A stretch of 64,000 nt of DNA from Promethearchaeota archaeon (GTDB taxonomy: Archaea; Asgardarchaeota; Lokiarchaeia; Sigyniarchaeales; SOKP01). The stretch is from the NCBI GenBank assembly GCA_019057795.1, contig JAHLWS010000034.1:1-64000 (forward strand), given 5' to 3'. Below the pieces are notes generated by a model, which did no database searches, was not told the origin of the DNA, and saw only the letters and a program-made list of their open reading frames with translations. Every line of letters starts with the position of its first letter. Positions within the stretch are counted from its first letter, which is position 1. Positions 1-64,000 of this stretch are shown here, in pieces. The translations under genes were made by a program, and so were the position numbers.

Positions 1-915
1 ATACGACATCATTCCACCGTGACCACCAGTTATACAGATGCCCATTCCAGCACAAACTAATCTAGGTCCGATTAACTTTCCTTTTTTAATTTTGTCCCTA
101 AGCTCAAGATCTAAATAAAATGGATCGCCCATTGTTCTCAAGGTTGTCACGCCCGCATTTAAAGCGTTGCTAGCGTTATTTTTCATCATATTACTAAGAA
201 TTTTTTTACCTAAGGGCGTTTTAAGTAATTTGATTAACTTTTCCAGCGTTTTATCGCTTAAATTCATCAGTTTCATTGGTTTTCCGCTTCCCGTTAAATG
301 ACAATGAGCGTTTATCAAACCTGGTAGAACATAGTCTCCTTTTAAGTCTATTTTTTTGTAATTTTCTGGAATCTTGATATCTTCTTCTTTTCCTACCCCA
401 ACAATTAAACCGGGCGTTTCACCATCTTTTACAACATTTTTAATTAACATTACTCCTTTATTAATTACCGAACTCTTAAGATTACCGTCAATTATATTAC
501 AATTGATAAGCGCTAGATTTACTTTAGGTTCTTTGTTTCTATATTTTAATCGTTTCATCCAACCTATTGTGAATAGTGTTAAAATAATATCAATAACACT
601 TCCAATAATAGCCATTGTCCAGTACCACACTACCGGCATCCAACTAGAATCCAAACGAGCAAGATTCAATGTTAAGTTGTACATCCCAAAACCGTAAATT
701 CCAAGAATATCTAAAATCCCTAATGGAATTCCTACAAAAGGGATAATCCACGGGAAAATGTTAAGTAATCCAATAATCGTATGTGCAAGAGCTCCTAACA
801 CTCCTTCCAACGTGCCGTATGTTATCCACGCAAATAAAGAAATTAGAATTGTTGAAAAAAGTAGAAATTCTATACACATATTTAAAAAATTTGATGATGC
901 CTTATTCTCGTTCAT
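1..915 (-). CDS. Amidohydrolase-family metallo-hydrolase with an N-terminal multi-TM membrane domain (3' partial, runs off window)
   Basis: Manual translation from ATG at 915: about 120 aa hydrophobic N-terminus, then GDYVLPGLINAHCHL (HxH), NAGVTTLRTMGD and GPRLVCAG..ITGGHG. Frame is open to position 1. Absent from the ORF track. Confidence 0.85.
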   Translation of the reverse strand, partial: MNENKASSNFLNMCIEFLLFSTILISLFAWITYGTLEGVLGALAHTIIGLLNIFPWIIPFVGIPLGILDILGIYGFGMYNLTLNLARLDSSWMPVVWYWTMAIIGSVIDIILTLFTIGWMKRLKYRNKEPKVNLALINCNIIDGNLKSSVINKGVMLIKNVVKDGETPGLIVGVGKEEDIKIPENYKKIDLKGDYVLPGLINAHCHLTGSGKPMKLMNLSDKTLEKLIKLLKTPLGKKILSNMMKNNASNALNAGVTTLRTMGDPFYLDLELRDKIKKGKLIGPRLVCAGMGICITGGHGGMMSY

Positions 916-1080
916 AATTTTATGCCAATTATTATTACTTTTAAAATTTAGTGATTTAATTTTTAATAGATTAAAATTATTCCTTTAATATAAAAATAAT
1001 TTTAAATATTATCAAGAAGAAGTCTATAAATTAGAGATAGATTATCTTTTTACTAATTATTTAAAAGAGTACAAAATACC

Positions 1081-2286
1081 ATGTCAAATGAATCAATAGT
1101 ATATTGGGCATCTCCAATAGAAGTCGCTTCGTTAAGAAATACATCAAAGAATATGGTTACAAACAATTTAGTGAAAACAAGATTGATTTTGGATAAAATC
1201 CTAGATAATATAAGTCTTGGAGATAAAGTTGCTATAAAAGTTCATGTGGGAGAGGCACATAACACTCATTACTTGCGGCACGATTATGTGCGCGAAGTGA
1301 TTGAGGCTGTGAAATCAAAAGGGGGCATACCCTCCCTAATTGAAACTCATGGTTTAGGAAATAATGTTGAAAATATAGGAATTTGTGAGGATTATTCAAT
1401 CTGTATTGGTCACCGAAAGAATGCTACAGAACATCGTGAAATTGCCATGTTACATGGATATTTGGAATCAATAATCGGAGCTCCACTGAAATTTATTGAT
1501 GGCGAAAATGGTATCGAGAGAAGAGTTGTAAAAATAGATGGACTTAAATTTGAAGAAGTGTCTGTTGCTGAAGGTCTCTATAGTTACGATAAACTCGTAG
1601 TAATTTCTCACTTTAAAGGTCATCCTCAAGCGGGATTTGGCGGTGCTTTAAAGCAACTTGGGATAGGGTGTGTAACTAAACATAACAAGCATTTAGCTCA
1701 CTTTGAAAGTGGTTTAGTTGTTAACACTAAAAGATGCGACTTATCTAAATGTAATCAAGAATGCATAAGTTCATGTCCAGTACAAGCAATTAAGATTGAT
1801 GGTGATTCTGCTTTAATCGATGCTTCTCTCTGTTACGGCTGTTTTCAGTGTACCCAAAAATGCCCTGTTAAAAGAGCTATCAAAAGCCCAAGAATGAATA
1901 ATATCGGTGATTTTGTTGAACGCTTTATAGACAATGCCTTTGCAGTTATAAAGTCTTTTGGTCCAGAAATGGTACGCTATATCAACTTTGCCTTGGATAT
2001 TCCCCTTATGTGTGATTGCGTTCCAAATCCTGGTATGAATGTGGTTCCCGATCTGGGAATATTCGGTTCTTCTGATCCTGTAGCAATAGACAAAGCCTGT
2101 ATCGATGCAGAAATTAACGCTCCCGGTTTACCAATTTTAAAAGAAAATGGACAATGGACTGAACCTTTAGCTCGAGGTGTTGAGAAATTTAAAGCAACGA
2201 TGTCTTTAACTAATCCAAATCTACAATTTGATGCTGCACTCAAAAATAAAATAGGATCTACGGATTACAAGTTAATTCAGATTTGA
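1081..2286 (+). CDS. DUF362-family Fe-S protein with inserted 2x[4Fe-4S] ferredoxin domain
   Basis: VAIKVHVGE, SHFKGH..AGFGGALKQLGIGC, CxxCxxCxxxCP motifs, CDC and SSDPVAID. Confidence 0.85.
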   Translation: MSNESIVYWASPIEVASLRNTSKNMVTNNLVKTRLILDKILDNISLGDKVAIKVHVGEAHNTHYLRHDYVREVIEAVKSKGGIPSLIETHGLGNNVENIGICEDYSICIGHRKNATEHREIAMLHGYLESIIGAPLKFIDGENGIERRVVKIDGLKFEEVSVAEGLYSYDKLVVISHFKGHPQAGFGGALKQLGIGCVTKHNKHLAHFESGLVVNTKRCDLSKCNQECISSCPVQAIKIDGDSALIDASLCYGCFQCTQKCPVKRAIKSPRMNNIGDFVERFIDNAFAVIKSFGPEMVRYINFALDIPLMCDCVPNPGMNVVPDLGIFGSSDPVAIDKACIDAEINAPGLPILKENGQWTEPLARGVEKFKATMSLTNPNLQFDAALKNKIGSTDYKLIQI

Positions 2287-2393
2287 TTTGAAAAAACTTT
2301 TAACTAACATAGCAGTAGATTATTATTATTAGAATAATTTGAATATTGTAGATACAAAATTATTTGAATGTGTACTCGTAGAGGTTAAAAATA

Positions 2394-2948
2394 ATGAGTA
2401 TTGAAAATGATATATCTGAAAAAAGATCTAAAGGTTATAACTTCGAAAATATATCTTTAAAAATTGCTTTAACCGCTATTACAGCAGCATTATATATTGT
2501 TTTAGGTTATGTATTTCAAGCCATTAGTTTTTTAGGTTTGCAATTTAGAGTTGCAGAATTAATTGTTGGAATGTGTATTATTTTCCCACTTGAAGGTTTA
2601 ATTGGCAATGTCATTGGTGTTTTTTTCGTTAATTTATCTTCACCATTAGGCCCAATTGATCTTATTAGCTGTATTGTAAATGTTCCTGCACTTTATTGTA
2701 TAATATATTTCAAGGATAAAAGAGGTTTAAAATTTCTAGGAGGAATTTTGTATGCTCTTATTATTTCTCTTTATGTTGCATTTGTTTTGAATTTTGTTCT
2801 GTCTTTGCCGATAATGCTTATGTTTATCCAAGTTCTAATTCCTGAAGTTATCTTAGCTACACTTGGGATTATATTATTTGAAAATATCAAAAGGGCATTA
2901 AATATAAATGATAAAATAAATAGAAAAAAAGAAGAAATTAGTTCTTAA
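2394..2948 (+). CDS. queT: QueT-family (ECF S-component-like) membrane transporter
   Basis: AALYIVL...LQFRVAE motif, NLSSPLGPID, about 5 TM segments. Confidence 0.75.
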   Translation: MSIENDISEKRSKGYNFENISLKIALTAITAALYIVLGYVFQAISFLGLQFRVAELIVGMCIIFPLEGLIGNVIGVFFVNLSSPLGPIDLISCIVNVPALYCIIYFKDKRGLKFLGGILYALIISLYVAFVLNFVLSLPIMLMFIQVLIPEVILATLGIILFENIKRALNINDKINRKKEEISS

Positions 2949-2949
2949 A

Positions 2950-4233
2950 TTAAATTTCTCCAGTACTGATTTTTTCGATATCTTTCGGTAAATATTTCAA
3001 AATTGGTATTAAAAGCAATGAACAACTCAACGCCATTATAGACAAGATAAGATATCCTGGGCTGTATTGATTATTAAAATGCAAAAATAGCTGACCAAGT
3101 ATTAATAAACTTATGCTTCTACCAAATGTGTAAGCAAGATAGTTAAGAGAGTAAATAGTTGATCTAATTTGAGGAGGATTGGTCTCTCCAAGAGTAGCTT
3201 GCGTAAGTGGATCAATTCCTCCAAAAAGAAATGCGCCAATGTATATAATAGCAATAAAAATAAAGGCTACAATAAAATCAGTGGATATAAAGGTTAAAGA
3301 GTACGCGATAATATATAAGCTGGAACCACCAATAAGACAAATTAAAACAATTTTCATCCTCCCTTTTTTATCGGTTTGGCGTTTTTTATCGCCCATTTTG
3401 CCAAATAAGGGGCCACTAACAACCTGACTGCTAAAAACCAATATTAAAAAGATCGTGGCTAAACTTGAAGAAAGCCCAAAGTCGTTTTTAAGCATCGAAA
3501 TGAAAAATGAAGATATAGCACCAATAGAAATGAACATTACAAAGTTAAAAATTAATAAGCCAATCGTAGATTTAATTCTCCAGATTTTTTGTAGATCTTT
3601 TAATTTTATCTTATAACTTAAATCAATATCAATTTCTCCTGATTTTTTATTTAAATTATCCATTGCACCTCTTACTGGTTCTATAAGGAGAAATAATAAC
3701 CCCGTACAAAAAAATCCGCTTATCGAAATAATAAAAATAGGTACCTGCCAAGCGTAGTAATCGATTAAGAAACCCGATAACATCTGCCCTAGCCCATTTC
3801 CTAAAACATAAACCGCGCTTAAAACACCGAATTTTCTTCCTCGATTTTCGGGGTCTACTAAGTCTACAATTAAAGAAAATGTTAAAGGTAATGCAGCTCC
3901 AAAACCAATCGCTGTAAATAGTTGAAATATTAATAACGAATAGAAATCTGTGGCAAAAATAGTTAATAAAGTAAAAATTGACCACTCAATAGTAGCAACG
4001 ATTAACAAATTTTTGCGTTTAAATTTATCAGCTAAAACAGCCCAAATTAGCGAACTTAATGCTGCTACCATCAAGAACATTGAATTGATAACAGCAATTT
4101 GCTCTTCGCTGCTTAAATTTAAAGCAAGCGTAAGCTCTCTTGCCATAGGGGTTATAATACTGAATAAAGCTGACGAAAAGAAAGTCAATAGAATTAATAT
4201 CTTTGCTGAATAATTTTTCGTTAGAATCACCAA
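2950..4233 (-). CDS. MFS transporter
   Basis: About 12 TM segments, motif A-like LADKFKRKN, RGRKFG, EPVRG loop motif. Confidence 0.9.
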   Translation of the reverse strand: MVILTKNYSAKILILLTFFSSALFSIITPMARELTLALNLSSEEQIAVINSMFLMVAALSSLIWAVLADKFKRKNLLIVATIEWSIFTLLTIFATDFYSLLIFQLFTAIGFGAALPLTFSLIVDLVDPENRGRKFGVLSAVYVLGNGLGQMLSGFLIDYYAWQVPIFIISISGFFCTGLLFLLIEPVRGAMDNLNKKSGEIDIDLSYKIKLKDLQKIWRIKSTIGLLIFNFVMFISIGAISSFFISMLKNDFGLSSSLATIFLILVFSSQVVSGPLFGKMGDKKRQTDKKGRMKIVLICLIGGSSLYIIAYSLTFISTDFIVAFIFIAIIYIGAFLFGGIDPLTQATLGETNPPQIRSTIYSLNYLAYTFGRSISLLILGQLFLHFNNQYSPGYLILSIMALSCSLLLIPILKYLPKDIEKISTGEI

Positions 4234-4312
4234 GTTAAAATATATCTTTAATAGTGATTATATCAAAGTTTTATTTAAGCCTTTAATTAATAAGGATTGA
4301 ATTTTATCTGAG

Positions 4313-5533
4313 TTGGGATTTATGTGGGTTAACGCTTGGGCATATATGAGGATGGATAAACAACAAAGATGGTGGAATTTTGAGTGGAACTTTGCCGATA
4401 CGGTTCAAAATCAAATAAATCTACCGGAAAAAGTTATAATTAAAGATGATACGTTAAGAGAAGGAGAAGAAACACCTGGGGCTTATTTCACAATAGAGCA
4501 GAAAATTGAAATTGCAAAACTTCTAGAAGAAATGGGCATTCCTGAAATTGAGGTGGGTTACGCCGCCGGTATCAAAGAACATGCTGACACTTTTAAAGCT
4601 CTAAAGAAGGAAGGCATTAAAATGAAATTGTCTTCGCACGCAAGATTGTATGTTGAGGACGTTCAGAAAGAAGTTGACGATATTTTGGCAGCAGAAGCAG
4701 ATCATGTAAACTTTTTGCTTGTCCCCAGTCCTGCCTTAAAGAATAAACATGAAATATTTAGTAGAATTACGGAAGGAATAGAATATGCTAAATCTCAAGG
4801 CGCTTACGTCGCGTTTGGCTCTGGTCGCGTCATTCCAAAGTATTGGGAAAAATTTGTTACCTTGGCTTTAGATGCTGGAGTTGATAGGATCGTTGTATAT
4901 GACGGAAATGGATGTGCAACTCCTTTAGCCTTCAAAGATGTTGTTCAATTTACTAAAAAAATAGTTGGAGATATACCTATCGAAGTACACACGCATAACG
5001 ACTTAGGATTAGCCGTTGCTACTACGCTTGCAGGAGTAGAAGGCGGAGCCGAAATTGTAGATGTTGTTTTTAACGGACTAGGCGATAGAGCGGGCAATGC
5101 TGCGACAGAAGAAGTAATTATGGCTCTCGAAATTCTCTATGGAATGGACTTAAATTTGAAACTAGATAAAATTATGGAGGTATCTCAACTTATTGAAAAG
5201 TACAGTAAAACTCCATTGCAAGCCCATAAAGCAATTGTAGGGAAGAATTGTTTTATACACGAGTCAGATCTACATGTAGAACAAATATTAATTGGTAATT
5301 GGACTACTTGGGAATTATACCAACCGTGGGTTGTTGGACAATCTCGAAAATTAATATTTGGTGCAACAACCTTACAAGATAGAGCTATAAAGGCAAAATT
5401 AAGAAAAATGGGATTAAACCCGAATAAAAACGATCTAGATGTTTTATTAGAAAAAATCCAAGAAAAAATAAAAATTCAAGATTATATCTCAGAAAAAGAG
5501 CTTGAAGAATTAGCGAAAAAAGTAATCAAATAA
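4313..5533 (+). CDS. DRE-TIM metallolyase (homocitrate/isopropylmalate/citramalate synthase-like), no regulatory domain; probable start ATG 4352
   Basis: DDTLREGEE, HTHND, GLGDRAGNA and HES motifs. Confidence 0.85.
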   Translation: MGFMWVNAWAYMRMDKQQRWWNFEWNFADTVQNQINLPEKVIIKDDTLREGEETPGAYFTIEQKIEIAKLLEEMGIPEIEVGYAAGIKEHADTFKALKKEGIKMKLSSHARLYVEDVQKEVDDILAAEADHVNFLLVPSPALKNKHEIFSRITEGIEYAKSQGAYVAFGSGRVIPKYWEKFVTLALDAGVDRIVVYDGNGCATPLAFKDVVQFTKKIVGDIPIEVHTHNDLGLAVATTLAGVEGGAEIVDVVFNGLGDRAGNAATEEVIMALEILYGMDLNLKLDKIMEVSQLIEKYSKTPLQAHKAIVGKNCFIHESDLHVEQILIGNWTTWELYQPWVVGQSRKLIFGATTLQDRAIKAKLRKMGLNPNKNDLDVLLEKIQEKIKIQDYISEKELEELAKKVIK

Positions 5534-5535
5534 TA

Positions 5536-6786
5536 TTGGTAAGTATCGTGAAAGAGAAAACTAAATGGTTCAATGAAAAGTGGTGGGTTTCGCCTTTAAA
5601 TTACGATCCTGAGGTAATTAAGCGTTTTAACTTTCTAAAACAAGTTTATGTTAGGGATTCGACAATTAGAGAAGGAGAAGAGACTCCTGGTGTTTATTAC
5701 ACCTTGGACGAAAAAATAAAAATTGTTGAGATGTTAGAAGAATTAGGCGTTGAGCACATAGATTGTGGGTACATTGGCCAAGTTCAAGATCAATGGGAAT
5801 TAGCTAATCAAATCAAGGAATTAGGAATGAAAATAAAAACATATTCTCATTTAAGCACAAACCCTTCACGATGGACAGATGAAATACATAAGTCTTTAGA
5901 AGCTAAGTTAGATTATATTGGTTTTGGCATAGTTTTGACTGAATGGCAACTTCAATTATTTACAGGAGATAACAACATAACACCCGATGTCATGATTAGT
6001 TTGATTCCTTCCGTGTTAAAAAGAATTAAAAGATTTGGAGGTGAAGCAATATTAGATTGTGTCGATGCTACTCGTTCAGACTTTTCAATTTTAAAAAAAG
6101 CAATAGAAAAAGGGGTAAAAAACGGCGCAAAAATGATAATGTTATATGATACCGTTGGAGCTTGTAATATTCCTGCTATTTCCTATATGTTTCAGCAGTT
6201 GAAACCTATTGTAAAAGAAATTCCTCTTGGAATTCATGTTCACGACGATTTTGGGTTAGGGACCGCATCTACAATCGCTGCTGTGGAACAAGGCGCGCAA
6301 TATATGGATCTAGTAGTTAATAAACTAGGAGACAGGGCGGGAAACACCTCTTTAGAAGAAGTAATAATATCTTTAGAAATGCTCTATGGTATAGATACTG
6401 GTATTGATTTATCTAAGCTATACAACCTGAGTAAACACATAGAAAAAGTCTCTGGAGTTCCTTTACCTTATAACAAACCCGTTGTAGGGAAAAACACGTT
6501 TTTACACGAAAGCGAGCTCCATGTCATGGGAGCGTTAGAAAAAGAAAAGTTTTGGATGTGCTTCACTCCATATAAACCAGAAATCGTAGGACAGAATGAA
6601 AAAATAATATTTGGTCCGACCACGCTCCATGGTGACGCTATAAGAATGAAATGTGAACAGCTAGGCTTTAAAAATTATGAAAAATTCATTAAAGAGATAT
6701 TGGATACGACTCATACTATTATTACAAAAAAAAAATACATAAATGAAAAAGAGTTAGAAGAATTAATACAGAAAATTATTAGATAA
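5536..6786 (+). CDS. Second DRE-TIM metallolyase paralog
   Basis: DSTIREGEE, HVHDD, LGDRAGNT and HES motifs; 2 bp downstream of the first paralog. Confidence 0.85.
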   Translation: MVSIVKEKTKWFNEKWWVSPLNYDPEVIKRFNFLKQVYVRDSTIREGEETPGVYYTLDEKIKIVEMLEELGVEHIDCGYIGQVQDQWELANQIKELGMKIKTYSHLSTNPSRWTDEIHKSLEAKLDYIGFGIVLTEWQLQLFTGDNNITPDVMISLIPSVLKRIKRFGGEAILDCVDATRSDFSILKKAIEKGVKNGAKMIMLYDTVGACNIPAISYMFQQLKPIVKEIPLGIHVHDDFGLGTASTIAAVEQGAQYMDLVVNKLGDRAGNTSLEEVIISLEMLYGIDTGIDLSKLYNLSKHIEKVSGVPLPYNKPVVGKNTFLHESELHVMGALEKEKFWMCFTPYKPEIVGQNEKIIFGPTTLHGDAIRMKCEQLGFKNYEKFIKEILDTTHTIITKKKYINEKELEELIQKIIR

Positions 6787-6840
6787 TTTTGCTTTTCATA
6801 GTTATCAAAAAAGCTGTAAATATAATTCCAAGATTAGAGA

Positions 6841-8160
6841 GTGCTAAACATTAATCAGCAGACATTAAATGATTTAGTGAAATTATTATCCAAATTTGTG
6901 GAGAGAAAACCTGGTACTCTTTCTGGGAGTTACCGTAGCAACCCTCAGATTGTTCATTATTATTACGAAATTATTCGATATTGGAATAAAATAAATTATA
7001 TTTTAAAGCGAAGGCTTAATTCTACAAATAAACATCTCGTTTCTGGTAGTTCTGATATTGCTAAGTATTTAATTGCCATATATCGAATTGTATGGGAAAA
7101 GGAAAATACTTTAAAAATTGTAAAAGAACTCAATCTAACCAAACAACAATCGAAACTTCTTAATAACATTGAATTCTTTTCGTGGAAGCAAGCCTTAAAA
7201 GGAAAAAACAAGATCGAAAGATTAAGCTTAGAACTAGCAATTCCGTCTTTTTTAATTAATAAGTTATTACCTATAATAGGCTTTAGATCTATAAAAGAAA
7301 ATTTCGAACCTTTGAAAGATGTAGAAGGTAACGAGACATTAACATTTAGAACTAACGATTTATGGAGTGAGAAATCGAATCAAAATTCAATAGGTCTTAT
7401 TTTGAAAGATTTAGAAGAACACCATATTAGTGTTAAACAGGATATTCATTTTTCAAGATTGTTCCATACTAATTTAAAAGATAAAAAGAAAATCATATTA
7501 AGTAAATCGTATAAAGAAGGTAAACTCGTTATCCAAGACAAGGCATCTTTTACGGTCGTTCATTTATTACATCCTCATCCTAACGAGCTGATATGTGATA
7601 TGTGCGCGGCTCCTGGGATCAAAACAAGTATTATTGCCCAATTGTCTCAAAATCAAGCAAGGATTATAGCTAGCGATTTTAGCACATCCAGGTTGAATGT
7701 TATGAGACAAATTTCAAGAAATCTAAATGTATTAAATTCTCATTTGATAAATTCAGACAGTATTAAATTACCTGTCAGATTTACTAATTTTTTTGATAAA
7801 GTTTTGTTAGACGCACCTTGCACTGGAAGCGGGACGTTTTCTACGAACCCCGAGCTTAAATGGCGGCAGAATGAAGGATTTCTACATCAAAATGTTGTGC
7901 TCCAAGAGAAATTGCTTAAGAGTTCTATTGATTTATTGAAGCCTTCCGGCATTCTCGTTTATTCTACATGTAGTCTTTATCCAGAGGAAGGGGAGCTGCA
8001 AGTATTAAAAATCTTAAAGTATTTTAAGCCTATGGAGCTTCCAAAATGGTTTTCTCCTAGCTATAAAATTAAAAACCGACAAATTCCTGGTACTGGAAGA
8101 TTATTTCCTGCAATACACCAAACGAAAGGCTTTTTTATAGGAAAATTCAAAAAAAAGTAA
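6841..8160 (+). CDS. RsmB/NOP2/Sun-family RNA m5C methyltransferase
   Basis: QDKAS, DMCAAPGIKT, DAPCTGSG and YSTCS motifs. Confidence 0.9.
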   Translation: MLNINQQTLNDLVKLLSKFVERKPGTLSGSYRSNPQIVHYYYEIIRYWNKINYILKRRLNSTNKHLVSGSSDIAKYLIAIYRIVWEKENTLKIVKELNLTKQQSKLLNNIEFFSWKQALKGKNKIERLSLELAIPSFLINKLLPIIGFRSIKENFEPLKDVEGNETLTFRTNDLWSEKSNQNSIGLILKDLEEHHISVKQDIHFSRLFHTNLKDKKKIILSKSYKEGKLVIQDKASFTVVHLLHPHPNELICDMCAAPGIKTSIIAQLSQNQARIIASDFSTSRLNVMRQISRNLNVLNSHLINSDSIKLPVRFTNFFDKVLLDAPCTGSGTFSTNPELKWRQNEGFLHQNVVLQEKLLKSSIDLLKPSGILVYSTCSLYPEEGELQVLKILKYFKPMELPKWFSPSYKIKNRQIPGTGRLFPAIHQTKGFFIGKFKKK

Positions 8161-8204
8161 TTATATTAATACTTGAATTATATTTTTCTAAAGAAGGATT
8201 TAAG

Positions 8205-9014
8205 ATGGCTCGATCTAAATTTTGGACCATAGGACAAATTGATGCAACGGGAGTAAGAGGCCCTCATGAAAAGGAATTTGAAGATATAAGCAACGCAAAT
8301 TATTCACTTTTCACGGATATTGATACGATTAAGCTCAAGAAGATAATAACGGAGGAAATTGGAGGAAAAATAGAAAATATCGGATTTGACGAAGATTGGA
8401 CGATTACTTTAGAAATGTTTCCCGAAGTAATTATTCATTTAGCTTATTCTTATTTTGGAGATGAATTTGGGGATGGTATTACGGCCGAATTTAAGTGTTA
8501 TTTTTCGGGAGAGCGAGTAACCTTAGTACCCGGTGAAGATAGCATAACTTATGTTGATATTATTTTTAATTTTATGGAAAGAATGATAAAAAATAAAGAA
8601 CCCTTTGAAAAATCTTACGATAAAAAAACTGAACTAATGCAAAAGGTATTAATCCAACGAAAAGAGCCCTTCAATTTATTAAAAGACGAGGATCAGAAAG
8701 ATTTAACGACTTTTTTAGGGGCCGAAGTCTGGAAAACGGGTAACGAATGGCGAATCAAAAAAGAAGTTTTTCCAGATATTTTTATAGAATTAGTTTATGA
8801 TATTCAAGAGGGGTTAGATATTTGCTATTCAGGTAAGGCACTGCATAAAAAAATCGGAAGTTATCACATGGAATTAGTAGGAATTTTCTTAATTAATCAT
8901 GTACTACGCTATATTACACTTAATAATCTCGAAAAGCAGTTACCTGATATTTGTTATATTATGTTTTCAAGATATTATTCTAAACAAAAAAATTGGACTC
9001 ATAGAAGAACTTAA
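8205..9014 (+). CDS. Hypothetical protein with two internal repeats, DUF3786-like
   Basis: Repeated G..W.I..E.FP.(V/I).I.L.Y unit; GDEF motif in the first repeat. Confidence 0.5.
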   Translation: MARSKFWTIGQIDATGVRGPHEKEFEDISNANYSLFTDIDTIKLKKIITEEIGGKIENIGFDEDWTITLEMFPEVIIHLAYSYFGDEFGDGITAEFKCYFSGERVTLVPGEDSITYVDIIFNFMERMIKNKEPFEKSYDKKTELMQKVLIQRKEPFNLLKDEDQKDLTTFLGAEVWKTGNEWRIKKEVFPDIFIELVYDIQEGLDICYSGKALHKKIGSYHMELVGIFLINHVLRYITLNNLEKQLPDICYIMFSRYYSKQKNWTHRRT

Positions 9015-9029
9015 GATATAAAAAAAAGA

Positions 9030-9584
9030 TTAGATAGTTGTCCATAATATAGTTCTACCTTGCTTACGAGCACGTTTTATTTTTTTAGAGCTTTCTAAAC
9101 CAGACATTACTTTCCAAATCTGTGAGTTGCTCAATTGGAAATACCTTCTTAGTTCCGGAGTTGACATTTCTGTACCGTTTAATAAATTTACAATTAACCT
9201 TTTAATTTCTTCAATTGTATCCTCGCTAGACTCAACCGGTGTATCGTTTTCATTTTCTAAAAGATCCATTTCATGGACAATCTTAGAAGCAATTTTATTA
9301 AGTTGTTTAATGTTGTTATCAATTCCACGAGGTTTCATGAACAAACAGGTTAATTCTAAATCTTTTGGAAACGCAACAATGTAAAAGTTATCGTATAAAA
9401 TAGCTCGTGGTTTTTTTCCTGCATTACCCCCTCGAAATGCTAAATAAAAATTCATAGCAAAATCTTCAAGGTTCATTAAATTAGTAGGTGCTCCATATTC
9501 TTTTTTCCACTTGAGAAATGGACCGTCTATCATATCAAACCCTATTAAAGCCGCACCAAAAAGCTCTTTTTCGTTAAAGTTCAA
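9030..9584 (-). CDS. Longin/uDENN-like domain fused to a C-terminal winged helix-turn-helix
   Basis: N-terminal ALIGFDMIDGP (FDxxxGP), acidic linker, then MSTPELRRYFQLSNSQIWKVMSGLE..KIKRARKQGRTILW. Confidence 0.65.
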   Translation of the reverse strand: MNFNEKELFGAALIGFDMIDGPFLKWKKEYGAPTNLMNLEDFAMNFYLAFRGGNAGKKPRAILYDNFYIVAFPKDLELTCLFMKPRGIDNNIKQLNKIASKIVHEMDLLENENDTPVESSEDTIEEIKRLIVNLLNGTEMSTPELRRYFQLSNSQIWKVMSGLESSKKIKRARKQGRTILWTTI

Positions 9585-10110
9585 TTTCTTTTAATCTCCT
9601 CCTTATTGCGATTTGTTTCAATTCTTTTCTAATAATATCCATTAATTTAAACCTTTCCTTGGGATTAATAGCCGTAAGTCCATACGTCTTAACTCGAAGA
9701 ATATCTTCTACGCGATCAGGACTCATGCGACCATCGTTCTTTTGCAAATCTTGTTTGTTTGCTATTGCTATAATTGGGCATTCTTTATCGACAAAATGCG
9801 TAGCGTAACTAATTAATTCTCGAGATTTTAAAACATTACGCGGAGTCGAATCAGTTACGATAAAGATTACATCTGAGCCTAAAAGATAATCTTTTGAATA
9901 AGCCTTAAGGTACGACCTTTGCCCGCCCATATCCCACACTTTGAGATAATAATCGTCTAATTTGACCGTTTTTAAATCGAACCCATGGGTAGGCAAATAT
10001 AATCGATCAGTCGTCTCTTTTGATAAAAGCTTTAACATAGTTGTTTTGCCGACTGCAGGCGAACCCATGAAGGTAACTTTCCTCAAATTTTTTATTTCTG
10101 AACTCAACAT
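9574..10110 (-). CDS. Arf-like small GTPase (Ras superfamily)
   Basis: G1 GSPAVGKTT, G2 PTHGF, G3 WDMGGQ, G4 NKQD, G5 TAI. Confidence 0.9.
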   Translation of the reverse strand: MLSSEIKNLRKVTFMGSPAVGKTTMLKLLSKETTDRLYLPTHGFDLKTVKLDDYYLKVWDMGGQRSYLKAYSKDYLLGSDVIFIVTDSTPRNVLKSRELISYATHFVDKECPIIAIANKQDLQKNDGRMSPDRVEDILRVKTYGLTAINPKERFKLMDIIRKELKQIAIRRRLKEIEL

Positions 10111-10328
10111 TTCTTAAATCATTACGAAAAGAATATATTTAATAAAAAAAAGAGCAACTAAATTACATATATCTCTGTAATATATAGATCATATGCTAAA
10201 GAAGTAAGAACTCTTACCGCTAAATGGAATATAGTAAAATAAAAGAAATAAAAAAGAGAAAATAATATCGACATATTATGATTTTATCATAAAAGAATCT
10301 AAAGTGTTTTAAATCCAAAAATTTAGAG

Positions 10329-12242
10329 CTAAAAAATAACTCCAAAATTAATATTATAAAAGAACAAGAGGAGGATTATTGAAAAGAGAGTTGGAATAAT
10401 TAAACTGTATGTGAATAATCCTTGAGATACTTTTATACTTTTCATTAAAGTATTCATAATCGTTTCAAAATATCTAGGATTCCCCCAAATCTTGATCCCC
10501 TCAACTACAGAATCGTAATAAAAAAACTCGACCTCTTCTAAATCTTCTTCAGCTTTAATGATTAAGGAATCAAGTTTTTCTAAAATCTTTTCTAATTTAA
10601 TTTTATCCCCGATTGGTGAATAACCTCTTCGAGTAAATTGTCTAGCTACTGTATGGGAATCCGAAGTTGTTATTTCTCCTCTTTCTATCCCTCTATTTTG
10701 TAGCATATTTAAAATATAAGAACGAATATCAACATAGGCGTTGTTCGCGTCAAAGTGGATGAATACCGTTTTTTGATCAGTGGTCGTGTCTTTAAAAAGG
10801 TGGACTACTAACCCACCTATTCCAATTCCATCCTTTTCAGAATATTCGGACATTAAATCTTTTGCTACACCATATTGTACAATTAATTTGTTAGTGTCCT
10901 CTTTTTCGGTTTTTTTTTTAGAGCTTAAAAATTTCTCTGCTACTGAAATAAGATCTTTCGCCTCTAAAGAATGATTTTCTATTAAAACTTCGTCGCCAAT
11001 TATAGAATTATGGGAATCAATAATAATTATCTCGCGGTAACCTTTTAATTTTGCAATTTTTCTAATTTCATCACCTATTTGAGCCTGTATATCATCAGAA
11101 GGTAGAGGATGTCTCGTTAAAAAAACAATAGCTATATTGTCTATATCAATGCCGATTAATTTAGCAGAATTCGACATTTTTCTTGAGACATGTTTTATTT
11201 CATTAATCCATTCGTTTTGAGAATTCTCTTCGATATATTTTACATCTCTTTTTATTTGCCTTAAAACTTTTTCGAGTTCACTATGAGATGTTAAATTTTG
11301 CGTGTGATCGTTGGTTGTATGATAAACGGTTGTTCCTGGAATGTCTCTAAAAGCTTCGTAAATGAAAGCAGGTAAATCAGAAGAACCGCACGTTTTAAAC
11401 GGCCCAAAATGAATATGGGGGATAATAAATAATCCCTTTAACTTTTTAGATTTTTTACCCCGAATTGCTAAATATTGAATCTTCACATCAGAAAGAATAC
11501 CAATTTTATCGAAAAAACCTTCTAACATATCATCGTTGCCTTCTGTCATCATAGAAAGTACGAAAGCTCTAATAAATGGATAACCGCCAATACCTGTCGC
11601 TTGCCTATATACATTACTTACTTGAGACATAATCCTTGCGTAGGGAATTGCGAAGAAAATTGCACATACTGTAAAAAACAAGATAGCTCTAATGAAAAAA
11701 AATAGTGGGAGCTGAGATGCGAAGAGACTGAAGAATATTATGGCAATTACGGGTTGAATAAATGCCAGAATAAAATTCCCATATTTTCCAACGGTTGTAA
11801 ATGAATAGTGTAAGACATAAGAAATAATATAAGCTAAAATTGTCCCAAGTATAAAAAATACTTCTTGAAATGTAACATTCCTAAGAAAAATTGAAATTAT
11901 TTGACCAATTATTAAAGAAAGTCCAATTATACCCGTTATAATAGCATTCAATTGAATCCCCCATCCTTTGGGAGGCGCCGCTAAAATAGGAGCTCGCTTT
12001 GAATAATAGAAAATTGATAATACAATCCCTGCTCCCAGTGTTATATAGAATGTGATTAATACGTTAGAGAGATAAAAGAGATTCCAAATGCTTGTATAAA
12101 GCGAATTTAATATAAATGAGAGTAATCCAATTATGGTAGGTAAACTAAAAAATATTATGTACGCTGTACGTTTTGTTGAAAAATAATCTAAATACGAAAT
12201 GATTCCGGGGATATTGCGAGTTGGATGTTGTTGTGCGTACAT
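10329..12242 (-). CDS. DUF2070-family membrane protein
   Basis: N-terminal TMs; PHIHFGPF..GSSDLP, H..DH, DSHN, DANN and TSDSH motifs; C-terminal TM. Confidence 0.8.
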   Translation of the reverse strand: MYAQQHPTRNIPGIISYLDYFSTKRTAYIIFFSLPTIIGLLSFILNSLYTSIWNLFYLSNVLITFYITLGAGIVLSIFYYSKRAPILAAPPKGWGIQLNAIITGIIGLSLIIGQIISIFLRNVTFQEVFFILGTILAYIISYVLHYSFTTVGKYGNFILAFIQPVIAIIFFSLFASQLPLFFFIRAILFFTVCAIFFAIPYARIMSQVSNVYRQATGIGGYPFIRAFVLSMMTEGNDDMLEGFFDKIGILSDVKIQYLAIRGKKSKKLKGLFIIPHIHFGPFKTCGSSDLPAFIYEAFRDIPGTTVYHTTNDHTQNLTSHSELEKVLRQIKRDVKYIEENSQNEWINEIKHVSRKMSNSAKLIGIDIDNIAIVFLTRHPLPSDDIQAQIGDEIRKIAKLKGYREIIIIDSHNSIIGDEVLIENHSLEAKDLISVAEKFLSSKKKTEKEDTNKLIVQYGVAKDLMSEYSEKDGIGIGGLVVHLFKDTTTDQKTVFIHFDANNAYVDIRSYILNMLQNRGIERGEITTSDSHTVARQFTRRGYSPIGDKIKLEKILEKLDSLIIKAEEDLEEVEFFYYDSVVEGIKIWGNPRYFETIMNTLMKSIKVSQGLFTYSLIIPTLFSIILLLFFYNINFGVIF

Positions 12243-12366
12243 AACCCGTTTTAAAAAATACTTTTTTTTATTAAATTTTTTACTATTCCTACTTGTAATT
12301 AAATGAAAATCCTTATTATTAACTTTTTTTAAGAAGTTATAAATAATTAAAAAAATAATAAAAATT

Positions 12367-13401
12367 ATGTCGGAAGCTTATCCAAGGATTGAAAGATATT
12401 CAAATAAACGGTTTAGCGAAGTAATTTCTGAAGGGTTTCATCTCTTTTTCAAAAGCTGGTTGACTTTAATCATACCGCTTGGTTTGTTTATGCTAATTTC
12501 GTTAATAATAAAGAATTTATTAGTAGCCGATATGGTTTGGCAATCCCTACAAATGACAGCCGCCATTGAAATTATTATTTATAAAGATCCTTCTGCTATA
12601 ACAAACGCGGATCTTGATCTTATGATGGAATATTTAGCTCTGACTTTATATAGCGGGTTCATTAGCGGTTTAGTCGTAACTATTTTTAATGTACTAGCTA
12701 TGTGCTTAGTTAGTAATTACCTCTATAACAAATTTATTGGGAACGAAACGAAGTTTTTCTCCGAATTTAAAAAAGCAATAAATGGAAAATTAATATTCGT
12801 AATTCTTTTATTAGGAGTTGGAATTTCTATAGGATCTGTTCTTCTCTTTATTCCGAGTATTATCATATTTGGGTATTACGCTTTTTATGTTTTCACATAC
12901 AATTCTGATGATTCCAATCAGCCAGTAAAAGATGCGCGAGAAATAGCAAGAAAGTCTTTTTGGAAAATAATTGGAGTTTTTGTAGTCAGTAATCTAATTA
13001 TAACGATCATTGATTTCTTTTTTCACTTATTCATTGACGATTTCTTAATTCAACTCTACAATACTTCTTGGTCCACAAGAAACTTTGGTATGATAATTTT
13101 ACACGATTTAATATATTATACCGTTGAATTGATTTTTGCTCCGTTGTTTATATGTTTATTAACTTCCCTGTATGTATCTTTAAAGACTAGAAAAGAAAAA
13201 TTTGTCCCATACCAAACTTCTTATGATCAAACCCCTCAGAGTTATGGAACGCCATATCGCGATGAATCAAGTTCAATTAAGAGTATTGATGCAGCTGATA
13301 AACCAGGATCTGGTTTATATTGCCCTTTCTGTGGGCAATTTGTGAAGAGTAAAAGGCGATTTTGCCCCAATTGTGGACAACAGTTTAATTTCGAAATTTA
13401 A
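12367..13401 (+). CDS. Multi-pass membrane protein with C-terminal zinc ribbon
   Basis: About 6 TMs; tail CPFCG-x8-CPNCG. Confidence 0.75.
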   Translation: MSEAYPRIERYSNKRFSEVISEGFHLFFKSWLTLIIPLGLFMLISLIIKNLLVADMVWQSLQMTAAIEIIIYKDPSAITNADLDLMMEYLALTLYSGFISGLVVTIFNVLAMCLVSNYLYNKFIGNETKFFSEFKKAINGKLIFVILLLGVGISIGSVLLFIPSIIIFGYYAFYVFTYNSDDSNQPVKDAREIARKSFWKIIGVFVVSNLIITIIDFFFHLFIDDFLIQLYNTSWSTRNFGMIILHDLIYYTVELIFAPLFICLLTSLYVSLKTRKEKFVPYQTSYDQTPQSYGTPYRDESSSIKSIDAADKPGSGLYCPFCGQFVKSKRRFCPNCGQQFNFEI

Positions 13402-13409
13402 GATAATTA

Positions 13410-14213
13410 ATGGTGTTTTTTATGAATTTTAACGTTACTCGTAAATTTGAATTAAATACGGACGATCTTAATAACCCTATCGTATTAATAGGTTGGCCTG
13501 GGATCGCATTAGTGGCAAAGTTAGCGATAACATCTATAAAGGATTCCATTGGTGCTGAAGAATTTTTAGACATAGAATATTCTGATTTTCCGCCCAAATC
13601 TAACGTTGAAAAAGGGAAATTGGAAATCCCAAGTGCAAAAGTTTATTATAAATCAAGAAAACAAGAAAAAGAACAAGATTTCTTTATATTAACGGCCAAT
13701 TATCAACCTCAAACCTCAGAAGGTGTATTTGATTTTTCTCAAAAATTTTGCGAAGAGATGGATAAATTAACAGATAGTAAAATTAAAATGTATATTAGCA
13801 CTGGTGCTATGGTTATTGATAGAGTGATAGGCACATCACTTGTGCATGTTTGTGGAACGGATCAAGAAGTTGTTGATTCTTTTTTGCAATACGAAAATAC
13901 TAAACTAATGGAAGGTGGAGTTATTGCCGGAGCAAATGGGATCTTACCTGCTTGGGCAGGAAACAAGGGCTATGCACCGGGGGTGTGTTTGTTAGCAGAA
14001 ACATTACCATTACCTATGATGGCACTAGACCCTCGCGCATCTAAAGCTTTAGTTGCAATTTTAAAAGATTATTTCAACATCAATATGAATTTCGATGAAT
14101 TAAACAAACAAATTGAAGAAATGGAACACGTGATTGATTCGTATAAAAAGCAAGCAGAGCACTTTATGAAGGGGACTCGAGACGATCGTGGTTCTGATTC
14201 TTATTTTCGATAA
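13410..14213 (+). CDS. PAC2-family proteasome assembly chaperone (PbaA-like)
   Basis: GWPGIALVAKLA, DFPP, QPQT, IAGANG, CLLAET, DPRAS; C-terminus SYFR. Confidence 0.85.
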   Translation: MVFFMNFNVTRKFELNTDDLNNPIVLIGWPGIALVAKLAITSIKDSIGAEEFLDIEYSDFPPKSNVEKGKLEIPSAKVYYKSRKQEKEQDFFILTANYQPQTSEGVFDFSQKFCEEMDKLTDSKIKMYISTGAMVIDRVIGTSLVHVCGTDQEVVDSFLQYENTKLMEGGVIAGANGILPAWAGNKGYAPGVCLLAETLPLPMMALDPRASKALVAILKDYFNINMNFDELNKQIEEMEHVIDSYKKQAEHFMKGTRDDRGSDSYFR

Positions 14214-14362
14214 ATCTCTCTTTTTAAAATTACTTCCTTATTGATGTTACTTTAAAGGTGAATAGTGCTTAGGACTTACTACAAAGGTTAATAATTTATA
14301 TTGTTCTCAATTTTATTAACTAATAAAATTATTAAATCTAACTAAATTAATGTGAAATTTAT

Positions 14363-16372
14363 ATGAAATTCTTCAAATTGTTTGATCCTTTGAAAATTAG
14401 CAATATAACCCTTTCAAATCGGATTGTAATGCCTGCAATGCATCTCGGTCTAGCTAACGACGGATTTATTACTCCGAAGTTAACCAATTTTTATGTTGAA
14501 AGAGCGAAGGGAGGCGCAGGGTTATTAGTTGTAGGCGGATGTTATGTAGATATATACGCAAAAGGATTACCGTCTATGATAGCAGTGGATGACGATAAAT
14601 ATCTTCCAAAATTAATTGAATTCACTAAAGCAGTACATGATGCTCGAGAAAATGTTAAAATCTGTTGTCAGTTATATCACGGTGGTGCTTACGCTTTTCC
14701 ACAAATTATAGGTCGGCAACCAATAGCACCTTCGGCAGTTTACAGTAAATTCAGTAAAACTACACCTAAAGAAATGACGCTAGAAGATATAAAACGAGAA
14801 CAACAAGCATTTGTAGATGCTACCATCCGTGCGAAAAAAGCCGGTTTTGACGCAGTTGAAATCTGTGCCAATGCAGGATATTTAATGGATCAATTTATTT
14901 CTCCAAAGACTAATAAAAGAAATGATCAATACGGTGGCTCTCTTGAAAATCGTTTGAGGTTTCCAATCGAAACAATTAAACTGATGAGATCTAATGTACC
15001 TGATTTTGTTATAGGATATAGAATTTCTGGAGATGATTTTGTACCTGGAAGTAATACCTACAAAGAAAAAGCAATTATTGCCGAAGAATTAGGAAAATAT
15101 TTAGATTACTTTAATGTCACTGGGGGATGGCACGAAACTAAAACACCACAACTGACGATGGATGTCCCAGAAGGGTGTTATACTTATCTCGCAGAAAACA
15201 TTAAGAAACACGTATCAATTCCGATTTTTTCTTCTAATAGGATCAATACTCCCGAATTAGCCGAACAAGTATTAATGGCGAGTAAAGCCGACGCTATATG
15301 CATTGGCCGGGGATTGATTGCCGATCCATATCTTCCAATGAAAGCAAGGAAAGGCGAATTACGAGATATAATGAATTGTATTGGATGCAATCAAGGATGT
15401 TTTGATAATGTTTTTAGAATGATGCCAATAACTTGTTTAAGAAATGCTCGCGCCGGAAATGAGGCTAGAACTGAACTTAAACCGTTAAAAGAAAAAAAGA
15501 AAGTGATGGTTATTGGATCAGGTCCAGGGGGATTAGAAGCTGCGAGAGTTGCTGCTATTAGAGGTCACGAAGTACATATCTTTGAAAAAGAAGATAAAAT
15601 TGGAGGCTTATTAAATATAATCTGGGTACCGCCTGGAAGAAACGAGTTTAAAAGAATGATTGAAAATTATACTTACTGGATTCAAAAACATGGAATTCAA
15701 ATGCATCTCCAGCAAGAGGTATCAATAGAAAAAGTAAAGGAATTTAATCCCGATGTAGTTTTTATTGCAACTGGTTCGAAACCAACAAGACCTCCTATAA
15801 AAGGAATAGACAGAAAAAATGTTTATTGGGCTAACGATGTTTTTAGTGGAGATGCTCCAGTGGGCAAAAATAATGTAATAATTGGAGGAGGTGCAACCGG
15901 AATTGAATTAGCAATATTCTTAACTAAATATGGTGCACTAAGTCGCGAATCTTTTGATTTCCTTACTTTTTACAAAGCATTAGAGACAGAGATAGCTTTA
16001 GAAATGCTCCATGAAGGAAGAAACCAAGTAACTGTGTTAGAAATGCTACCAAAACTAGGTTCCGCTTTAGGGAAAACCACGAAATGGGTGCTACTTGATA
16101 AATGCGACGCCTTAGGGGTAAAATTAATTACAGGTGTCAAAATTCAAGAAATTGGAGATGATTATGTAAATTATTTAGACGCTGCTGATAAAGAACAAGT
16201 AATTAACAATGTTGATTACATATACTACGCTACGGGTGTGGAACCAAATGATTCTCTCTCTAAAGAGATTAAATTATTAAATATAAAGGTAGAAAAAATC
16301 GGAGATGCTAGAAAACCACAAACGGTAATGGAGGCTGTAGCTAGAGGTTATAAAATCGGAAATGCGATTTAA
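14363..16372 (+). CDS. fadH: NADH:flavin oxidoreductase / 2,4-dienoyl-CoA reductase (FadH-like)
   Basis: OYE TIM barrel (NRIVMPAM, TNKRNDQYGGSLENR), CIGCNQGC Fe-S motif, GSGPGG and GGGATG dinucleotide motifs. Confidence 0.8.
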   Translation: MKFFKLFDPLKISNITLSNRIVMPAMHLGLANDGFITPKLTNFYVERAKGGAGLLVVGGCYVDIYAKGLPSMIAVDDDKYLPKLIEFTKAVHDARENVKICCQLYHGGAYAFPQIIGRQPIAPSAVYSKFSKTTPKEMTLEDIKREQQAFVDATIRAKKAGFDAVEICANAGYLMDQFISPKTNKRNDQYGGSLENRLRFPIETIKLMRSNVPDFVIGYRISGDDFVPGSNTYKEKAIIAEELGKYLDYFNVTGGWHETKTPQLTMDVPEGCYTYLAENIKKHVSIPIFSSNRINTPELAEQVLMASKADAICIGRGLIADPYLPMKARKGELRDIMNCIGCNQGCFDNVFRMMPITCLRNARAGNEARTELKPLKEKKKVMVIGSGPGGLEAARVAAIRGHEVHIFEKEDKIGGLLNIIWVPPGRNEFKRMIENYTYWIQKHGIQMHLQQEVSIEKVKEFNPDVVFIATGSKPTRPPIKGIDRKNVYWANDVFSGDAPVGKNNVIIGGGATGIELAIFLTKYGALSRESFDFLTFYKALETEIALEMLHEGRNQVTVLEMLPKLGSALGKTTKWVLLDKCDALGVKLITGVKIQEIGDDYVNYLDAADKEQVINNVDYIYYATGVEPNDSLSKEIKLLNIKVEKIGDARKPQTVMEAVARGYKIGNAI

Positions 16373-16430
16373 TATCTTTTAAAAAACTTTTAATTTTCAT
16401 TTTTAAATATTTATTAAAAAAAATAAGTTA

Positions 16431-17420
16431 TTGATTAAAGTGCAAAATACTGGTTCCAGCGAAGCGGACGAGAAAATAGAGCATAAAATATCTAATAATT
16501 TAAGAGGAATCAATGAACAATCACGAAATTACATTAGAGACATTGTAGTTTTAATCAATAGAGAAATTGGAATTAATAAAATTTTATCTATTATTTTATT
16601 TGGAAGCCAACAAGCAGGTAAAGATAATACTATTGTTTCTGACTGTGACCTCCTCTTTATTTTTAAAAATAGAGTGTCAGACCATCATATTAAAGAAATT
16701 GAACGGTACTTTATCGCGTTAGAAATAAAACATAATTTTAAAGAACCAACTTCAAAACTAACTAGGAATGTATTAGGCGTTATTCAGCAATCAACGGGGA
16801 TGTTCGTAAGCCACTTTCTTACTAAACGAAAATATTGGGAACAAGCAGTCTTTTATAAAATTTTCCGAGTAAACAAAGTTTTCTCTGCTATGTTTGCCCC
16901 TCGAAATATTGTTTTGAGCAATGTAATTCAGAATAGTACTATTTTGTATGGCGATGATTTAAGAAATATTATTAAACCAAAAATCAAAATTTCTGTTCTA
17001 GAGATGTTTAGAAGTACAATAATGAACCTATTTATTTCCTTTTTTGCTTTATTAATCGCACCGAGAAAAGAACTTAATTCAATAAAATACCAATTAGAGG
17101 CAATTAAATGGTCTTTAAAAGCTTCGAACTATTACTGTTTTGAAGACTCAGAATTGTTAAATAAAATTGTCGAACGATTTATTTCGTTTGAAAAGCCTAA
17201 AGCCCAATCAAAAGCTAAAAAATTCTATTTTTTGTTTCTTAAATTAAGAAACCAACCACTTAACGATCTAAGATTTATGCTACAATGTCCCTTTAGGATT
17301 TTAAAGATTCACATTAAAGCAATTCTTTTTAGGAAATTAACAAAAAGAAACATTACCAAAACCATATTTGAAGTAAAGGAATACAACATATTGCAACGTG
17401 ATTTTCCAATACGATATTAA
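16431..17420 (+). CDS. Pol-beta-superfamily nucleotidyltransferase domain protein with helical C-terminal domain
   Basis: ILFGS...SDCDLL (GS-x-DxD) signature. Confidence 0.7.
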   Translation: MIKVQNTGSSEADEKIEHKISNNLRGINEQSRNYIRDIVVLINREIGINKILSIILFGSQQAGKDNTIVSDCDLLFIFKNRVSDHHIKEIERYFIALEIKHNFKEPTSKLTRNVLGVIQQSTGMFVSHFLTKRKYWEQAVFYKIFRVNKVFSAMFAPRNIVLSNVIQNSTILYGDDLRNIIKPKIKISVLEMFRSTIMNLFISFFALLIAPRKELNSIKYQLEAIKWSLKASNYYCFEDSELLNKIVERFISFEKPKAQSKAKKFYFLFLKLRNQPLNDLRFMLQCPFRILKIHIKAILFRKLTKRNITKTIFEVKEYNILQRDFPIRY

Positions 17421-17557
17421 TTAAAAATTAGTAAACTTAAAAATTAAATTGGTTAATGAATTAGAATTCTATAGATAGTATATTTTTATATTACCAAAGG
17501 TATATTAGTATTTAGTATCAAAAATAAAAATTTATTTACAATAACCACCGTATTAAA

Positions 17558-18118
17558 ATGGAAAACGACGAAATTGATATTAAGGAATTATTTCTCGATA
17601 TTTTAACTATAGTGAAATTTGAATTAAAATTTTACCAAGTACGTGAAAACCCAATGTTCACTCGAATAGTCAAAACGAGAGTGTTCCAACAAAAGCTTCA
17701 AAAATTAAAAGATTTTATCAATACTTATTTTGAGATTATGTACAAAGGCGAGGAGGAAAGTCCAATTAACCAAATCGCTTTACGTACTCAACTGGACAAT
17801 GTAGCCCGCATCACAAATTATTACAATGACTTATCTAGCTTCTATAAGGATCAAACACAAAACCTCATTACAAAAGAAAAACTTCTAAATTTGATTGATT
17901 ACAGCCATATCGAGAGTTTGTTCTTAGTGTTTACAAATATTTTGGACTGGGAGCATTACAAAAGCAGTCTAATTTTCCCACACGATAAGCGAAAAGAAAA
18001 ACTTTTAAAAGAATTTCTTGGTAAGCTTGCCAGTTCTGATATTAAAGATGTTGAGGACTTAATCGACCTAGAACAAACTATTGATACTTTCGTAAAAAGC
18101 ATAGAAGTGGAATTGTAA
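17558..18118 (+). CDS. Hypothetical helical protein
   Basis: 186-aa ORF with ATG start, flanked by AT-rich intergenic DNA; no motif recognised. Confidence 0.7.
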   Translation: MENDEIDIKELFLDILTIVKFELKFYQVRENPMFTRIVKTRVFQQKLQKLKDFINTYFEIMYKGEEESPINQIALRTQLDNVARITNYYNDLSSFYKDQTQNLITKEKLLNLIDYSHIESLFLVFTNILDWEHYKSSLIFPHDKRKEKLLKEFLGKLASSDIKDVEDLIDLEQTIDTFVKSIEVEL

Positions 18119-18409
18119 ACTTTTCAAAATTTATTGAAAATATAGTAAAATATGCCACATCAATATACTCTTTTATCTTCTTTGACATAACATAAAGGTT
18201 AAATTATTTTTCTAATCTTGAGCATTGAAATTCAAAAAACCTCAATTATTTTAGAATTTCTTTATTCTCGTGCGACAATTAGTTAAAAATGTTTTTATAC
18301 TCGAATTTTCATATAACAGTAAATAGAACATTGATTGAATCGATGAGATTCAAGAGCGCAAGCTCAAGCACTACATGAATTCTTATATAGGTATAGGAAT
18401 ATATTAAAA

Positions 18410-18712
18410 ATGGATTGTATAGCTAATATCTTAGATTTTTACAATAACAAATCTAAGGACGAGGAAATAAACCTATCTCATTTTAGTAAAGTTTGGCTAA
18501 GCAATCTCCTTATTAAGATCATGAAGAATTTTAACGAAGGGCGAACAAACGATTTAGAGCTACAGAATTGTTTAATACTGCTCGTTAATTTATTCTCTAA
18601 CAACGATAGTCCTGATTTTTATAATAAAAAAGGAAAAAACGTTCGAGAGCTATTGGATGACGATAGATGCAATTATATAGATCTATTAAAATCAGAGTTT
18701 CTAAATAATTAG
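18410..18712 (+). CDS. Hypothetical protein
   Basis: 100-aa ORF with ATG start and an upstream TATA-like element; no motif recognised. Confidence 0.65.
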   Translation: MDCIANILDFYNNKSKDEEINLSHFSKVWLSNLLIKIMKNFNEGRTNDLELQNCLILLVNLFSNNDSPDFYNKKGKNVRELLDDDRCNYIDLLKSEFLNN

Positions 18713-18734
18713 AGAGAAGTAAGATTCAATTAAT

Positions 18735-21017
18735 TTAAAAAACTTTTAATTCTTCTTCCTTAAATTTATCATAATCGTTAAAAATAGCATCTATTTCGCT
18801 TAATATTTCCTTAATGACCTTTTTTGTCTTTTTGTCTTGACCAAAAGTGTCTATAATCACTTTATATAGGTTAACATTATATTCTAAGGTTAGTTCTAAA
18901 ATCTTTTTTAAATCTTTCTCATTTATTCCATTTTCTTCTAATTTTTTGAAGACACCATCAATATCTTCTTTCAATTTATTTGTTGCGATTAAAATATTGG
19001 AACATTTCTTGAACAAATCTTGTTCTTTTTCGTAAACAAAAAGATCTTCTTCGGTCAATTGCGAATTATCGGTAATCTCCTCAAATCTTTCATTTAAAAG
19101 GCTTTTAACTCTCTCGTAAATCTTAATTGCTAATAAAATTTTTTCCTTACTTTTAATTAAGTCGTTTTTTCTTAACAATCGAGCTTCAACGATTTTTAAA
19201 TATGCGTCTTCGTAATAAATTTGCAGTTCCCCGAATGTGCTTTTTTCTCCTTCAGCTATGTTTAAAATAATTTGTCTTAAATCCTCGTTAAGCATATCTA
19301 TTTCTTTAGCAGATAGATCATCTAAATTAAGAATTTTAAATATTTGATTAGCCATAGTTTTAATCGATAACGCCTTAATATTCAATTCATGAGCCCTATT
19401 CTCAATGTTAGTAATACTCCTAAATTCTCCTACTTTTTCGCAATAATTAAAAATCTTAATAGCGTCATCAAGTAATTTATTAAATTTCTTTTGATTAGAT
19501 AATATGTAATATTTTGAATCTTGTATTTTTTGAATAGCTCTATCCATTTGGATTTCCAATTCGAATATATAATCTAATAAATTTACTTGCTTCCTTTCAG
19601 AAAGAATTTTAGACTTGCTTGCCATATCGGTCGCTACTGATTTACCTGCGAAAAACCAAAGTAGAGCTGAAGGTATCCAAAAAAAGATAGAAAAAATCAT
19701 CATATTAAATACACTTCCAAGAATCGATATTAAAGTGAATGATATTAATAACGTAATTCCCTTTCCAACTTGTTCCGAGAGGCTAAAAAATGAGGTAGAA
19801 GTACCCTTGTGTTCGGGAAGATTTACATCTACCATAACTGCATTCTTGTTAGAAACCCATCCTGTACTTAAAATCGAACCTATAAACCCAAAAATGAAGT
19901 AATAAATGTAACTCGGATAAATCTTAAAAATCTCAATAATTGTAGAAATTATATAAAAGGTAATCTCTTCAGTAGGGATTGGATCTGGATAACTTAAATT
20001 AGTAGCAAATTCGCTACTAAGTGTTTGAATAGAAAAAAGAGTTAATAAGACAAATGGAATGGTCAGTATCATACAAGCTGTCGCTAATCGCGTTCTATTT
20101 TTTTTATTTATTCGAAATAAAATATCACCAATATAAGACATTATCACGTTTCCCAGTAAGTACCCTATACCTAGTAAGCCAGCAAATATCGTTGCTGTTT
20201 GAAGCCTAATTTCGTTAGGTAATACGTTGAAATAATGACTTGAAAGCATAGAAGTCATAAAATAAACTAAGATCGTTCCAGGAATAATCGCGAAAAAGCC
20301 TTGTATTATCAAATATCGATTAGTTTTCTTTTTTAAGATACTTGACAAATCTTTTTTTGAGATTTTATAGCTATACTCCAAGTTCATCTCAACCATGTCC
20401 AATAGCTCGTTCTCGCTAGCACCGCGCTGAGGGATTTTGACAAAAAATAAAACAAATACAATTATAGTACTAATTCCAGATAACAAAAAAAAAGGAAACC
20501 TCCAACCTAGTATTGGTCCTACAAAAGAAGATAAACCCTGACCCACGCCATTGGAAACTGAACTTAGTATTGCAAGCGTACCAAACCATCCAGACCTTTC
20601 ATCAGGGGGAATCGCATCAGAAATAATTGAATAACCAACTGGCAAGACGCAACCCAACCCCATTCCACTCGCCATTCTAGAGAGCAATAACATTGAAAAA
20701 TTTGTGGAAAAAGCAGTTAGTATCATCCCAAAAGTCCAAGAAAAAGCTCCTGCCATTATTACTTTTATTCTATCAATACGATCGGTATAATACCCCCAAA
20801 TTAAAGCAAACGAAGCGCTAGTTAACAAAAAAAAAGCATCTGGAATTGCTATAAGCGCTTCAGGGATATTAAACTCAATCCTAATTACCCCATAGCTCGG
20901 AATTAGCATGTTAGCACATGCTATTGACACAAATAGTAAGAACATGACTAAAATAATAGGGGCTAAGTCCTTTATTTTAATCCTTGTAAGTTTTGGTCGT
21001 CCTATAGCAATTACCAC
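18735..21017 (-). CDS. MFS transporter fused to a ~290-aa C-terminal soluble alpha-helical domain
   Basis: GYYTDRIDR motif A and about 12 TMs in the first ~460 aa, followed by a charged helical tail. Confidence 0.85.
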   Translation of the reverse strand: MVIAIGRPKLTRIKIKDLAPIILVMFLLFVSIACANMLIPSYGVIRIEFNIPEALIAIPDAFFLLTSASFALIWGYYTDRIDRIKVIMAGAFSWTFGMILTAFSTNFSMLLLSRMASGMGLGCVLPVGYSIISDAIPPDERSGWFGTLAILSSVSNGVGQGLSSFVGPILGWRFPFFLLSGISTIIVFVLFFVKIPQRGASENELLDMVEMNLEYSYKISKKDLSSILKKKTNRYLIIQGFFAIIPGTILVYFMTSMLSSHYFNVLPNEIRLQTATIFAGLLGIGYLLGNVIMSYIGDILFRINKKNRTRLATACMILTIPFVLLTLFSIQTLSSEFATNLSYPDPIPTEEITFYIISTIIEIFKIYPSYIYYFIFGFIGSILSTGWVSNKNAVMVDVNLPEHKGTSTSFFSLSEQVGKGITLLISFTLISILGSVFNMMIFSIFFWIPSALLWFFAGKSVATDMASKSKILSERKQVNLLDYIFELEIQMDRAIQKIQDSKYYILSNQKKFNKLLDDAIKIFNYCEKVGEFRSITNIENRAHELNIKALSIKTMANQIFKILNLDDLSAKEIDMLNEDLRQIILNIAEGEKSTFGELQIYYEDAYLKIVEARLLRKNDLIKSKEKILLAIKIYERVKSLLNERFEEITDNSQLTEEDLFVYEKEQDLFKKCSNILIATNKLKEDIDGVFKKLEENGINEKDLKKILELTLEYNVNLYKVIIDTFGQDKKTKKVIKEILSEIDAIFNDYDKFKEEELKVF

Positions 21018-21128
21018 TTAAACGTAATTAAATATCTTAAATATTAAATAGCATTTGGGAATTAAAAAAGCTTGCAAACAATGTAAATTATCCAAAATGA
21101 GTATTTAAAGTTAAGAATTACTAAAAAT

Positions 21129-21815
21129 TTAACTCTGGATTAAATAATACTTTAATGCCGCTTCCACATGGACCTCTACTGTATCGAGTAACTTTATGTT
21201 AGTATCTTTTTGTTGGAGAATTAACGGTAGCTCAGTACATCCAAGAATAACGCCATCTACTTCGTAATTATTTATAATATTTAAGAGTTTACGCTTGCTC
21301 TCTTCTGTAAATTTACCGATCACTAACTCATCAAAAATAATTTGATTTATTGTATCTTGTTCCGGTTCTGAAGGCGTTATAACTTGTATGTCTGATTTAG
21401 CAAAAAAATCTTGGTAAAACGAAGATTGCATCGTAAATTTTATACCCAACAATAACAGTTTGCTTAAATTCTCCCGTTGAGCTTTCTCAGCTGTAGCTTT
21501 TACAATGCTAAGTATTGGAACTTTCGCCAATTGAATTAAATCTTCATAAACTGCATGAGGAGAATTTGCTGCCATAATTATGAAATCAGCACCTCCATTT
21601 TGTAACGAATTAATACCACTCATTAAGTACTCTATGTATTTTGGTTTATCATTACCTAATTCATAATCGATGACTTTTTGAAAATTTAGACTATATATGA
21701 GAATTTCGGGGTAGTTGTAATCATTATAGCTATTATAGTAGTTTTGTAGGATTAAATCGTAATATTTTATTGTTGACTCATATGACATACCACCCAAAAT
21801 ACCAATTTTTTTCAT
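21129..21815 (-). CDS. Aspartate/glutamate racemase family protein
   Basis: IGILGGMS.EST and GCTELP motifs; first catalytic position reads AANSPH. Confidence 0.85.
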   Translation of the reverse strand: MKKIGILGGMSYESTIKYYDLILQNYYNSYNDYNYPEILIYSLNFQKVIDYELGNDKPKYIEYLMSGINSLQNGGADFIIMAANSPHAVYEDLIQLAKVPILSIVKATAEKAQRENLSKLLLLGIKFTMQSSFYQDFFAKSDIQVITPSEPEQDTINQIIFDELVIGKFTEESKRKLLNIINNYEVDGVILGCTELPLILQQKDTNIKLLDTVEVHVEAALKYYLIQS

Positions 21816-21865
21816 TTTACTTAAACTCTTAATCTTTATAAATAATTTATAGATGAGATTGAATT

Positions 21866-22870
21866 TTACTCAAAATTTATTGATTTTAAAAATTCGATTC
21901 TTTTTGATTTTATTTTATCCATATCTTCTCCTATCCACATGAAATGGCCTCCATGTGTCACCAATAGCTCAAAATCCTTGAGATTGGTTTCGAGATATTC
22001 CGCATTTAACCATTTAACATCATTATCTTCTTTACTATAGACTAATAAGGATTTTACATTAATATTATCAACTGGAATCTTCTCGATTGATGTTAAGAGC
22101 TCAATATCATGATTTAGACCAAGTTTTCTTATACTCATTGGAACGGTTGTATCCATAAATTTGATTAACCACCTCCTTCTCTCCTTATCATTTGAAACCA
22201 GATCGGTAAATTTCTTAATTCCTTCCTTGTCAAGTAAAGTTTCCAGTCGGATTATACTCTTGAATATCATCTTGAAAGCTATTCTAGTAGCTATTATAGT
22301 AATCCAGCTTAAGAAATCTTGTATTCTGTCACTCATAAACAATTTCATCCAAAATGAATCTGCTGCCTCACTTGGCGCCTCGTATATTGTACTAACACCA
22401 GCTTCCATCATCAGAGCATGAGTTCTCTCAGGGTATTTGTTAGCAAAGTTAAGGGCAAGAGGGCCCCCGGCTGAGAATCCCATGGCAACCACCTTACCGA
22501 TTTTTAACTTGTCTAATAATTCCACATATTGATCAACTTGTTCCTCATAAGACAGAGGAACAAATGGTGTTCTTAGATATCCCGGCCTTGAAACAGCGAG
22601 TATTGAATATCCTTCCTGCACCATATCATCAAGGAGGATCGCTTGGTCAATTCCTCCTGGACCCCCATGCATAAAAAATAACACTGGTCCCTCTCCAGTT
22701 AGTTTGTAATGTATTTTCCCCATTGCTGTCTCCATTACTTTTCCATCATCCATTACTCTTATTGCGGATTTCTTCCACCTCATAAAACTAATTATTAGAA
22801 GAATAAAGAAAACTACAATTACACTGACTACAAATATTATTGTTTGCATAGTTAAATCTTGCATTGACAA
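21866..22870 (-). CDS. Membrane-anchored alpha/beta hydrolase
   Basis: N-terminal TM, HGGPGG, GFSAGG nucleophile elbow, D and GGH. Confidence 0.85.
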   Translation of the reverse strand: MSMQDLTMQTIIFVVSVIVVFFILLIISFMRWKKSAIRVMDDGKVMETAMGKIHYKLTGEGPVLFFMHGGPGGIDQAILLDDMVQEGYSILAVSRPGYLRTPFVPLSYEEQVDQYVELLDKLKIGKVVAMGFSAGGPLALNFANKYPERTHALMMEAGVSTIYEAPSEAADSFWMKLFMSDRIQDFLSWITIIATRIAFKMIFKSIIRLETLLDKEGIKKFTDLVSNDKERRRWLIKFMDTTVPMSIRKLGLNHDIELLTSIEKIPVDNINVKSLLVYSKEDNDVKWLNAEYLETNLKDFELLVTHGGHFMWIGEDMDKIKSKRIEFLKSINFE

Positions 22871-23053
22871 TATAATAATTTTCTTTTTTTTCTTTTCTAA
22901 AAGAATAAAAAATCTTGGTAAAGTGTGTTTTGAGATTTCTAATTTTTTGAATATTATTTAGTTTTGTAGTTAGGTTTAAACCGCGATGACTCGGACTTGT
23001 TGTTACAGTACCAAAAATGTTATAAGAGGGGCTGTGGTAATTTTAATTTATAG

Positions 23054-23209
23054 ATAATTCGGATTAAAACCATTGATGGACAGAAATTATTTATAAAAAT
23101 TTATGACGGCGACGAGATTATTGTTGATAGAGATGATCTGGGTGATTTAATCAAAACTCTCAAAGGACAATTTAAAAAATGGGAAAAAGATTATGAAAAG
23201 AAATATTAA
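23054..23209 (+). other. Possible small ORF or gene remnant (51 aa, no ATG/GTG/TTG start)
   Basis: Open frame IIRIKTIDGQKLFIKIYDGDEIIVDRDDLGDLIKTLKGQFKKWEKDYEKKY directly after an in-frame TAG. Confidence 0.3.
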
Positions 23210-23232
23210 CCGATTTGTAAATAAAAATTAGA

Positions 23233-23254
23233 TCGTGAAATCCCGATTTCACGA
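23233..23254. repeat. Perfect 10-bp inverted repeat
   Basis: TCGTGAAATC-CC-GATTTCACGA. Confidence 0.8.
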
Positions 23255-23318
23255 ATATTAACTTATAATTTAAATAATGAATATTTTAAACATTTTTAAT
23301 AATAAATTGAAAAAATAG

Positions 23319-23421
23319 TGGAGCTGGGGGGATTCTCACATGACGGGTAAATCCCGCTTATTTATTGAACCCCCGGCCTTTCGCATGCCAAGCGAACGAT
23401 CTTCCGCTAATCCACAGCCCC
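23319..23421 (-). tRNA. tRNA-Ala(GGC) with a 31-nt intron in the T-loop (about 23333-23363); CCA not encoded
   Basis: Acceptor stem GGGGCTG/CAGCTCC with G3:U70, anticodon loop TTGGCAT, T-stem GGGGG/CCCCC interrupted by a 31-nt insertion; 72 nt after removal. Confidence 0.92.
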
Positions 23422-23560
23422 ATTTAAAGATAAAAAATATTAATTCATCATTATCAGACATATATAAGATCTTTAAAAGTAGATTTAATAATAATGGATT
23501 TTTAAAAAAAATTGTGGTTTTTGAACTATTAAACTTAGAAATAAATAACAGATTTATTAT

Positions 23561-26500
23561 TTGAAGACTATGAAAAATTTTTGGAGAAAAATTAACTATC
23601 TATTAATTACGGTTTTAATAATTAACGCGATTATTAATCCTGTTCTTGGAATTGGATCTGTAGGAAATATTAATCATAATAATATTCAAAAATTAGAGTT
23701 AGATTTCAGCGGATTAACGTATACTTCTTCAGATCAAGCAAATAATGAAAAATACGATTCAATATTACCCTTTAATAAACAAAACGCGTTATTTGACGAC
23801 TTATTGATAAAAGAATTAAATTTTATAAAATCATCTCAACAAAGTGATGCGACATTAATTAAGATTATAATCCTATTTAAAGATGGAATCTCAAAATCAG
23901 AAAGAATTAAATTAATCGATTCTGTTTTCGATGAGTATGAAATAATTAATAACTATAATTTTATTCCAGGCGTTTACATGAAATGCGATCCAAAAGAATT
24001 AATTGCCAAAAAGGGTTTATTAGAAGTTAAATCCGCTTTAAAAAAGGTTTACAAGTCAAGATTTTATAGTTCACCCTCTTTTCAAGAGCAATTTCCAGAA
24101 ACTAGTGCGTTAAGTAAAGATTCCTATCCAAATTGGTGGATACCTGCTGTGGGAGCAGATAATTTAGGTTACAACGGTAGTGGCGTAAAAGTTGCTGTGA
24201 TTGATACTGGAATATACGAACACCCTGATTTAAACTTACTATTAAGCAGAAATTTTGTTTCTGAAGAAAATTCTTCTGAATACCAAGATTATGTGGGTCA
24301 TGGAACTCACGTTGCAGGTATCATAGGGGGTGATGGTGGTAGTTCAGGCGGATTATACAGAGGTGTTGCTCCAGGTGTTTCTTTAATTAATGCAAAGGCT
24401 GGAGGCCTTTCGGGTTTAGAAGAAGGTGATATTATTAGCGCTATTGAATGGTCCGTTGACACCGCTAATGCAGATATTATTTCTATGAGTTTTGGCGATA
24501 ATTATCCAATTGCGAGTGATATTTTGATATTAGCTCTAGCCAATGCTACAGAAAACGGCGTAATGTGTGTTTCGTCAGCGGGAAATTCCGGACCAGATTA
24601 TTTTTCTGGTGGTTCACCTGCTTCTGGCATAGATGTCATTTCGGTGGGGGCTTCAAATAGAAATAACCATTTAGCATATTTTAGTAGTTGGGGACCATCA
24701 TTATCTTATTTAAGTTATCCTGATATTGTTGCTCCGGGGGTAAATATTATCTCTACCGAGGCGCCAGAATCGATTATATCCGATAGATATCGCTTTATTG
24801 GAGATTACTTCGATTTTTCGGGCGATGCAGATTACTTACCTTTAAGTGGGACAAGTATGTCTTGCCCCGTTGTTGCTGGGGCTTTAGCAATTCTGAAACA
24901 AGCTTATTCTTCAATATCTCCTGAAACTGCGAGGATTGCCATATTGGAAGGTGCTCGAGATCTTTCCGATGTAGAAGATGTTGGATTTTTGAAATCTGGT
25001 TTTGGTTTAATTAATGTATCCGCTTCGCTTGACTATTTAAATTACTTAAATGCAACTTATTCTAATATAAATGATGTATTAAAAATTGCTCCCAATGAAT
25101 TGCCAGTACAACCGTACGATTTATTGAATTTCCCTGGAGATCGCCAATTATTTAATTTAACCGTTATTTCAGGTATAGACAAAGATTACGACATCAATTA
25201 TCCTAGTATTGTTGATGGAATTTCGTTGTTTATAGACAAATCTCAATTAACTTTTAGTGACGCTGGTGTGAATTTCATAGCGTTAGACATTGAAATAGAA
25301 AGAGATGCGGCGCCAGGGATAAGGACTTTTGAATTAAATATTACATCAGGAGTTAGGTTATACGATAAAATTAATGTTTCAATAGATGTTAGATTATCCG
25401 AGTATAGAGTTTTAATGGATTCTTACCACGGTTTGAATGATTATTTCCCAGAATTTTCTTTTTATCAGATGGATTTTTACGGTTGGATGAAAGATCTTTC
25501 AGATTTAAATATCTCTATCGATTACTTAGCGGAATTGTGGACTCCAAATTACAATTCCAGTTTAAATAATTCTATATTGACCGAAGAACGATTAGCTCAA
25601 TACGACTTGGTGGTATTACAAAACCCTATCTTGCCCTATAATCCTCTAGAAATCCATAATCTGAAAAGATATTTTGATAATGGAGGTAACATCTTGTTTT
25701 TAGGAACAAGATACCAAGATTTGTGTGTTGATAATATAAACGAGCTTTTTTCAGCAATTAACTTAGGAATCCAAATTAACGAAGAGAATGTTGCCGATGA
25801 AAATTGGGTTGGACTTGGAGCAACAGTGGATACTCAAAGTATAACAGAATTTAACAATTCTCAAATATTTCAAGATGTAAACAAGTTTATTTGGGACTAT
25901 GGAAGTACTTTAACGGCTTCGGGGAATGCAGAAGCGATTGCTTCAGTAGATGGAAAAATAGTTGCTGTTGCAAACGATGGAAGATTATCCGGAAGAGGAC
26001 GATTTGTAGCGTTTGGGGATCTACATTGGTCTGCCGAGTTGTACGAATCGCAAACCTATTATCAAGACCATTATAATTTAACAAAAAATCTAATGCGCTA
26101 TTTCTTGGAAAAAGACGAAGTTTCTATAAATATTTTTCTCAATTATGAAAGGACGCCCACTTCTCAAGTAAATATTTCAATTTATGTGAAGGATCAAATT
26201 GGAGAAACGCCAGTTAGCTCAGCTACCCTAAATTCGTTTTTAAACGTATCAGTAGAAAACGATGCTTATTTTGAAACTGTAAATATGGTTTCAACGTCAG
26301 ATGGTATCGCAATTAGCAATACTTTTTCTTTACTCAACCCAAGTAATAAACCATATGTGATAAAAGTGAATCTAACAATTGGATCAAAGACTTACAATAA
26401 AACCTCCAAAATTCTTTATTACAACAGCTCAGAAGTTCCAAAGATATCTAGTTTATTGGCCACTACTGACATCAAAAGAAATGGTGTTGATACATTAGAT

Positions 26501-27526
26501 ATCAAAGCCACGCTTGACGGAAATAATTATAATGCAACGGCTTATCTATCGATATATCCTTCTACCTATTACACTGAAGAAGGAACAATCAATAAGACTT
26601 TTACTTTATCTAATTCACCATCAAGTCCAGAAAATTACTCTATTGACTACACCCCCACATCTACGGATCCACCTGGTTATGCTATTTTTTACATTCTGCC
26701 TTATAATCCTAGTTCAAATTATTACAATCCACATTCGCTTAGATTAATTTCAATTATAATAAATCACCCTCCTGAATTCATTGAAGAATCTTCTACAATA
26801 TTAATTGATAACAATCAATTAGTATCGCTTGATGAGACTCATACGGAAGATAGCTTACTAGTCATTAGTGTATCCCAAGGGAGTCAGCTTGACTTTATTA
26901 TAAATCTCACTGACTCTGTGAGTTATGAGGATCAAGATAGCTCAAAAATGAGGGTGTCAGTAAACCTTTTTATCGCCTCAATTTCAGAGGATAATACAAT
27001 TGTACCGATTAATTCAAAGAACTTTGTTCTTTCCGAATTAGAATATAAATCAGGTTCGAATACTCACTATGGAACTTTCGTAATTCCATATACTATGGAA
27101 TTCTCCTCCATTACAGGAACTAAAGAGCTTTCAACTGCATCTCAATATGATAATGATGCTCAAGATGGCTATTTAGCGATCCTATTGATCACGGCTTTTG
27201 ATAGCGAAGGAGAGTCTGAAGTTTTCTTAATGGTTTTGTTGATTCAACCTTCAACACCTTTTGAATTTATATTAGTACTAATTATTATCGGAGTTGTAGT
27301 AGTAGTTGGAATAATTGTTGTCGTCTCACTTTTAGTTAGAAAGAAGAAAAAATCTCGCATATCGACTCCTTTTGAAGGATATTACCACCAAGATTATGAA
27401 GATGTTCCTTCACAAGAAATATATGATTTTACTCAAAAGTCAGTATATTATTGTCCTTATTGTGGATTTCAATTAACTATCCCAAGAAACTTTTGCACAA
27501 ATTGCGGTAAGAAACTTTTGCCCTAA
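23561..27526 (+). CDS. Membrane-anchored S8 subtilase, site-1-protease-like architecture, with cytoplasmic zinc ribbon
   Basis: Signal peptide, prodomain, catalytic triad motifs VIDTG / HGTHVAG / GTSMSCP, a GIFT/ABC-aux-like domain (RVLMDSYHG..QYDLVVL..GGNILFLG..GRFVAFGD), beta-rich region, TM, CPYCG..CTNCG. Confidence 0.9.
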   Translation: MKTMKNFWRKINYLLITVLIINAIINPVLGIGSVGNINHNNIQKLELDFSGLTYTSSDQANNEKYDSILPFNKQNALFDDLLIKELNFIKSSQQSDATLIKIIILFKDGISKSERIKLIDSVFDEYEIINNYNFIPGVYMKCDPKELIAKKGLLEVKSALKKVYKSRFYSSPSFQEQFPETSALSKDSYPNWWIPAVGADNLGYNGSGVKVAVIDTGIYEHPDLNLLLSRNFVSEENSSEYQDYVGHGTHVAGIIGGDGGSSGGLYRGVAPGVSLINAKAGGLSGLEEGDIISAIEWSVDTANADIISMSFGDNYPIASDILILALANATENGVMCVSSAGNSGPDYFSGGSPASGIDVISVGASNRNNHLAYFSSWGPSLSYLSYPDIVAPGVNIISTEAPESIISDRYRFIGDYFDFSGDADYLPLSGTSMSCPVVAGALAILKQAYSSISPETARIAILEGARDLSDVEDVGFLKSGFGLINVSASLDYLNYLNATYSNINDVLKIAPNELPVQPYDLLNFPGDRQLFNLTVISGIDKDYDINYPSIVDGISLFIDKSQLTFSDAGVNFIALDIEIERDAAPGIRTFELNITSGVRLYDKINVSIDVRLSEYRVLMDSYHGLNDYFPEFSFYQMDFYGWMKDLSDLNISIDYLAELWTPNYNSSLNNSILTEERLAQYDLVVLQNPILPYNPLEIHNLKRYFDNGGNILFLGTRYQDLCVDNINELFSAINLGIQINEENVADENWVGLGATVDTQSITEFNNSQIFQDVNKFIWDYGSTLTASGNAEAIASVDGKIVAVANDGRLSGRGRFVAFGDLHWSAELYESQTYYQDHYNLTKNLMRYFLEKDEVSINIFLNYERTPTSQVNISIYVKDQIGETPVSSATLNSFLNVSVENDAYFETVNMVSTSDGIAISNTFSLLNPSNKPYVIKVNLTIGSKTYNKTSKILYYNSSEVPKISSLLATTDIKRNGVDTLDIKATLDGNNYNATAYLSIYPSTYYTEEGTINKTFTLSNSPSSPENYSIDYTPTSTDPPGYAIFYILPYNPSSNYYNPHSLRLISIIINHPPEFIEESSTILIDNNQLVSLDETHTEDSLLVISVSQGSQLDFIINLTDSVSYEDQDSSKMRVSVNLFIASISEDNTIVPINSKNFVLSELEYKSGSNTHYGTFVIPYTMEFSSITGTKELSTASQYDNDAQDGYLAILLITAFDSEGESEVFLMVLLIQPSTPFEFILVLIIIGVVVVVGIIVVVSLLVRKKKKSRISTPFEGYYHQDYEDVPSQEIYDFTQKSVYYCPYCGFQLTIPRNFCTNCGKKLLP

Positions 27527-27538
27527 TTGCGGTAAGAA
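27484..27538 (+). repeat. 25-bp tandem duplication spanning the subtilase stop codon
   Basis: AAGAAACTTTTGCACAAATTGCGGT followed by AAGAAACTTTTGCCCTAATTGCGGT, then AAGAA. Confidence 0.85.
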
Positions 27539-27543
27539 TTTTT

Positions 27544-28194
27544 TTACTCTTTATTGTTGTTCAAGTTTTGGAGATCGGAATACTTCAACAAATCAATAAC
27601 CCGATTGGGGTCCTTTGCATTTAAAATAGTACTTGTGCTGCTTAAAATATCGACATTTAACTGGTTAGCGTTTATAAGATTTATCCCTCCATCTATATCA
27701 ATAATAAAAGCATACTTTTTCTTAAGTTTAGCTAATTTTTCTACCTTTTCGATTGAATGTGGAATGAATTTTTGACCAGACCTACCTGGATAAACTGACA
27801 TCACTAAAACTAAGTCAACTAAATCCAAGTAAGGCGTTATTTCTGCAATTCTTGTATCTGGATCGATTGCTAAGCCCACTCTTTTCTTCCTATTCTTCAG
27901 TTCATTTATTAGCGCTTTCTTATCTCCCGTTATTTCGTAATGAAAAGTAAAGATATGAACATAATCAATAATTTTATCAATGTAATCAAAGGGATTGCTT
28001 ACCATCAAATGGGCGATGATAGGAATATCATATCTCTCATTTAATATTCTAAATAAGTCCAAATCAAGGTTTATTACAGGTGTAAACTTTCCATCTGCAA
28101 CATCAATATGTATGTAATCAAGCCCTACTAATCCCTCAAGAGGATCAAGATTAAAATTTAGGTTTGCGTGAACAGCAACAGCAATCTTTTTCAT
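27544..28194 (-). CDS. rpe: Ribulose-phosphate 3-epimerase
   Basis: [27 protein letters not shown] and IDGGI motifs. Confidence 0.9.
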
Positions 28195-28203
28195 CGTATT
28201 TAA

Positions 28204-28917
28204 TTATAAAACAATAACTTTTCCATCTTTTTGTCCTATATACGCTTTAGATGTCATTCCTATGAAAAATCCTGTATCGACAACACCAGGAATTTTTAAT
28301 AACTTGTCGTTCATATCTGAGGGGCTTTCAATTAAACCGAAATCAACATCGATAATAAAATTACCATTATCGGTAACTAAAGGACCTGCTTTTGCTTGGG
28401 CCATCCTTAGTTTCGGTGTACCTCCTAATTTTTCTAACTTTTTCAAAATTGGAACATATCCAAAAGGAATGACTTCGATTGGTACTCCCTTGTTCCAATT
28501 CTCTCCTAATTTTTCTGACTTTTTACGATAATCTGCGATAATTACTAACTTTTTTGATGAATTAGCAACAATTTTCTCTTGAACTAAACACCCCCCACCT
28601 CCCTTAATTAAATTTAATTCTTTATCAATTTCATCGGCACCATCAATATCTAAGTCAATTTCAGGGTACTGATCTAAAGTAACGAGAGTAAGTCCATTTT
28701 CTACTATTAATTGACGAGACTGAAACGATGTCGGGATGCACTTCAAGTTCAAATCCTCTGCTTTATTGATCTCCGCTATTCTCTTGATGGCGTATACAAC
28801 TGTGGAGCCACTTCCAATTCCCAAAATCATGCCTTTTTTGACATTTTCCTCGACTGCTTTAAACGCAGCGTTTTTTTTGCCTATTTCAATTAGATCTTCA
28901 CTCATAAGTTTCACCAA
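28204..28917 (-). CDS. rpiA: Ribose-5-phosphate isomerase A
   Basis: GIGSGST, DGADE, IKGGGG, EKIV and TDNGN motifs. Confidence 0.95.
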   Translation of the reverse strand: MVKLMSEDLIEIGKKNAAFKAVEENVKKGMILGIGSGSTVVYAIKRIAEINKAEDLNLKCIPTSFQSRQLIVENGLTLVTLDQYPEIDLDIDGADEIDKELNLIKGGGGCLVQEKIVANSSKKLVIIADYRKKSEKLGENWNKGVPIEVIPFGYVPILKKLEKLGGTPKLRMAQAKAGPLVTDNGNFIIDVDFGLIESPSDMNDKLLKIPGVVDTGFFIGMTSKAYIGQKDGKVIVL

Positions 28918-28919
28918 GA

Positions 28920-29342
28920 TTATTTTTTTAACAAATTAAGAATTCTGATCGCCAAATAAGCAGCATTCTCGCCCCTATCTATTCCTACGCAAGCAACAGG
29001 AATCCTGGGGGGCATTTGTACGATAGACAATAACGCATCTAATCCACTTAATTTGGTACTAACGGGTACACCAATAACTGGCTTGTTAGTTTTAGATGCA
29101 ATTACACCTGGTAAAGCCGCTGACAATCCAGCGACAGCAATATATACTAAGGATTGACACGATTTTAAATAATCGTCTAATTTGTCTGGATCTCGGTGAG
29201 CAGATATAATTTGAAGTTCGTAAGTTATTTTGTTTTCTTTTAAAACATTCTCTGCTTTTTCATACACTTCTTTATCTGAAGTACTACCCGCTATTATTGA
29301 GACCAAAGTCATTTTACTTTTATCTATGTTCGTGTCTGGCAT
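28920..29342 (-). CDS. purE: PurE (N5-CAIR mutase / AIR carboxylase)
   Basis: [24 protein letters not shown] and SIVQMP motifs. Confidence 0.95.
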
Positions 29343-29554
29343 ATTTAATCTAAATCTCCTAAAAATAAAAATAATACTAATAAAATCTTAATAATTTTTT
29401 GGATAAATTATCAAAAAGAAACATTTCATTGTTAAGGTTCAAAAACAATTTTATCGAAAACTTTAATATATTTTTAAATATTTTCATAAATGAATATCAA
29501 AAATTTATTGAAAATCAAGTAGTAAAAAATATTATAAATACGAGTGATATAAAA

Positions 29555-30892
29555 ATGGAATTAAATGAAGTATGGTTAGTAGATTACGCGCGAACTGCAT
29601 TTTCACGATCAAGACCCGCTCAACCAGAAAGAGATGTATTCGGGGAAATTAAAGGAGATGAGCTTCTTATACTCTTACTGAAAAACATGTTTGAAAATAG
29701 ATTAGCAGACAAAAGCATTGAAAAGAAGGATATAGATGAATTTACGATTGGATGTTCTTTTGGGGTAGGAGAACACTGGACTTATGGAGGTAAACTTCCT
29801 ACTTATTATGTAGGTATGGATAAAAGAACATCTTGTGTATTTTTAGATAAGGCATGTGGATCAGCAGCAGCAGGGTTTAACTTAGGATTTATGGAAATTG
29901 CAATGGGTTATAGTAAATGTGTTTTATCAACAGGTATAGAACATCTCACGCGAGTCCCTATGGGCATAACAAACCAATGGATTAAGCCCAACCTCGCAAT
30001 TGCTAGTAAAGACTCACCTTTCTATATGCCAGAATATGCACGAAAAGGTAAATACGATGTACTTGTATCAACAGATATGTTAGCTACGGCACAAAAATTA
30101 TTCGAAGAGGAAATCCCGAAATTTACAAAGGAAGATATGGATAAATTTGGAGTAAGAGCACATAATTTAACTATTAAAAGCCAAGAAGAAAAATGGTTCA
30201 CGTCAGGTGTTAATGGAGGAGAGATTATTCCAATTGAAGGCCATGTAGAGGGAAATACTGAGGAACCAATGATGGTTGATAGAGACATGGCAGCAAGAAA
30301 ATCAACTCTTGAATCTGTTGCAAAGTTAAGGTCTGTTTCCAAGCCTTTCTACATTAAAAAAACAGCATCCGGGCAAGAACTTGGTCGAAAAGGCTATATG
30401 GAATATGTAGGTAGTAAGGATGGTGTAATCACTGCAGGGAATGCTTCTCCTTTAAATGCGGGAGCTACAGCATGTGTCATGATGAATGCTAAAGAGGCTC
30501 AAAAAAGAGGTATTAATCCTTTAGCTAAAGTTGTTTCTATTGGATTTGCAGGTGTAGATCCTACAGTAATGGGACGAGGACCTGTTCCTGCCTCAAAAAT
30601 GGCGCTAGAACATGCTGGATTAACCGCTGATGATATAGATTTTTGGGAGATAAACGAAGCTTTTTGTATAGTGGCATTAAATTGCATGGATAAACTTGGT
30701 ATTCCTGAAGAAAAAGTAAATATTAAAGGAGGCTCTACTGCAATTGGTCATCCATTGGGTGCTACAATGTGCCGCTTAATCGGTACTGTATCTCGCATAC
30801 TAAAAGATAAAAACGCAAAATATGGAATAGCTAACGCGTGTTGTGGTGGCGGTCAAGGAGTAGCAGTTTTATTGGAAAATATTGATAAATAA
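29555..30892 (+). CDS. Acetyl-CoA C-acyltransferase (thiolase), paralog 1
   Basis: KACGS, NEAF, GHPLG and CCGGG motifs; start moved to ATG 29555 to match the N-terminus of paralog 2. Confidence 0.92.
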   Translation: MELNEVWLVDYARTAFSRSRPAQPERDVFGEIKGDELLILLLKNMFENRLADKSIEKKDIDEFTIGCSFGVGEHWTYGGKLPTYYVGMDKRTSCVFLDKACGSAAAGFNLGFMEIAMGYSKCVLSTGIEHLTRVPMGITNQWIKPNLAIASKDSPFYMPEYARKGKYDVLVSTDMLATAQKLFEEEIPKFTKEDMDKFGVRAHNLTIKSQEEKWFTSGVNGGEIIPIEGHVEGNTEEPMMVDRDMAARKSTLESVAKLRSVSKPFYIKKTASGQELGRKGYMEYVGSKDGVITAGNASPLNAGATACVMMNAKEAQKRGINPLAKVVSIGFAGVDPTVMGRGPVPASKMALEHAGLTADDIDFWEINEAFCIVALNCMDKLGIPEEKVNIKGGSTAIGHPLGATMCRLIGTVSRILKDKNAKYGIANACCGGGQGVAVLLENIDK

Positions 30893-30998
30893 TCAAATTT
30901 TATTTTTAACGCAACTTATATTTTTTTTATTTTATTTAAATTAATATCAATTGAACTTAATATAAAAATAATCTTAAAAATTTGAGGGAATTATAAAT

Positions 30999-32282
30999 AT
31001 GGAATTAAAAGAAGTATGGTTAATTGATTACGCGCGTACAGCGTTTTCGCGATCTAGACCTAAACAACCAGAAAGAGATGTATTTGGCGAAATTAGAGGC
31101 GACGAACTTCTTGCTAAATTGTTAATGAAATTTTTCGATGGAAAATTAGCGGATAAAGGAATCGAAAAGAAGGACATAGACGAGTTTACGGTTGGATCTG
31201 CCATGGGCGTCTGGGAGAATTGGGCTTATGGAGGTAGACTTCCAATGTTCTTAGCAGACTTTCCTTACGAAGTACCTGCTATGTTTGTAGATAGACAATG
31301 TGGATCAGCTGGTAGTGGAATGCATATTGGAATTATGGAGATTATGACGGGATATAGTAAAATTTGCATGGCTACAGGCGTTGAACACATGACTCGGGTC
31401 GATATGCAAAACAATCACATTCGCCCAAATCTGAAAATGATTAATAAAAAGAGTGAATGGTATAGACCTAAATATGATTTAATGACAACAATTAACATGT
31501 TACAAACAGCTCAGAAATTATACGAACAAGAGGTGCCTGCTTTCACTAAAGAAGATTTGGATAAATTCGGAGTGAGAGCTCATAATTTAACGATTAAAAA
31601 TCAAGAAGCAGGTTGGTTTAAAGGAGAGATTATCCCAATTGAAGGCCATGTTGGTGGTAATGTAGAAGAACCATTAATGGTAGATAAAGATATGGCCGCG
31701 AGAAAATCAACTTTAGAAAGTGTTGCAGGATTGCGAAGGTTATCAAAACCATTTTTCCTAGAGAAAAATGGAGGCAGAGCGGGCTATAAAGAGAGAGAAG
31801 GAACTTCTGAAGGAGTAATAACTGCTGGGAACTCTTCACCTCTGAATGCTGGGGCTACAGCTTGCATTGTAATGTCTGCTGAGGAAGCTAAAAAGCGAGG
31901 ACTTGAACCGATGGCTAAGATAGTTTCACTTGGATGGGCAGGAGTAGATCCTAGCGTCATGGGTCGTGGTCCTGTTCCTGCAACGGAGATGGCCTTAAAG
32001 AGCGCTGGATTAACTGCTGATGATATCGATTACTGGGAAATTAACGAAGCTTTCTGCATTGTTGCTTTAAATTGTATGAAACATTTTAATATTCCTGAAG
32101 AAAAGGTAAATGTCATGGGTGGTTCTACCGCAATTGGTCATCCGCTAGGCTCTACGATGGTAAGATTACCAGGAACTCTAGCTCGCATCCTAAAAGATAA
32201 AAAGGCTAAGTACGGCGTTGCAAACGCGTGCGTAGGTGGCGGACAAGGCGTTGCTACGTTAATTGAAAACCTCGATGCCTAA
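30999..32282 (+). CDS. Acetyl-CoA C-acyltransferase (thiolase), paralog 2
   Basis: RQCGS, NEAF, GHPLG and CVGGG motifs. Confidence 0.92.
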   Translation: MELKEVWLIDYARTAFSRSRPKQPERDVFGEIRGDELLAKLLMKFFDGKLADKGIEKKDIDEFTVGSAMGVWENWAYGGRLPMFLADFPYEVPAMFVDRQCGSAGSGMHIGIMEIMTGYSKICMATGVEHMTRVDMQNNHIRPNLKMINKKSEWYRPKYDLMTTINMLQTAQKLYEQEVPAFTKEDLDKFGVRAHNLTIKNQEAGWFKGEIIPIEGHVGGNVEEPLMVDKDMAARKSTLESVAGLRRLSKPFFLEKNGGRAGYKEREGTSEGVITAGNSSPLNAGATACIVMSAEEAKKRGLEPMAKIVSLGWAGVDPSVMGRGPVPATEMALKSAGLTADDIDYWEINEAFCIVALNCMKHFNIPEEKVNVMGGSTAIGHPLGSTMVRLPGTLARILKDKKAKYGVANACVGGGQGVATLIENLDA

Positions 32283-32481
32283 TTAAATTCTATTTTAGGT
32301 AAATTTTTCTTTTTTTTATTTTCTTACAAAATTTAGGCTTTAAATTTATTTCTCTTCTTAAAATCATATTTTAAGAATATTCTAGAAATATTTAAATATT
32401 AAACAATAACAATAACATTTAGTCTTATTATAAATTCTACAAAAAATTTCGTAACAATAAATTTTGTAAAGGTGAATTAAA

Positions 32482-32688
32482 ATTACTGTATATAAAAGTA
32501 TTCAGCTAGTTGCCACGAGCGATAAGAATTGGGCAGACGCGGTTAAGGTTGCTTATACTGAAGCAAAGAAGTCCCTTCGTGGTATTCGAAATATCCAAAT
32601 TATCGAATCTGATGTTAAGGTTAAAGAAGATCAAGATAAATTGATTTATCGGGTTCGAGTGCAAATTAATTTCCAAATCGAAAGATAA
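32482..32688 (+). CDS. Dodecin-family flavin/nucleotide-binding protein (probable ATT start)
   Basis: (I)TVYKSIQLVATSDKNWADAVKVAYTEAKKSLRGIR...YRVRVQINFQIER matches the dodecin pattern. AGGTGA lies 6 nt upstream and a poly-T tract follows. Not in the ORF track. Confidence 0.85.
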   Translation: MTVYKSIQLVATSDKNWADAVKVAYTEAKKSLRGIRNIQIIESDVKVKEDQDKLIYRVRVQINFQIER

Positions 32689-32698
32689 GATAATAAAA

Positions 32699-32711
32699 TT
32701 TTTTTTTTTTT
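32699..32711 (+). terminator. Oligo-T tract, probable archaeal terminator of the dodecin gene
   Basis: Run of about 13 T starting about 10 nt after the stop codon. Confidence 0.55.
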
Positions 32712-32823
32712 AATTTAACAACATATCTCAAATATATTTTTTTATAAAATAAAATTTTAAAAAGGTAAATAGTTTAGATTTTCATACTAACTTAATTTAA
32801 ATGTATTAAGATTGGTTATAGTT

Positions 32824-32928
32824 ATGGAAGAGTTAATAGAAACTTATGGATGGTATATTATTGCGGGGATAATTACCTTAGTTGTGTTAATCACATGTTG
32901 CAAAATCAATAGAAAACTTCTAAAATAA
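32824..32928 (+). CDS. Putative 34-aa single-pass membrane microprotein
   Basis: MEELIETYGWYIIAGIITLVVLITCCKINRKLLK: acidic N-terminus, one TM, Cys-Cys, basic tail. Confidence 0.55.
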   Translation: MEELIETYGWYIIAGIITLVVLITCCKINRKLLK

Positions 32929-32973
32929 TAGTCGCTAATAATTCGGGCGTAGTATTCGTTTAGCGCTGTTTAA

Positions 32974-33720
32974 CTAAATCCCTAAACCATTTCTATTTAG
33001 ATCGTCTATTAATTTTGGTAATAATTCTTTATTTATGTTAAGATAATCGCCGTCTAATTCAAAGTTATACTTTTGTCCCCACTCAATTAGAACTTTTATT
33101 ATAGTTTCTTTGTTTAATTTGAGTAGGTCTTGTATCATATCAACCTTAATACGTTTTGAAACGCTTAATAATGCTATTAATCGTTCAATAACGCTCATGT
33201 TTTCTTTAGGTTCGGTTTCTGTTTTATTTAGGTTATCTAATTTCTGTCTAATTGCCATAAGAGCTTGTTTAGCGTAAACAAAATCGGGATCGATTTTTAA
33301 AGCTTTTTGGTGAGCTTCTATAGCTTTTTCTAAATTTTCTCTTTCTTCGTAGATTAGACCAATGTTGTAATGGCAATGCTTATAATCCGGTTTTATAGCT
33401 ATCGCAATTTCACAAGCGTTCAACGCTTCTTCAAATAGTTCTAGGTTAAAATAGGCGATCCCTAGGTTATAATGTGCTCTATAATTATGAGGGTCAATCT
33501 CTATTATTCTTTTAAAATTTTTAATCGCTTTTTCATACTCTAAAACGTAATAATCGTTAAGGTAACCACCGTAAGCAAACAAAGCGTCAATAAGGCTTTT
33601 CTTAATTTCGAGCTCGGAGTTTTTTTTGAACAAATCCTCTAAAATTTCTATACCTTCTTCGAAAACTTCGTTATCTACTAATTCTTTTGCTTTTTCAAGA
33701 ATTTCTCTGTTGTCAGTCAA
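32974..33720 (-). CDS. TPR-repeat protein with C-terminal winged-helix (PCI-like) domain
   Basis: AHYNLGIAY and CHYNIGLIY TPRs; C-terminal SKRIKVDMIQDLLKL..LIEWG...FELDGDYLNI. Confidence 0.8.
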   Translation of the reverse strand: MTDNREILEKAKELVDNEVFEEGIEILEDLFKKNSELEIKKSLIDALFAYGGYLNDYYVLEYEKAIKNFKRIIEIDPHNYRAHYNLGIAYFNLELFEEALNACEIAIAIKPDYKHCHYNIGLIYEERENLEKAIEAHQKALKIDPDFVYAKQALMAIRQKLDNLNKTETEPKENMSVIERLIALLSVSKRIKVDMIQDLLKLNKETIIKVLIEWGQKYNFELDGDYLNINKELLPKLIDDLNRNGLGI

Positions 33721-33730
33721 TTGTTTTCAC

Positions 33731-34234
33731 TTAGATCTCATTTTCGTACCAAATATTTGGTGATTTTTTTACTCCAAGCTTCATAAAAACGCTTCTTAAG
33801 GCACCGTCTGAATCCGGACAGATGTAATACACTTTATCTAATTTAAGAGTTTTCTTTATGTATAGCTGTAGTTCTCTGATTATTTTCTCTTCAATCCCTT
33901 TTTTGTAAGAATCTTCCTTTTTAGTTAAAATTTGATGAATAATTGCTCGATCGTTGCCTAAATAATCTCTAAAAGAAGTATATGTTCCCCAACCAACAAT
34001 TTTCCCATCCTCTTTGGCAACCACCATAGAATTTCTATATTGAAGGTCTAAGACTCTTTTATTTATTTCTTGTTCGAATTTTTGCCAATGTGAGAAGAAG
34101 TAAGACTTATTTTCAATAAAATCTTCAAAAATTTCTTTAAGTTCCTCTCGATCTAATCGAGGGTCGTATCTATCGATTGTAATCATGATAGTTCTGTTAA
34201 TGATTAATGGTTTTATAACATTTTTTCTTTTCAA
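33731..34234 (-). CDS. GNAT-fold acetyltransferase-like protein (start probably at the internal Met of MITIDRY)
   Basis: VVAKEDGKIVGW and YKKGIEEKII (degenerate acetyl-CoA motif), F.KLG. Confidence 0.6.
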   Translation of the reverse strand: MKRKNVIKPLIINRTIMITIDRYDPRLDREELKEIFEDFIENKSYFFSHWQKFEQEINKRVLDLQYRNSMVVAKEDGKIVGWGTYTSFRDYLGNDRAIIHQILTKKEDSYKKGIEEKIIRELQLYIKKTLKLDKVYYICPDSDGALRSVFMKLGVKKSPNIWYENEI

Positions 34235-34293
34235 TTTTCTTTTAATTAATCTTTAATAAAAACTCTTTTTTAAGTTCTGGTATATTAGAATTT

Positions 34294-34809
34294 ATGAAAC
34301 GGACAAATGAAATAGGCAAATTGATTATACCTTTCAAAAAAACCAATAAGGACGCTACGCTTCCTATAACTTCAAAAAAAGGAGACGCTGGTGCTGACGC
34401 TCGAATCAGTGGCTTTAAACAAATTATTAATGAAAACGGTAAAAAAGAATTAATCGAGCTTGACACTAACACTTATACGCTTAAGCCACTAGAGCGAATT
34501 GGGTGCCCTTTAGGATTCGCCACTGCTATCCCCGAAGGATATTACTTTAAGGTAGTCCCCCGTAGTGGTCTCGCACTGTGGGAAGGAATATCAATCGTTA
34601 ATAGTCCTGGTACTATAGATTCTGGTTATAGAAACGAATGGATGGCTATTGTTGTTAACCTTTCAAATAAAGAAGTACAATTAAAAAAAGGAGATAGAAT
34701 ATGCCAAATAATTCTTGGAAAGTTACACGAATACGAAATTACGGAAAAGAAAGAATTACCGGATTCAGATCGAGGTTTAGGAGGTTTCGGGTCAACAGGA
34801 AAAAATTAA
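34294..34809 (+). CDS. dut: dUTP diphosphatase (trimeric)
   Basis: AGAD, PRSGLA, GTIDSGYR, GDRICQ and RGLGGFGSTG motifs. Confidence 0.95.
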   Translation: MKRTNEIGKLIIPFKKTNKDATLPITSKKGDAGADARISGFKQIINENGKKELIELDTNTYTLKPLERIGCPLGFATAIPEGYYFKVVPRSGLALWEGISIVNSPGTIDSGYRNEWMAIVVNLSNKEVQLKKGDRICQIILGKLHEYEITEKKELPDSDRGLGGFGSTGKN

Positions 34810-34913
34810 TCTGAAGATTAAAAAATCTTCTTTAAATCTCGTATAATAAAATTCAAATTCTTAGATTAATTTAATATATTATTCGTTTTCATTTAATTAG
34901 GATATTATAAAAT

Positions 34914-36437
34914 TTGGATGACAATTTGACTGAATCTAATAATTTTGAACCATATAAAGACCACTTTCTGTATAAGATATTAAATCCAAAGAGTTTAGCA
35001 ATTTTTGGAGCAAATAATAATTTATTGACAACAATGGGCTCTATGCAATTGCGTAATATTATCGCTGGTGGCGGATTTGATGGCAATATTTACCCAGTTC
35101 ATCCTAGACTGGATGAAGTTCAGGGTTATAAAGCTTATAAATTCGTAAAAGATTTACCAGTAGTACCCGATCTTGCCTTTCTTATATTACCTACAAGAGT
35201 AGTACCTCAGGTTATGGAAGAATGCGGAGAAAAGGGGATTAAAAACCTTTTAATAACTTCTGGTGGTTTCAGAGAGATTGGAAAAGATGGAATAGAACTA
35301 TCTAAAAAAATTGACGAAATTTCAAAAAAATACAATATGAGATTTGTCGGTCCTAACTGTCTTGGAATATATAATGGATGGTATGGATTTCCTGAGAAAA
35401 AGGAAGCTTATTTTAACACTTTTTGGCCTTATGCGATACCTGAACGGGGAAATATTTCGATTATAAGTCAATCAGGAACTATCGCTGCCCAAACTTTCTG
35501 GCATGCGAAAGAGATGGGTGTTAGGATTAGTAAGTCGCTTTCTGTAGGTAACGAAAGAAATATTGATATGGTAGATTTTTTAGAATATTTCAGAGACGAT
35601 CCTCAAACAGGTGTAATCGGACTTTATATAGAAGAGATAAAACGGGGAAAAGAGTTTATTAAATTGGTCAAAGAAATCACTCCAAAAAAGCCTATCGTTG
35701 CGATTTATACGGGAGGAACTAAAGCTGCAGATAGAGCGATCAAGAGTCATACAGGCTCTTTAGGTGGCAATCAAAAGATTTACGACGCAGTTTTTAAAGA
35801 TACTGGAATTATCTCTACTAATTCTATAACAGACTTCTTGTATTACTTAAGGACTTTGTCCTTTGCTCAAAAATATAACATATTTATGAAAGGTAATCGA
35901 ATAGGAATTATTACCGATTCAGGTGGTTCAGGTTCTATGATGACGAAATCATCCGAGTTATATGGTTTAGAGGTGCCCGAATTTTCTAAACAACTAAAAG
36001 ATGAGCTTTCCGAATTAATACCTTTTACTGCAAGCGCTAACAACCCTATTGATGTTACTTTCGATGTGAATTTTTTAAACATATTTTACAAATTTCCAAA
36101 GATGTTAATGAAATCGGGAGAAGTTGATTCAATAATTATTTGGGGCGTTTTTGATTTCGACGATGTGATAGAAACAATTGAAAAATCAGGGATGGTCGTT
36201 GACGAGAATGTGAGAAATATGGGCCTCATGTTAGATAGGGCTATTATAAAACCAATTAAGCGTCTAATGAAAAAATATTCCATTCCTGTTTATTTTAGTG
36301 GACCATTTCCATATAGATTTTCTTGGTTTCAAAAATTTCTGTCCTACGATATACCCATTTTTGATTTGTGGGATGCTCCACCTAAATGTTTAAAAATTCT
36401 GTATGAGTATTCAGAATATCGTAAAAAACATCAATAA
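34914..36437 (+). CDS. ADP-forming acyl-CoA synthetase, alpha subunit (CoA-binding)
   Basis: PKSLAIFGA, GPNCLG, SQSG, SHTGSL phospho-His and NPIDVT motifs. Confidence 0.85.
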   Translation: MDDNLTESNNFEPYKDHFLYKILNPKSLAIFGANNNLLTTMGSMQLRNIIAGGGFDGNIYPVHPRLDEVQGYKAYKFVKDLPVVPDLAFLILPTRVVPQVMEECGEKGIKNLLITSGGFREIGKDGIELSKKIDEISKKYNMRFVGPNCLGIYNGWYGFPEKKEAYFNTFWPYAIPERGNISIISQSGTIAAQTFWHAKEMGVRISKSLSVGNERNIDMVDFLEYFRDDPQTGVIGLYIEEIKRGKEFIKLVKEITPKKPIVAIYTGGTKAADRAIKSHTGSLGGNQKIYDAVFKDTGIISTNSITDFLYYLRTLSFAQKYNIFMKGNRIGIITDSGGSGSMMTKSSELYGLEVPEFSKQLKDELSELIPFTASANNPIDVTFDVNFLNIFYKFPKMLMKSGEVDSIIIWGVFDFDDVIETIEKSGMVVDENVRNMGLMLDRAIIKPIKRLMKKYSIPVYFSGPFPYRFSWFQKFLSYDIPIFDLWDAPPKCLKILYEYSEYRKKHQ

Positions 36438-36460
36438 TTAAATTCTTCTTTAATCTTATT

Positions 36461-36640
36461 TTACATGTTATATCCTTGCTTATATACAAGGCTTTTAATT
36501 CCTGCATTAATAATTAATTGTGCAATGATTAAATCCATGAGGAGAACCATTATACCCCATAGAGAGAATGTGAGAATCCTTGATTAATACAACACCAACC
36601 TTTTTTTTGATGCAAGTACTTTTTTATTATAGCAACTTCT
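36461..36640 (-). pseudogene. dCMP deaminase (ComEB-like) remnant with internal deletion
   Basis: STCIKKKVGVVLIKDSHILSMGYNGSPHGFNHC joined out of frame to AQLIINAGIKSLVY; HAE and PCxxC motifs missing; no start codon. Confidence 0.75.
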
Positions 36641-36784
36641 TATTTTTAATGTAAAAATGTTTTACAATCTAAGATAATAGAACGAACATTACGAATTAAA
36701 CGAAAATTAAAAAATACGAAATATATTAATTTTATAACTAAAAAAAATAAGACTATTGTAAAAGCGTAAAACTATTTAAGAACC

Positions 36785-39700
36785 TTGTCAAATCTAAAAA
36801 AAAGAGTTTCGGAACATATTACCTTACTAGATAATTACAAATTGTTATTTGACAAAACTCCGATTTCTATAACATTATTAGATCTAAATAGCGTTATAAT
36901 TGATGTTAATTCATCAACTGAAAATTTACTGGGATTTAAACGGGAGAAATTAATTGGTAATAATTTTACGGATCTTTATAAATTATCTCCTAAAGAAAAA
37001 GCTCCTATGAACAAGATTTTTGCTGAATTAGTTAAAGGGAGTACTTTTGGCCCAGAAGATATTCAAGTTTATAATAAGGATAAAAAATTTATTTGGGTTA
37101 ATATATTTGCTTGCAAAATAGAAATAGGGAAAAAATTCTATATTCAAGTTTTAACACAAGATATAAGCCAACGCAAATTATTAGAACGAAGAATTGAAGA
37201 ATCGGAGAGGAGATATAGGGGATTATACGAATCATCTCCAATTGCTTTGACGTTAACTGATAGCAATGGTGTTATATTAGATGTTAATTCTGCTACAGAA
37301 AAAATCTTTGGATTAAAAAAAAGTGAAGTAATAGGAAAAAAATATTTTGAATTAGGAATTTTTTCACAGGAACAAATTGAGAGATTTACAAAAGATTATG
37401 AAGAAGCTTTAAAAGGAAAAAAAATCAGCCCGAGAGAAGTTCAAATAAAAAGAAAAGACGGTACCAATGCATGGCTTAGCGTTCAAAATTCTCTAAAAAA
37501 AATTGGAAATGAAATATTAATAGAAGGTATAACCCAAGATATTACCGAAAGGAAAAAGGCAGGGCTAAAATTAATCAAATCCGAAGAAAAGTATAGAAAA
37601 TTGGCGGATTCTCTGCCAGAAGTTATTTTTGAAATAGATTTAAGTTATAATATAACATATACAAATTCAATCGCAACTAAAATCTTTGGATATTCAAATG
37701 AAGAATTCAAGAAAGGAATGAAAATATTTCAATTTGTATCATTTGACGATAAAGAATCGGCTTTAAAACAAACACAGCAATTATTTAAAGGCGAATATTT
37801 AAAACCATTAGTTTTGAAGCTAAAAAGAAAAGATGGAACGTTTTTTTTTGCTAATATTTATGCAAGCCGAATTTTTAAACATAAAAAAGTTGTCGGAGTA
37901 AGATGCATAATACATGATATTACAGAGATGAAAATTACTCAAGAAAAATTAATCGAATCACAGAAAAAATATAAGGATTTAGCAAATTCTTTACCAGAAG
38001 TAATTTTTGAGATTGATTTAAAGTTTAATTTAACTTATACAAACGCGATCGCGTCGAAGATTTTTGGATATTCTCACGAAGACTTTAAAAAGGGTTTAAA
38101 TATATTTAATTTCATTTCTTCTGAAGATAAAAAACGAGTTCTTAAAAATTTAAGCCGTATATTTAAAGGAGAGTTCATTGAGCCTATCATTTTACAACTA
38201 AGAAAGAAGGATAACTCCTTTTTTTACGGGACTATTAACGCAACGCCAATTTTTAAGGGATCAAAAATAGTGGGCATGAGAAGCGTAATTCATGATGTAA
38301 CAGAGATGGTAAACGCCGAAGAAAAAATAAAGGAATCTGAAGCAAAATTTCGAACGATTTCCGAGCAATCATTGATGGGCATTTCTATTATCCAAGGTGA
38401 TCGTGTAAAATACGTCAATAAAACACTTTCTGATATATTTGGATATTCTATTGAAGAAGTATTAAGCTGGAGTCCTGGAGAGTTCTTCAAAACTATTCAT
38501 CCTAAGGATAAAAAAAGAGTTATAGAATTATCAACAAAAACTGATAATGGTATCGATAATGGTGTAAGATACTATGAAGTTCGAGGAATTCATAAAAATG
38601 GTAATATTATTTGGTTGGAAATTTATAGTAAGGTAATTACGATTCAAAAAAAACCCGCAATCTTAGTGTCATATATAGATATTAGTGAAAGGAAAAAAGC
38701 AAAAGAGGAACTAAGAGAATCTGAAGAAAAATATAGATTTTTATTTGAAAAATCGCCCACTTCAATACTTCTAATTAATTCATCTGGAATGATTGTAGAT
38801 TGTAATCCCGCTTTAGAAAAATTAATTGATTACGATAGGACTGAACTTATTGGTAAGAGTTATAGCAAACTTCCATTTATGCCTTCAAAATATTTACCCG
38901 TTTTGCTTAAAAGATTTAAGCAACTTTCAGATGGAGAATCTACATCAACTATAGATCTCCAATTAATTAAAAAAGATGGGAGCCTAATATGGGTAAATTA
39001 TGAGTCCTCTTTAGTGAAAATGGGAGATAAAAAGTATATTATGGTAATGGGTCGTGATATCTCTGAGAAAAAAGAAGTAGAAATAAAGTTAAAAGAATTA
39101 AATGAAATGAGAAAGGAATTCATTGACAGAGCTTCACACGAGTTAAAGACCCCTATTACTACGGTTTATGGCGCATACCAGCTATTAGATACTTTGTATA
39201 AGGATAAATTCGATCCGGAGCAATTGGAATTAATAGAAATGGCATTTAGTGGAACAAGGAGAATAAGAAAATTAGTAGATGATTTGCTTGATGTTTCTAA
39301 AATAGACTCTAATGTATTTAAATTAAACAAAAGAAAAACTAATCTTGGTAATTTGATCACAAACTGCGTTAAAGAAATGAGATATTTTATTAATAAACGC
39401 AATCATGAAATAATTATAGATCTCGAACCCGAACTTTACTTGAATATAGATGAGTCTCGAATTGAGCTTGTTTTAACGAATCTTATCTCAAATGCGATAA
39501 AATATACACCTTCGAAAGGTAAAATAAATATTAAAATAAAATCCGATGAGAAATTTGCTCAAATAACAATAAAAGATTCAGGTGTAGGTTTAACTAAAAA
39601 AGAAATAGAAGGTCTTTTCAAAAAGTTTAGCAGAGTAAAATCTCCTTTAAAGAAGGATCTCGACATGGATTTAGGAAGTACAGGGTTAGGATTATATATA

Positions 39701-39799
39701 TCAAAAGAAATTATTAAACTTCATGAAGGAGAAATCTGGGCTGAATCTGAAGGAAAAGGAAAAGGCTCCACCTTTACAGTCAAAATTCCTGTAAATTAA
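36785..39799 (+). CDS. Cytoplasmic sensor histidine kinase with six PAS domains
   Basis: Six PAS repeats ending D(I/V)(S/T); H-box ASHELKTP; N-box NLISNAIKY; DSGVG; GLGL. Confidence 0.92.
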   Translation: MSNLKKRVSEHITLLDNYKLLFDKTPISITLLDLNSVIIDVNSSTENLLGFKREKLIGNNFTDLYKLSPKEKAPMNKIFAELVKGSTFGPEDIQVYNKDKKFIWVNIFACKIEIGKKFYIQVLTQDISQRKLLERRIEESERRYRGLYESSPIALTLTDSNGVILDVNSATEKIFGLKKSEVIGKKYFELGIFSQEQIERFTKDYEEALKGKKISPREVQIKRKDGTNAWLSVQNSLKKIGNEILIEGITQDITERKKAGLKLIKSEEKYRKLADSLPEVIFEIDLSYNITYTNSIATKIFGYSNEEFKKGMKIFQFVSFDDKESALKQTQQLFKGEYLKPLVLKLKRKDGTFFFANIYASRIFKHKKVVGVRCIIHDITEMKITQEKLIESQKKYKDLANSLPEVIFEIDLKFNLTYTNAIASKIFGYSHEDFKKGLNIFNFISSEDKKRVLKNLSRIFKGEFIEPIILQLRKKDNSFFYGTINATPIFKGSKIVGMRSVIHDVTEMVNAEEKIKESEAKFRTISEQSLMGISIIQGDRVKYVNKTLSDIFGYSIEEVLSWSPGEFFKTIHPKDKKRVIELSTKTDNGIDNGVRYYEVRGIHKNGNIIWLEIYSKVITIQKKPAILVSYIDISERKKAKEELRESEEKYRFLFEKSPTSILLINSSGMIVDCNPALEKLIDYDRTELIGKSYSKLPFMPSKYLPVLLKRFKQLSDGESTSTIDLQLIKKDGSLIWVNYESSLVKMGDKKYIMVMGRDISEKKEVEIKLKELNEMRKEFIDRASHELKTPITTVYGAYQLLDTLYKDKFDPEQLELIEMAFSGTRRIRKLVDDLLDVSKIDSNVFKLNKRKTNLGNLITNCVKEMRYFINKRNHEIIIDLEPELYLNIDESRIELVLTNLISNAIKYTPSKGKINIKIKSDEKFAQITIKDSGVGLTKKEIEGLFKKFSRVKSPLKKDLDMDLGSTGLGLYISKEIIKLHEGEIWAESEGKGKGSTFTVKIPVN

Positions 39800-39961
39800 T
39801 AATCCTATTTGTAATTTATCTCCCTGTATCAATAAAAACTTGTTCTTTTCAATTTTTCCACTAATTTTTTAAATAAATTCTGACCTATTATATTTAGAAT
39901 CTTTAAAAAAACCATATTTAATAATATTACCTCTATTATATTCTAAAGCATAAAGCAAAAA

Positions 39962-40978
39962 GTGGTTATTCGTTTGTCTATCGATTTTTTTAATCCGCCC
40001 TTGAAAATATTTAGCTCTTCAAGTACAAAAAAAGGTATAGAAATTGGAGGAGCTAAATCAATAATTAGCATAGATAGTTCCCATAATTTCTACAACGAGG
40101 GCAATATTTATACTGAAATGTCGTGGGCTGCGTTTTATGAAGAGGAAGGGTTAGAGGATCAAATAAATACTTTTTCTACGACTGAATATGATTCTATTCG
40201 AGAAGATCCCGAGGCTTTAGTGGATACAATTGTAAAAATTATTTATCAAATTATCAACAATCGGAAAATTTTCTATGGAATTGCGGACTTTGAGGTTGAC
40301 GCGTTCTTAGATGCAAATACGACTGTAATTCCTGGCCTTAAATTGGATTACAAAATTATTAATAAATTGTTAGAAGCTCATAAAAGAATACGCGAAAAAG
40401 GATTATTTCCCAAGATTATAATAGACGACAAAGGTATCAACAAAATTAAAATTGAATTTCAAGGAACAAAGAAAAAAAATCTTCATATCCAAGGCTCAAA
40501 ATTAGAGGATTTGATAAATCAATTACGGTTAGCAAAGGGATTTGCTGTAGGAATAGTTTGCACTTCAAGAAATGCTGCTAACTTATATATCATGAGTGAT
40601 AACATTGTTTTTAGTAAAGATGAAATACCTGAAATCTATATCGATGATGATAACTTAAAAGTAATAGAATACGGAATTAAAAAGAAATTACTATTCCCAA
40701 TATCCTGGTTTAGAATTGATATTGGTATTCGTAGTTTAGAAACCCTAGAACTGTGGGAACAAATTAAAGACAACCAAGAACTTAATAAAGCGTTTAACCA
40801 TTATGAACGCTACATAAACGCGTTAGTATTTAAGAAATTCAAGGCCGTAGCGGAATCTCAAAAAATTGGTAGGAATTCGGAGGACGATTTTTACAATATG
40901 ACGCCTAAGGAAAGAAAGAAAGCCTTAAAAGATATGGAAAAGGCAATTGAGATTCTCACAAGAGAATATAAGGAATAA
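39962..40978 (+). CDS. Hypothetical protein
   Basis: 338-aa ORF with normal composition; no motif recognised. Confidence 0.75.
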   Translation: MVIRLSIDFFNPPLKIFSSSSTKKGIEIGGAKSIISIDSSHNFYNEGNIYTEMSWAAFYEEEGLEDQINTFSTTEYDSIREDPEALVDTIVKIIYQIINNRKIFYGIADFEVDAFLDANTTVIPGLKLDYKIINKLLEAHKRIREKGLFPKIIIDDKGINKIKIEFQGTKKKNLHIQGSKLEDLINQLRLAKGFAVGIVCTSRNAANLYIMSDNIVFSKDEIPEIYIDDDNLKVIEYGIKKKLLFPISWFRIDIGIRSLETLELWEQIKDNQELNKAFNHYERYINALVFKKFKAVAESQKIGRNSEDDFYNMTPKERKKALKDMEKAIEILTREYKE

Positions 40979-40982
40979 AATA

Positions 40983-41288
40983 CTAACCTTTTAATATTCT
41001 TGGCGCTTTAAAATGACCATCCTTAGTATGCTTAGCGTTTTTTAACGCTTCTTCGTTTGAAAGCGATTCCCATGGAACATCTTCTCTAAACACGTTTTTT
41101 AGACCCTCGATGGGGTGTGTCATCGGTTCAACATTCGAAGTATCTAAATCGTTTAACTTCTTGAAATAGTTAAGTATATCTCCTAACTGTTTAGCCAATT
41201 TCTCTTTCTCTTCCTCACTTAAATCTAATAAAGCTAATTTAGATACATGTTCCAACGTCTCTTTTGAGAAATCTTCCTTTTTTGACAT
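40983..41288 (-). CDS. gatC: Asp/Glu-tRNA amidotransferase subunit C
   Basis: HVSKLALL, LDTSNVEP, FRED and FKAPRI motifs. Confidence 0.92.
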   Translation of the reverse strand: MSKKEDFSKETLEHVSKLALLDLSEEEKEKLAKQLGDILNYFKKLNDLDTSNVEPMTHPIEGLKNVFREDVPWESLSNEEALKNAKHTKDGHFKAPRILKG

Positions 41289-41447
41289 ATTTAACTCGAT
41301 AACGAAATTAAATTCTTCAGAAATTGTATTATTTGATTGTAATTAATCTTAATCACCTTAAATAATTATTTTAAAGCTAATCGTAATAAACGAATTTCTA
41401 TAAACAATAACAAAAAGAGTTAATTACCTTATACTTTTTTATTAAGT

Positions 41448-41810
41448 ATGACCGATAAAGTCGATAAAGAAGATCTAAGATATGAAATTCCTACTCACGC
41501 TTTTATTGCCCTTGCTCGAAGGGGCATGGAAAAAATCTCTCTAGACCAATGTTTTCTAAAAAATTGCGATAATGATGTCCCTAAACTATTAGAACCATTT
41601 AAGAAAGAAGAATTTGAGGACGATCAGAAGCATGTTAAGAAAATTTACGTTAAGTGTAAGAAATGTAATGGGATTTATATTTTAAAATTGGAAACCATTA
41701 AACGCGTAGCTAAATCTACTAAAGAAGAAAACCAAGAACCCCTTTCTATGGGAATAGTATATGCGTTAGACGAAGATGGTAATAATTTAGGACATATAGG
41801 TTATTTTTAA
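41448..41810 (+). CDS. Hypothetical Cys4 zinc-finger protein
   Basis: CFLKNC ... CKKC. Confidence 0.65.
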   Translation: MTDKVDKEDLRYEIPTHAFIALARRGMEKISLDQCFLKNCDNDVPKLLEPFKKEEFEDDQKHVKKIYVKCKKCNGIYILKLETIKRVAKSTKEENQEPLSMGIVYALDEDGNNLGHIGYF

Positions 41811-41811
41811 C

Positions 41812-42498
41812 ATGAAGTATAATTACTTTTTATTTGATTTAGACAATTGTCTTCTTTATATTCCCAATTCTAAGGATTATTTTGATAATATTTTATTTGA
41901 AACTCTTAAACAAGGTTCAACTAAACACATTCCAGAGAGGAGCGAGAGAAATAAATTCTGGTTTTCTGGTAATGGTTATATTGATTACTTAAAAAAGTGG
42001 GGAACGAATAATGTTCACGATTTTTGGAAATGTTTTGATGAAATTGACTTTGAATATAGAAAAATTCTCGTTAAAAAAAATGAAATCTTACTTTTTGACG
42101 ATGTTAAAAGCGTTTTAGAAGAGATTTATGATGCAAACAAAAAGTTAGCAATAATATCAAACTCAGCAGATTACATTGTTGATTTCATAGTAAAAAAATT
42201 TAATATCAACAAATATTTCAATTATTTCTTTGGTTTATCGTTTGACAAGGACCAATCGATTGCTAAACCATCACCTTTAGGTGTTTTGTCAGTTTTAGAG
42301 AAATTAAAATACGACCCAAAATCAGAGAAAGCCATAATGATTGGTGATTCGATTGTAGATGTTTATGCAGCAAAAAAAGCAAATATCTCAGCATGTTTAA
42401 TAAGAAGAAATAAAAATAAGTATCCCGATGGTTATGGTGCTTGGGAATTCAACCCTGATTTTGTTATTGAGCAATTAAACGAAGTACTCAACTTCTAA
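41812..42498 (+). CDS. HAD-superfamily hydrolase (phosphoglycolate phosphatase-like)
   Basis: FDLDNCL, ISNS, KPSP and IGDSIVD motifs. Confidence 0.9.
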   Translation: MKYNYFLFDLDNCLLYIPNSKDYFDNILFETLKQGSTKHIPERSERNKFWFSGNGYIDYLKKWGTNNVHDFWKCFDEIDFEYRKILVKKNEILLFDDVKSVLEEIYDANKKLAIISNSADYIVDFIVKKFNINKYFNYFFGLSFDKDQSIAKPSPLGVLSVLEKLKYDPKSEKAIMIGDSIVDVYAAKKANISACLIRRNKNKYPDGYGAWEFNPDFVIEQLNEVLNF

Positions 42499-42836
42499 CT
42501 ACCTTAATATTATCATTTTCTAGTGTTTGCTTGTAATTCACCTACTTTTTTAGGAGGGTCATCACGGGGGAGAGAGATGAAAAAAATATAAAAAAACATT
42601 CTTTAGAGAAGAAAATCTAAAAGATACATTGTATGATCTAATTCTTCATCACTAAAACCCTTTTAGGGAGAGGATCTCCTTTCAATACGAACAATCTTAT
42701 TTTTTTAGAAAGATACACCTCGAGTGAGTATTTGAGAGAGCAAGAAAAAATTATGGAAAAAAAATAAAATTAAAATTGTTTTAAATCTAACTGACAAAAT
42801 TAAATAATTAGCTTATTTATAATTCTATAGAGAATC

Positions 42837-43076
42837 ATGACTTTGAAGACAATAAAGATTGATGAAGAATTATATAAAAAATTGTTAGAAAGAAAAAAAG
42901 AACGTGAAAGTATTTCTGATGTGATTGCACGCATGCTAAATATTCAAATAAAACCACAAAATATTACTAAATTTTTTGGATTATGGAGACGATTACCTGA
43001 AGAATATTTAAAAATCATGGAGGCAGATCGAAAAGAACTACGAGAAGATGTTAATGGGAGATTTGTGGTATCATGA
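42837..43076 (+). CDS. VapB-type antitoxin (DUF217/RHH-like)
   Basis: KTIKIDEELYKKL..K..ESISDVIARM..FFGLW. Confidence 0.8.
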   Translation: MTLKTIKIDEELYKKLLERKKERESISDVIARMLNIQIKPQNITKFFGLWRRLPEEYLKIMEADRKELREDVNGRFVVS

Positions 43077-43102
43077 TTTTTTTAGATACGAGCCAGAATT
43101 AA
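43073..43102 (+). pseudogene. Truncated VapC/PIN toxin start
   Basis: ATGA overlap with the antitoxin stop; MIFLDTS (first strand and Asp of a PIN domain), then stop after 9 codons. Confidence 0.65.
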
Positions 43103-43315
43103 GAGAGATTTTTTATAAAACCTATCCTATTATTTATTTAGTCAAGAAGGAGCATCTTGAAATTATATCTATTATATATGGAAGCCGAAAACTAAACCTT
43201 TAAATTCTTTTAGTCTAACCCTTTAAATTAACGGAATAATAGAATTTAAATGGTTAAAATTAAATAAATGAACTGATTTTTATTTAATATTATAAATCCT
43301 ACGAGAATTCCCCAG

Positions 43316-45043
43316 ATGTCGACAAAAATAGCAGAAGAAGAGTTATTAAGGAAGAAAGTATGGAAAATAATCAATATTACGCAAGCTAACCAATTATTTG
43401 TACATTCAAAGAATTTAGAAATAAAATACTTTAATGAAGATACTCAAAAAGTAAACACAAAATCATTACCAGAAATATTATCCATATGCGTGTTAAACGC
43501 CTTGGTTCCCAATTCAGCAATGATCCTAGTCGGTGGACACGGAGGTGGTAAAACTAGTCTCACAAAACTTTTAGGACGAATGTTTACAGGATACTCATTA
43601 AATGATATCGAATCTTCAATAATTCGAGGACATCCGCAACTTACCGAAGAAAAGTTAGTTGGAACTCTTAAACTAGGAAAATTAATACATAAAGGCGAAG
43701 AAGAAGTTGTATGGAGGCAATTTGTTACAAAGTTTTGGAAAATTATTGATGAAGTCAATCGTCTCACTCCCTACGCTCAAGATATTCTTTTATCTTTGTT
43801 AGCAGAAGGCACTATCAAATACTACGACGAAATTAAAAAGATTGATAAATTTACTTTATATGCAACAATTAATCCTCAAGATGTTGGGACATTTGAATTA
43901 TCGCGCCCATTTTTAGATAGGTTTGGCATTTCAATTCCTATTTCAATGCCTTCTAGTACAGATTTAGAATTAATTTTGACTGGCAAAGATGAGAAGTACT
44001 CGGGTTATGAAGAAATAATCCAAGTTCCTAAAGTCTTGACGATTGACGAGTTAATGGAGATTTGGTACTATGTGAACAGAATCGGTTTTAACGCTGAAGT
44101 GAATAATTACATCCACGCAATAATAAGAGAATATACATTATGTGCGAGGGTAGATAAGGGAAATTCTGAAAACCTCAAACCAAGCACTGGTTTATGCTCT
44201 GGTTGTCATTTTAATGCAGGACAAAATGTATGTAATAAAATCGAATCAATATTAAGTGTAAGGGTTGCAAAGGATCTTTTGAGATATTCGAAAGCTCTAA
44301 CTTGGTTGTTAGATCTTAAAAAAATTGATGTTAATATCGTCAATACTATAGCCCCTTATGTTATTTCTCATAGGGTTATTTATTCTAGAAGGGAATTAGA
44401 AAAATCGCCGTATTGGGGAAATCAATATAAATTCTCAAAAAATATTTTAAATCAAATTCAGAAGCGTTTTATAAATCGCGAAGTTTGTTATCAAATAACT
44501 AAACGATTTAGGGATGGAAATTCGGAAAAAGAAGATTTAACCACTCTTAAGAATTATCAGAAAAACGATTTAATCGTTAAATACGATTTGATTCCTTTTG
44601 TCAATTCAATTAAAGATAAAAAGTATTCTAAACTCGCCCAAAAAATAAATGTCGCCTCAAAAAGTGGAGATATTAACACGCTTGCGAATATTCGTAATAA
44701 TCTAATTGAAGATATAGATTTCTCTAACAGAGCTTATTTAATCAATTTATCTAATCAAGAATTATATAAGCAAACAGTTACAGACTATATTTTTAAATAT
44801 ATGAATAATAAAGAAATTTGGGCAGATGTTGCGAGCGAATTTCCTAAATTGGATAAGCCATTACAAGAAGCCTTTAGTAGAAGACAAACGAAACAAATTA
44901 GAACTGAAGATTTATTAATCGAAATTAACGTCACAGGGACTAACGATGACTCCTTAGTCAATATTCAAATTTCAGGTGGTTCTGAAGCCTTAAAATTAAG
45001 GGAGATTTTAGACAAATTAGATTATATTCATAAGGAGGAATAA
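43316..45043 (+). CDS. MoxR-like AAA+ ATPase
   Basis: Walker A GGHGGGKT, Walker B IIDEVNR, ATINP..GTF.L..PFLDRF, SVR. Confidence 0.85.
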   Translation: MSTKIAEEELLRKKVWKIINITQANQLFVHSKNLEIKYFNEDTQKVNTKSLPEILSICVLNALVPNSAMILVGGHGGGKTSLTKLLGRMFTGYSLNDIESSIIRGHPQLTEEKLVGTLKLGKLIHKGEEEVVWRQFVTKFWKIIDEVNRLTPYAQDILLSLLAEGTIKYYDEIKKIDKFTLYATINPQDVGTFELSRPFLDRFGISIPISMPSSTDLELILTGKDEKYSGYEEIIQVPKVLTIDELMEIWYYVNRIGFNAEVNNYIHAIIREYTLCARVDKGNSENLKPSTGLCSGCHFNAGQNVCNKIESILSVRVAKDLLRYSKALTWLLDLKKIDVNIVNTIAPYVISHRVIYSRRELEKSPYWGNQYKFSKNILNQIQKRFINREVCYQITKRFRDGNSEKEDLTTLKNYQKNDLIVKYDLIPFVNSIKDKKYSKLAQKINVASKSGDINTLANIRNNLIEDIDFSNRAYLINLSNQELYKQTVTDYIFKYMNNKEIWADVASEFPKLDKPLQEAFSRRQTKQIRTEDLLIEINVTGTNDDSLVNIQISGGSEALKLREILDKLDYIHKEE

Positions 45044-45061
45044 GATATAGAAATTTTTGAG

Positions 45062-46792
45062 ATGTCGAAATCTAGAAAAAAGAGAATAAGAAGCGCGCCA
45101 AAAAAAGATTTGGATCAAAAAGAACAACATATCATTGAATTAGCGAAAAAAGCTTGGGCTAAAACGCAAAGTGAGCTTTTTTTTCCTCCTTTAGATACGC
45201 CTAATTTTATATTCGATTACTCAAATTTAGAAGGCTTCTACATAGATCCTCAAGACAAGTGGCAGATTACTATGAATTTAGCAAATACGCCTATTTTCAT
45301 AGAAGATATAGACTATATCAATTACTTTCGTGCTATAACCCTTCATGAAGTCTCCCATTATCAAATTATTCCGTATGACGGTTTAATAAACGCTAAATTA
45401 CTTAAAGCAGCTATAAAATATGTTAATGAGAATTTTGCTCCGATAGTAGTTAATGTGTTCGCGGATTTTATTATTGATGCTAAGCTTCACAATAAAAATC
45501 CCGATTTGATCTCCTGGGAGTTGAAAAAGACTTATCAGCACATTTTAGACAAAAATCAAAATAACATGAGCGACTTCTCAAAATTCCTATTTCGGTCTTA
45601 TGAACTGCTCTTAAATATAAAGATTGCTGATAATGGTTCGTTCTCCAATGTGGAAAATGTAGCTAAAAGAGTAGTGAATGTCGTGAAAAAGAATTTTGAA
45701 GATGAGACATTATGGGAAGAAAAAGTAGCTAAAACCGCTTATCATTTAAGGACGTTGGTCAATAATACATTTACTATGGTTGGAACTGGTGTACGACACG
45801 GTAAAGAAAAAACAGAGAGGAAATCTCCGGGAAGAGGTGGGTCAAAAATCGAGTTTCCTGAAGACATCTTAGAAGTAATGGATAATCCTTTAGAAAATAA
45901 AAATTTAGATAAATTAAAAAAAGATAATAACGATGAATTAAGGCAAAAAGCAGAAGATTTTGCTAAAAATACTCCATATTCCGAATTTGGAGCTCCTGCC
46001 GGCCAAGCAGGGATATTAATTGACGGAAATCCTTTAGCTACTTGGTATAGAGGTTTGGCTAAAGACTTAATTGAAATTAAAATATACGAAGAAAAACCAG
46101 GAGGGCAAATACCCGTTTATCCTGAAGTTTGGCGCTTAGGAGAGCCAATAGATGAGTTAGATATTGTCCAAACGCTTCTAAATAGCCCAGTTATTATTCC
46201 AAATATTACAACACGAAAATGGGCGAAAAAAATAGGACAAGGGCATTTAATGGAAAAAGAAATTCCAGATTTACTAATTGTAATCGACTCTTCTGGATCT
46301 ATGAAATGGAATTACCTAGCAAAATCTCCCAGAGGGATTTATCACACCGCTCTGTTAGCTTCTTTTGCAGCGCTTCATTTTGCTGCTAAAAAAGGTGTCA
46401 AGTTTAGTATAATTAATTTTTCTAACAGAGCAGATATATGTGATTGGACAAGCAATTACCAAAAAGCAGAAAAAGTTTTGCTTAGGTATCAAGGGGGAGG
46501 AACACAATTACCCGTTAAAGCAATAATTAAACAGAGCGAAAAATCAGAAAGAGAAACTTTAATTTTTATTATTACTGATTTTGGAATTTATAATTGGGGT
46601 AGTGCTAAAAAAACCCTTTTAGATTTATCCAATAAAGGACATAAAGTTGTAGGTTTTTTTATTGGCGCCTCAAAAATACCACAAGAACGATTTAAAGATT
46701 TACTTAGCAAGATAACATTTTATGCGATTAAAAACAGTAAAGACTTAATCAATTTGGTCATAGAAGAAGTAAAGAAGTATTATTTGTCGTGA
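45062..46792 (+). CDS. vWA-domain protein with N-terminal HEXXH metallopeptidase-like domain
   Basis: LHEVSH; NVFAD; MIDAS DSSGS, GGT and ITD. Confidence 0.85.
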   Translation: MSKSRKKRIRSAPKKDLDQKEQHIIELAKKAWAKTQSELFFPPLDTPNFIFDYSNLEGFYIDPQDKWQITMNLANTPIFIEDIDYINYFRAITLHEVSHYQIIPYDGLINAKLLKAAIKYVNENFAPIVVNVFADFIIDAKLHNKNPDLISWELKKTYQHILDKNQNNMSDFSKFLFRSYELLLNIKIADNGSFSNVENVAKRVVNVVKKNFEDETLWEEKVAKTAYHLRTLVNNTFTMVGTGVRHGKEKTERKSPGRGGSKIEFPEDILEVMDNPLENKNLDKLKKDNNDELRQKAEDFAKNTPYSEFGAPAGQAGILIDGNPLATWYRGLAKDLIEIKIYEEKPGGQIPVYPEVWRLGEPIDELDIVQTLLNSPVIIPNITTRKWAKKIGQGHLMEKEIPDLLIVIDSSGSMKWNYLAKSPRGIYHTALLASFAALHFAAKKGVKFSIINFSNRADICDWTSNYQKAEKVLLRYQGGGTQLPVKAIIKQSEKSERETLIFIITDFGIYNWGSAKKTLLDLSNKGHKVVGFFIGASKIPQERFKDLLSKITFYAIKNSKDLINLVIEEVKKYYLS

Positions 46793-46829
46793 TAATTTGT
46801 CGTAAGATCTGGTTTAAAAATATTTGTTT

Positions 46830-47093
46830 TCAACGCTGTTTATTCATTTCCCGTAAATACTGTTTCATAAAGTACCTTTGGCTCTCACAATACATTAATC
46901 TTTGATTATCATTCAAATGGGTGCATCTTTTTAAGACTGTTTGAATCTCTTCAAGTAATTTAAAATTAGCTCTCTTGGCTCTTTCGGGTAGTTGATTTAA
47001 CTTAACTACAATTTCTATTTCGCTTATCTCTTCCTGAAACAAATCTTTAAGATTGAGAACTGGTTCCGAATCACTTAACCTTGAAATTATCAT
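46830..47093 (-). CDS. Small hypothetical protein
   Basis: 87-aa ORF with ATG start. Confidence 0.5.
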   Translation of the reverse strand: MIISRLSDSEPVLNLKDLFQEEISEIEIVVKLNQLPERAKRANFKLLEEIQTVLKRCTHLNDNQRLMYCESQRYFMKQYLREMNKQR

Positions 47094-47308
47094 AATTTTA
47101 TCCCTAAGGAACTATGAATATGGTTTATTCTACTTCAACAGATATTCAGATAATAGCTGTGAAATATCCACATATATATAAAAAACAGAATTCTTCTTCT
47201 TTTGAAAGTGAGTGATATGCACGTGTTACCTTTATAAACTTAATAAGCCGACTAATTAGATCTTATCTAAATTTGAGCAAAAAAAGAGATTTTAACAATA
47301 ATGTCAAA

Positions 47309-47748
47309 CTATAATAAAGCTAAGCTTAAAAACATAAAAAACATTCCTGCTATAATTCCGAAAATGGATAGATGTTCGTTTCCAAAGATGCGAGAAGCGG
47401 GTAATAATTCATCTAACGAAATATAGACCATAAATCCACCAACAATTGCTAACATCGCTCCTAATAAAAAATCATTGATAAACGGAAAAAGAATTAAGCC
47501 AAAAACGAGAGCTCCTATTGGTTCACTTATTCCAGAAAAAAACGACCAAAAGAAAGCCTTTTTTCTACTATTCCTTGTTGTAATAATTCTACAAATGAAA
47601 CAAATATCATTACTCCCGCTGAAAAACCCATAATAAGTGAAATAAATTTTGAGCTAGGTTTTTTAACTAAAATCGCAATAAAACTGCCGATCGTTGTTGA
47701 AAGTCCTGCAATTAAAGTCAATCCAAGAGCAAGCACAAAAGTTTCCAT
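47309..47748 (-). pseudogene. zupT: ZupT/ZIP zinc transporter with internal deletion and frameshift
   Basis: N-terminal AGLSTTIG..GFSAGVMI.VSF.EL joined out of frame near 47570 to SRKKAF..SGISEPIGA..GFMVYISLDELLP; HNxPEG motifs absent. Confidence 0.85.
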
Positions 47749-47760
47749 TTTTAATCAATT

Positions 47761-48405
47761 TTAAAAGTTCTTTTTAATCCAATCTTCAAATTTATTTTTT
47801 CTGAGTTGTTCTGCCCAGAGTACCTTGATATTGGGCTCGTCAGGAAGCAAGTTTTGATTTTTTAAAAGTTCATAAAGTTTCTCGAGTGCTTTTTCGATTA
47901 AAATGCCGTATAGATTAGTTTTTTCTTCGTAATCACTTAGTTTCTTTTTGACTTCTTCCTTGGTATCGTTAATAACTTTTACCCAACTCTCCGCAAATTT
48001 TAAAACGTATTCTTCTATATCGTTTAAGCTTTCCATGGTAAATATTGGAAAAGTTACTATATACTTGTCTTCCTGTAATTTAACTAAATTGTACCATTCT
48101 AAATTTAATAAGTGATTTTTGATTGTTTCTTTAGTCCATTGATAATTTAATTTACATTCGTACTCTTCTTTCGATATTAACAGAGGTTTAGGTGAAAAAT
48201 TAAGATTTTCGTACAATTCCTCGAAAGTTTTTGGGCTTTTAGCAAGTATAATTAGAATTTCTCGTCTTACCTTATTATCCAAAACCCATGGAACTTCTGA
48301 TTCGTCCCAAGGTTGCGTTGTCCCAAAATCAAACCAAGGTTTAATCTCGTCGACGTTAATTTTCCCTCTAAAACGGTAATTCTGGTACTTCGTGTTCTCT
48401 TTCAT
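47761..48405 (-). CDS. Winged-helix (ArsR-like) domain protein
   Basis: LDNKVRREILIILAKSPKTFEEL...IKNHLLNLEWYNLV. Confidence 0.6.
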   Translation of the reverse strand: MKENTKYQNYRFRGKINVDEIKPWFDFGTTQPWDESEVPWVLDNKVRREILIILAKSPKTFEELYENLNFSPKPLLISKEEYECKLNYQWTKETIKNHLLNLEWYNLVKLQEDKYIVTFPIFTMESLNDIEEYVLKFAESWVKVINDTKEEVKKKLSDYEEKTNLYGILIEKALEKLYELLKNQNLLPDEPNIKVLWAEQLRKNKFEDWIKKNF

Positions 48406-48459
48406 TCTTTCCTCCTTCCTTCTGACATTAATATTTATCCATCTAAAATTAAATCTTCC

Positions 48460-48978
48460 CTATAATACTTCAAGTATTTCTGGGAGCAAGAGCCATCCTT
48501 TTTTTTCGTGGATAACATTTCCTTGTTCGTCAATAACAAATTGTCCTGGACCTTGTTTCTCCCAACCTTCAAACTCACCGTGTTCAAGTCCTAACTTCGC
48601 TGCTTCTTTCAATTTACTTCTAACTTTTGTTACCGCTCCAGCGGTCATTAATCCTAATCCGTATTCTGCGTATAATTCGTCTTTTGTTGAAGGTATTACA
48701 GGAAAGTCAATTTTATATTTTTCAATAAACTCTTTAGCGACTTTTTCACCAGATTGAGTTACATAAAGCAATTTTGCTCCTTTACTTTTAATTTCAGCGA
48801 CTTTTTCCATTAATATATTCAAATCCAATTGACAAATTGGACATCCAAAGTATCTTGAGAAAATCAAGATAATCTTTTGTTTTCCTATTAATTCTCCTAA
48901 TTCAATTGTTCCAGCATTGTAGGAATCTATTTTGAACAGAGGAGCTTTATCTCCTTCCTTTATTTTGTTTTTACCCAT
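48460..48978 (-). CDS. AhpC/TSA-like redoxin (peroxiredoxin-like, CxxC)
   Basis: GDKAPLF, FSRYFGCPIC and PGQFVID motifs. Confidence 0.85.
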   Translation of the reverse strand: MGKNKIKEGDKAPLFKIDSYNAGTIELGELIGKQKIILIFSRYFGCPICQLDLNILMEKVAEIKSKGAKLLYVTQSGEKVAKEFIEKYKIDFPVIPSTKDELYAEYGLGLMTAGAVTKVRSKLKEAAKLGLEHGEFEGWEKQGPGQFVIDEQGNVIHEKKGWLLLPEILEVL

Positions 48979-49045
48979 TTTTCATTTTCACTTTTTTTTA
49001 TTTTTTTTAATTTATTAGGTTAGTATTACCTTACATTTGATTTAT

Positions 49046-50017
49046 TTATAATTTTACTTCCTCTTGAAGCATTGCTTCTATAAGAACATCTGTAGCTTCT
49101 TCCTCGGATAAACCCTTAGCCATAAGCTCATCTAACCATTTTTGTGGAAACCTTCCTAAAGAAGCTTCGTGCGAAACGCTTGAAGTTGGGTCAGTAGCTC
49201 TAATGAAAGGCCGGGCTCTACATATTGAACCATGTCCGAGAACAATCTCACTACATTCAACGTGACCGTTACAATAAGGCGCATTTCCTTCTGTAATTCC
49301 GTACATTAAAACTTCCCCTCCATCCTTTGCGGCAGCTTTCATTTTAATAACGCTTCTAGCATTTTCGCCTTCAAGAAAAACTGAATCTCGAATTCTTATA
49401 GAGTCTTTAATATTTTTTCCAAAAGCTTTAATATTTGATCTAATAACGCTATTCTTCATTGCGTAAATGTCAATTAATATTTTAACCCTACCAGGAGTTC
49501 CTTTAGTAAGGTTAAAATTATTTTCGAAGACGCTATTTTCTCCAACATATATATAGGTTACTGGAGCAACTAAAGCCCCACTCTTTTCACCATGGTAATG
49601 AGTTTCACTATATGTAAAGTTACAATTTTTACCTATGTAATAATGACCAAACATTTTATGAATTAACCCGTTTGCGTTTGGAAAACTACAGTGAGCTTGG
49701 ATCTTTACATCTGTATTATCTTCGGCTATAATTCTTGGAAAAATTTCTTGAACTCCGGTCTCCTTATTTATTCCAAAACATAAGTGAATAGGTTCTTCAA
49801 GCTTCGTTCCTTCTTTTATAACTATATCAGCAACTATTCCATTTGTAATTTCGCGCCCCTTTATTATTATACCCTCAACTTGTTCGATCCCTGATATTTT
49901 GTTAAAATCTAATAAGAGTTTGGCGCCTTTGCCGTGACCAGGTAAAAAGTCTCGAATATCTATGTTATAATCTTCAAGACTTTGTAATATATCTTCAGGA
50001 TAATCGCTGTTTTTCAT
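49046..50017 (-). CDS. sufB: SufB/SufD-family scaffold (SmsB-like)
   Basis: PIHLCFG, AHCSFP, GHVECSEIV and HEASLG motifs; KGLSEEEA. Confidence 0.85.
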   Translation of the reverse strand: MKNSDYPEDILQSLEDYNIDIRDFLPGHGKGAKLLLDFNKISGIEQVEGIIIKGREITNGIVADIVIKEGTKLEEPIHLCFGINKETGVQEIFPRIIAEDNTDVKIQAHCSFPNANGLIHKMFGHYYIGKNCNFTYSETHYHGEKSGALVAPVTYIYVGENSVFENNFNLTKGTPGRVKILIDIYAMKNSVIRSNIKAFGKNIKDSIRIRDSVFLEGENARSVIKMKAAAKDGGEVLMYGITEGNAPYCNGHVECSEIVLGHGSICRARPFIRATDPTSSVSHEASLGRFPQKWLDELMAKGLSEEEATDVLIEAMLQEEVKL

Positions 50018-50811
50018 GACAAACCCTCTTCTTTAAATATTCTATCAATATAATCGTCATCAAAGCATACTGCTCCATTTTTGAACAAAGTTCTTTTGCA
50101 AAACTCTTTAAGTCCTGCTTTAGCACAATATCTAAGCATTACCTTCGGAAACACATCAGTAATAATATGGTCGCCACGCCATAACAATGTTCCATAATCT
50201 GCTACCATTCCAATGACCTCTCTATGGGTGATTAGTAAAATTGTCATATCTAAATCTTTAATTTTATTAAAGATATTCCAGAAATCTTCTGTAATTATCA
50301 CATCTAAACCAGAATCTGGCTCATCCAGAATAACTAAGCGAGGCTGCATTGCTATTGCTGTTGCTAATTCAATTCTCTTACGTTCTCCTCCACTTAAAGA
50401 ATCATCAATAAAACGATCTAAGTATCTTTCTGGTTCTAAATTAACTGTTTGAAGGACTTCCTTTACTTTCTCTTTAATTTTTGACTTTTCTTTCATGCCC
50501 AATGAGATATATTTTGCGATGGATAACCCTTCGATTCGTGCTGGCTCCTGCCATGCCAATGTAATCCCCAATTTAGCACGTTCTGTAATTGTTTTGCCCG
50601 TAATATCTTGCCCGTCAAAAAGAATCTTTCCACTGGTTAGTTTATAATTCGTTAAGCCCATAATGGCATATGCTAAAGTCGATTTCCCAGAACCGTTTGG
50701 TCCTATGATAGAGTGAATAGATCCTTCCTTTACTCCAAAGGTAACGTTATTAACTATTATTCTTTTATTATCAAACGTAGGGATAGTAATATTCTTTAAT
50801 TCTAGAAGCAT
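50014..50811 (-). CDS. sufC: SufC-type ABC ATPase (SmsC-like) with C-terminal Cys residues
   Basis: GPNGSGKST, LAWQEP, LSGGERKR and LDEPDSG motifs; start set at ATG 50811 by comparison with the partial duplicate. Confidence 0.9.
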   Translation of the reverse strand: MLLELKNITIPTFDNKRIIVNNVTFGVKEGSIHSIIGPNGSGKSTLAYAIMGLTNYKLTSGKILFDGQDITGKTITERAKLGITLAWQEPARIEGLSIAKYISLGMKEKSKIKEKVKEVLQTVNLEPERYLDRFIDDSLSGGERKRIELATAIAMQPRLVILDEPDSGLDVIITEDFWNIFNKIKDLDMTILLITHREVIGMVADYGTLLWRGDHIITDVFPKVMLRYCAKAGLKEFCKRTLFKNGAVCFDDDYIDRIFKEEGLS

Positions 50812-50922
50812 CTTTGTGAATGTTTGAAAATTATTACATATAATAATACTATAATTATTAATAGATTTGTTATAGAAAATTGATTCACTAAGTATTATAG
50901 TTATTATCAATTTAAAAATAAA

Positions 50923-51075
50923 ATGATAAAAAGAAGTGTAAGCATTGGCAAAAAAGGTATAGGATTGGTCGGACCAATCGTAGCCAATGCATTAATTGAT
51001 CAAATATTAGACATTAAAAAGATTGCCTTTTCCTCAAAGATTAAACTTTTCACGGCATATCAGTGGAATTGTTAA
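50923..51075 (+). pseudogene. Fragment of a PAC2-family gene (partial copy of 52123..52917)
   Basis: GIGLVGPIVANALIDQILDIKKIAF vs GIGLIGPIVSNALIKQIPDIVEIGF. Confidence 0.75.
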
Positions 51076-51462
51076 GGCAGAACCATCGTTAAATTTAAAA
51101 TGTTTGCCGACAGCAAATTTCTCAAGTTTTTTTTCCCATATAAAATTTTTAGCGCTCTCTGTAATTGTGATGGCTTTTGTCAGCGGATCGCTGTCTTCGC
51201 AGACAATTTTATATAAATCAACCAAGGAACCTGAATTTAAACCAACTTTATCTAACTCTGCTTCGAGATCCGAGGCGTAAGAAAGAAAATTCACCGCCAG
51301 CAAATAACCGCCTGACGTATGGAACACCCTGCCATCATCGCTTTCCACATCTTCGCTAAAAACTAAATAGTTGGTTCCGCTAACATCTCTTCCGCCCAAC
51401 AAAAAGGACATCAAATCGTGATACTCGTTATTGGACTGCACGAAGTAAAGCCAATCTACCAT
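51034..51462 (-). CDS. Hypothetical protein
   Basis: 142-aa ORF with ATG start and GGAG SD-like motif; visibly more GC-rich than its flanks. Confidence 0.65.
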   Translation of the reverse strand: MVDWLYFVQSNNEYHDLMSFLLGGRDVSGTNYLVFSEDVESDDGRVFHTSGGYLLAVNFLSYASDLEAELDKVGLNSGSLVDLYKIVCEDSDPLTKAITITESAKNFIWEKKLEKFAVGKHFKFNDGSALTIPLICREKFNL

Positions 51463-51502
51463 AAATTTTATTCCTCCACTATAATAATAAAAAAATAAGT
51501 AT

Positions 51503-51871
51503 TTAAAGTTTTAAAGCTTCAACGACTTTTTCTCTTATTTTTGATTTGTCTTTCATACCTAAGGAAACATATTTATGGACAGATAAACCGTCGATTCTCG
51601 CGGGTTCTTGCCATGCTAATGTAATTCCAAGCCTTGCTCTTTCAGTTATACTCAGATTAGTAATGTCGATCCCATCGAAAAATATTTTTCCTTTTGACGC
51701 TTTATAATCCCCCAATCCCATAATTGTATATGCTAAAGTCGATTTACCGGAACCGTTTGGTCCCATGATAGCGTGAATCGAACCTTCTTTAATTCCAAAA
51801 GAAACTTCATTTACAATGACGCACTTCTGGTCAAGAGTTGGAATTGTTACTTCCTTAAGTTCTAATAGCAA
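51503..51871 (-). pseudogene. Truncated second copy of sufC (N-terminal third to half)
   Basis: Highly similar to the N-terminus of 50014..50811 (GPNGSGKST, LAWQEPAR) but stops before the signature and Walker B motifs. Confidence 0.85.
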
Positions 51872-52122
51872 TTAAAAATCCTCGAAATGTGATTATATTT
51901 ATTATAATCTTATAATTCGTCAAATTTTTAATATTTTATTTAAAAAATGGGAATATCTGTTTTTTTGAAAAGTTAGCTAGTTCAAATCATTAACGATTCA
52001 TAATAGGTTAATTTTAATATTGATCTGTTTATAATTATATAATGTAAGACTTCAAATTGATAATTGAAAAACCAAATTAAAAAAAAAATTAAAATAATAT
52101 TATAATCAAATAGGAGATAAGT

Positions 52123-52917
52123 ATGGTAAAAAAGGAATATATATGCGACAAGGGTAAGAGAAGCGCAATTATTATAGAAGACCTTAGAACTGAAATAAAA
52201 GAAGGGGCTACAATGATTCTGGGGTTTGCAGGGATTGGTCTCATTGGACCAATTGTATCCAACGCGTTAATTAAGCAAATCCCTGATATAGTTGAAATAG
52301 GATTTATCACAAGCGATTATCTCCCTCCTATAAGCGTTTTTTACGAAGGCGTGCTAAAACATCCATTCAGAATCTATTATTCCCCTAAACATAACTTAAT
52401 TGTTGGAGTCTCAGAAGTACCGTTTCAAGTTTCAACAGCTTATAACGACTTATCTAAAACTATAAATCACTGGTTATTATCTGACGATGTAAAAGCTAAG
52501 GAAGTTGTGATTTTCCAAGGGATACCTCAGCGTGGAATTATTGATAAATATCCAATATATTATGCCGCTGAAGCAGATATGGTCGACACTTTGGAGAAAT
52601 ATGGAATTAAGAAAGTAGAGAAGGGCATCATCGTAGGTCCAGAAGCAACCATATTAAACGAAGCTTTATCAAATAAATTAAAAGCGTACGCCTTATTTGC
52701 TCCCGTGTTAGAAATACCAACACCAGAAGCTGGCGCAGCAATACTAGAGGTGTTAAATGAAATTTATGGTTTAAACATAGAAACATCCAAATTAATTGAG
52801 GAAGGGAAAGAGATTAAAGCAAAAATGCTCGAGCTAGCTGAAAAAGCGCAACAATACCAAAAACAACAACAATTACCGGAATACCCTAAAGAAGGATACA
52901 ATCGATACTTTCAATAA
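52123..52917 (+). CDS. PAC2-family proteasome assembly chaperone (PbaB-like)
   Basis: GFAGIGLIG, LPP, PFRIY, PTPEAGA; C-terminus RYFQ. Confidence 0.85.
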   Translation: MVKKEYICDKGKRSAIIIEDLRTEIKEGATMILGFAGIGLIGPIVSNALIKQIPDIVEIGFITSDYLPPISVFYEGVLKHPFRIYYSPKHNLIVGVSEVPFQVSTAYNDLSKTINHWLLSDDVKAKEVVIFQGIPQRGIIDKYPIYYAAEADMVDTLEKYGIKKVEKGIIVGPEATILNEALSNKLKAYALFAPVLEIPTPEAGAAILEVLNEIYGLNIETSKLIEEGKEIKAKMLELAEKAQQYQKQQQLPEYPKEGYNRYFQ

Positions 52918-53082
52918 AAAAAAAATGTAAATCTAATTTTGTTATTAATCAAATTTTTTCTACTATTTTTATTAGGTATCGTGTTAAAGTTAGGTAATAA
53001 TAATTTATAAAAACTAATTTTATTATTCTTGGACAATTTTTCTTAGTGATTCAACAGTAACAGTAATAAGAGGTAAATTTTC

Positions 53083-53538
53083 ATTAAGGAAAAATTCATT
53101 CCGGTTCAAATTGATCAAGAACTTTGTTTAAGGTGTGAACGGTGCCTACACGCTTGCAGAGCTAACGCTATTTATTTCGAACATGGAATACGAAAAGTTG
53201 ATTATACTAAATGCAAAGGATGCTTATCATGTGTTCAAGTCTGTCCGAGAAATGCAATAGAGGTTACATCCATTACTCATCCAGACCAAATCGTTAGCAT
53301 AAAAATTGACCACGAAAAGTGTACGATGTGCGAACAATGCCTTGCTGAGAACGGCAATTTCTGCCCTCAAAACTTATTTTATAAAGATATTGTAAAGAAG
53401 GTTGGCAGAGAAGAATTAGGTATTAGATTTAAGTTTACGGAAATTGCAAAATGCCAAGGTTGTTTTAAATGCGAATTGTCTTGTCCTGAAGGGGCTATCA
53501 AACCCATTAAATACGAATTCCAACAATTTGTATCGTAA
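53083..53538 (+). CDS. Polyferredoxin, four [4Fe-4S] motifs (probable ATT start)
   Basis: CLRCERCLHAC, CKGCLSCVQVCP, CTMCEQC..CP and CQGCFKCELSCP in one frame; the ORF track captured only the last 70 aa. Confidence 0.88.
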   Translation: MKEKFIPVQIDQELCLRCERCLHACRANAIYFEHGIRKVDYTKCKGCLSCVQVCPRNAIEVTSITHPDQIVSIKIDHEKCTMCEQCLAENGNFCPQNLFYKDIVKKVGREELGIRFKFTEIAKCQGCFKCELSCPEGAIKPIKYEFQQFVS

Positions 53539-53542
53539 CCTT

Positions 53543-54097
53543 TTACGCTTTTTCTTTAATTTTTTGAATGATAAGAATATTAATTTCGGAAAAATCAGAA
53601 ATTACTACAGTACCTTCCATGTTCTTTAATTTTTTAATGTTCTCTAGTTCAATATCTCTGATTTTCAGCACTAATGGCGTTCCATCGGGCCGAGAAGTAA
53701 CAATTGGCTCAGCATCTTGATCTGAAGGAAAAATGTAAACTATTTGGCCTCCTTTAATAGCTTGAGCCACGCAGTTAGTAATTAGAGTGTCTGCTATCCC
53801 GCATGCAATTTTAGCGATAGTATTTGCAGAAACTGGAGCAACTAAAAATAAATCGTACTTGCCAAGCTGTAAGGGTCCCGCATAAAATGGGATATTTGGG
53901 GTTTTTTCTACTTTAACCTTTTCAACTGCTTTAGTTAGAGCTAACCACATTTTATACCACTTGACAACCGCCGCACCTTCCTTTGATAAAATTACAGTTA
54001 TATCAATATCATGATTATTTTGCAAATCAACCATTAAATCAATTAACTCTTGAAGTATATAACCCGTGCCAGTTATACCCCATATTAACTTAAACAA
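53543..54097 (-). CDS. afpA: Archaeoflavoprotein (AfpA/DmrX-like, HFCD flavoprotein family)
   Basis: WGITGTG, APVSANTIAKIACGIADTLITN and PSDQ motifs. Confidence 0.75.
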   Translation of the reverse strand: MFKLIWGITGTGYILQELIDLMVDLQNNHDIDITVILSKEGAAVVKWYKMWLALTKAVEKVKVEKTPNIPFYAGPLQLGKYDLFLVAPVSANTIAKIACGIADTLITNCVAQAIKGGQIVYIFPSDQDAEPIVTSRPDGTPLVLKIRDIELENIKKLKNMEGTVVISDFSEINILIIQKIKEKA

Positions 54098-54321
54098 TTA
54101 ACTTTCATCTCTTTCAAAACTAAATTTCAAATAAAAATTTGATTAATTTAAATAATTAAATACTTTTGATATTTGTTAGGTAAATTTTCAGCTCATTGAA
54201 ATATATTTAGATTCTAATAAAAATTGGTCTACTCTTTTTTTAAATTGTATATAAAATTATTAAAAATATTAAAATAGATACTTAAAATAATTTTAAACGC
54301 ATTAAAATAAGGGGTAATTCT

Positions 54322-55260
54322 ATGGAATACGCAATTGAGACTTCCAATTTAAAAAAATATTTTGGCGATATCCACGCCGTTGATGGAATTGATTTAAAAA
54401 TTCCAAAAGGGTACTTATATGGCGTACTTGGGCCAAATGGTGCTGGAAAGTCGACGATAATTCGAATATTATCTGCAATTCTTTACCCAACGGACGGAGA
54501 GGCTACGGTTTTAGGATTTAATCTAAGAAAAGAAGCAAGTGAGATAAAAAAAAGAATTGGTGTATGTCCGCAAGAACTAGTAATTTATCCTCGTTTAACA
54601 GCAAGAGAAAATATTCATCTTATTGCTCAAATGCATGGTATTATTAAAAAAGATTATAAAGAACGCACTGATGATTTACTTGGAAGGATGAATCTATTGG
54701 ATCGAGCTGATTCTTTATCCAAGACTTATTCGGGTGGAATGAAACGAAGATTAAATGTATTAATGGCTGTAATTCACGAACCAGAGTTACTTTTTTTTGA
54801 TGAACCTACAGCTGGTTTGGATCCGCAATCACGACGAGTTGTATGGGATTTCATTAAAGAGTTCCAAGAAAGAGATTGCACAATAATCTTAACAACCCAT
54901 AACATGGAGGAGGCTGATGATCTCTCAGATGAACTGCTTATAATTGACTATGGAAAAATCATTGCCCAAGGCACCCCAAGTGAATTAAAAGGAAAGCTAG
55001 GGGAGGGAGATATAATAGAGTTCAAGGTTAGAGATCCAAAAAATAGAAATGAGATAATTGAACGAGCAAAATCACTAAGTTTTGTACGCTGGGGAAAAAA
55101 ACTGGGTAAACATCGAATAGTTATAAACGCTCTTGATGGTTTAAGACGCATCTCTGATATTATGGACGTTGTTAAAGTTGAAATGGAGGATATATCTGTT
55201 CGTACAAATACTTTAGAAGATATTTTTATTGATTTAACAGGTAGGAGGTTGAGGGATTAA
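54322..55260 (+). CDS. ABC-2-type exporter ATP-binding subunit
   Basis: GPNGAGKS, YSGGMKRR, DEPTAGLD and TTH motifs. Confidence 0.92.
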   Translation: MEYAIETSNLKKYFGDIHAVDGIDLKIPKGYLYGVLGPNGAGKSTIIRILSAILYPTDGEATVLGFNLRKEASEIKKRIGVCPQELVIYPRLTARENIHLIAQMHGIIKKDYKERTDDLLGRMNLLDRADSLSKTYSGGMKRRLNVLMAVIHEPELLFFDEPTAGLDPQSRRVVWDFIKEFQERDCTIILTTHNMEEADDLSDELLIIDYGKIIAQGTPSELKGKLGEGDIIEFKVRDPKNRNEIIERAKSLSFVRWGKKLGKHRIVINALDGLRRISDIMDVVKVEMEDISVRTNTLEDIFIDLTGRRLRD

Positions 55261-56000
55261 TGGAAAATAAGATTAATAGAAGCCTAACCTTAAAACGTCT
55301 CTGGTATTTATCTATTAAAAATCTAAAAACTATGCTACGTGATAGAGCTCAATTGGTATGGTTAATAGGTTATCCAATACTATTTATGGTTTTATATAAA
55401 GTTGCTTTAGGTGTAGGTGTCTATGAATTCATGGCACCTGCTCTTATCATTATAGGTCCAACAGTCGTTATCTCGCAATTGGCAGCACATTTTGCTGAAG
55501 AAAAAGAATTAGGCACTCTTCAGAGATTAATTACTACGCCAGCTTCCCGAAGTATAATATTACTATCTGGATTATTCTCTCAGTTAATCGTGGCAGTAAT
55601 TCAAATTATCATCTTAATCCTTGCCAGTTTATTATTAGGAGCTAAATTTGATCCAAATGTTAATATAATCCTCTTATTTTTCATCCCATTTTTATTATCT
55701 TTCACATCACTTGGCTTTGGTTTACTTCTTGCATCATTTGTAAAAACTGCTGGTTCTGCTGGAGGTTTGGCTTGGTTTATTATATTACCCCTTCAATTTC
55801 TAGGTGGAATATTCGCTCACCCTCCAATTGTAGAATTCTTACCTACTACATTAGCAGTAGAAGCTTTACGCTCTGTAATGATAATGGGAAATGCAACTTT
55901 CGATGCAATTGGATTAAATTTAATTTTTGTAGGAGTTTGGGGGGTAGTAGTTATAATTATTGGAATTTTATTATTTCAACGAAAAACTGCAATTTTGTAA
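55260..56000 (+). CDS. ABC-2-type exporter permease
   Basis: Six TMs, EEKELGTLQRL.TTP motif; coupled to the ATPase gene. Confidence 0.9.
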   Translation: MENKINRSLTLKRLWYLSIKNLKTMLRDRAQLVWLIGYPILFMVLYKVALGVGVYEFMAPALIIIGPTVVISQLAAHFAEEKELGTLQRLITTPASRSIILLSGLFSQLIVAVIQIIILILASLLLGAKFDPNVNIILLFFIPFLLSFTSLGFGLLLASFVKTAGSAGGLAWFIILPLQFLGGIFAHPPIVEFLPTTLAVEALRSVMIMGNATFDAIGLNLIFVGVWGVVVIIIGILLFQRKTAIL

Positions 56001-56132
56001 TTTTTTTTTAATATTCTTATCCAATTTTTAAAGAATAAACTTTTAGTTATAAAACTTAACCATAAGAATTAATAATTTAAGAATGATAATAATTAAAATA
56101 GAAGAGTCTAAAATTATTGTTCGTGATTAATT

Positions 56133-57359
56133 ATGGATGCATCGAAGTATGTTTATCTTGATTATGCCGCGACTACGCCAATGGATCCCCGTGTGATTGA
56201 AGAAGTTAATAAACATTTCAGAGAAACGTATGGAAATTCTTCGAGTCTACATTCGATAGGTCAAAAAGCTGCTCAAACCTTAGTGAAATCTCGCCAAACT
56301 GTAGCGTCGTTAATTGACGTTCAGAGAGATGAGATATTTTTTACGTCTTCAGGGACAGAAGCGGATAATCTGGCAATATTGGGCGTTGCGTTTAAAAATA
56401 AGAGCAGAGGAAATCATATTATTACTTCTGCAATAGAGCACCATGCTGTCGAAAATGCATGTAAACAATTAGAAAAAAGAGGTTTTAAGGTAACTTTCCT
56501 ACCTGTAGATAAATCTGGCTTAATTAATTTAAAAGAGTTAGAAGATACAATCACGGACAAAACAATCCTTATCAGCGTAATGTTTGCAAACAACGAGATA
56601 GGAACTATTGAACCCATTAAAGAAATTGGAAAAATTGCTAAAAATCACGATATAATTTTCCATACGGACGCTGTTCAAGCGTTTGGTAAAGTTCCAATTG
56701 ATGTAGATGAGATGAATATAGATTTATTATCTGCTACTGCTCACAAGTTGTATGGGCCTAAAGGAGTTGGAATGCTATATATACGAAATAAAGGGATTAG
56801 AGATGGTTGGGGAAAGATCATTGAACCAATTATGTATGGCGGTGGTCACGAGCGAGATATGAGGCCAAGCACAGTAAATATTCCCGGGATCGCGGGTTTT
56901 GCAAAAGCTGTGGAAATAGCTAAAGAAGAAATGCCAAAAGAAATTGAAAGGGAAACTAAATTACGTGATAAGATTATACAAACTGTTCTTAATAATATTG
57001 AAGATTCGTATTTAAACGGACACAAATCTCAGCGATTACCTAATAATGTTAACCTGGGATTTAGATTTATCGAAGGAGAATCAATTGTTTTGGATTTAGA
57101 TGGAGAAGGAATAGCTACATCCACGGGTTCAGCTTGTTCTTCAAAATCATTAGATCCTTCTCATGTATTAATAGCTATAGGTTTGAGACCAGAAGAAGCT
57201 CATGGTTCTTTAAGGGCTACAGTTGGGAGGTTTACTACGGAAGATGATGTAGATTACTTCTTAGAAAAATTACCTCCAATTATAGAGAGACTTAGAAAAA
57301 TGTCACCTCTTAAAAAGGGTGTTGAATATATGTTTGATAAGAATAACCATCACAAATAA
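56133..57359 (+). CDS. iscS: Cysteine desulfurase (IscS/NifS/MisS type)
   Basis: YLDYAATTP, EHHAV, DAVQ, AHKLYGPKG and STGSACSS motifs. Confidence 0.93.
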   Translation: MDASKYVYLDYAATTPMDPRVIEEVNKHFRETYGNSSSLHSIGQKAAQTLVKSRQTVASLIDVQRDEIFFTSSGTEADNLAILGVAFKNKSRGNHIITSAIEHHAVENACKQLEKRGFKVTFLPVDKSGLINLKELEDTITDKTILISVMFANNEIGTIEPIKEIGKIAKNHDIIFHTDAVQAFGKVPIDVDEMNIDLLSATAHKLYGPKGVGMLYIRNKGIRDGWGKIIEPIMYGGGHERDMRPSTVNIPGIAGFAKAVEIAKEEMPKEIERETKLRDKIIQTVLNNIEDSYLNGHKSQRLPNNVNLGFRFIEGESIVLDLDGEGIATSTGSACSSKSLDPSHVLIAIGLRPEEAHGSLRATVGRFTTEDDVDYFLEKLPPIIERLRKMSPLKKGVEYMFDKNNHHK

Positions 57360-57394
57360 TTGTTTATAATTTACTAGAAAGGTTAAATTTAAAA

Positions 57395-58057
57395 ATGGAT
57401 GATCAAAAAAAGCTCGCAATTGTAATTTTAATAGGCGGAAAAAATATCCGCTTTGGAAACGAATCTGCTGCTGTTTTAGATGTACTCGGAAAACCGTTAA
57501 TTTTACACCAAATAGAAACGCTTTCTAAATTTGACGAAGATGTTTTTTTGGTTGCTAACTCAGAATATCAGATTAATTCCTATTATAGGGAGATTAATTT
57601 TCCAAGAGACATTAACTTCATCGTTGACGATACAGAAATTATCGGGGATTCAAATGTAAGAACTCCAATGTTAGGTATATATTCTGGTTTTAAAGAATTG
57701 AATAATTTAGGTTTTGAAAAGGGTTTTCTTTTATCAGGTGATATGCCTTTGGTCAAACCTGAAGTGATCGAATTATTGATTAAAGAAGTCGAAGGATACG
57801 ATTGTTGTATTCCAAGATGGAATAATGGTTTTTTAGAGCCATTATTTGCTATATATCCTGTTGAAAAAACATATGAACTTGCGAAAAAAACAATTCAAGA
57901 AAAAAATTATGCTTTAAATAGTATAATCAATAAGACTTGGAACATAAATTACATATCAGTTGAGGAATCGATAAAGCCGTTAGATCAAAATTTAGTTGGC
58001 TTAATAAACATAAACGGACCAATCGATCTTGAGAAGGTAATCAAATTATACCAATAA
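57395..58057 (+). CDS. mobA: MobA-like nucleotidyltransferase
   Basis: LIGGKNIRFG, PMLGIYSG, GDMP, EPLFAIY and NIN motifs. Confidence 0.75.
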   Translation: MDDQKKLAIVILIGGKNIRFGNESAAVLDVLGKPLILHQIETLSKFDEDVFLVANSEYQINSYYREINFPRDINFIVDDTEIIGDSNVRTPMLGIYSGFKELNNLGFEKGFLLSGDMPLVKPEVIELLIKEVEGYDCCIPRWNNGFLEPLFAIYPVEKTYELAKKTIQEKNYALNSIINKTWNINYISVEESIKPLDQNLVGLININGPIDLEKVIKLYQ

Positions 58058-58136
58058 CTTTAATAACTAAAAATTATCATTCTCTATTTTTTTTACATCT
58101 TAATTTTTCTCAATAAACCTTTTACTCTAAAAAAAA

Positions 58137-60560
58137 TTGTTTAACTTAATGGATAAAGAGGAATTTAAATTTTTAGATAAAACTATAGAGCTCGAAAAAA
58201 GAGAAGAATTAGATTCTTCTTACAAAATCAAATCTTATCATGATAAATTAAGATTAATGGAAAGTAAGAAAATTCCTCAGAAACCTATTGAAGACGTCTT
58301 AAATGATTTGTTATTAAAAAATAGTTACATTTCTAAAAAGACTAAAGATTCGATATCAAAAATAATATACTCTCCAAAAGATAGAATTATTGTAGTTACG
58401 ACCCATTTGGGGCAGGATATCATTTGGAATAGAGGAAAACTAATTTATTCATACGGTTGGTTTTTTTTTGTTTCTAAACCTAAATCTAAGCAAAAATCCA
58501 GCAAGGCAAAAATGGGAAAGGATAAGAAAGAAGCTAAAAAAGAAGAAAAAACCATAAGTAGAGAAGACTATTCGTTTGAAGACTTAATAATTCCGCTAAA
58601 AGAAAAAGAAAACATGCGCTCGTTATATAACACCCAAGAATATTTTCAATATTTGAAACTTATCAAATCAAGTAATATCCCTCAAATGCCAATCAAAGAA
58701 GTTTTACATGATTTGTTGGTTGAAAATCAAGATATTCCCTTGAAAGAGAAGAAATCTATTGGAAAAGTTATTTATTACAAAAAGGAGAGGGTTATTGTTG
58801 TTAAATCTCTAATTGGGGATTCAATGTATGAAAATCTCAAGGGCTTAGTAAAAAAGTATGGCTGGTATTTCTATATCACTGGAGTTCCCGTAGGAGCAAG
58901 TCAAATTTCAGTAGCGATTGATAAGATCGAGAGAAAGTTTGATGCTAATTATTTTAAAAACATATCTATTTCTAGCGAAAATAAGGGCGAGAAAACTAGA
59001 GTAACCATTTATCCTATTGTACTTAAACCAAATCATAATTGTCACATCTTAGGATTAGGAAATCTCAATATATTATTAGATTGTGGTATTTCAGATTCAA
59101 AAAAAAAAGAAGTAAAAGAAGAGAAAGAAGATATAGAAGAGAAAGAAGATATAGAAGAAAAAGAAGAGAAAGAAGGGGAAGAAGAGGAAGAAGAAAAAGA
59201 AATTTATAAAAAACCTGACGATTCGATATATATCGAAGAATATTTGGCGAATTTACCTCAATTAATTTTAGAAGAAGAAAAAAGACAAATAGAAAAAGAG
59301 GATATTGAAAAGGAATTAGCTTCTGAAAATATTCAAAGGCAAACATCGGTTATACCAAAAATAGATGCGATTTTTGTCTCACATAGTCATTACGACCATA
59401 TTTCGGGTCTTAAGAAGTTAATACAGCTCAACCCCGAAGTACCTGTTCTTTGCTCAAGAATTACGTTAGATTTGTTCCTCTTAAGAGATTCAAACTTCTT
59501 AAAACAAGAAAATCACGAAGAGATCGACGATGAGGAATATCGAAATATTGTTAAAAATGTTATTTATGTAGAAAATGGAGATAAAATAGAATTTAAAGAT
59601 AGTGGATGTTTTTTATCGTTTTTTCATGCGGGTCATATGCCGGGAGCATTGATGGTATTAGCAAAAGTTAATGATTTTAGGTTTTTATACACTGGTGACT
59701 ATACATATTATGATATAACGCCATTTGCTGGGACTAAAAGATTTTTAGAACAAATTTCGCGTCCTATAGATTATCTCTTAATTGACGGAACCAGTGCCCA
59801 TGAAGAGCATGGAGAGATATCCAATCAGTTTCATAGTTTAATTCTCTTCTTAGAACAAAAAGCGGAATATGAAGATAATGTTTTAATTGGAGCAGACCCT
59901 TCAAGTTTAGCTATAAGCTTTATGCTGACGTTTTGGAGGTATTTCAGAAAGTTACAATTAAGAAAAAAAGGTTTTACAAAACGCCCAAATATTTACGTAG
60001 ATATGATGGTTAGAAAAAATATTCAAGTAATTAATCATAGATACGAATATATATATGGCCCAATTTCACGATTAATAAAAAATAAAGCAAATCCTTTTAA
60101 TAGCATTAAGTTTAGATGGTTTGAGCGCAACGATTTAGAGTTTTTACGGAAGAAGAATAATATAATAATTTCTCACCCCCCAGATTTATCTTACGGCTTA
60201 ATTAGAAATATTATCAATGTAGTTGGCCGTAATCCTCACAATTTAGTGTTTCTTGCAGGGGCTATTCACGAACAACCAGGAATGGATTTAATATCGGGCG
60301 GTAATATAATAGAGTTTTCCGAAACATGGAAAACACCGTTTAGGGCATTTTTAATTAATACTTTTATGCCTCAACTTAAAATCAAATTACACGCAGATAA
60401 GATACAGCTTGCTGAAATGATAAAAGTTCTTGAACCAAAAGAAGTATGCTTTTTCCATCAGTCTCCAAGAAAACTTATTGAAGCAGTAGAATACGTAAAA
60501 GAGTTGGGTATAGAGAAAGTATCCTTACCTAAAAAAAGGAGATTATTGATTTTAAACTAA
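58137..60560 (+). CDS. Beta-CASP metallo-beta-lactamase nuclease (aCPSF-like) with two degenerate KH-like repeats and an acidic insertion
   Basis: LLDCG, SHSHYDH, AGHMPG, YTGD, HAD and FFH motifs; duplicated N-terminal unit ending YGW. Confidence 0.8.
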   Translation: MFNLMDKEEFKFLDKTIELEKREELDSSYKIKSYHDKLRLMESKKIPQKPIEDVLNDLLLKNSYISKKTKDSISKIIYSPKDRIIVVTTHLGQDIIWNRGKLIYSYGWFFFVSKPKSKQKSSKAKMGKDKKEAKKEEKTISREDYSFEDLIIPLKEKENMRSLYNTQEYFQYLKLIKSSNIPQMPIKEVLHDLLVENQDIPLKEKKSIGKVIYYKKERVIVVKSLIGDSMYENLKGLVKKYGWYFYITGVPVGASQISVAIDKIERKFDANYFKNISISSENKGEKTRVTIYPIVLKPNHNCHILGLGNLNILLDCGISDSKKKEVKEEKEDIEEKEDIEEKEEKEGEEEEEEKEIYKKPDDSIYIEEYLANLPQLILEEEKRQIEKEDIEKELASENIQRQTSVIPKIDAIFVSHSHYDHISGLKKLIQLNPEVPVLCSRITLDLFLLRDSNFLKQENHEEIDDEEYRNIVKNVIYVENGDKIEFKDSGCFLSFFHAGHMPGALMVLAKVNDFRFLYTGDYTYYDITPFAGTKRFLEQISRPIDYLLIDGTSAHEEHGEISNQFHSLILFLEQKAEYEDNVLIGADPSSLAISFMLTFWRYFRKLQLRKKGFTKRPNIYVDMMVRKNIQVINHRYEYIYGPISRLIKNKANPFNSIKFRWFERNDLEFLRKKNNIIISHPPDLSYGLIRNIINVVGRNPHNLVFLAGAIHEQPGMDLISGGNIIEFSETWKTPFRAFLINTFMPQLKIKLHADKIQLAEMIKVLEPKEVCFFHQSPRKLIEAVEYVKELGIEKVSLPKKRRLLILN
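59105..59205 (+). repeat. Purine-rich low-complexity tract with 18-bp tandem units (EEKEDI) inside the beta-CASP gene
   Basis: GAAGAGAAAGAAGATATA twice, followed by GAA-rich degenerate copies. Confidence 0.8.
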
Positions 60561-60680
60561 ATTTAATAGTATTAATCTCGCAAAGTAGGATTTCTATATT
60601 TTAAAAGCAAAAATCATAAAAACTAAATTTGTCAATTTCTTTTCTAATATATTACATATCAGTAGAAATGGTGGATTGAA

Positions 60681-61061
60681 ATTTATTCAGATAAAGTAAT
60701 GGATCATTTTCGAAATCCGCGTAATATGGGCGAAATGAAAGATGCTGACGCAGTAGGAGAGGTAGGAAACCCCGTTTGTGGAGATCTCATGAATATCTAT
60801 ATTAAAGTAGAAGAAATGAATGGAGCAGAAATAATAAAAGATATTTCATTTCAAACATTCGGGTGTGCGGCTGCAATCGCAACTTCTTCCATGATAACGG
60901 AATTAGCCAAGGGTAAAACGCTTGATGATGCCATGAAGATATCTAGAAGCGATGTTGCTGATTCTTTAGACGGATTACCTCCAATTAAATTGCATTGTAG
61001 TAATTTAGCTGCTGATGGATTGCAAGATGCAATTAAGAAATATCGTGAAAGTAAAAAATAA
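60681..61061 (+). CDS. iscU: Fe-S scaffold IscU/NifU-N (MisU); probable ATT start
   Basis: (I)YSDKVMDHF.NPRN, GNPVCGD, FGCAAA and KLHCS motifs. Confidence 0.92.
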   Translation: MYSDKVMDHFRNPRNMGEMKDADAVGEVGNPVCGDLMNIYIKVEEMNGAEIIKDISFQTFGCAAAIATSSMITELAKGKTLDDAMKISRSDVADSLDGLPPIKLHCSNLAADGLQDAIKKYRESKK

Positions 61062-61314
61062 CAACTATTTAGTTAGATATCTATTAAATTATGGAATTAG
61101 AATTATCGTTTTAGTAGTCCCTTCACTTCTTGGATGTTATGTCGAAGAATACCTAATTTTTGAAGTATAAATTTTAATGAATTTTTAAATTATAAACCTT
61201 TTAAAAGATCTCATTAAGAGTCTCGCTTAAACATGTCATTATTATTTCAAAATATAAGCAAAATGTATAATTAACTAAGTTGATAATGAAGAATTAAGAA
61301 AGTAGTGATGTAAA

Positions 61315-64000
61315 ATGGAAGCGAAAATAGATGAAAAAATGAAAATAAAGCTCAGCGGTATGACCTGCGCATCTTGTGCTTTAAAAATAGAAACCAAATT
61401 GAAGAATTTAGATGGAGTAAGTAGTTCAGTAGTAAATTTTGCGAGTGAAGAGGTCACCGTTGAATTCAATTCAAGCATAACTAGTTATGCTGATTTTAAT
61501 AAGGCGATAGGAGACTTAGGATATAAAGCTACACTAGCTAAAATAGATTATAAAGTAATTGATTCTATTCCTGAATCAGAGTTCAATGAATTGGTTAATG
61601 CCATTGAAAACATTGAGGGAATATATGAAGTGAGAGGGAATTTTAAAGCCAATAAGTTGTTTGTTGAATATAATGAATTACAACTTGATGAAAGTAAAAT
61701 TTACTCAAAAGTTAAACAATTAGGCTATAAACTTGAAAAAACAGCAGGAGCACTTGATAAAGAGATCGAAAGACATAAAAAAGAGATGAGATATCGATTA
61801 AGGATTTTAGTAATTGCATTAGCTTTTATGTTTGTTATTACTCCAATTAGTTGGTTCGTAGAGGAATCGTTCTCAAAGGATTTATTTTTGTTCATTTTAG
61901 CGATAGCTGACTTTAGTATTGCGGGATCTTTCTTTCTTATTGGTGCTTACAAATCTTTAAGAAATAAATCAACTAATATGGATGTATTGGTTGCCTTAGG
62001 AACAACAACAGCACTAGTATATTCGACATTGACAACATTTTTAATTGAGGGAAACACATTTTACGAAGCAATGAGTATGATACTTGCATTCCTTTTAATT
62101 GGCAAGTATTTTGAACTCAAAACTAAAGGACAAACTTCAGAAGCAATCAAGAAACTTATTGGATTACAACCTAAAACAGCCACTCTTTTAAAAGACGGAA
62201 AAGAGATAGAAATCCCGATTGAAGAGATAGAGGTTGGAGACATCTTGGTTGTTCGACCTGGTGAAAAAATTCCTATCGATGGAAAAGTAGTTAAAGGAAA
62301 AACAAAAGTTGACGAGTCAATGATTACCGGAGAAAGCAGGTATGTAAAGAAAAAAATTGATAGCGAAGTAATTGGTGCAACTATGAATCAAACTGGGTTA
62401 ATAAATATTGTAGCCGAAAAAATAGGGAAAGATACACTCTTATTTCAAATAATTAATTTTGTAAAGGAAGCCCAGAGTAAAAAAGCGGCAAAACAACAAT
62501 TAGCAGACACGGTTAGCAATTATTTTGTTCCTGCGGTTATCATTATTGCCACCGGAGCCTTCTTATTTTGGTATTTTATAGCAGGTATCGGATTGGAATT
62601 GTCTCTATTGGTTTTTACATCCGTTGTTGTGATTTCATGCCCATGTGCTCTCGGTCTAGCGATACCTACAGCAGTCATGGTTGGTACTGGTAAAGGTGCT
62701 GAAAATGGAATACTATTAAAAGGTGGTGATTCTTTAGAAGCGATTAGCAAGATTGATACAATTGTCTTTGACAAAACGGGGACTTTAACCGTAGGAAAAC
62801 CTAAAGTTTCAGCAATAATTACAGAAAAAGATTTAAAAGGGCAAGGTTATGATGTAGACGAGTTATTATTTTATGCAGGAAGCGCTGAAATGGGTTCTGA
62901 ACACCCTCTTGGCCATGCTATTATCGAAGAAGCAAATCAAAAAGGATTAACTCTCGAAATTCCTACTGAATTCGATGCAGTACTCGGGAAAGGTATAAAA
63001 ACCAACATCAAAAACAAAAGCGTATTGATAGGAAACGAAAAGTTAATGGCAGATAATAATATTTCTATCGGATCGTATAAGGTTAAGTTCACTGAACTCC
63101 AGCAACAAGGAATAACGACTATTTTAATCAGCGTCGAAAATGAGATTAAAGGAATTATCGGAATATCTGATAAAATAAAAGATCAAGCTCCATATGCGTT
63201 GGAAAAATTGCGAAAGGAAGGCTTAGAAATTTTTATGCTAACTGGAGATAACAAGCAAACAGCCTTAAGCATAGGCAAACAGTTAAAATTCGACGAACAG
63301 CATATTTTAGCGGAGGTTTTACCAAACGAAAAAGCTGAAACCATTCAGAAATTACAAGAATCAGAAGAAAATAAAGTTGTTGGCATGGTTGGAGATGGAA
63401 TAAACGATGCTCCTGCTTTAGCTCAAGCAGATGTCGGAATTGCTATAGGTTCAGGCACCGATATTGCTATGGAAACTGCAGATGTAATACTCATGAGGGG
63501 AGATCTTCGGAATGTGGTTTCTGCTATTAATCTATCTAAAAAAACTTATCGAAAAATGATAACAAACTTGTTTTGGGCTTTTATATACAATATAATTGGA
63601 ATTCCTATAGCTGCAGGAGTTCTGTATTATGTATCCGAATTCTTTTTACCTCCCTATTTAGCTGCCGTTTTTATGGCATCTAGTTCTGTTTCAGTAGTTA
63701 CTAATGCGCTTTTCTTGAAAAGATACGAGCCAAAAACACCGCAACAAATCGAAGAAGAAAGATTATTAATCTCCCAAGAAAAGGTTGTAGACCCAGTTTG
63801 TGGTATGGAAATTGATCCAAGACGCGCTTTAGAACATGAATATCAAGGAAAAATCTATCACTTTTGCGGTCCGAATTGTGAAGCTCACTTTAAACAAGAC
63901 CCTGAAAAGTTTAAGAATTACGATAACATGAACCCAAAGTTAATGCAAATGAAAAGCAGCGAAGAAGATTTAGTAATTGATCCTGTTTGCGGAATGAAGG
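61315..64000 (+). CDS. copA: P1B-type Cu+-exporting ATPase with C-terminal YHS domains (3' partial)
   Basis: GMTCASC HMA domain, TGES, CPC, DKTGT, SEHP, GDGIND, YN and MASSS motifs; tail DPVCGM..YHFC..C and a second DPVCGM at the window edge. Not in the ORF track. Confidence 0.92.
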   Translation, partial: MEAKIDEKMKIKLSGMTCASCALKIETKLKNLDGVSSSVVNFASEEVTVEFNSSITSYADFNKAIGDLGYKATLAKIDYKVIDSIPESEFNELVNAIENIEGIYEVRGNFKANKLFVEYNELQLDESKIYSKVKQLGYKLEKTAGALDKEIERHKKEMRYRLRILVIALAFMFVITPISWFVEESFSKDLFLFILAIADFSIAGSFFLIGAYKSLRNKSTNMDVLVALGTTTALVYSTLTTFLIEGNTFYEAMSMILAFLLIGKYFELKTKGQTSEAIKKLIGLQPKTATLLKDGKEIEIPIEEIEVGDILVVRPGEKIPIDGKVVKGKTKVDESMITGESRYVKKKIDSEVIGATMNQTGLINIVAEKIGKDTLLFQIINFVKEAQSKKAAKQQLADTVSNYFVPAVIIIATGAFLFWYFIAGIGLELSLLVFTSVVVISCPCALGLAIPTAVMVGTGKGAENGILLKGGDSLEAISKIDTIVFDKTGTLTVGKPKVSAIITEKDLKGQGYDVDELLFYAGSAEMGSEHPLGHAIIEEANQKGLTLEIPTEFDAVLGKGIKTNIKNKSVLIGNEKLMADNNISIGSYKVKFTELQQQGITTILISVENEIKGIIGISDKIKDQAPYALEKLRKEGLEIFMLTGDNKQTALSIGKQLKFDEQHILAEVLPNEKAETIQKLQESEENKVVGMVGDGINDAPALAQADVGIAIGSGTDIAMETADVILMRGDLRNVVSAINLSKKTYRKMITNLFWAFIYNIIGIPIAAGVLYYVSEFFLPPYLAAVFMASSSVSVVTNALFLKRYEPKTPQQIEEERLLISQEKVVDPVCGMEIDPRRALEHEYQGKIYHFCGPNCEAHFKQDPEKFKNYDNMNPKLMQMKSSEEDLVIDPVCGMK

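What the first reader, a model, noticed from the sequence alone, without database searches (positions are those of the whole stretch)
23561..27526. Archaeal subtilase with site-1 protease (SKI-1/MBTPS1)-like architecture
Seen: after the S8 domain come GFGLINV, P..L...PY....G...FNLTVISG, RVLMDSYHGL, AQYDLVVLQNPILPYNPLEIHNLKRYFDNG, NINELFS and GRFVAFGD, then a TM and a cytoplasmic tail. Recalled from memory, not aligned: human S1P has the same order, with GHGKLDL, VNVTILNG, RVLWDQYHNL, SQYGTLLMVD..EEIAKLRRDVDNG, ALNELLS and GRIVLYGD before a single TM. Inference: this may be an Asgard homolog of the eukaryotic protease that primes regulated intramembrane proteolysis of SREBP/ATF6, i.e. a possible eukaryotic signature protein. 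It carries an extra beta-rich stalk and a zinc-ribbon tail.
Basis: partly seen in the sequence, partly recalled or inferred. Interest (0 to 1): 0.8.

Follow-up and report, generated by a model that had tools for sequence, protein, structure and literature searches.

The report
Asgard membrane subtilase built like S1P
This Asgard archaeal gene encodes an intact membrane-anchored subtilisin-type protease whose three-domain outer head matches the head of the eukaryotic site-1 protease (S1P) domain for domain. That hints at an archaeal root for S1P, but neither descent nor a role in membrane-to-nucleus-type signalling is shown.

Summary
Its order is signal peptide, propeptide, S8 domain (D215/H247/N342/S432), beta-sandwich, GIFT alpha/beta domain, about 350-aa stalk, one TM helix, cytosolic C4 zinc-ribbon tail.

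- One BLASTP HSP covers residues 201-718 against S1P 206-728 (E 2e-27).
- hhalign of the non-catalytic part alone gives 97.2 % probability (E 3.7e-11).
- Foldseek ranks S1P first, with or without the S8 domain.
- VIA-align superposes 574 residues across all three domains (Z 44.8).

The family occurs across Asgard lineages. I found the collinear S8 + sandwich + GIFT build only in Asgard archaea and eukaryotes.

Descent is not shown:
- The S8 domain is closer to Tk-SP and subtilisins.
- S1P sits on a long branch. An S1P + Asgard clade is neither recovered nor rejected (p-AU 0.34).
- S1P's S4 and S1 pocket residues and its prodomain are not conserved.
- Nothing links the gene to S2P.

This scan flagged the same family earlier in other genomes. 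My verdict is a new variant of a known kind and a credible candidate archaeal relative of S1P, function untested.

The parts
23561..27526 (+). Whole gene for the membrane-anchored S8 protease (P0001). The likely true start is the ATG at 23570; the stop codon is 27524-27526.
23570..23659 (+). N-terminal signal peptide (basic n-region, hydrophobic core, residues 4 to about 33)
   Evidence: Hydropathy peak at residues 11-34; N-terminus conserved in homologues. The cleavage site is inferred.
23660..24145 (+). Pro-region (residues about 34-195). Its C-terminal half aligns with the Tk-SP propeptide.
   Evidence: phmmer aligns residues 97-501 with ProN-Tk-SP 3afg residues 33-427. Pfam MBTP1_N gives no hit.
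24146..25060 (+). Peptidase S8 catalytic domain (residues 196-500) with D215, H247, oxyanion N342 and S432
   Evidence: AF2 model pLDDT 92
25073..25393 (+). Beta-sandwich domain (residues about 505-611), the counterpart of S1P's P-like subdomain
   Evidence: AF2 strands; hhalign with S1P; Foldseek and VIA-align
25394..26200 (+). GIFT alpha/beta domain (residues about 612-880), the counterpart of S1P's GIFT subdomain and the IFT52 N-terminal domain
   Evidence: Pfam PF23355; profile against PDB; hhalign; Foldseek
26201..27253 (+). Ser/Thr/Asn-rich, beta-rich stalk (residues about 881-1231). Absent from S1P; its fold was not modelled.
   Evidence: No Pfam hit; composition; weak language-model leads to archaeal Ig-like proteins
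27254..27334 (+). Single transmembrane helix (residues about 1232-1258)
   Evidence: Hydropathy; 140 of 161 near-full-length relatives have it
27335..27523 (+). Cytosolic tail. It starts with the basic stop-transfer RKKKKSR, continues with a Tyr/acid-rich linker and ends in a C4 zinc ribbon (residues 1296-1319, nt 27446-27517).
   Evidence: the zinc ribbon is present in 139 of 161 relatives

Best explanation
The gene encodes a type-I membrane-anchored pro-subtilase. It belongs to a family found across Asgard archaeal lineages. The extracytoplasmic head of that family (S8 catalytic domain, Ig-like beta-sandwich, GIFT alpha/beta domain) is homologous as one collinear unit to the head of eukaryotic site-1 protease (S1P/MBTPS1).

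The following steps are inferred from what is established for subtilases and for S1P. The protein is exported by its signal peptide. It folds with the help of its propeptide and removes it by autocleavage. It then sits on the cell surface with the protease head held away from the membrane on a stalk of about 350 residues. As in S1P, the GIFT domain packs against the S8 domain, so it probably shapes and restricts the substrate cleft. That would make the enzyme a processing or shedding protease for surface or secreted proteins rather than a bulk digestive one. The conserved cytosolic zinc ribbon gives it a handle on the cytoplasmic side for a partner that is still unknown.

Shown here: gene integrity, the catalytic residues, the domain order, homology of the head to S1P, and a wide distribution across Asgard lineages. 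Inferred: topology, autoprocessing, restricted specificity, and any link to S1P's cellular role.
For: The ORF is intact, and D/H/N/S are invariant in 23 of 23 family members aligned with S1P.

Sequence homology to S1P:
- A single BLASTP HSP covers 201-718 against S1P 206-728 (26 % identity, E 2e-27), running through S8, the sandwich and half of GIFT.
- The three-domain Asgard profile aligns S1P in one stretch (profile 9-537 = S1P 210-739). S1P was the only chain among the 60 listed that was matched past the S8 domain.
- The post-catalytic profile alone hits S1P at E 0.002.
- hhalign of that profile against vertebrate S1P residues 482-900 gives 97.2 % probability, E 3.7e-11, over 279 columns spanning both domains.

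Structure:
- AF2 models have pLDDT 92.4 and 92.5.
- Foldseek's top PDB hits are S1P 9csd/8uw8, both for the head (E 1e-39, TM 0.61, 771 columns; next best TM 0.41) and for sandwich + GIFT alone (E 9e-15, against IFT52 at 3e-10).
- VIA-align against 8uw8 gives Z 44.8 with 574 residues at 5.2 A across all three domains. Other chains align only 255-376 residues.
- The nearest language-model clusters are eukaryotic S1P (0.94, 185 of 256 features).

Distribution:
- The roughly 70 representatives that match from the start of the sandwich are 1200-1380-aa proteins. Every named one is Asgard: Loki, Thor, Hermod, Hod, Heimdall, Hel, Odin, Baldr, Ran and Borr lineages.
- 392 of 400 genomes of the phylum, and 90 of 90 high-quality ones, match the profile at E<=1e-10.
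- TM helix and zinc ribbon are kept in 140 and 139 of 161 relatives.
Against: The S8 domain on its own is closer to Tk-SP (326 bits) and subtilisin BPN' (248) than to S1P (214 bits for all three domains together).

Seen from S1P's side, its S8 domain scores a median of 72 bits against Asgard family members, but up to 123 bits against other prokaryotic S8 domains.

In ML trees S1P sits on a branch of length 1.7-2.3. It groups with S8 proteins that lack GIFT (Zixibacteria, Acidobacteria, one unnamed; 95/89), not with the Asgard clade.

Pfam's S1P-specific models do not hit this protein. MBTPS1_3rd hits 0 of 48 relatives, MBTPS1_4th hits 8 of 48, and MBTP1_N gives nothing.

S1P's S4-pocket residues T286/D312/D315/N348 read E/I/S/S here, and the S1 residue D339 reads S.

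A beta-sandwich + GIFT tandem without S8 also exists in Bacillota proteins (TM 0.67-0.69). The module could therefore have been recruited twice.

The neighbouring genes are unrelated housekeeping genes.
Confidence: 0.7

Rival explanations
1. It is an ordinary archaeal cell-surface subtilase of the Tk-SP/AprX type that feeds the cell by digesting external protein. It picked up a common beta-sandwich + GIFT accessory module independently of S1P, so the resemblance is convergent domain shuffling.
For: The S8 domain's nearest relatives are Thermococcus Tk-SP-like and Firmicutes AprX-like enzymes at 35-42 % identity. S1P's S8 domain shows no special affinity for the Asgard family. Sandwich + GIFT tandems occur in Bacillota without S8. 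GIFT/DUF4350 domains are widespread in prokaryotic surface proteins. The genome has only three S8 genes.
Against: The alignment with S1P is collinear through both domain junctions, and hhalign gives 97 % without the S8 domain. The three domains superpose on S1P as one body, 574 residues. The module is 52-94 % identical among the 120 closest relatives, which carry names from several Asgard lineages; that is unusual for a fast-evolving nutritional exoenzyme. The cytosolic zinc ribbon is conserved. No non-Asgard prokaryote with the collinear build turned up.
Confidence: 0.2
2. The family reached Asgard archaea from eukaryotes by gene transfer, or the contig is contaminated, so it says nothing about the origin of S1P.
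For: The direction of descent cannot be read from my unrooted trees.
Against: The family occurs in 392 of 400 genomes and 85 of 85 genera of the phylum. Its members are down to 20-25 % identical to one another in the sandwich + GIFT part. They form one clade with 100/100 support, and S1P does not nest inside it. The gene's G+C (0.33-0.36) matches the window, and its neighbours are archaeal housekeeping genes.
Confidence: 0.03
3. It is a true functional counterpart of S1P. On this reading it makes the first, extracytoplasmic cut in membrane-tethered regulators, which an M50/S2P protease then cleaves within the membrane.
For: The head architecture and type-I topology match S1P. The genome encodes M50 proteases. 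A Borrarchaeum short form has exactly S8 + sandwich + GIFT + TM + short basic tail.
Against: M50 is present in all 14 control genomes, so it is not diagnostic. There is no neighbourhood link. The residues that give S1P its P4-Arg and P1 preference are not conserved here. No substrate has been identified.
Confidence: 0.15

Closest known systems
Eukaryotic site-1 protease (S1P / SKI-1 / MBTPS1; PDB 8UW8, 8UWC, 9CSD)
   Same: Signal peptide, prodomain, S8 domain with D-H-N-S, a beta-sandwich (P-like) domain, a GIFT domain, a single C-terminal TM helix and a basic stop-transfer. The alignment is collinear, and S1P is the best structural match for the whole head and for the non-catalytic module.
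   Different: Only 21-25 % identical. The S8 domain does not branch with S1P. The archaeal protein has an extra stalk of about 350 aa and a cytosolic zinc ribbon. It lacks the MBTP1_N prodomain family and the conserved S4/S1 pocket residues. No SPRING-like partner was found, but that search had no positive control. The GIFT domain lacks S1P's long insertions.
Tk-SP of Thermococcus kodakarensis (PDB 3AFG, 9UES) and AprX-type subtilisins
   Same: These are the closest catalytic domains: 35 % identity, Z 46, rmsd 1.8 A over 303 residues. The propeptide is similar, and a beta-rich domain follows S8.
   Different: They have no GIFT domain, TM anchor or zinc-ribbon tail, and they are secreted soluble enzymes.
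IFT52 N-terminal GIFT domain (PDB 5FMS, 5FMR) and prokaryotic GIFT/DUF4350/GldG-type domains
   Same: The GIFT domain of the Asgard family matches IFT52 more strongly in sequence than it matches S1P (profile E 2.5e-17 against 0.002).
   Different: The match covers only one domain. IFT52 has no protease or sandwich domain and is cytoplasmic.

Membership tests
Peptidase S8 (subtilases) | Asp-His-Ser triad with an oxyanion Asn in subtilisin order, and a match to the S8 fold | tested here: met
   PF00082 at E 6e-51. D215/H247/N342/S432 are invariant in the family. Z 41-46 to subtilisins.
Site-1 protease (S1P/MBTPS1) | A P-like beta-sandwich directly after S8, homologous to S1P residues 479-616 | tested here: met
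   The hhalign and BLASTP alignments run through it. Foldseek and VIA-align cover it.
Site-1 protease (S1P/MBTPS1) | A GIFT subdomain after the P-like domain, packed on the S8 domain | tested here: met
   PF23355; hhalign reaches the GRIVLYGD strand; 574 residues superpose across three domains. The packing is a prediction, not an experimental structure.
Site-1 protease (S1P/MBTPS1) | Matches to Pfam's S1P-specific models MBTPS1_3rd (PF23094), MBTPS1_4th (PF23090) and MBTP1_N (PF23001) | tested here: not met
   This protein gives no hit at E<=1. Among 48 relatives, PF23094 hits 0 and PF23090 hits 8. A Heimdall member reaches 30.8 bits against a cut-off of 27.
Site-1 protease (S1P/MBTPS1) | Type-I topology with a single C-terminal TM helix and a short basic cytosolic tail | tested here: inconclusive
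   The TM helix and RKKKKSR are present. The tail, however, carries an extra conserved zinc ribbon, and a stalk of about 350 aa precedes the TM helix. The Borrarchaeum short form does fit.
Site-1 protease (S1P/MBTPS1) | An acidic S4 pocket (T286, D312, D315, N348) and S1 residue D339 that give R-x-x-(L/K) specificity (PMC12067269) | tested here: not met
   The equivalent positions read E, I, S, S and S in this protein. In the family they are acidic in 15 of 23 and 13 of 23 members at the first two positions. Loop alignment is uncertain.
Site-1 protease (S1P/MBTPS1) | The S8 domain forms a clade with S1P to the exclusion of other subtilases | tested here: inconclusive
   The clade is not recovered, but the AU test does not reject it (p 0.338). 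In the three-domain tree S1P falls beside the family with SH-aLRT 94. Only vertebrate S1P was available.
Site-1 protease (S1P/MBTPS1) | Works upstream of an S2P/M50 protease on membrane-tethered regulators, with SPRING as cofactor | not testable with these tools
   M50 genes are present but universal. SPRING was not found, but the search had no positive control. There is no neighbourhood link.

The most novel reading that the evidence does not exclude
This Asgard-wide family is the archaeal ancestor of eukaryotic S1P, and so an unrecognised eukaryotic signature protein. On this reading a membrane-tethered processing protease with an S8 + P-like + GIFT head already worked at the surface of the archaeal host before eukaryogenesis. 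It was later internalised to the ER/Golgi, losing the stalk and zinc ribbon. The Borrarchaeum short form already shows that stripped-down build.
Probability: 0.35. Interest if true: 0.8.

Novelty: new variant of a known kind. Interest (0 to 1): 0.65.

Why it matters
S1P is the gatekeeper of SREBP, ATF6 and related signalling pathways, and it has no described prokaryotic counterpart. Full-text searches for Asgard together with site-1 protease or MBTPS1 found no relevant paper.

A near-universal Asgard protein with the same three-domain head gives a concrete candidate for S1P's origin. It is also a tractable prokaryotic model for how a GIFT domain tunes a subtilase.

The family adds a surface and secretory-pathway enzyme to the list of eukaryote-like Asgard proteins. 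Its conserved cytosolic zinc ribbon suggests an outside-to-inside connection that can be tested.

Tried and rejected
- Single-sequence phmmer of residues 495-900 against the PDB found only IFT52 (E 0.008) and not S1P.
- phmmer of residues 500-905 against 1.84 billion representatives gave 115 hits, none a eukaryotic S1P. The link needs profiles or structure.
- Pfam's S1P-specific models do not hit this protein.
- The gene neighbourhood is uninformative: MFS transporter, racemase and hydrolase on one side; Rpe, RpiA, PurE and thiolases on the other.
- The M50/S2P search is positive but not diagnostic, because all 14 control genomes have it.
- The SPRING (PF10218) search found nothing, but nothing rang in any control genome either.
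- The Asgard sandwich + GIFT profile found nothing in five non-Asgard genomes whose S8 domains are the most S1P-like.
- S8-only trees and a three-domain tree did not resolve the position of S1P. The Zixibacteria and Acidobacteria proteins that group with S1P carry S8 at the C-terminus of 633-649-aa proteins with no GIFT domain. That grouping may be long-branch attraction.
- I could fetch only vertebrate S1P sequences, so the S1P branch could not be broken.
Language-model leads to Ig-like domains score below 0.9.
Full report
What is there. window:23561-27526 (+) is a single uninterrupted frame of 1321 codons counted from a TTG. Close homologues all start MKNFWRK..., so the real start is most likely the ATG at 23570. 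The G+C content of the gene (0.33-0.36) matches the rest of the window. Pfam finds Peptidase_S8 at residues 206-468 (E 6e-51) and IFT52_GIFT at 662-745 (29.6 bits against a cut-off of 27.2). It also finds a zinc ribbon at 1296-1319, below its cut-off. The catalytic residues are D215, H247, N342 and S432, and they are invariant in the family. Hydropathy shows an N-terminal signal-type segment and one strong helix at about 1232-1258, followed by RKKKKSR. The only cysteines in the tail are at 1298, 1301, 1312 and 1315.

Anatomy from structure prediction. AlphaFold2 with a 48-sequence alignment gave confident models of residues 190-905 (pLDDT 92.4, pTM 0.89) and 500-905 (pLDDT 92.5, pTM 0.90). The subtilisin fold is followed by an all-beta sandwich (about 505-611). 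Next comes a Rossmann-like alpha/beta domain (about 612-880) that starts at the RVLMDSYHGL strand. Residues about 881-1231 are Ser/Thr/Asn/Ile-rich with no Pfam hit. Only weak language-model leads point to archaeal Ig-like repeat proteins, so I call this region a stalk without knowing its fold.

Comparison with S1P. The S1P cryo-EM paper describes signal peptide, prodomains A and B, and S8 (D218, H249, N338, S414). These are followed by a P-like beta-sandwich (479-616), a GIFT subdomain (617-998), a TM helix and a short tail (PMC11231238). That is the same order as here.
- BLASTP against a mammalian S1P gives one HSP, 201-718 against 206-728 (26 % identity, E 2e-27).
- A profile of the family's three-domain head aligns PDB S1P in one stretch (profile 9-537 = S1P 210-739). 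S1P was the only chain among the 60 listed that was matched beyond S8.
- The post-catalytic profile alone reaches S1P at E 0.002.
- Profile-profile comparison of that region with vertebrate S1P 482-900 gives 97.2 % probability, E 3.7e-11, over 279 columns. It runs from the first sandwich strands to the GRIVLYGD strand.
- Foldseek ranks S1P (9csd_A, 8uw8_A) first for the head (E 1e-39, TM 0.61, 771 columns; the next hit, Vpr, has TM 0.41). It also ranks S1P first for sandwich + GIFT alone (E 9e-15, 433 columns), ahead of IFT52 (3e-10, GIFT only).
- VIA-align superposes 574 residues of 8uw8 (190-872) at 5.2 A, Z 44.8. All other chains align only 255-376 residues.
- A language-model feature search puts eukaryotic S1P clusters nearest (0.94, 185 of 256 shared features).
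The head is homologous to S1P's head as a unit.

Distribution. A search with the sandwich + GIFT part found 226 relatives. The best 120 are 734-1342 aa long, most of them 1190-1340 aa, and 52-94 % identical. The named ones come from Loki-, Hermod-, Hod-, Heimdall- and Thorarchaeota. An exhaustive phmmer search of 1.84 billion representatives gave only 115 hits. About 70 of them are 1200-1380 aa long and match from the start of the sandwich. The remaining hits start inside GIFT and are unrelated multidomain GIFT/DUF4350 proteins. Distant members (20-25 % identity) are named Hel-, Odin-, Baldr- and Ranarchaeia. Across 400 genomes of the phylum, 392 match the profile at E<=1e-10, including 90 of 90 high-quality genomes and 85 of 85 genera. 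Some of the weaker matches may be GIFT-only proteins. Candidatus Borrarchaeum carries a short form of 807-818 aa. Its build is S8 + sandwich + GIFT + TM + short basic tail, which is exactly the S1P layout. The TM helix and zinc ribbon are present in 140 and 139 of 161 near-full-length relatives. I scanned prokaryotic species genomes using an S1P-led alignment. Among the 600 sampled S8 stretches, only a Heimdallarchaeota locus matched S1P beyond the S8 domain. Five non-Asgard genomes whose S8 domains are the most S1P-like have no sandwich + GIFT match.

What is not shown. The S8 domain by itself is closer to Tk-SP (326 bits) and to subtilisin BPN' (248 bits) than to S1P (214 bits for all three domains). 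S1P's S8 domain scores a median of 72 bits (maximum 112) against the Asgard family, and up to 123 bits against other prokaryotic S8 domains. In ML trees (LG+C20+F+G4) the Asgard family is one clade (100/100). S1P sits on a branch of length 1.7-2.3 and groups with three S8 proteins that lack GIFT (95/89). Two of those three carry S8 at the C-terminus of 633-649-aa proteins. The AU test does not reject S1P + Asgard as one clade (delta lnL 9.5, p 0.338). A three-domain tree places S1P beside the main family, together with the Borrarchaeum form and two long-branch S8 proteins (SH-aLRT 94 for the inclusive group). S1P is not nested within the family. Only vertebrate S1P sequences could be fetched, so the long branch could not be broken.

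Further differences from S1P. Pfam's S1P-specific models do not hit this protein. Among 48 relatives MBTPS1_3rd hits none and MBTPS1_4th hits eight, and one Heimdall member passes the cut-off. The residues that form S1P's acidic S4 pocket and its S1 site (PMC12067269) read E/I/S/S and S here. They are only partly acidic across the family. A sandwich + GIFT tandem also occurs in Bacillota proteins without S8.

Function. Nothing in the neighbourhood helps: it holds an MFS transporter, a racemase, a hydrolase, Rpe, RpiA, PurE and thiolases. M50 proteases are present but universal. A SPRING search found nothing, but it had no positive control. The genome has only three S8 genes. My reading, by inference, is a surface-tethered pro-protease that is autoactivated. 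As in S1P, its cleft would be shaped by the GIFT domain, which favours limited processing or shedding of surface proteins over bulk digestion. The strong conservation of the module and of the cytosolic zinc ribbon fits a conserved cellular role. A nutritional role remains possible.

Novelty. Full-text searches for Asgard together with site-1 protease or MBTPS1, and for Asgard archaea with subtilisin and eukaryotic signature proteins, found no relevant paper. This scan had already flagged the same family in other genomes. One earlier follow-up reached the same verdict: same build, inconclusive trees, no S2P link. I tested each of those points independently here.

Noticed in passing
L093:1194-3617 (+); also L094:404-2827 (+) and P0205: Candidatus Borrarchaeum genomes carry an 807-818-aa short form: S8 + sandwich + GIFT + TM + short basic tail, with no stalk and no zinc ribbon. 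This is the most S1P-like layout found. It falls near S1P in the three-domain tree, on a long branch.
   Followed up: partly
window:25394-26200 (GIFT domain); alignment A1: The family's GIFT domain matches the ciliary IFT52 N-terminal domain much more strongly in sequence (profile E 2.5e-17) than it matches S1P's GIFT domain (0.002). Many prokaryotic GIFT proteins also hit the IFT52 model.
   Followed up: partly
L092 (G407:C315, 1314-aa frame): A Heimdallarchaeota member of the family passes Pfam's curated cut-off for MBTPS1_4th (30.8 bits against 27). The window's own protein does not.
   Followed up: partly
L089:84-1985 (+) and L090:1681-3630 (-): Zixibacteria and Acidobacteria S8 proteins of 633-649 aa carry the catalytic domain at the C-terminus and group with S1P's S8 domain (95/89). 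This may be long-branch attraction or a real bacterial affinity of S1P's catalytic domain.
   Followed up: partly
G000:C8:37952-39145 (L007/L008) and P0213: The genome's other large S8 gene is a 1599-aa frame. A 1583-aa S8 protein from the representative search has a GIFT-like stretch about 700 residues downstream of S8, which is a different, non-collinear S8...GIFT layout.
   Followed up: no
window:27544-32282: Downstream on the minus strand lies a pentose-phosphate and purine group (Rpe, RpiA, PurE). It is followed on the plus strand by two adjacent thiolase paralogues of 497 and 427 aa.
   Followed up: no
window:18735-21017 (-): A 760-aa ORF has an MFS_1 domain only in its first 330 residues. 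The C-terminal 430 residues have no Pfam match at E<=0.001.
   Followed up: no
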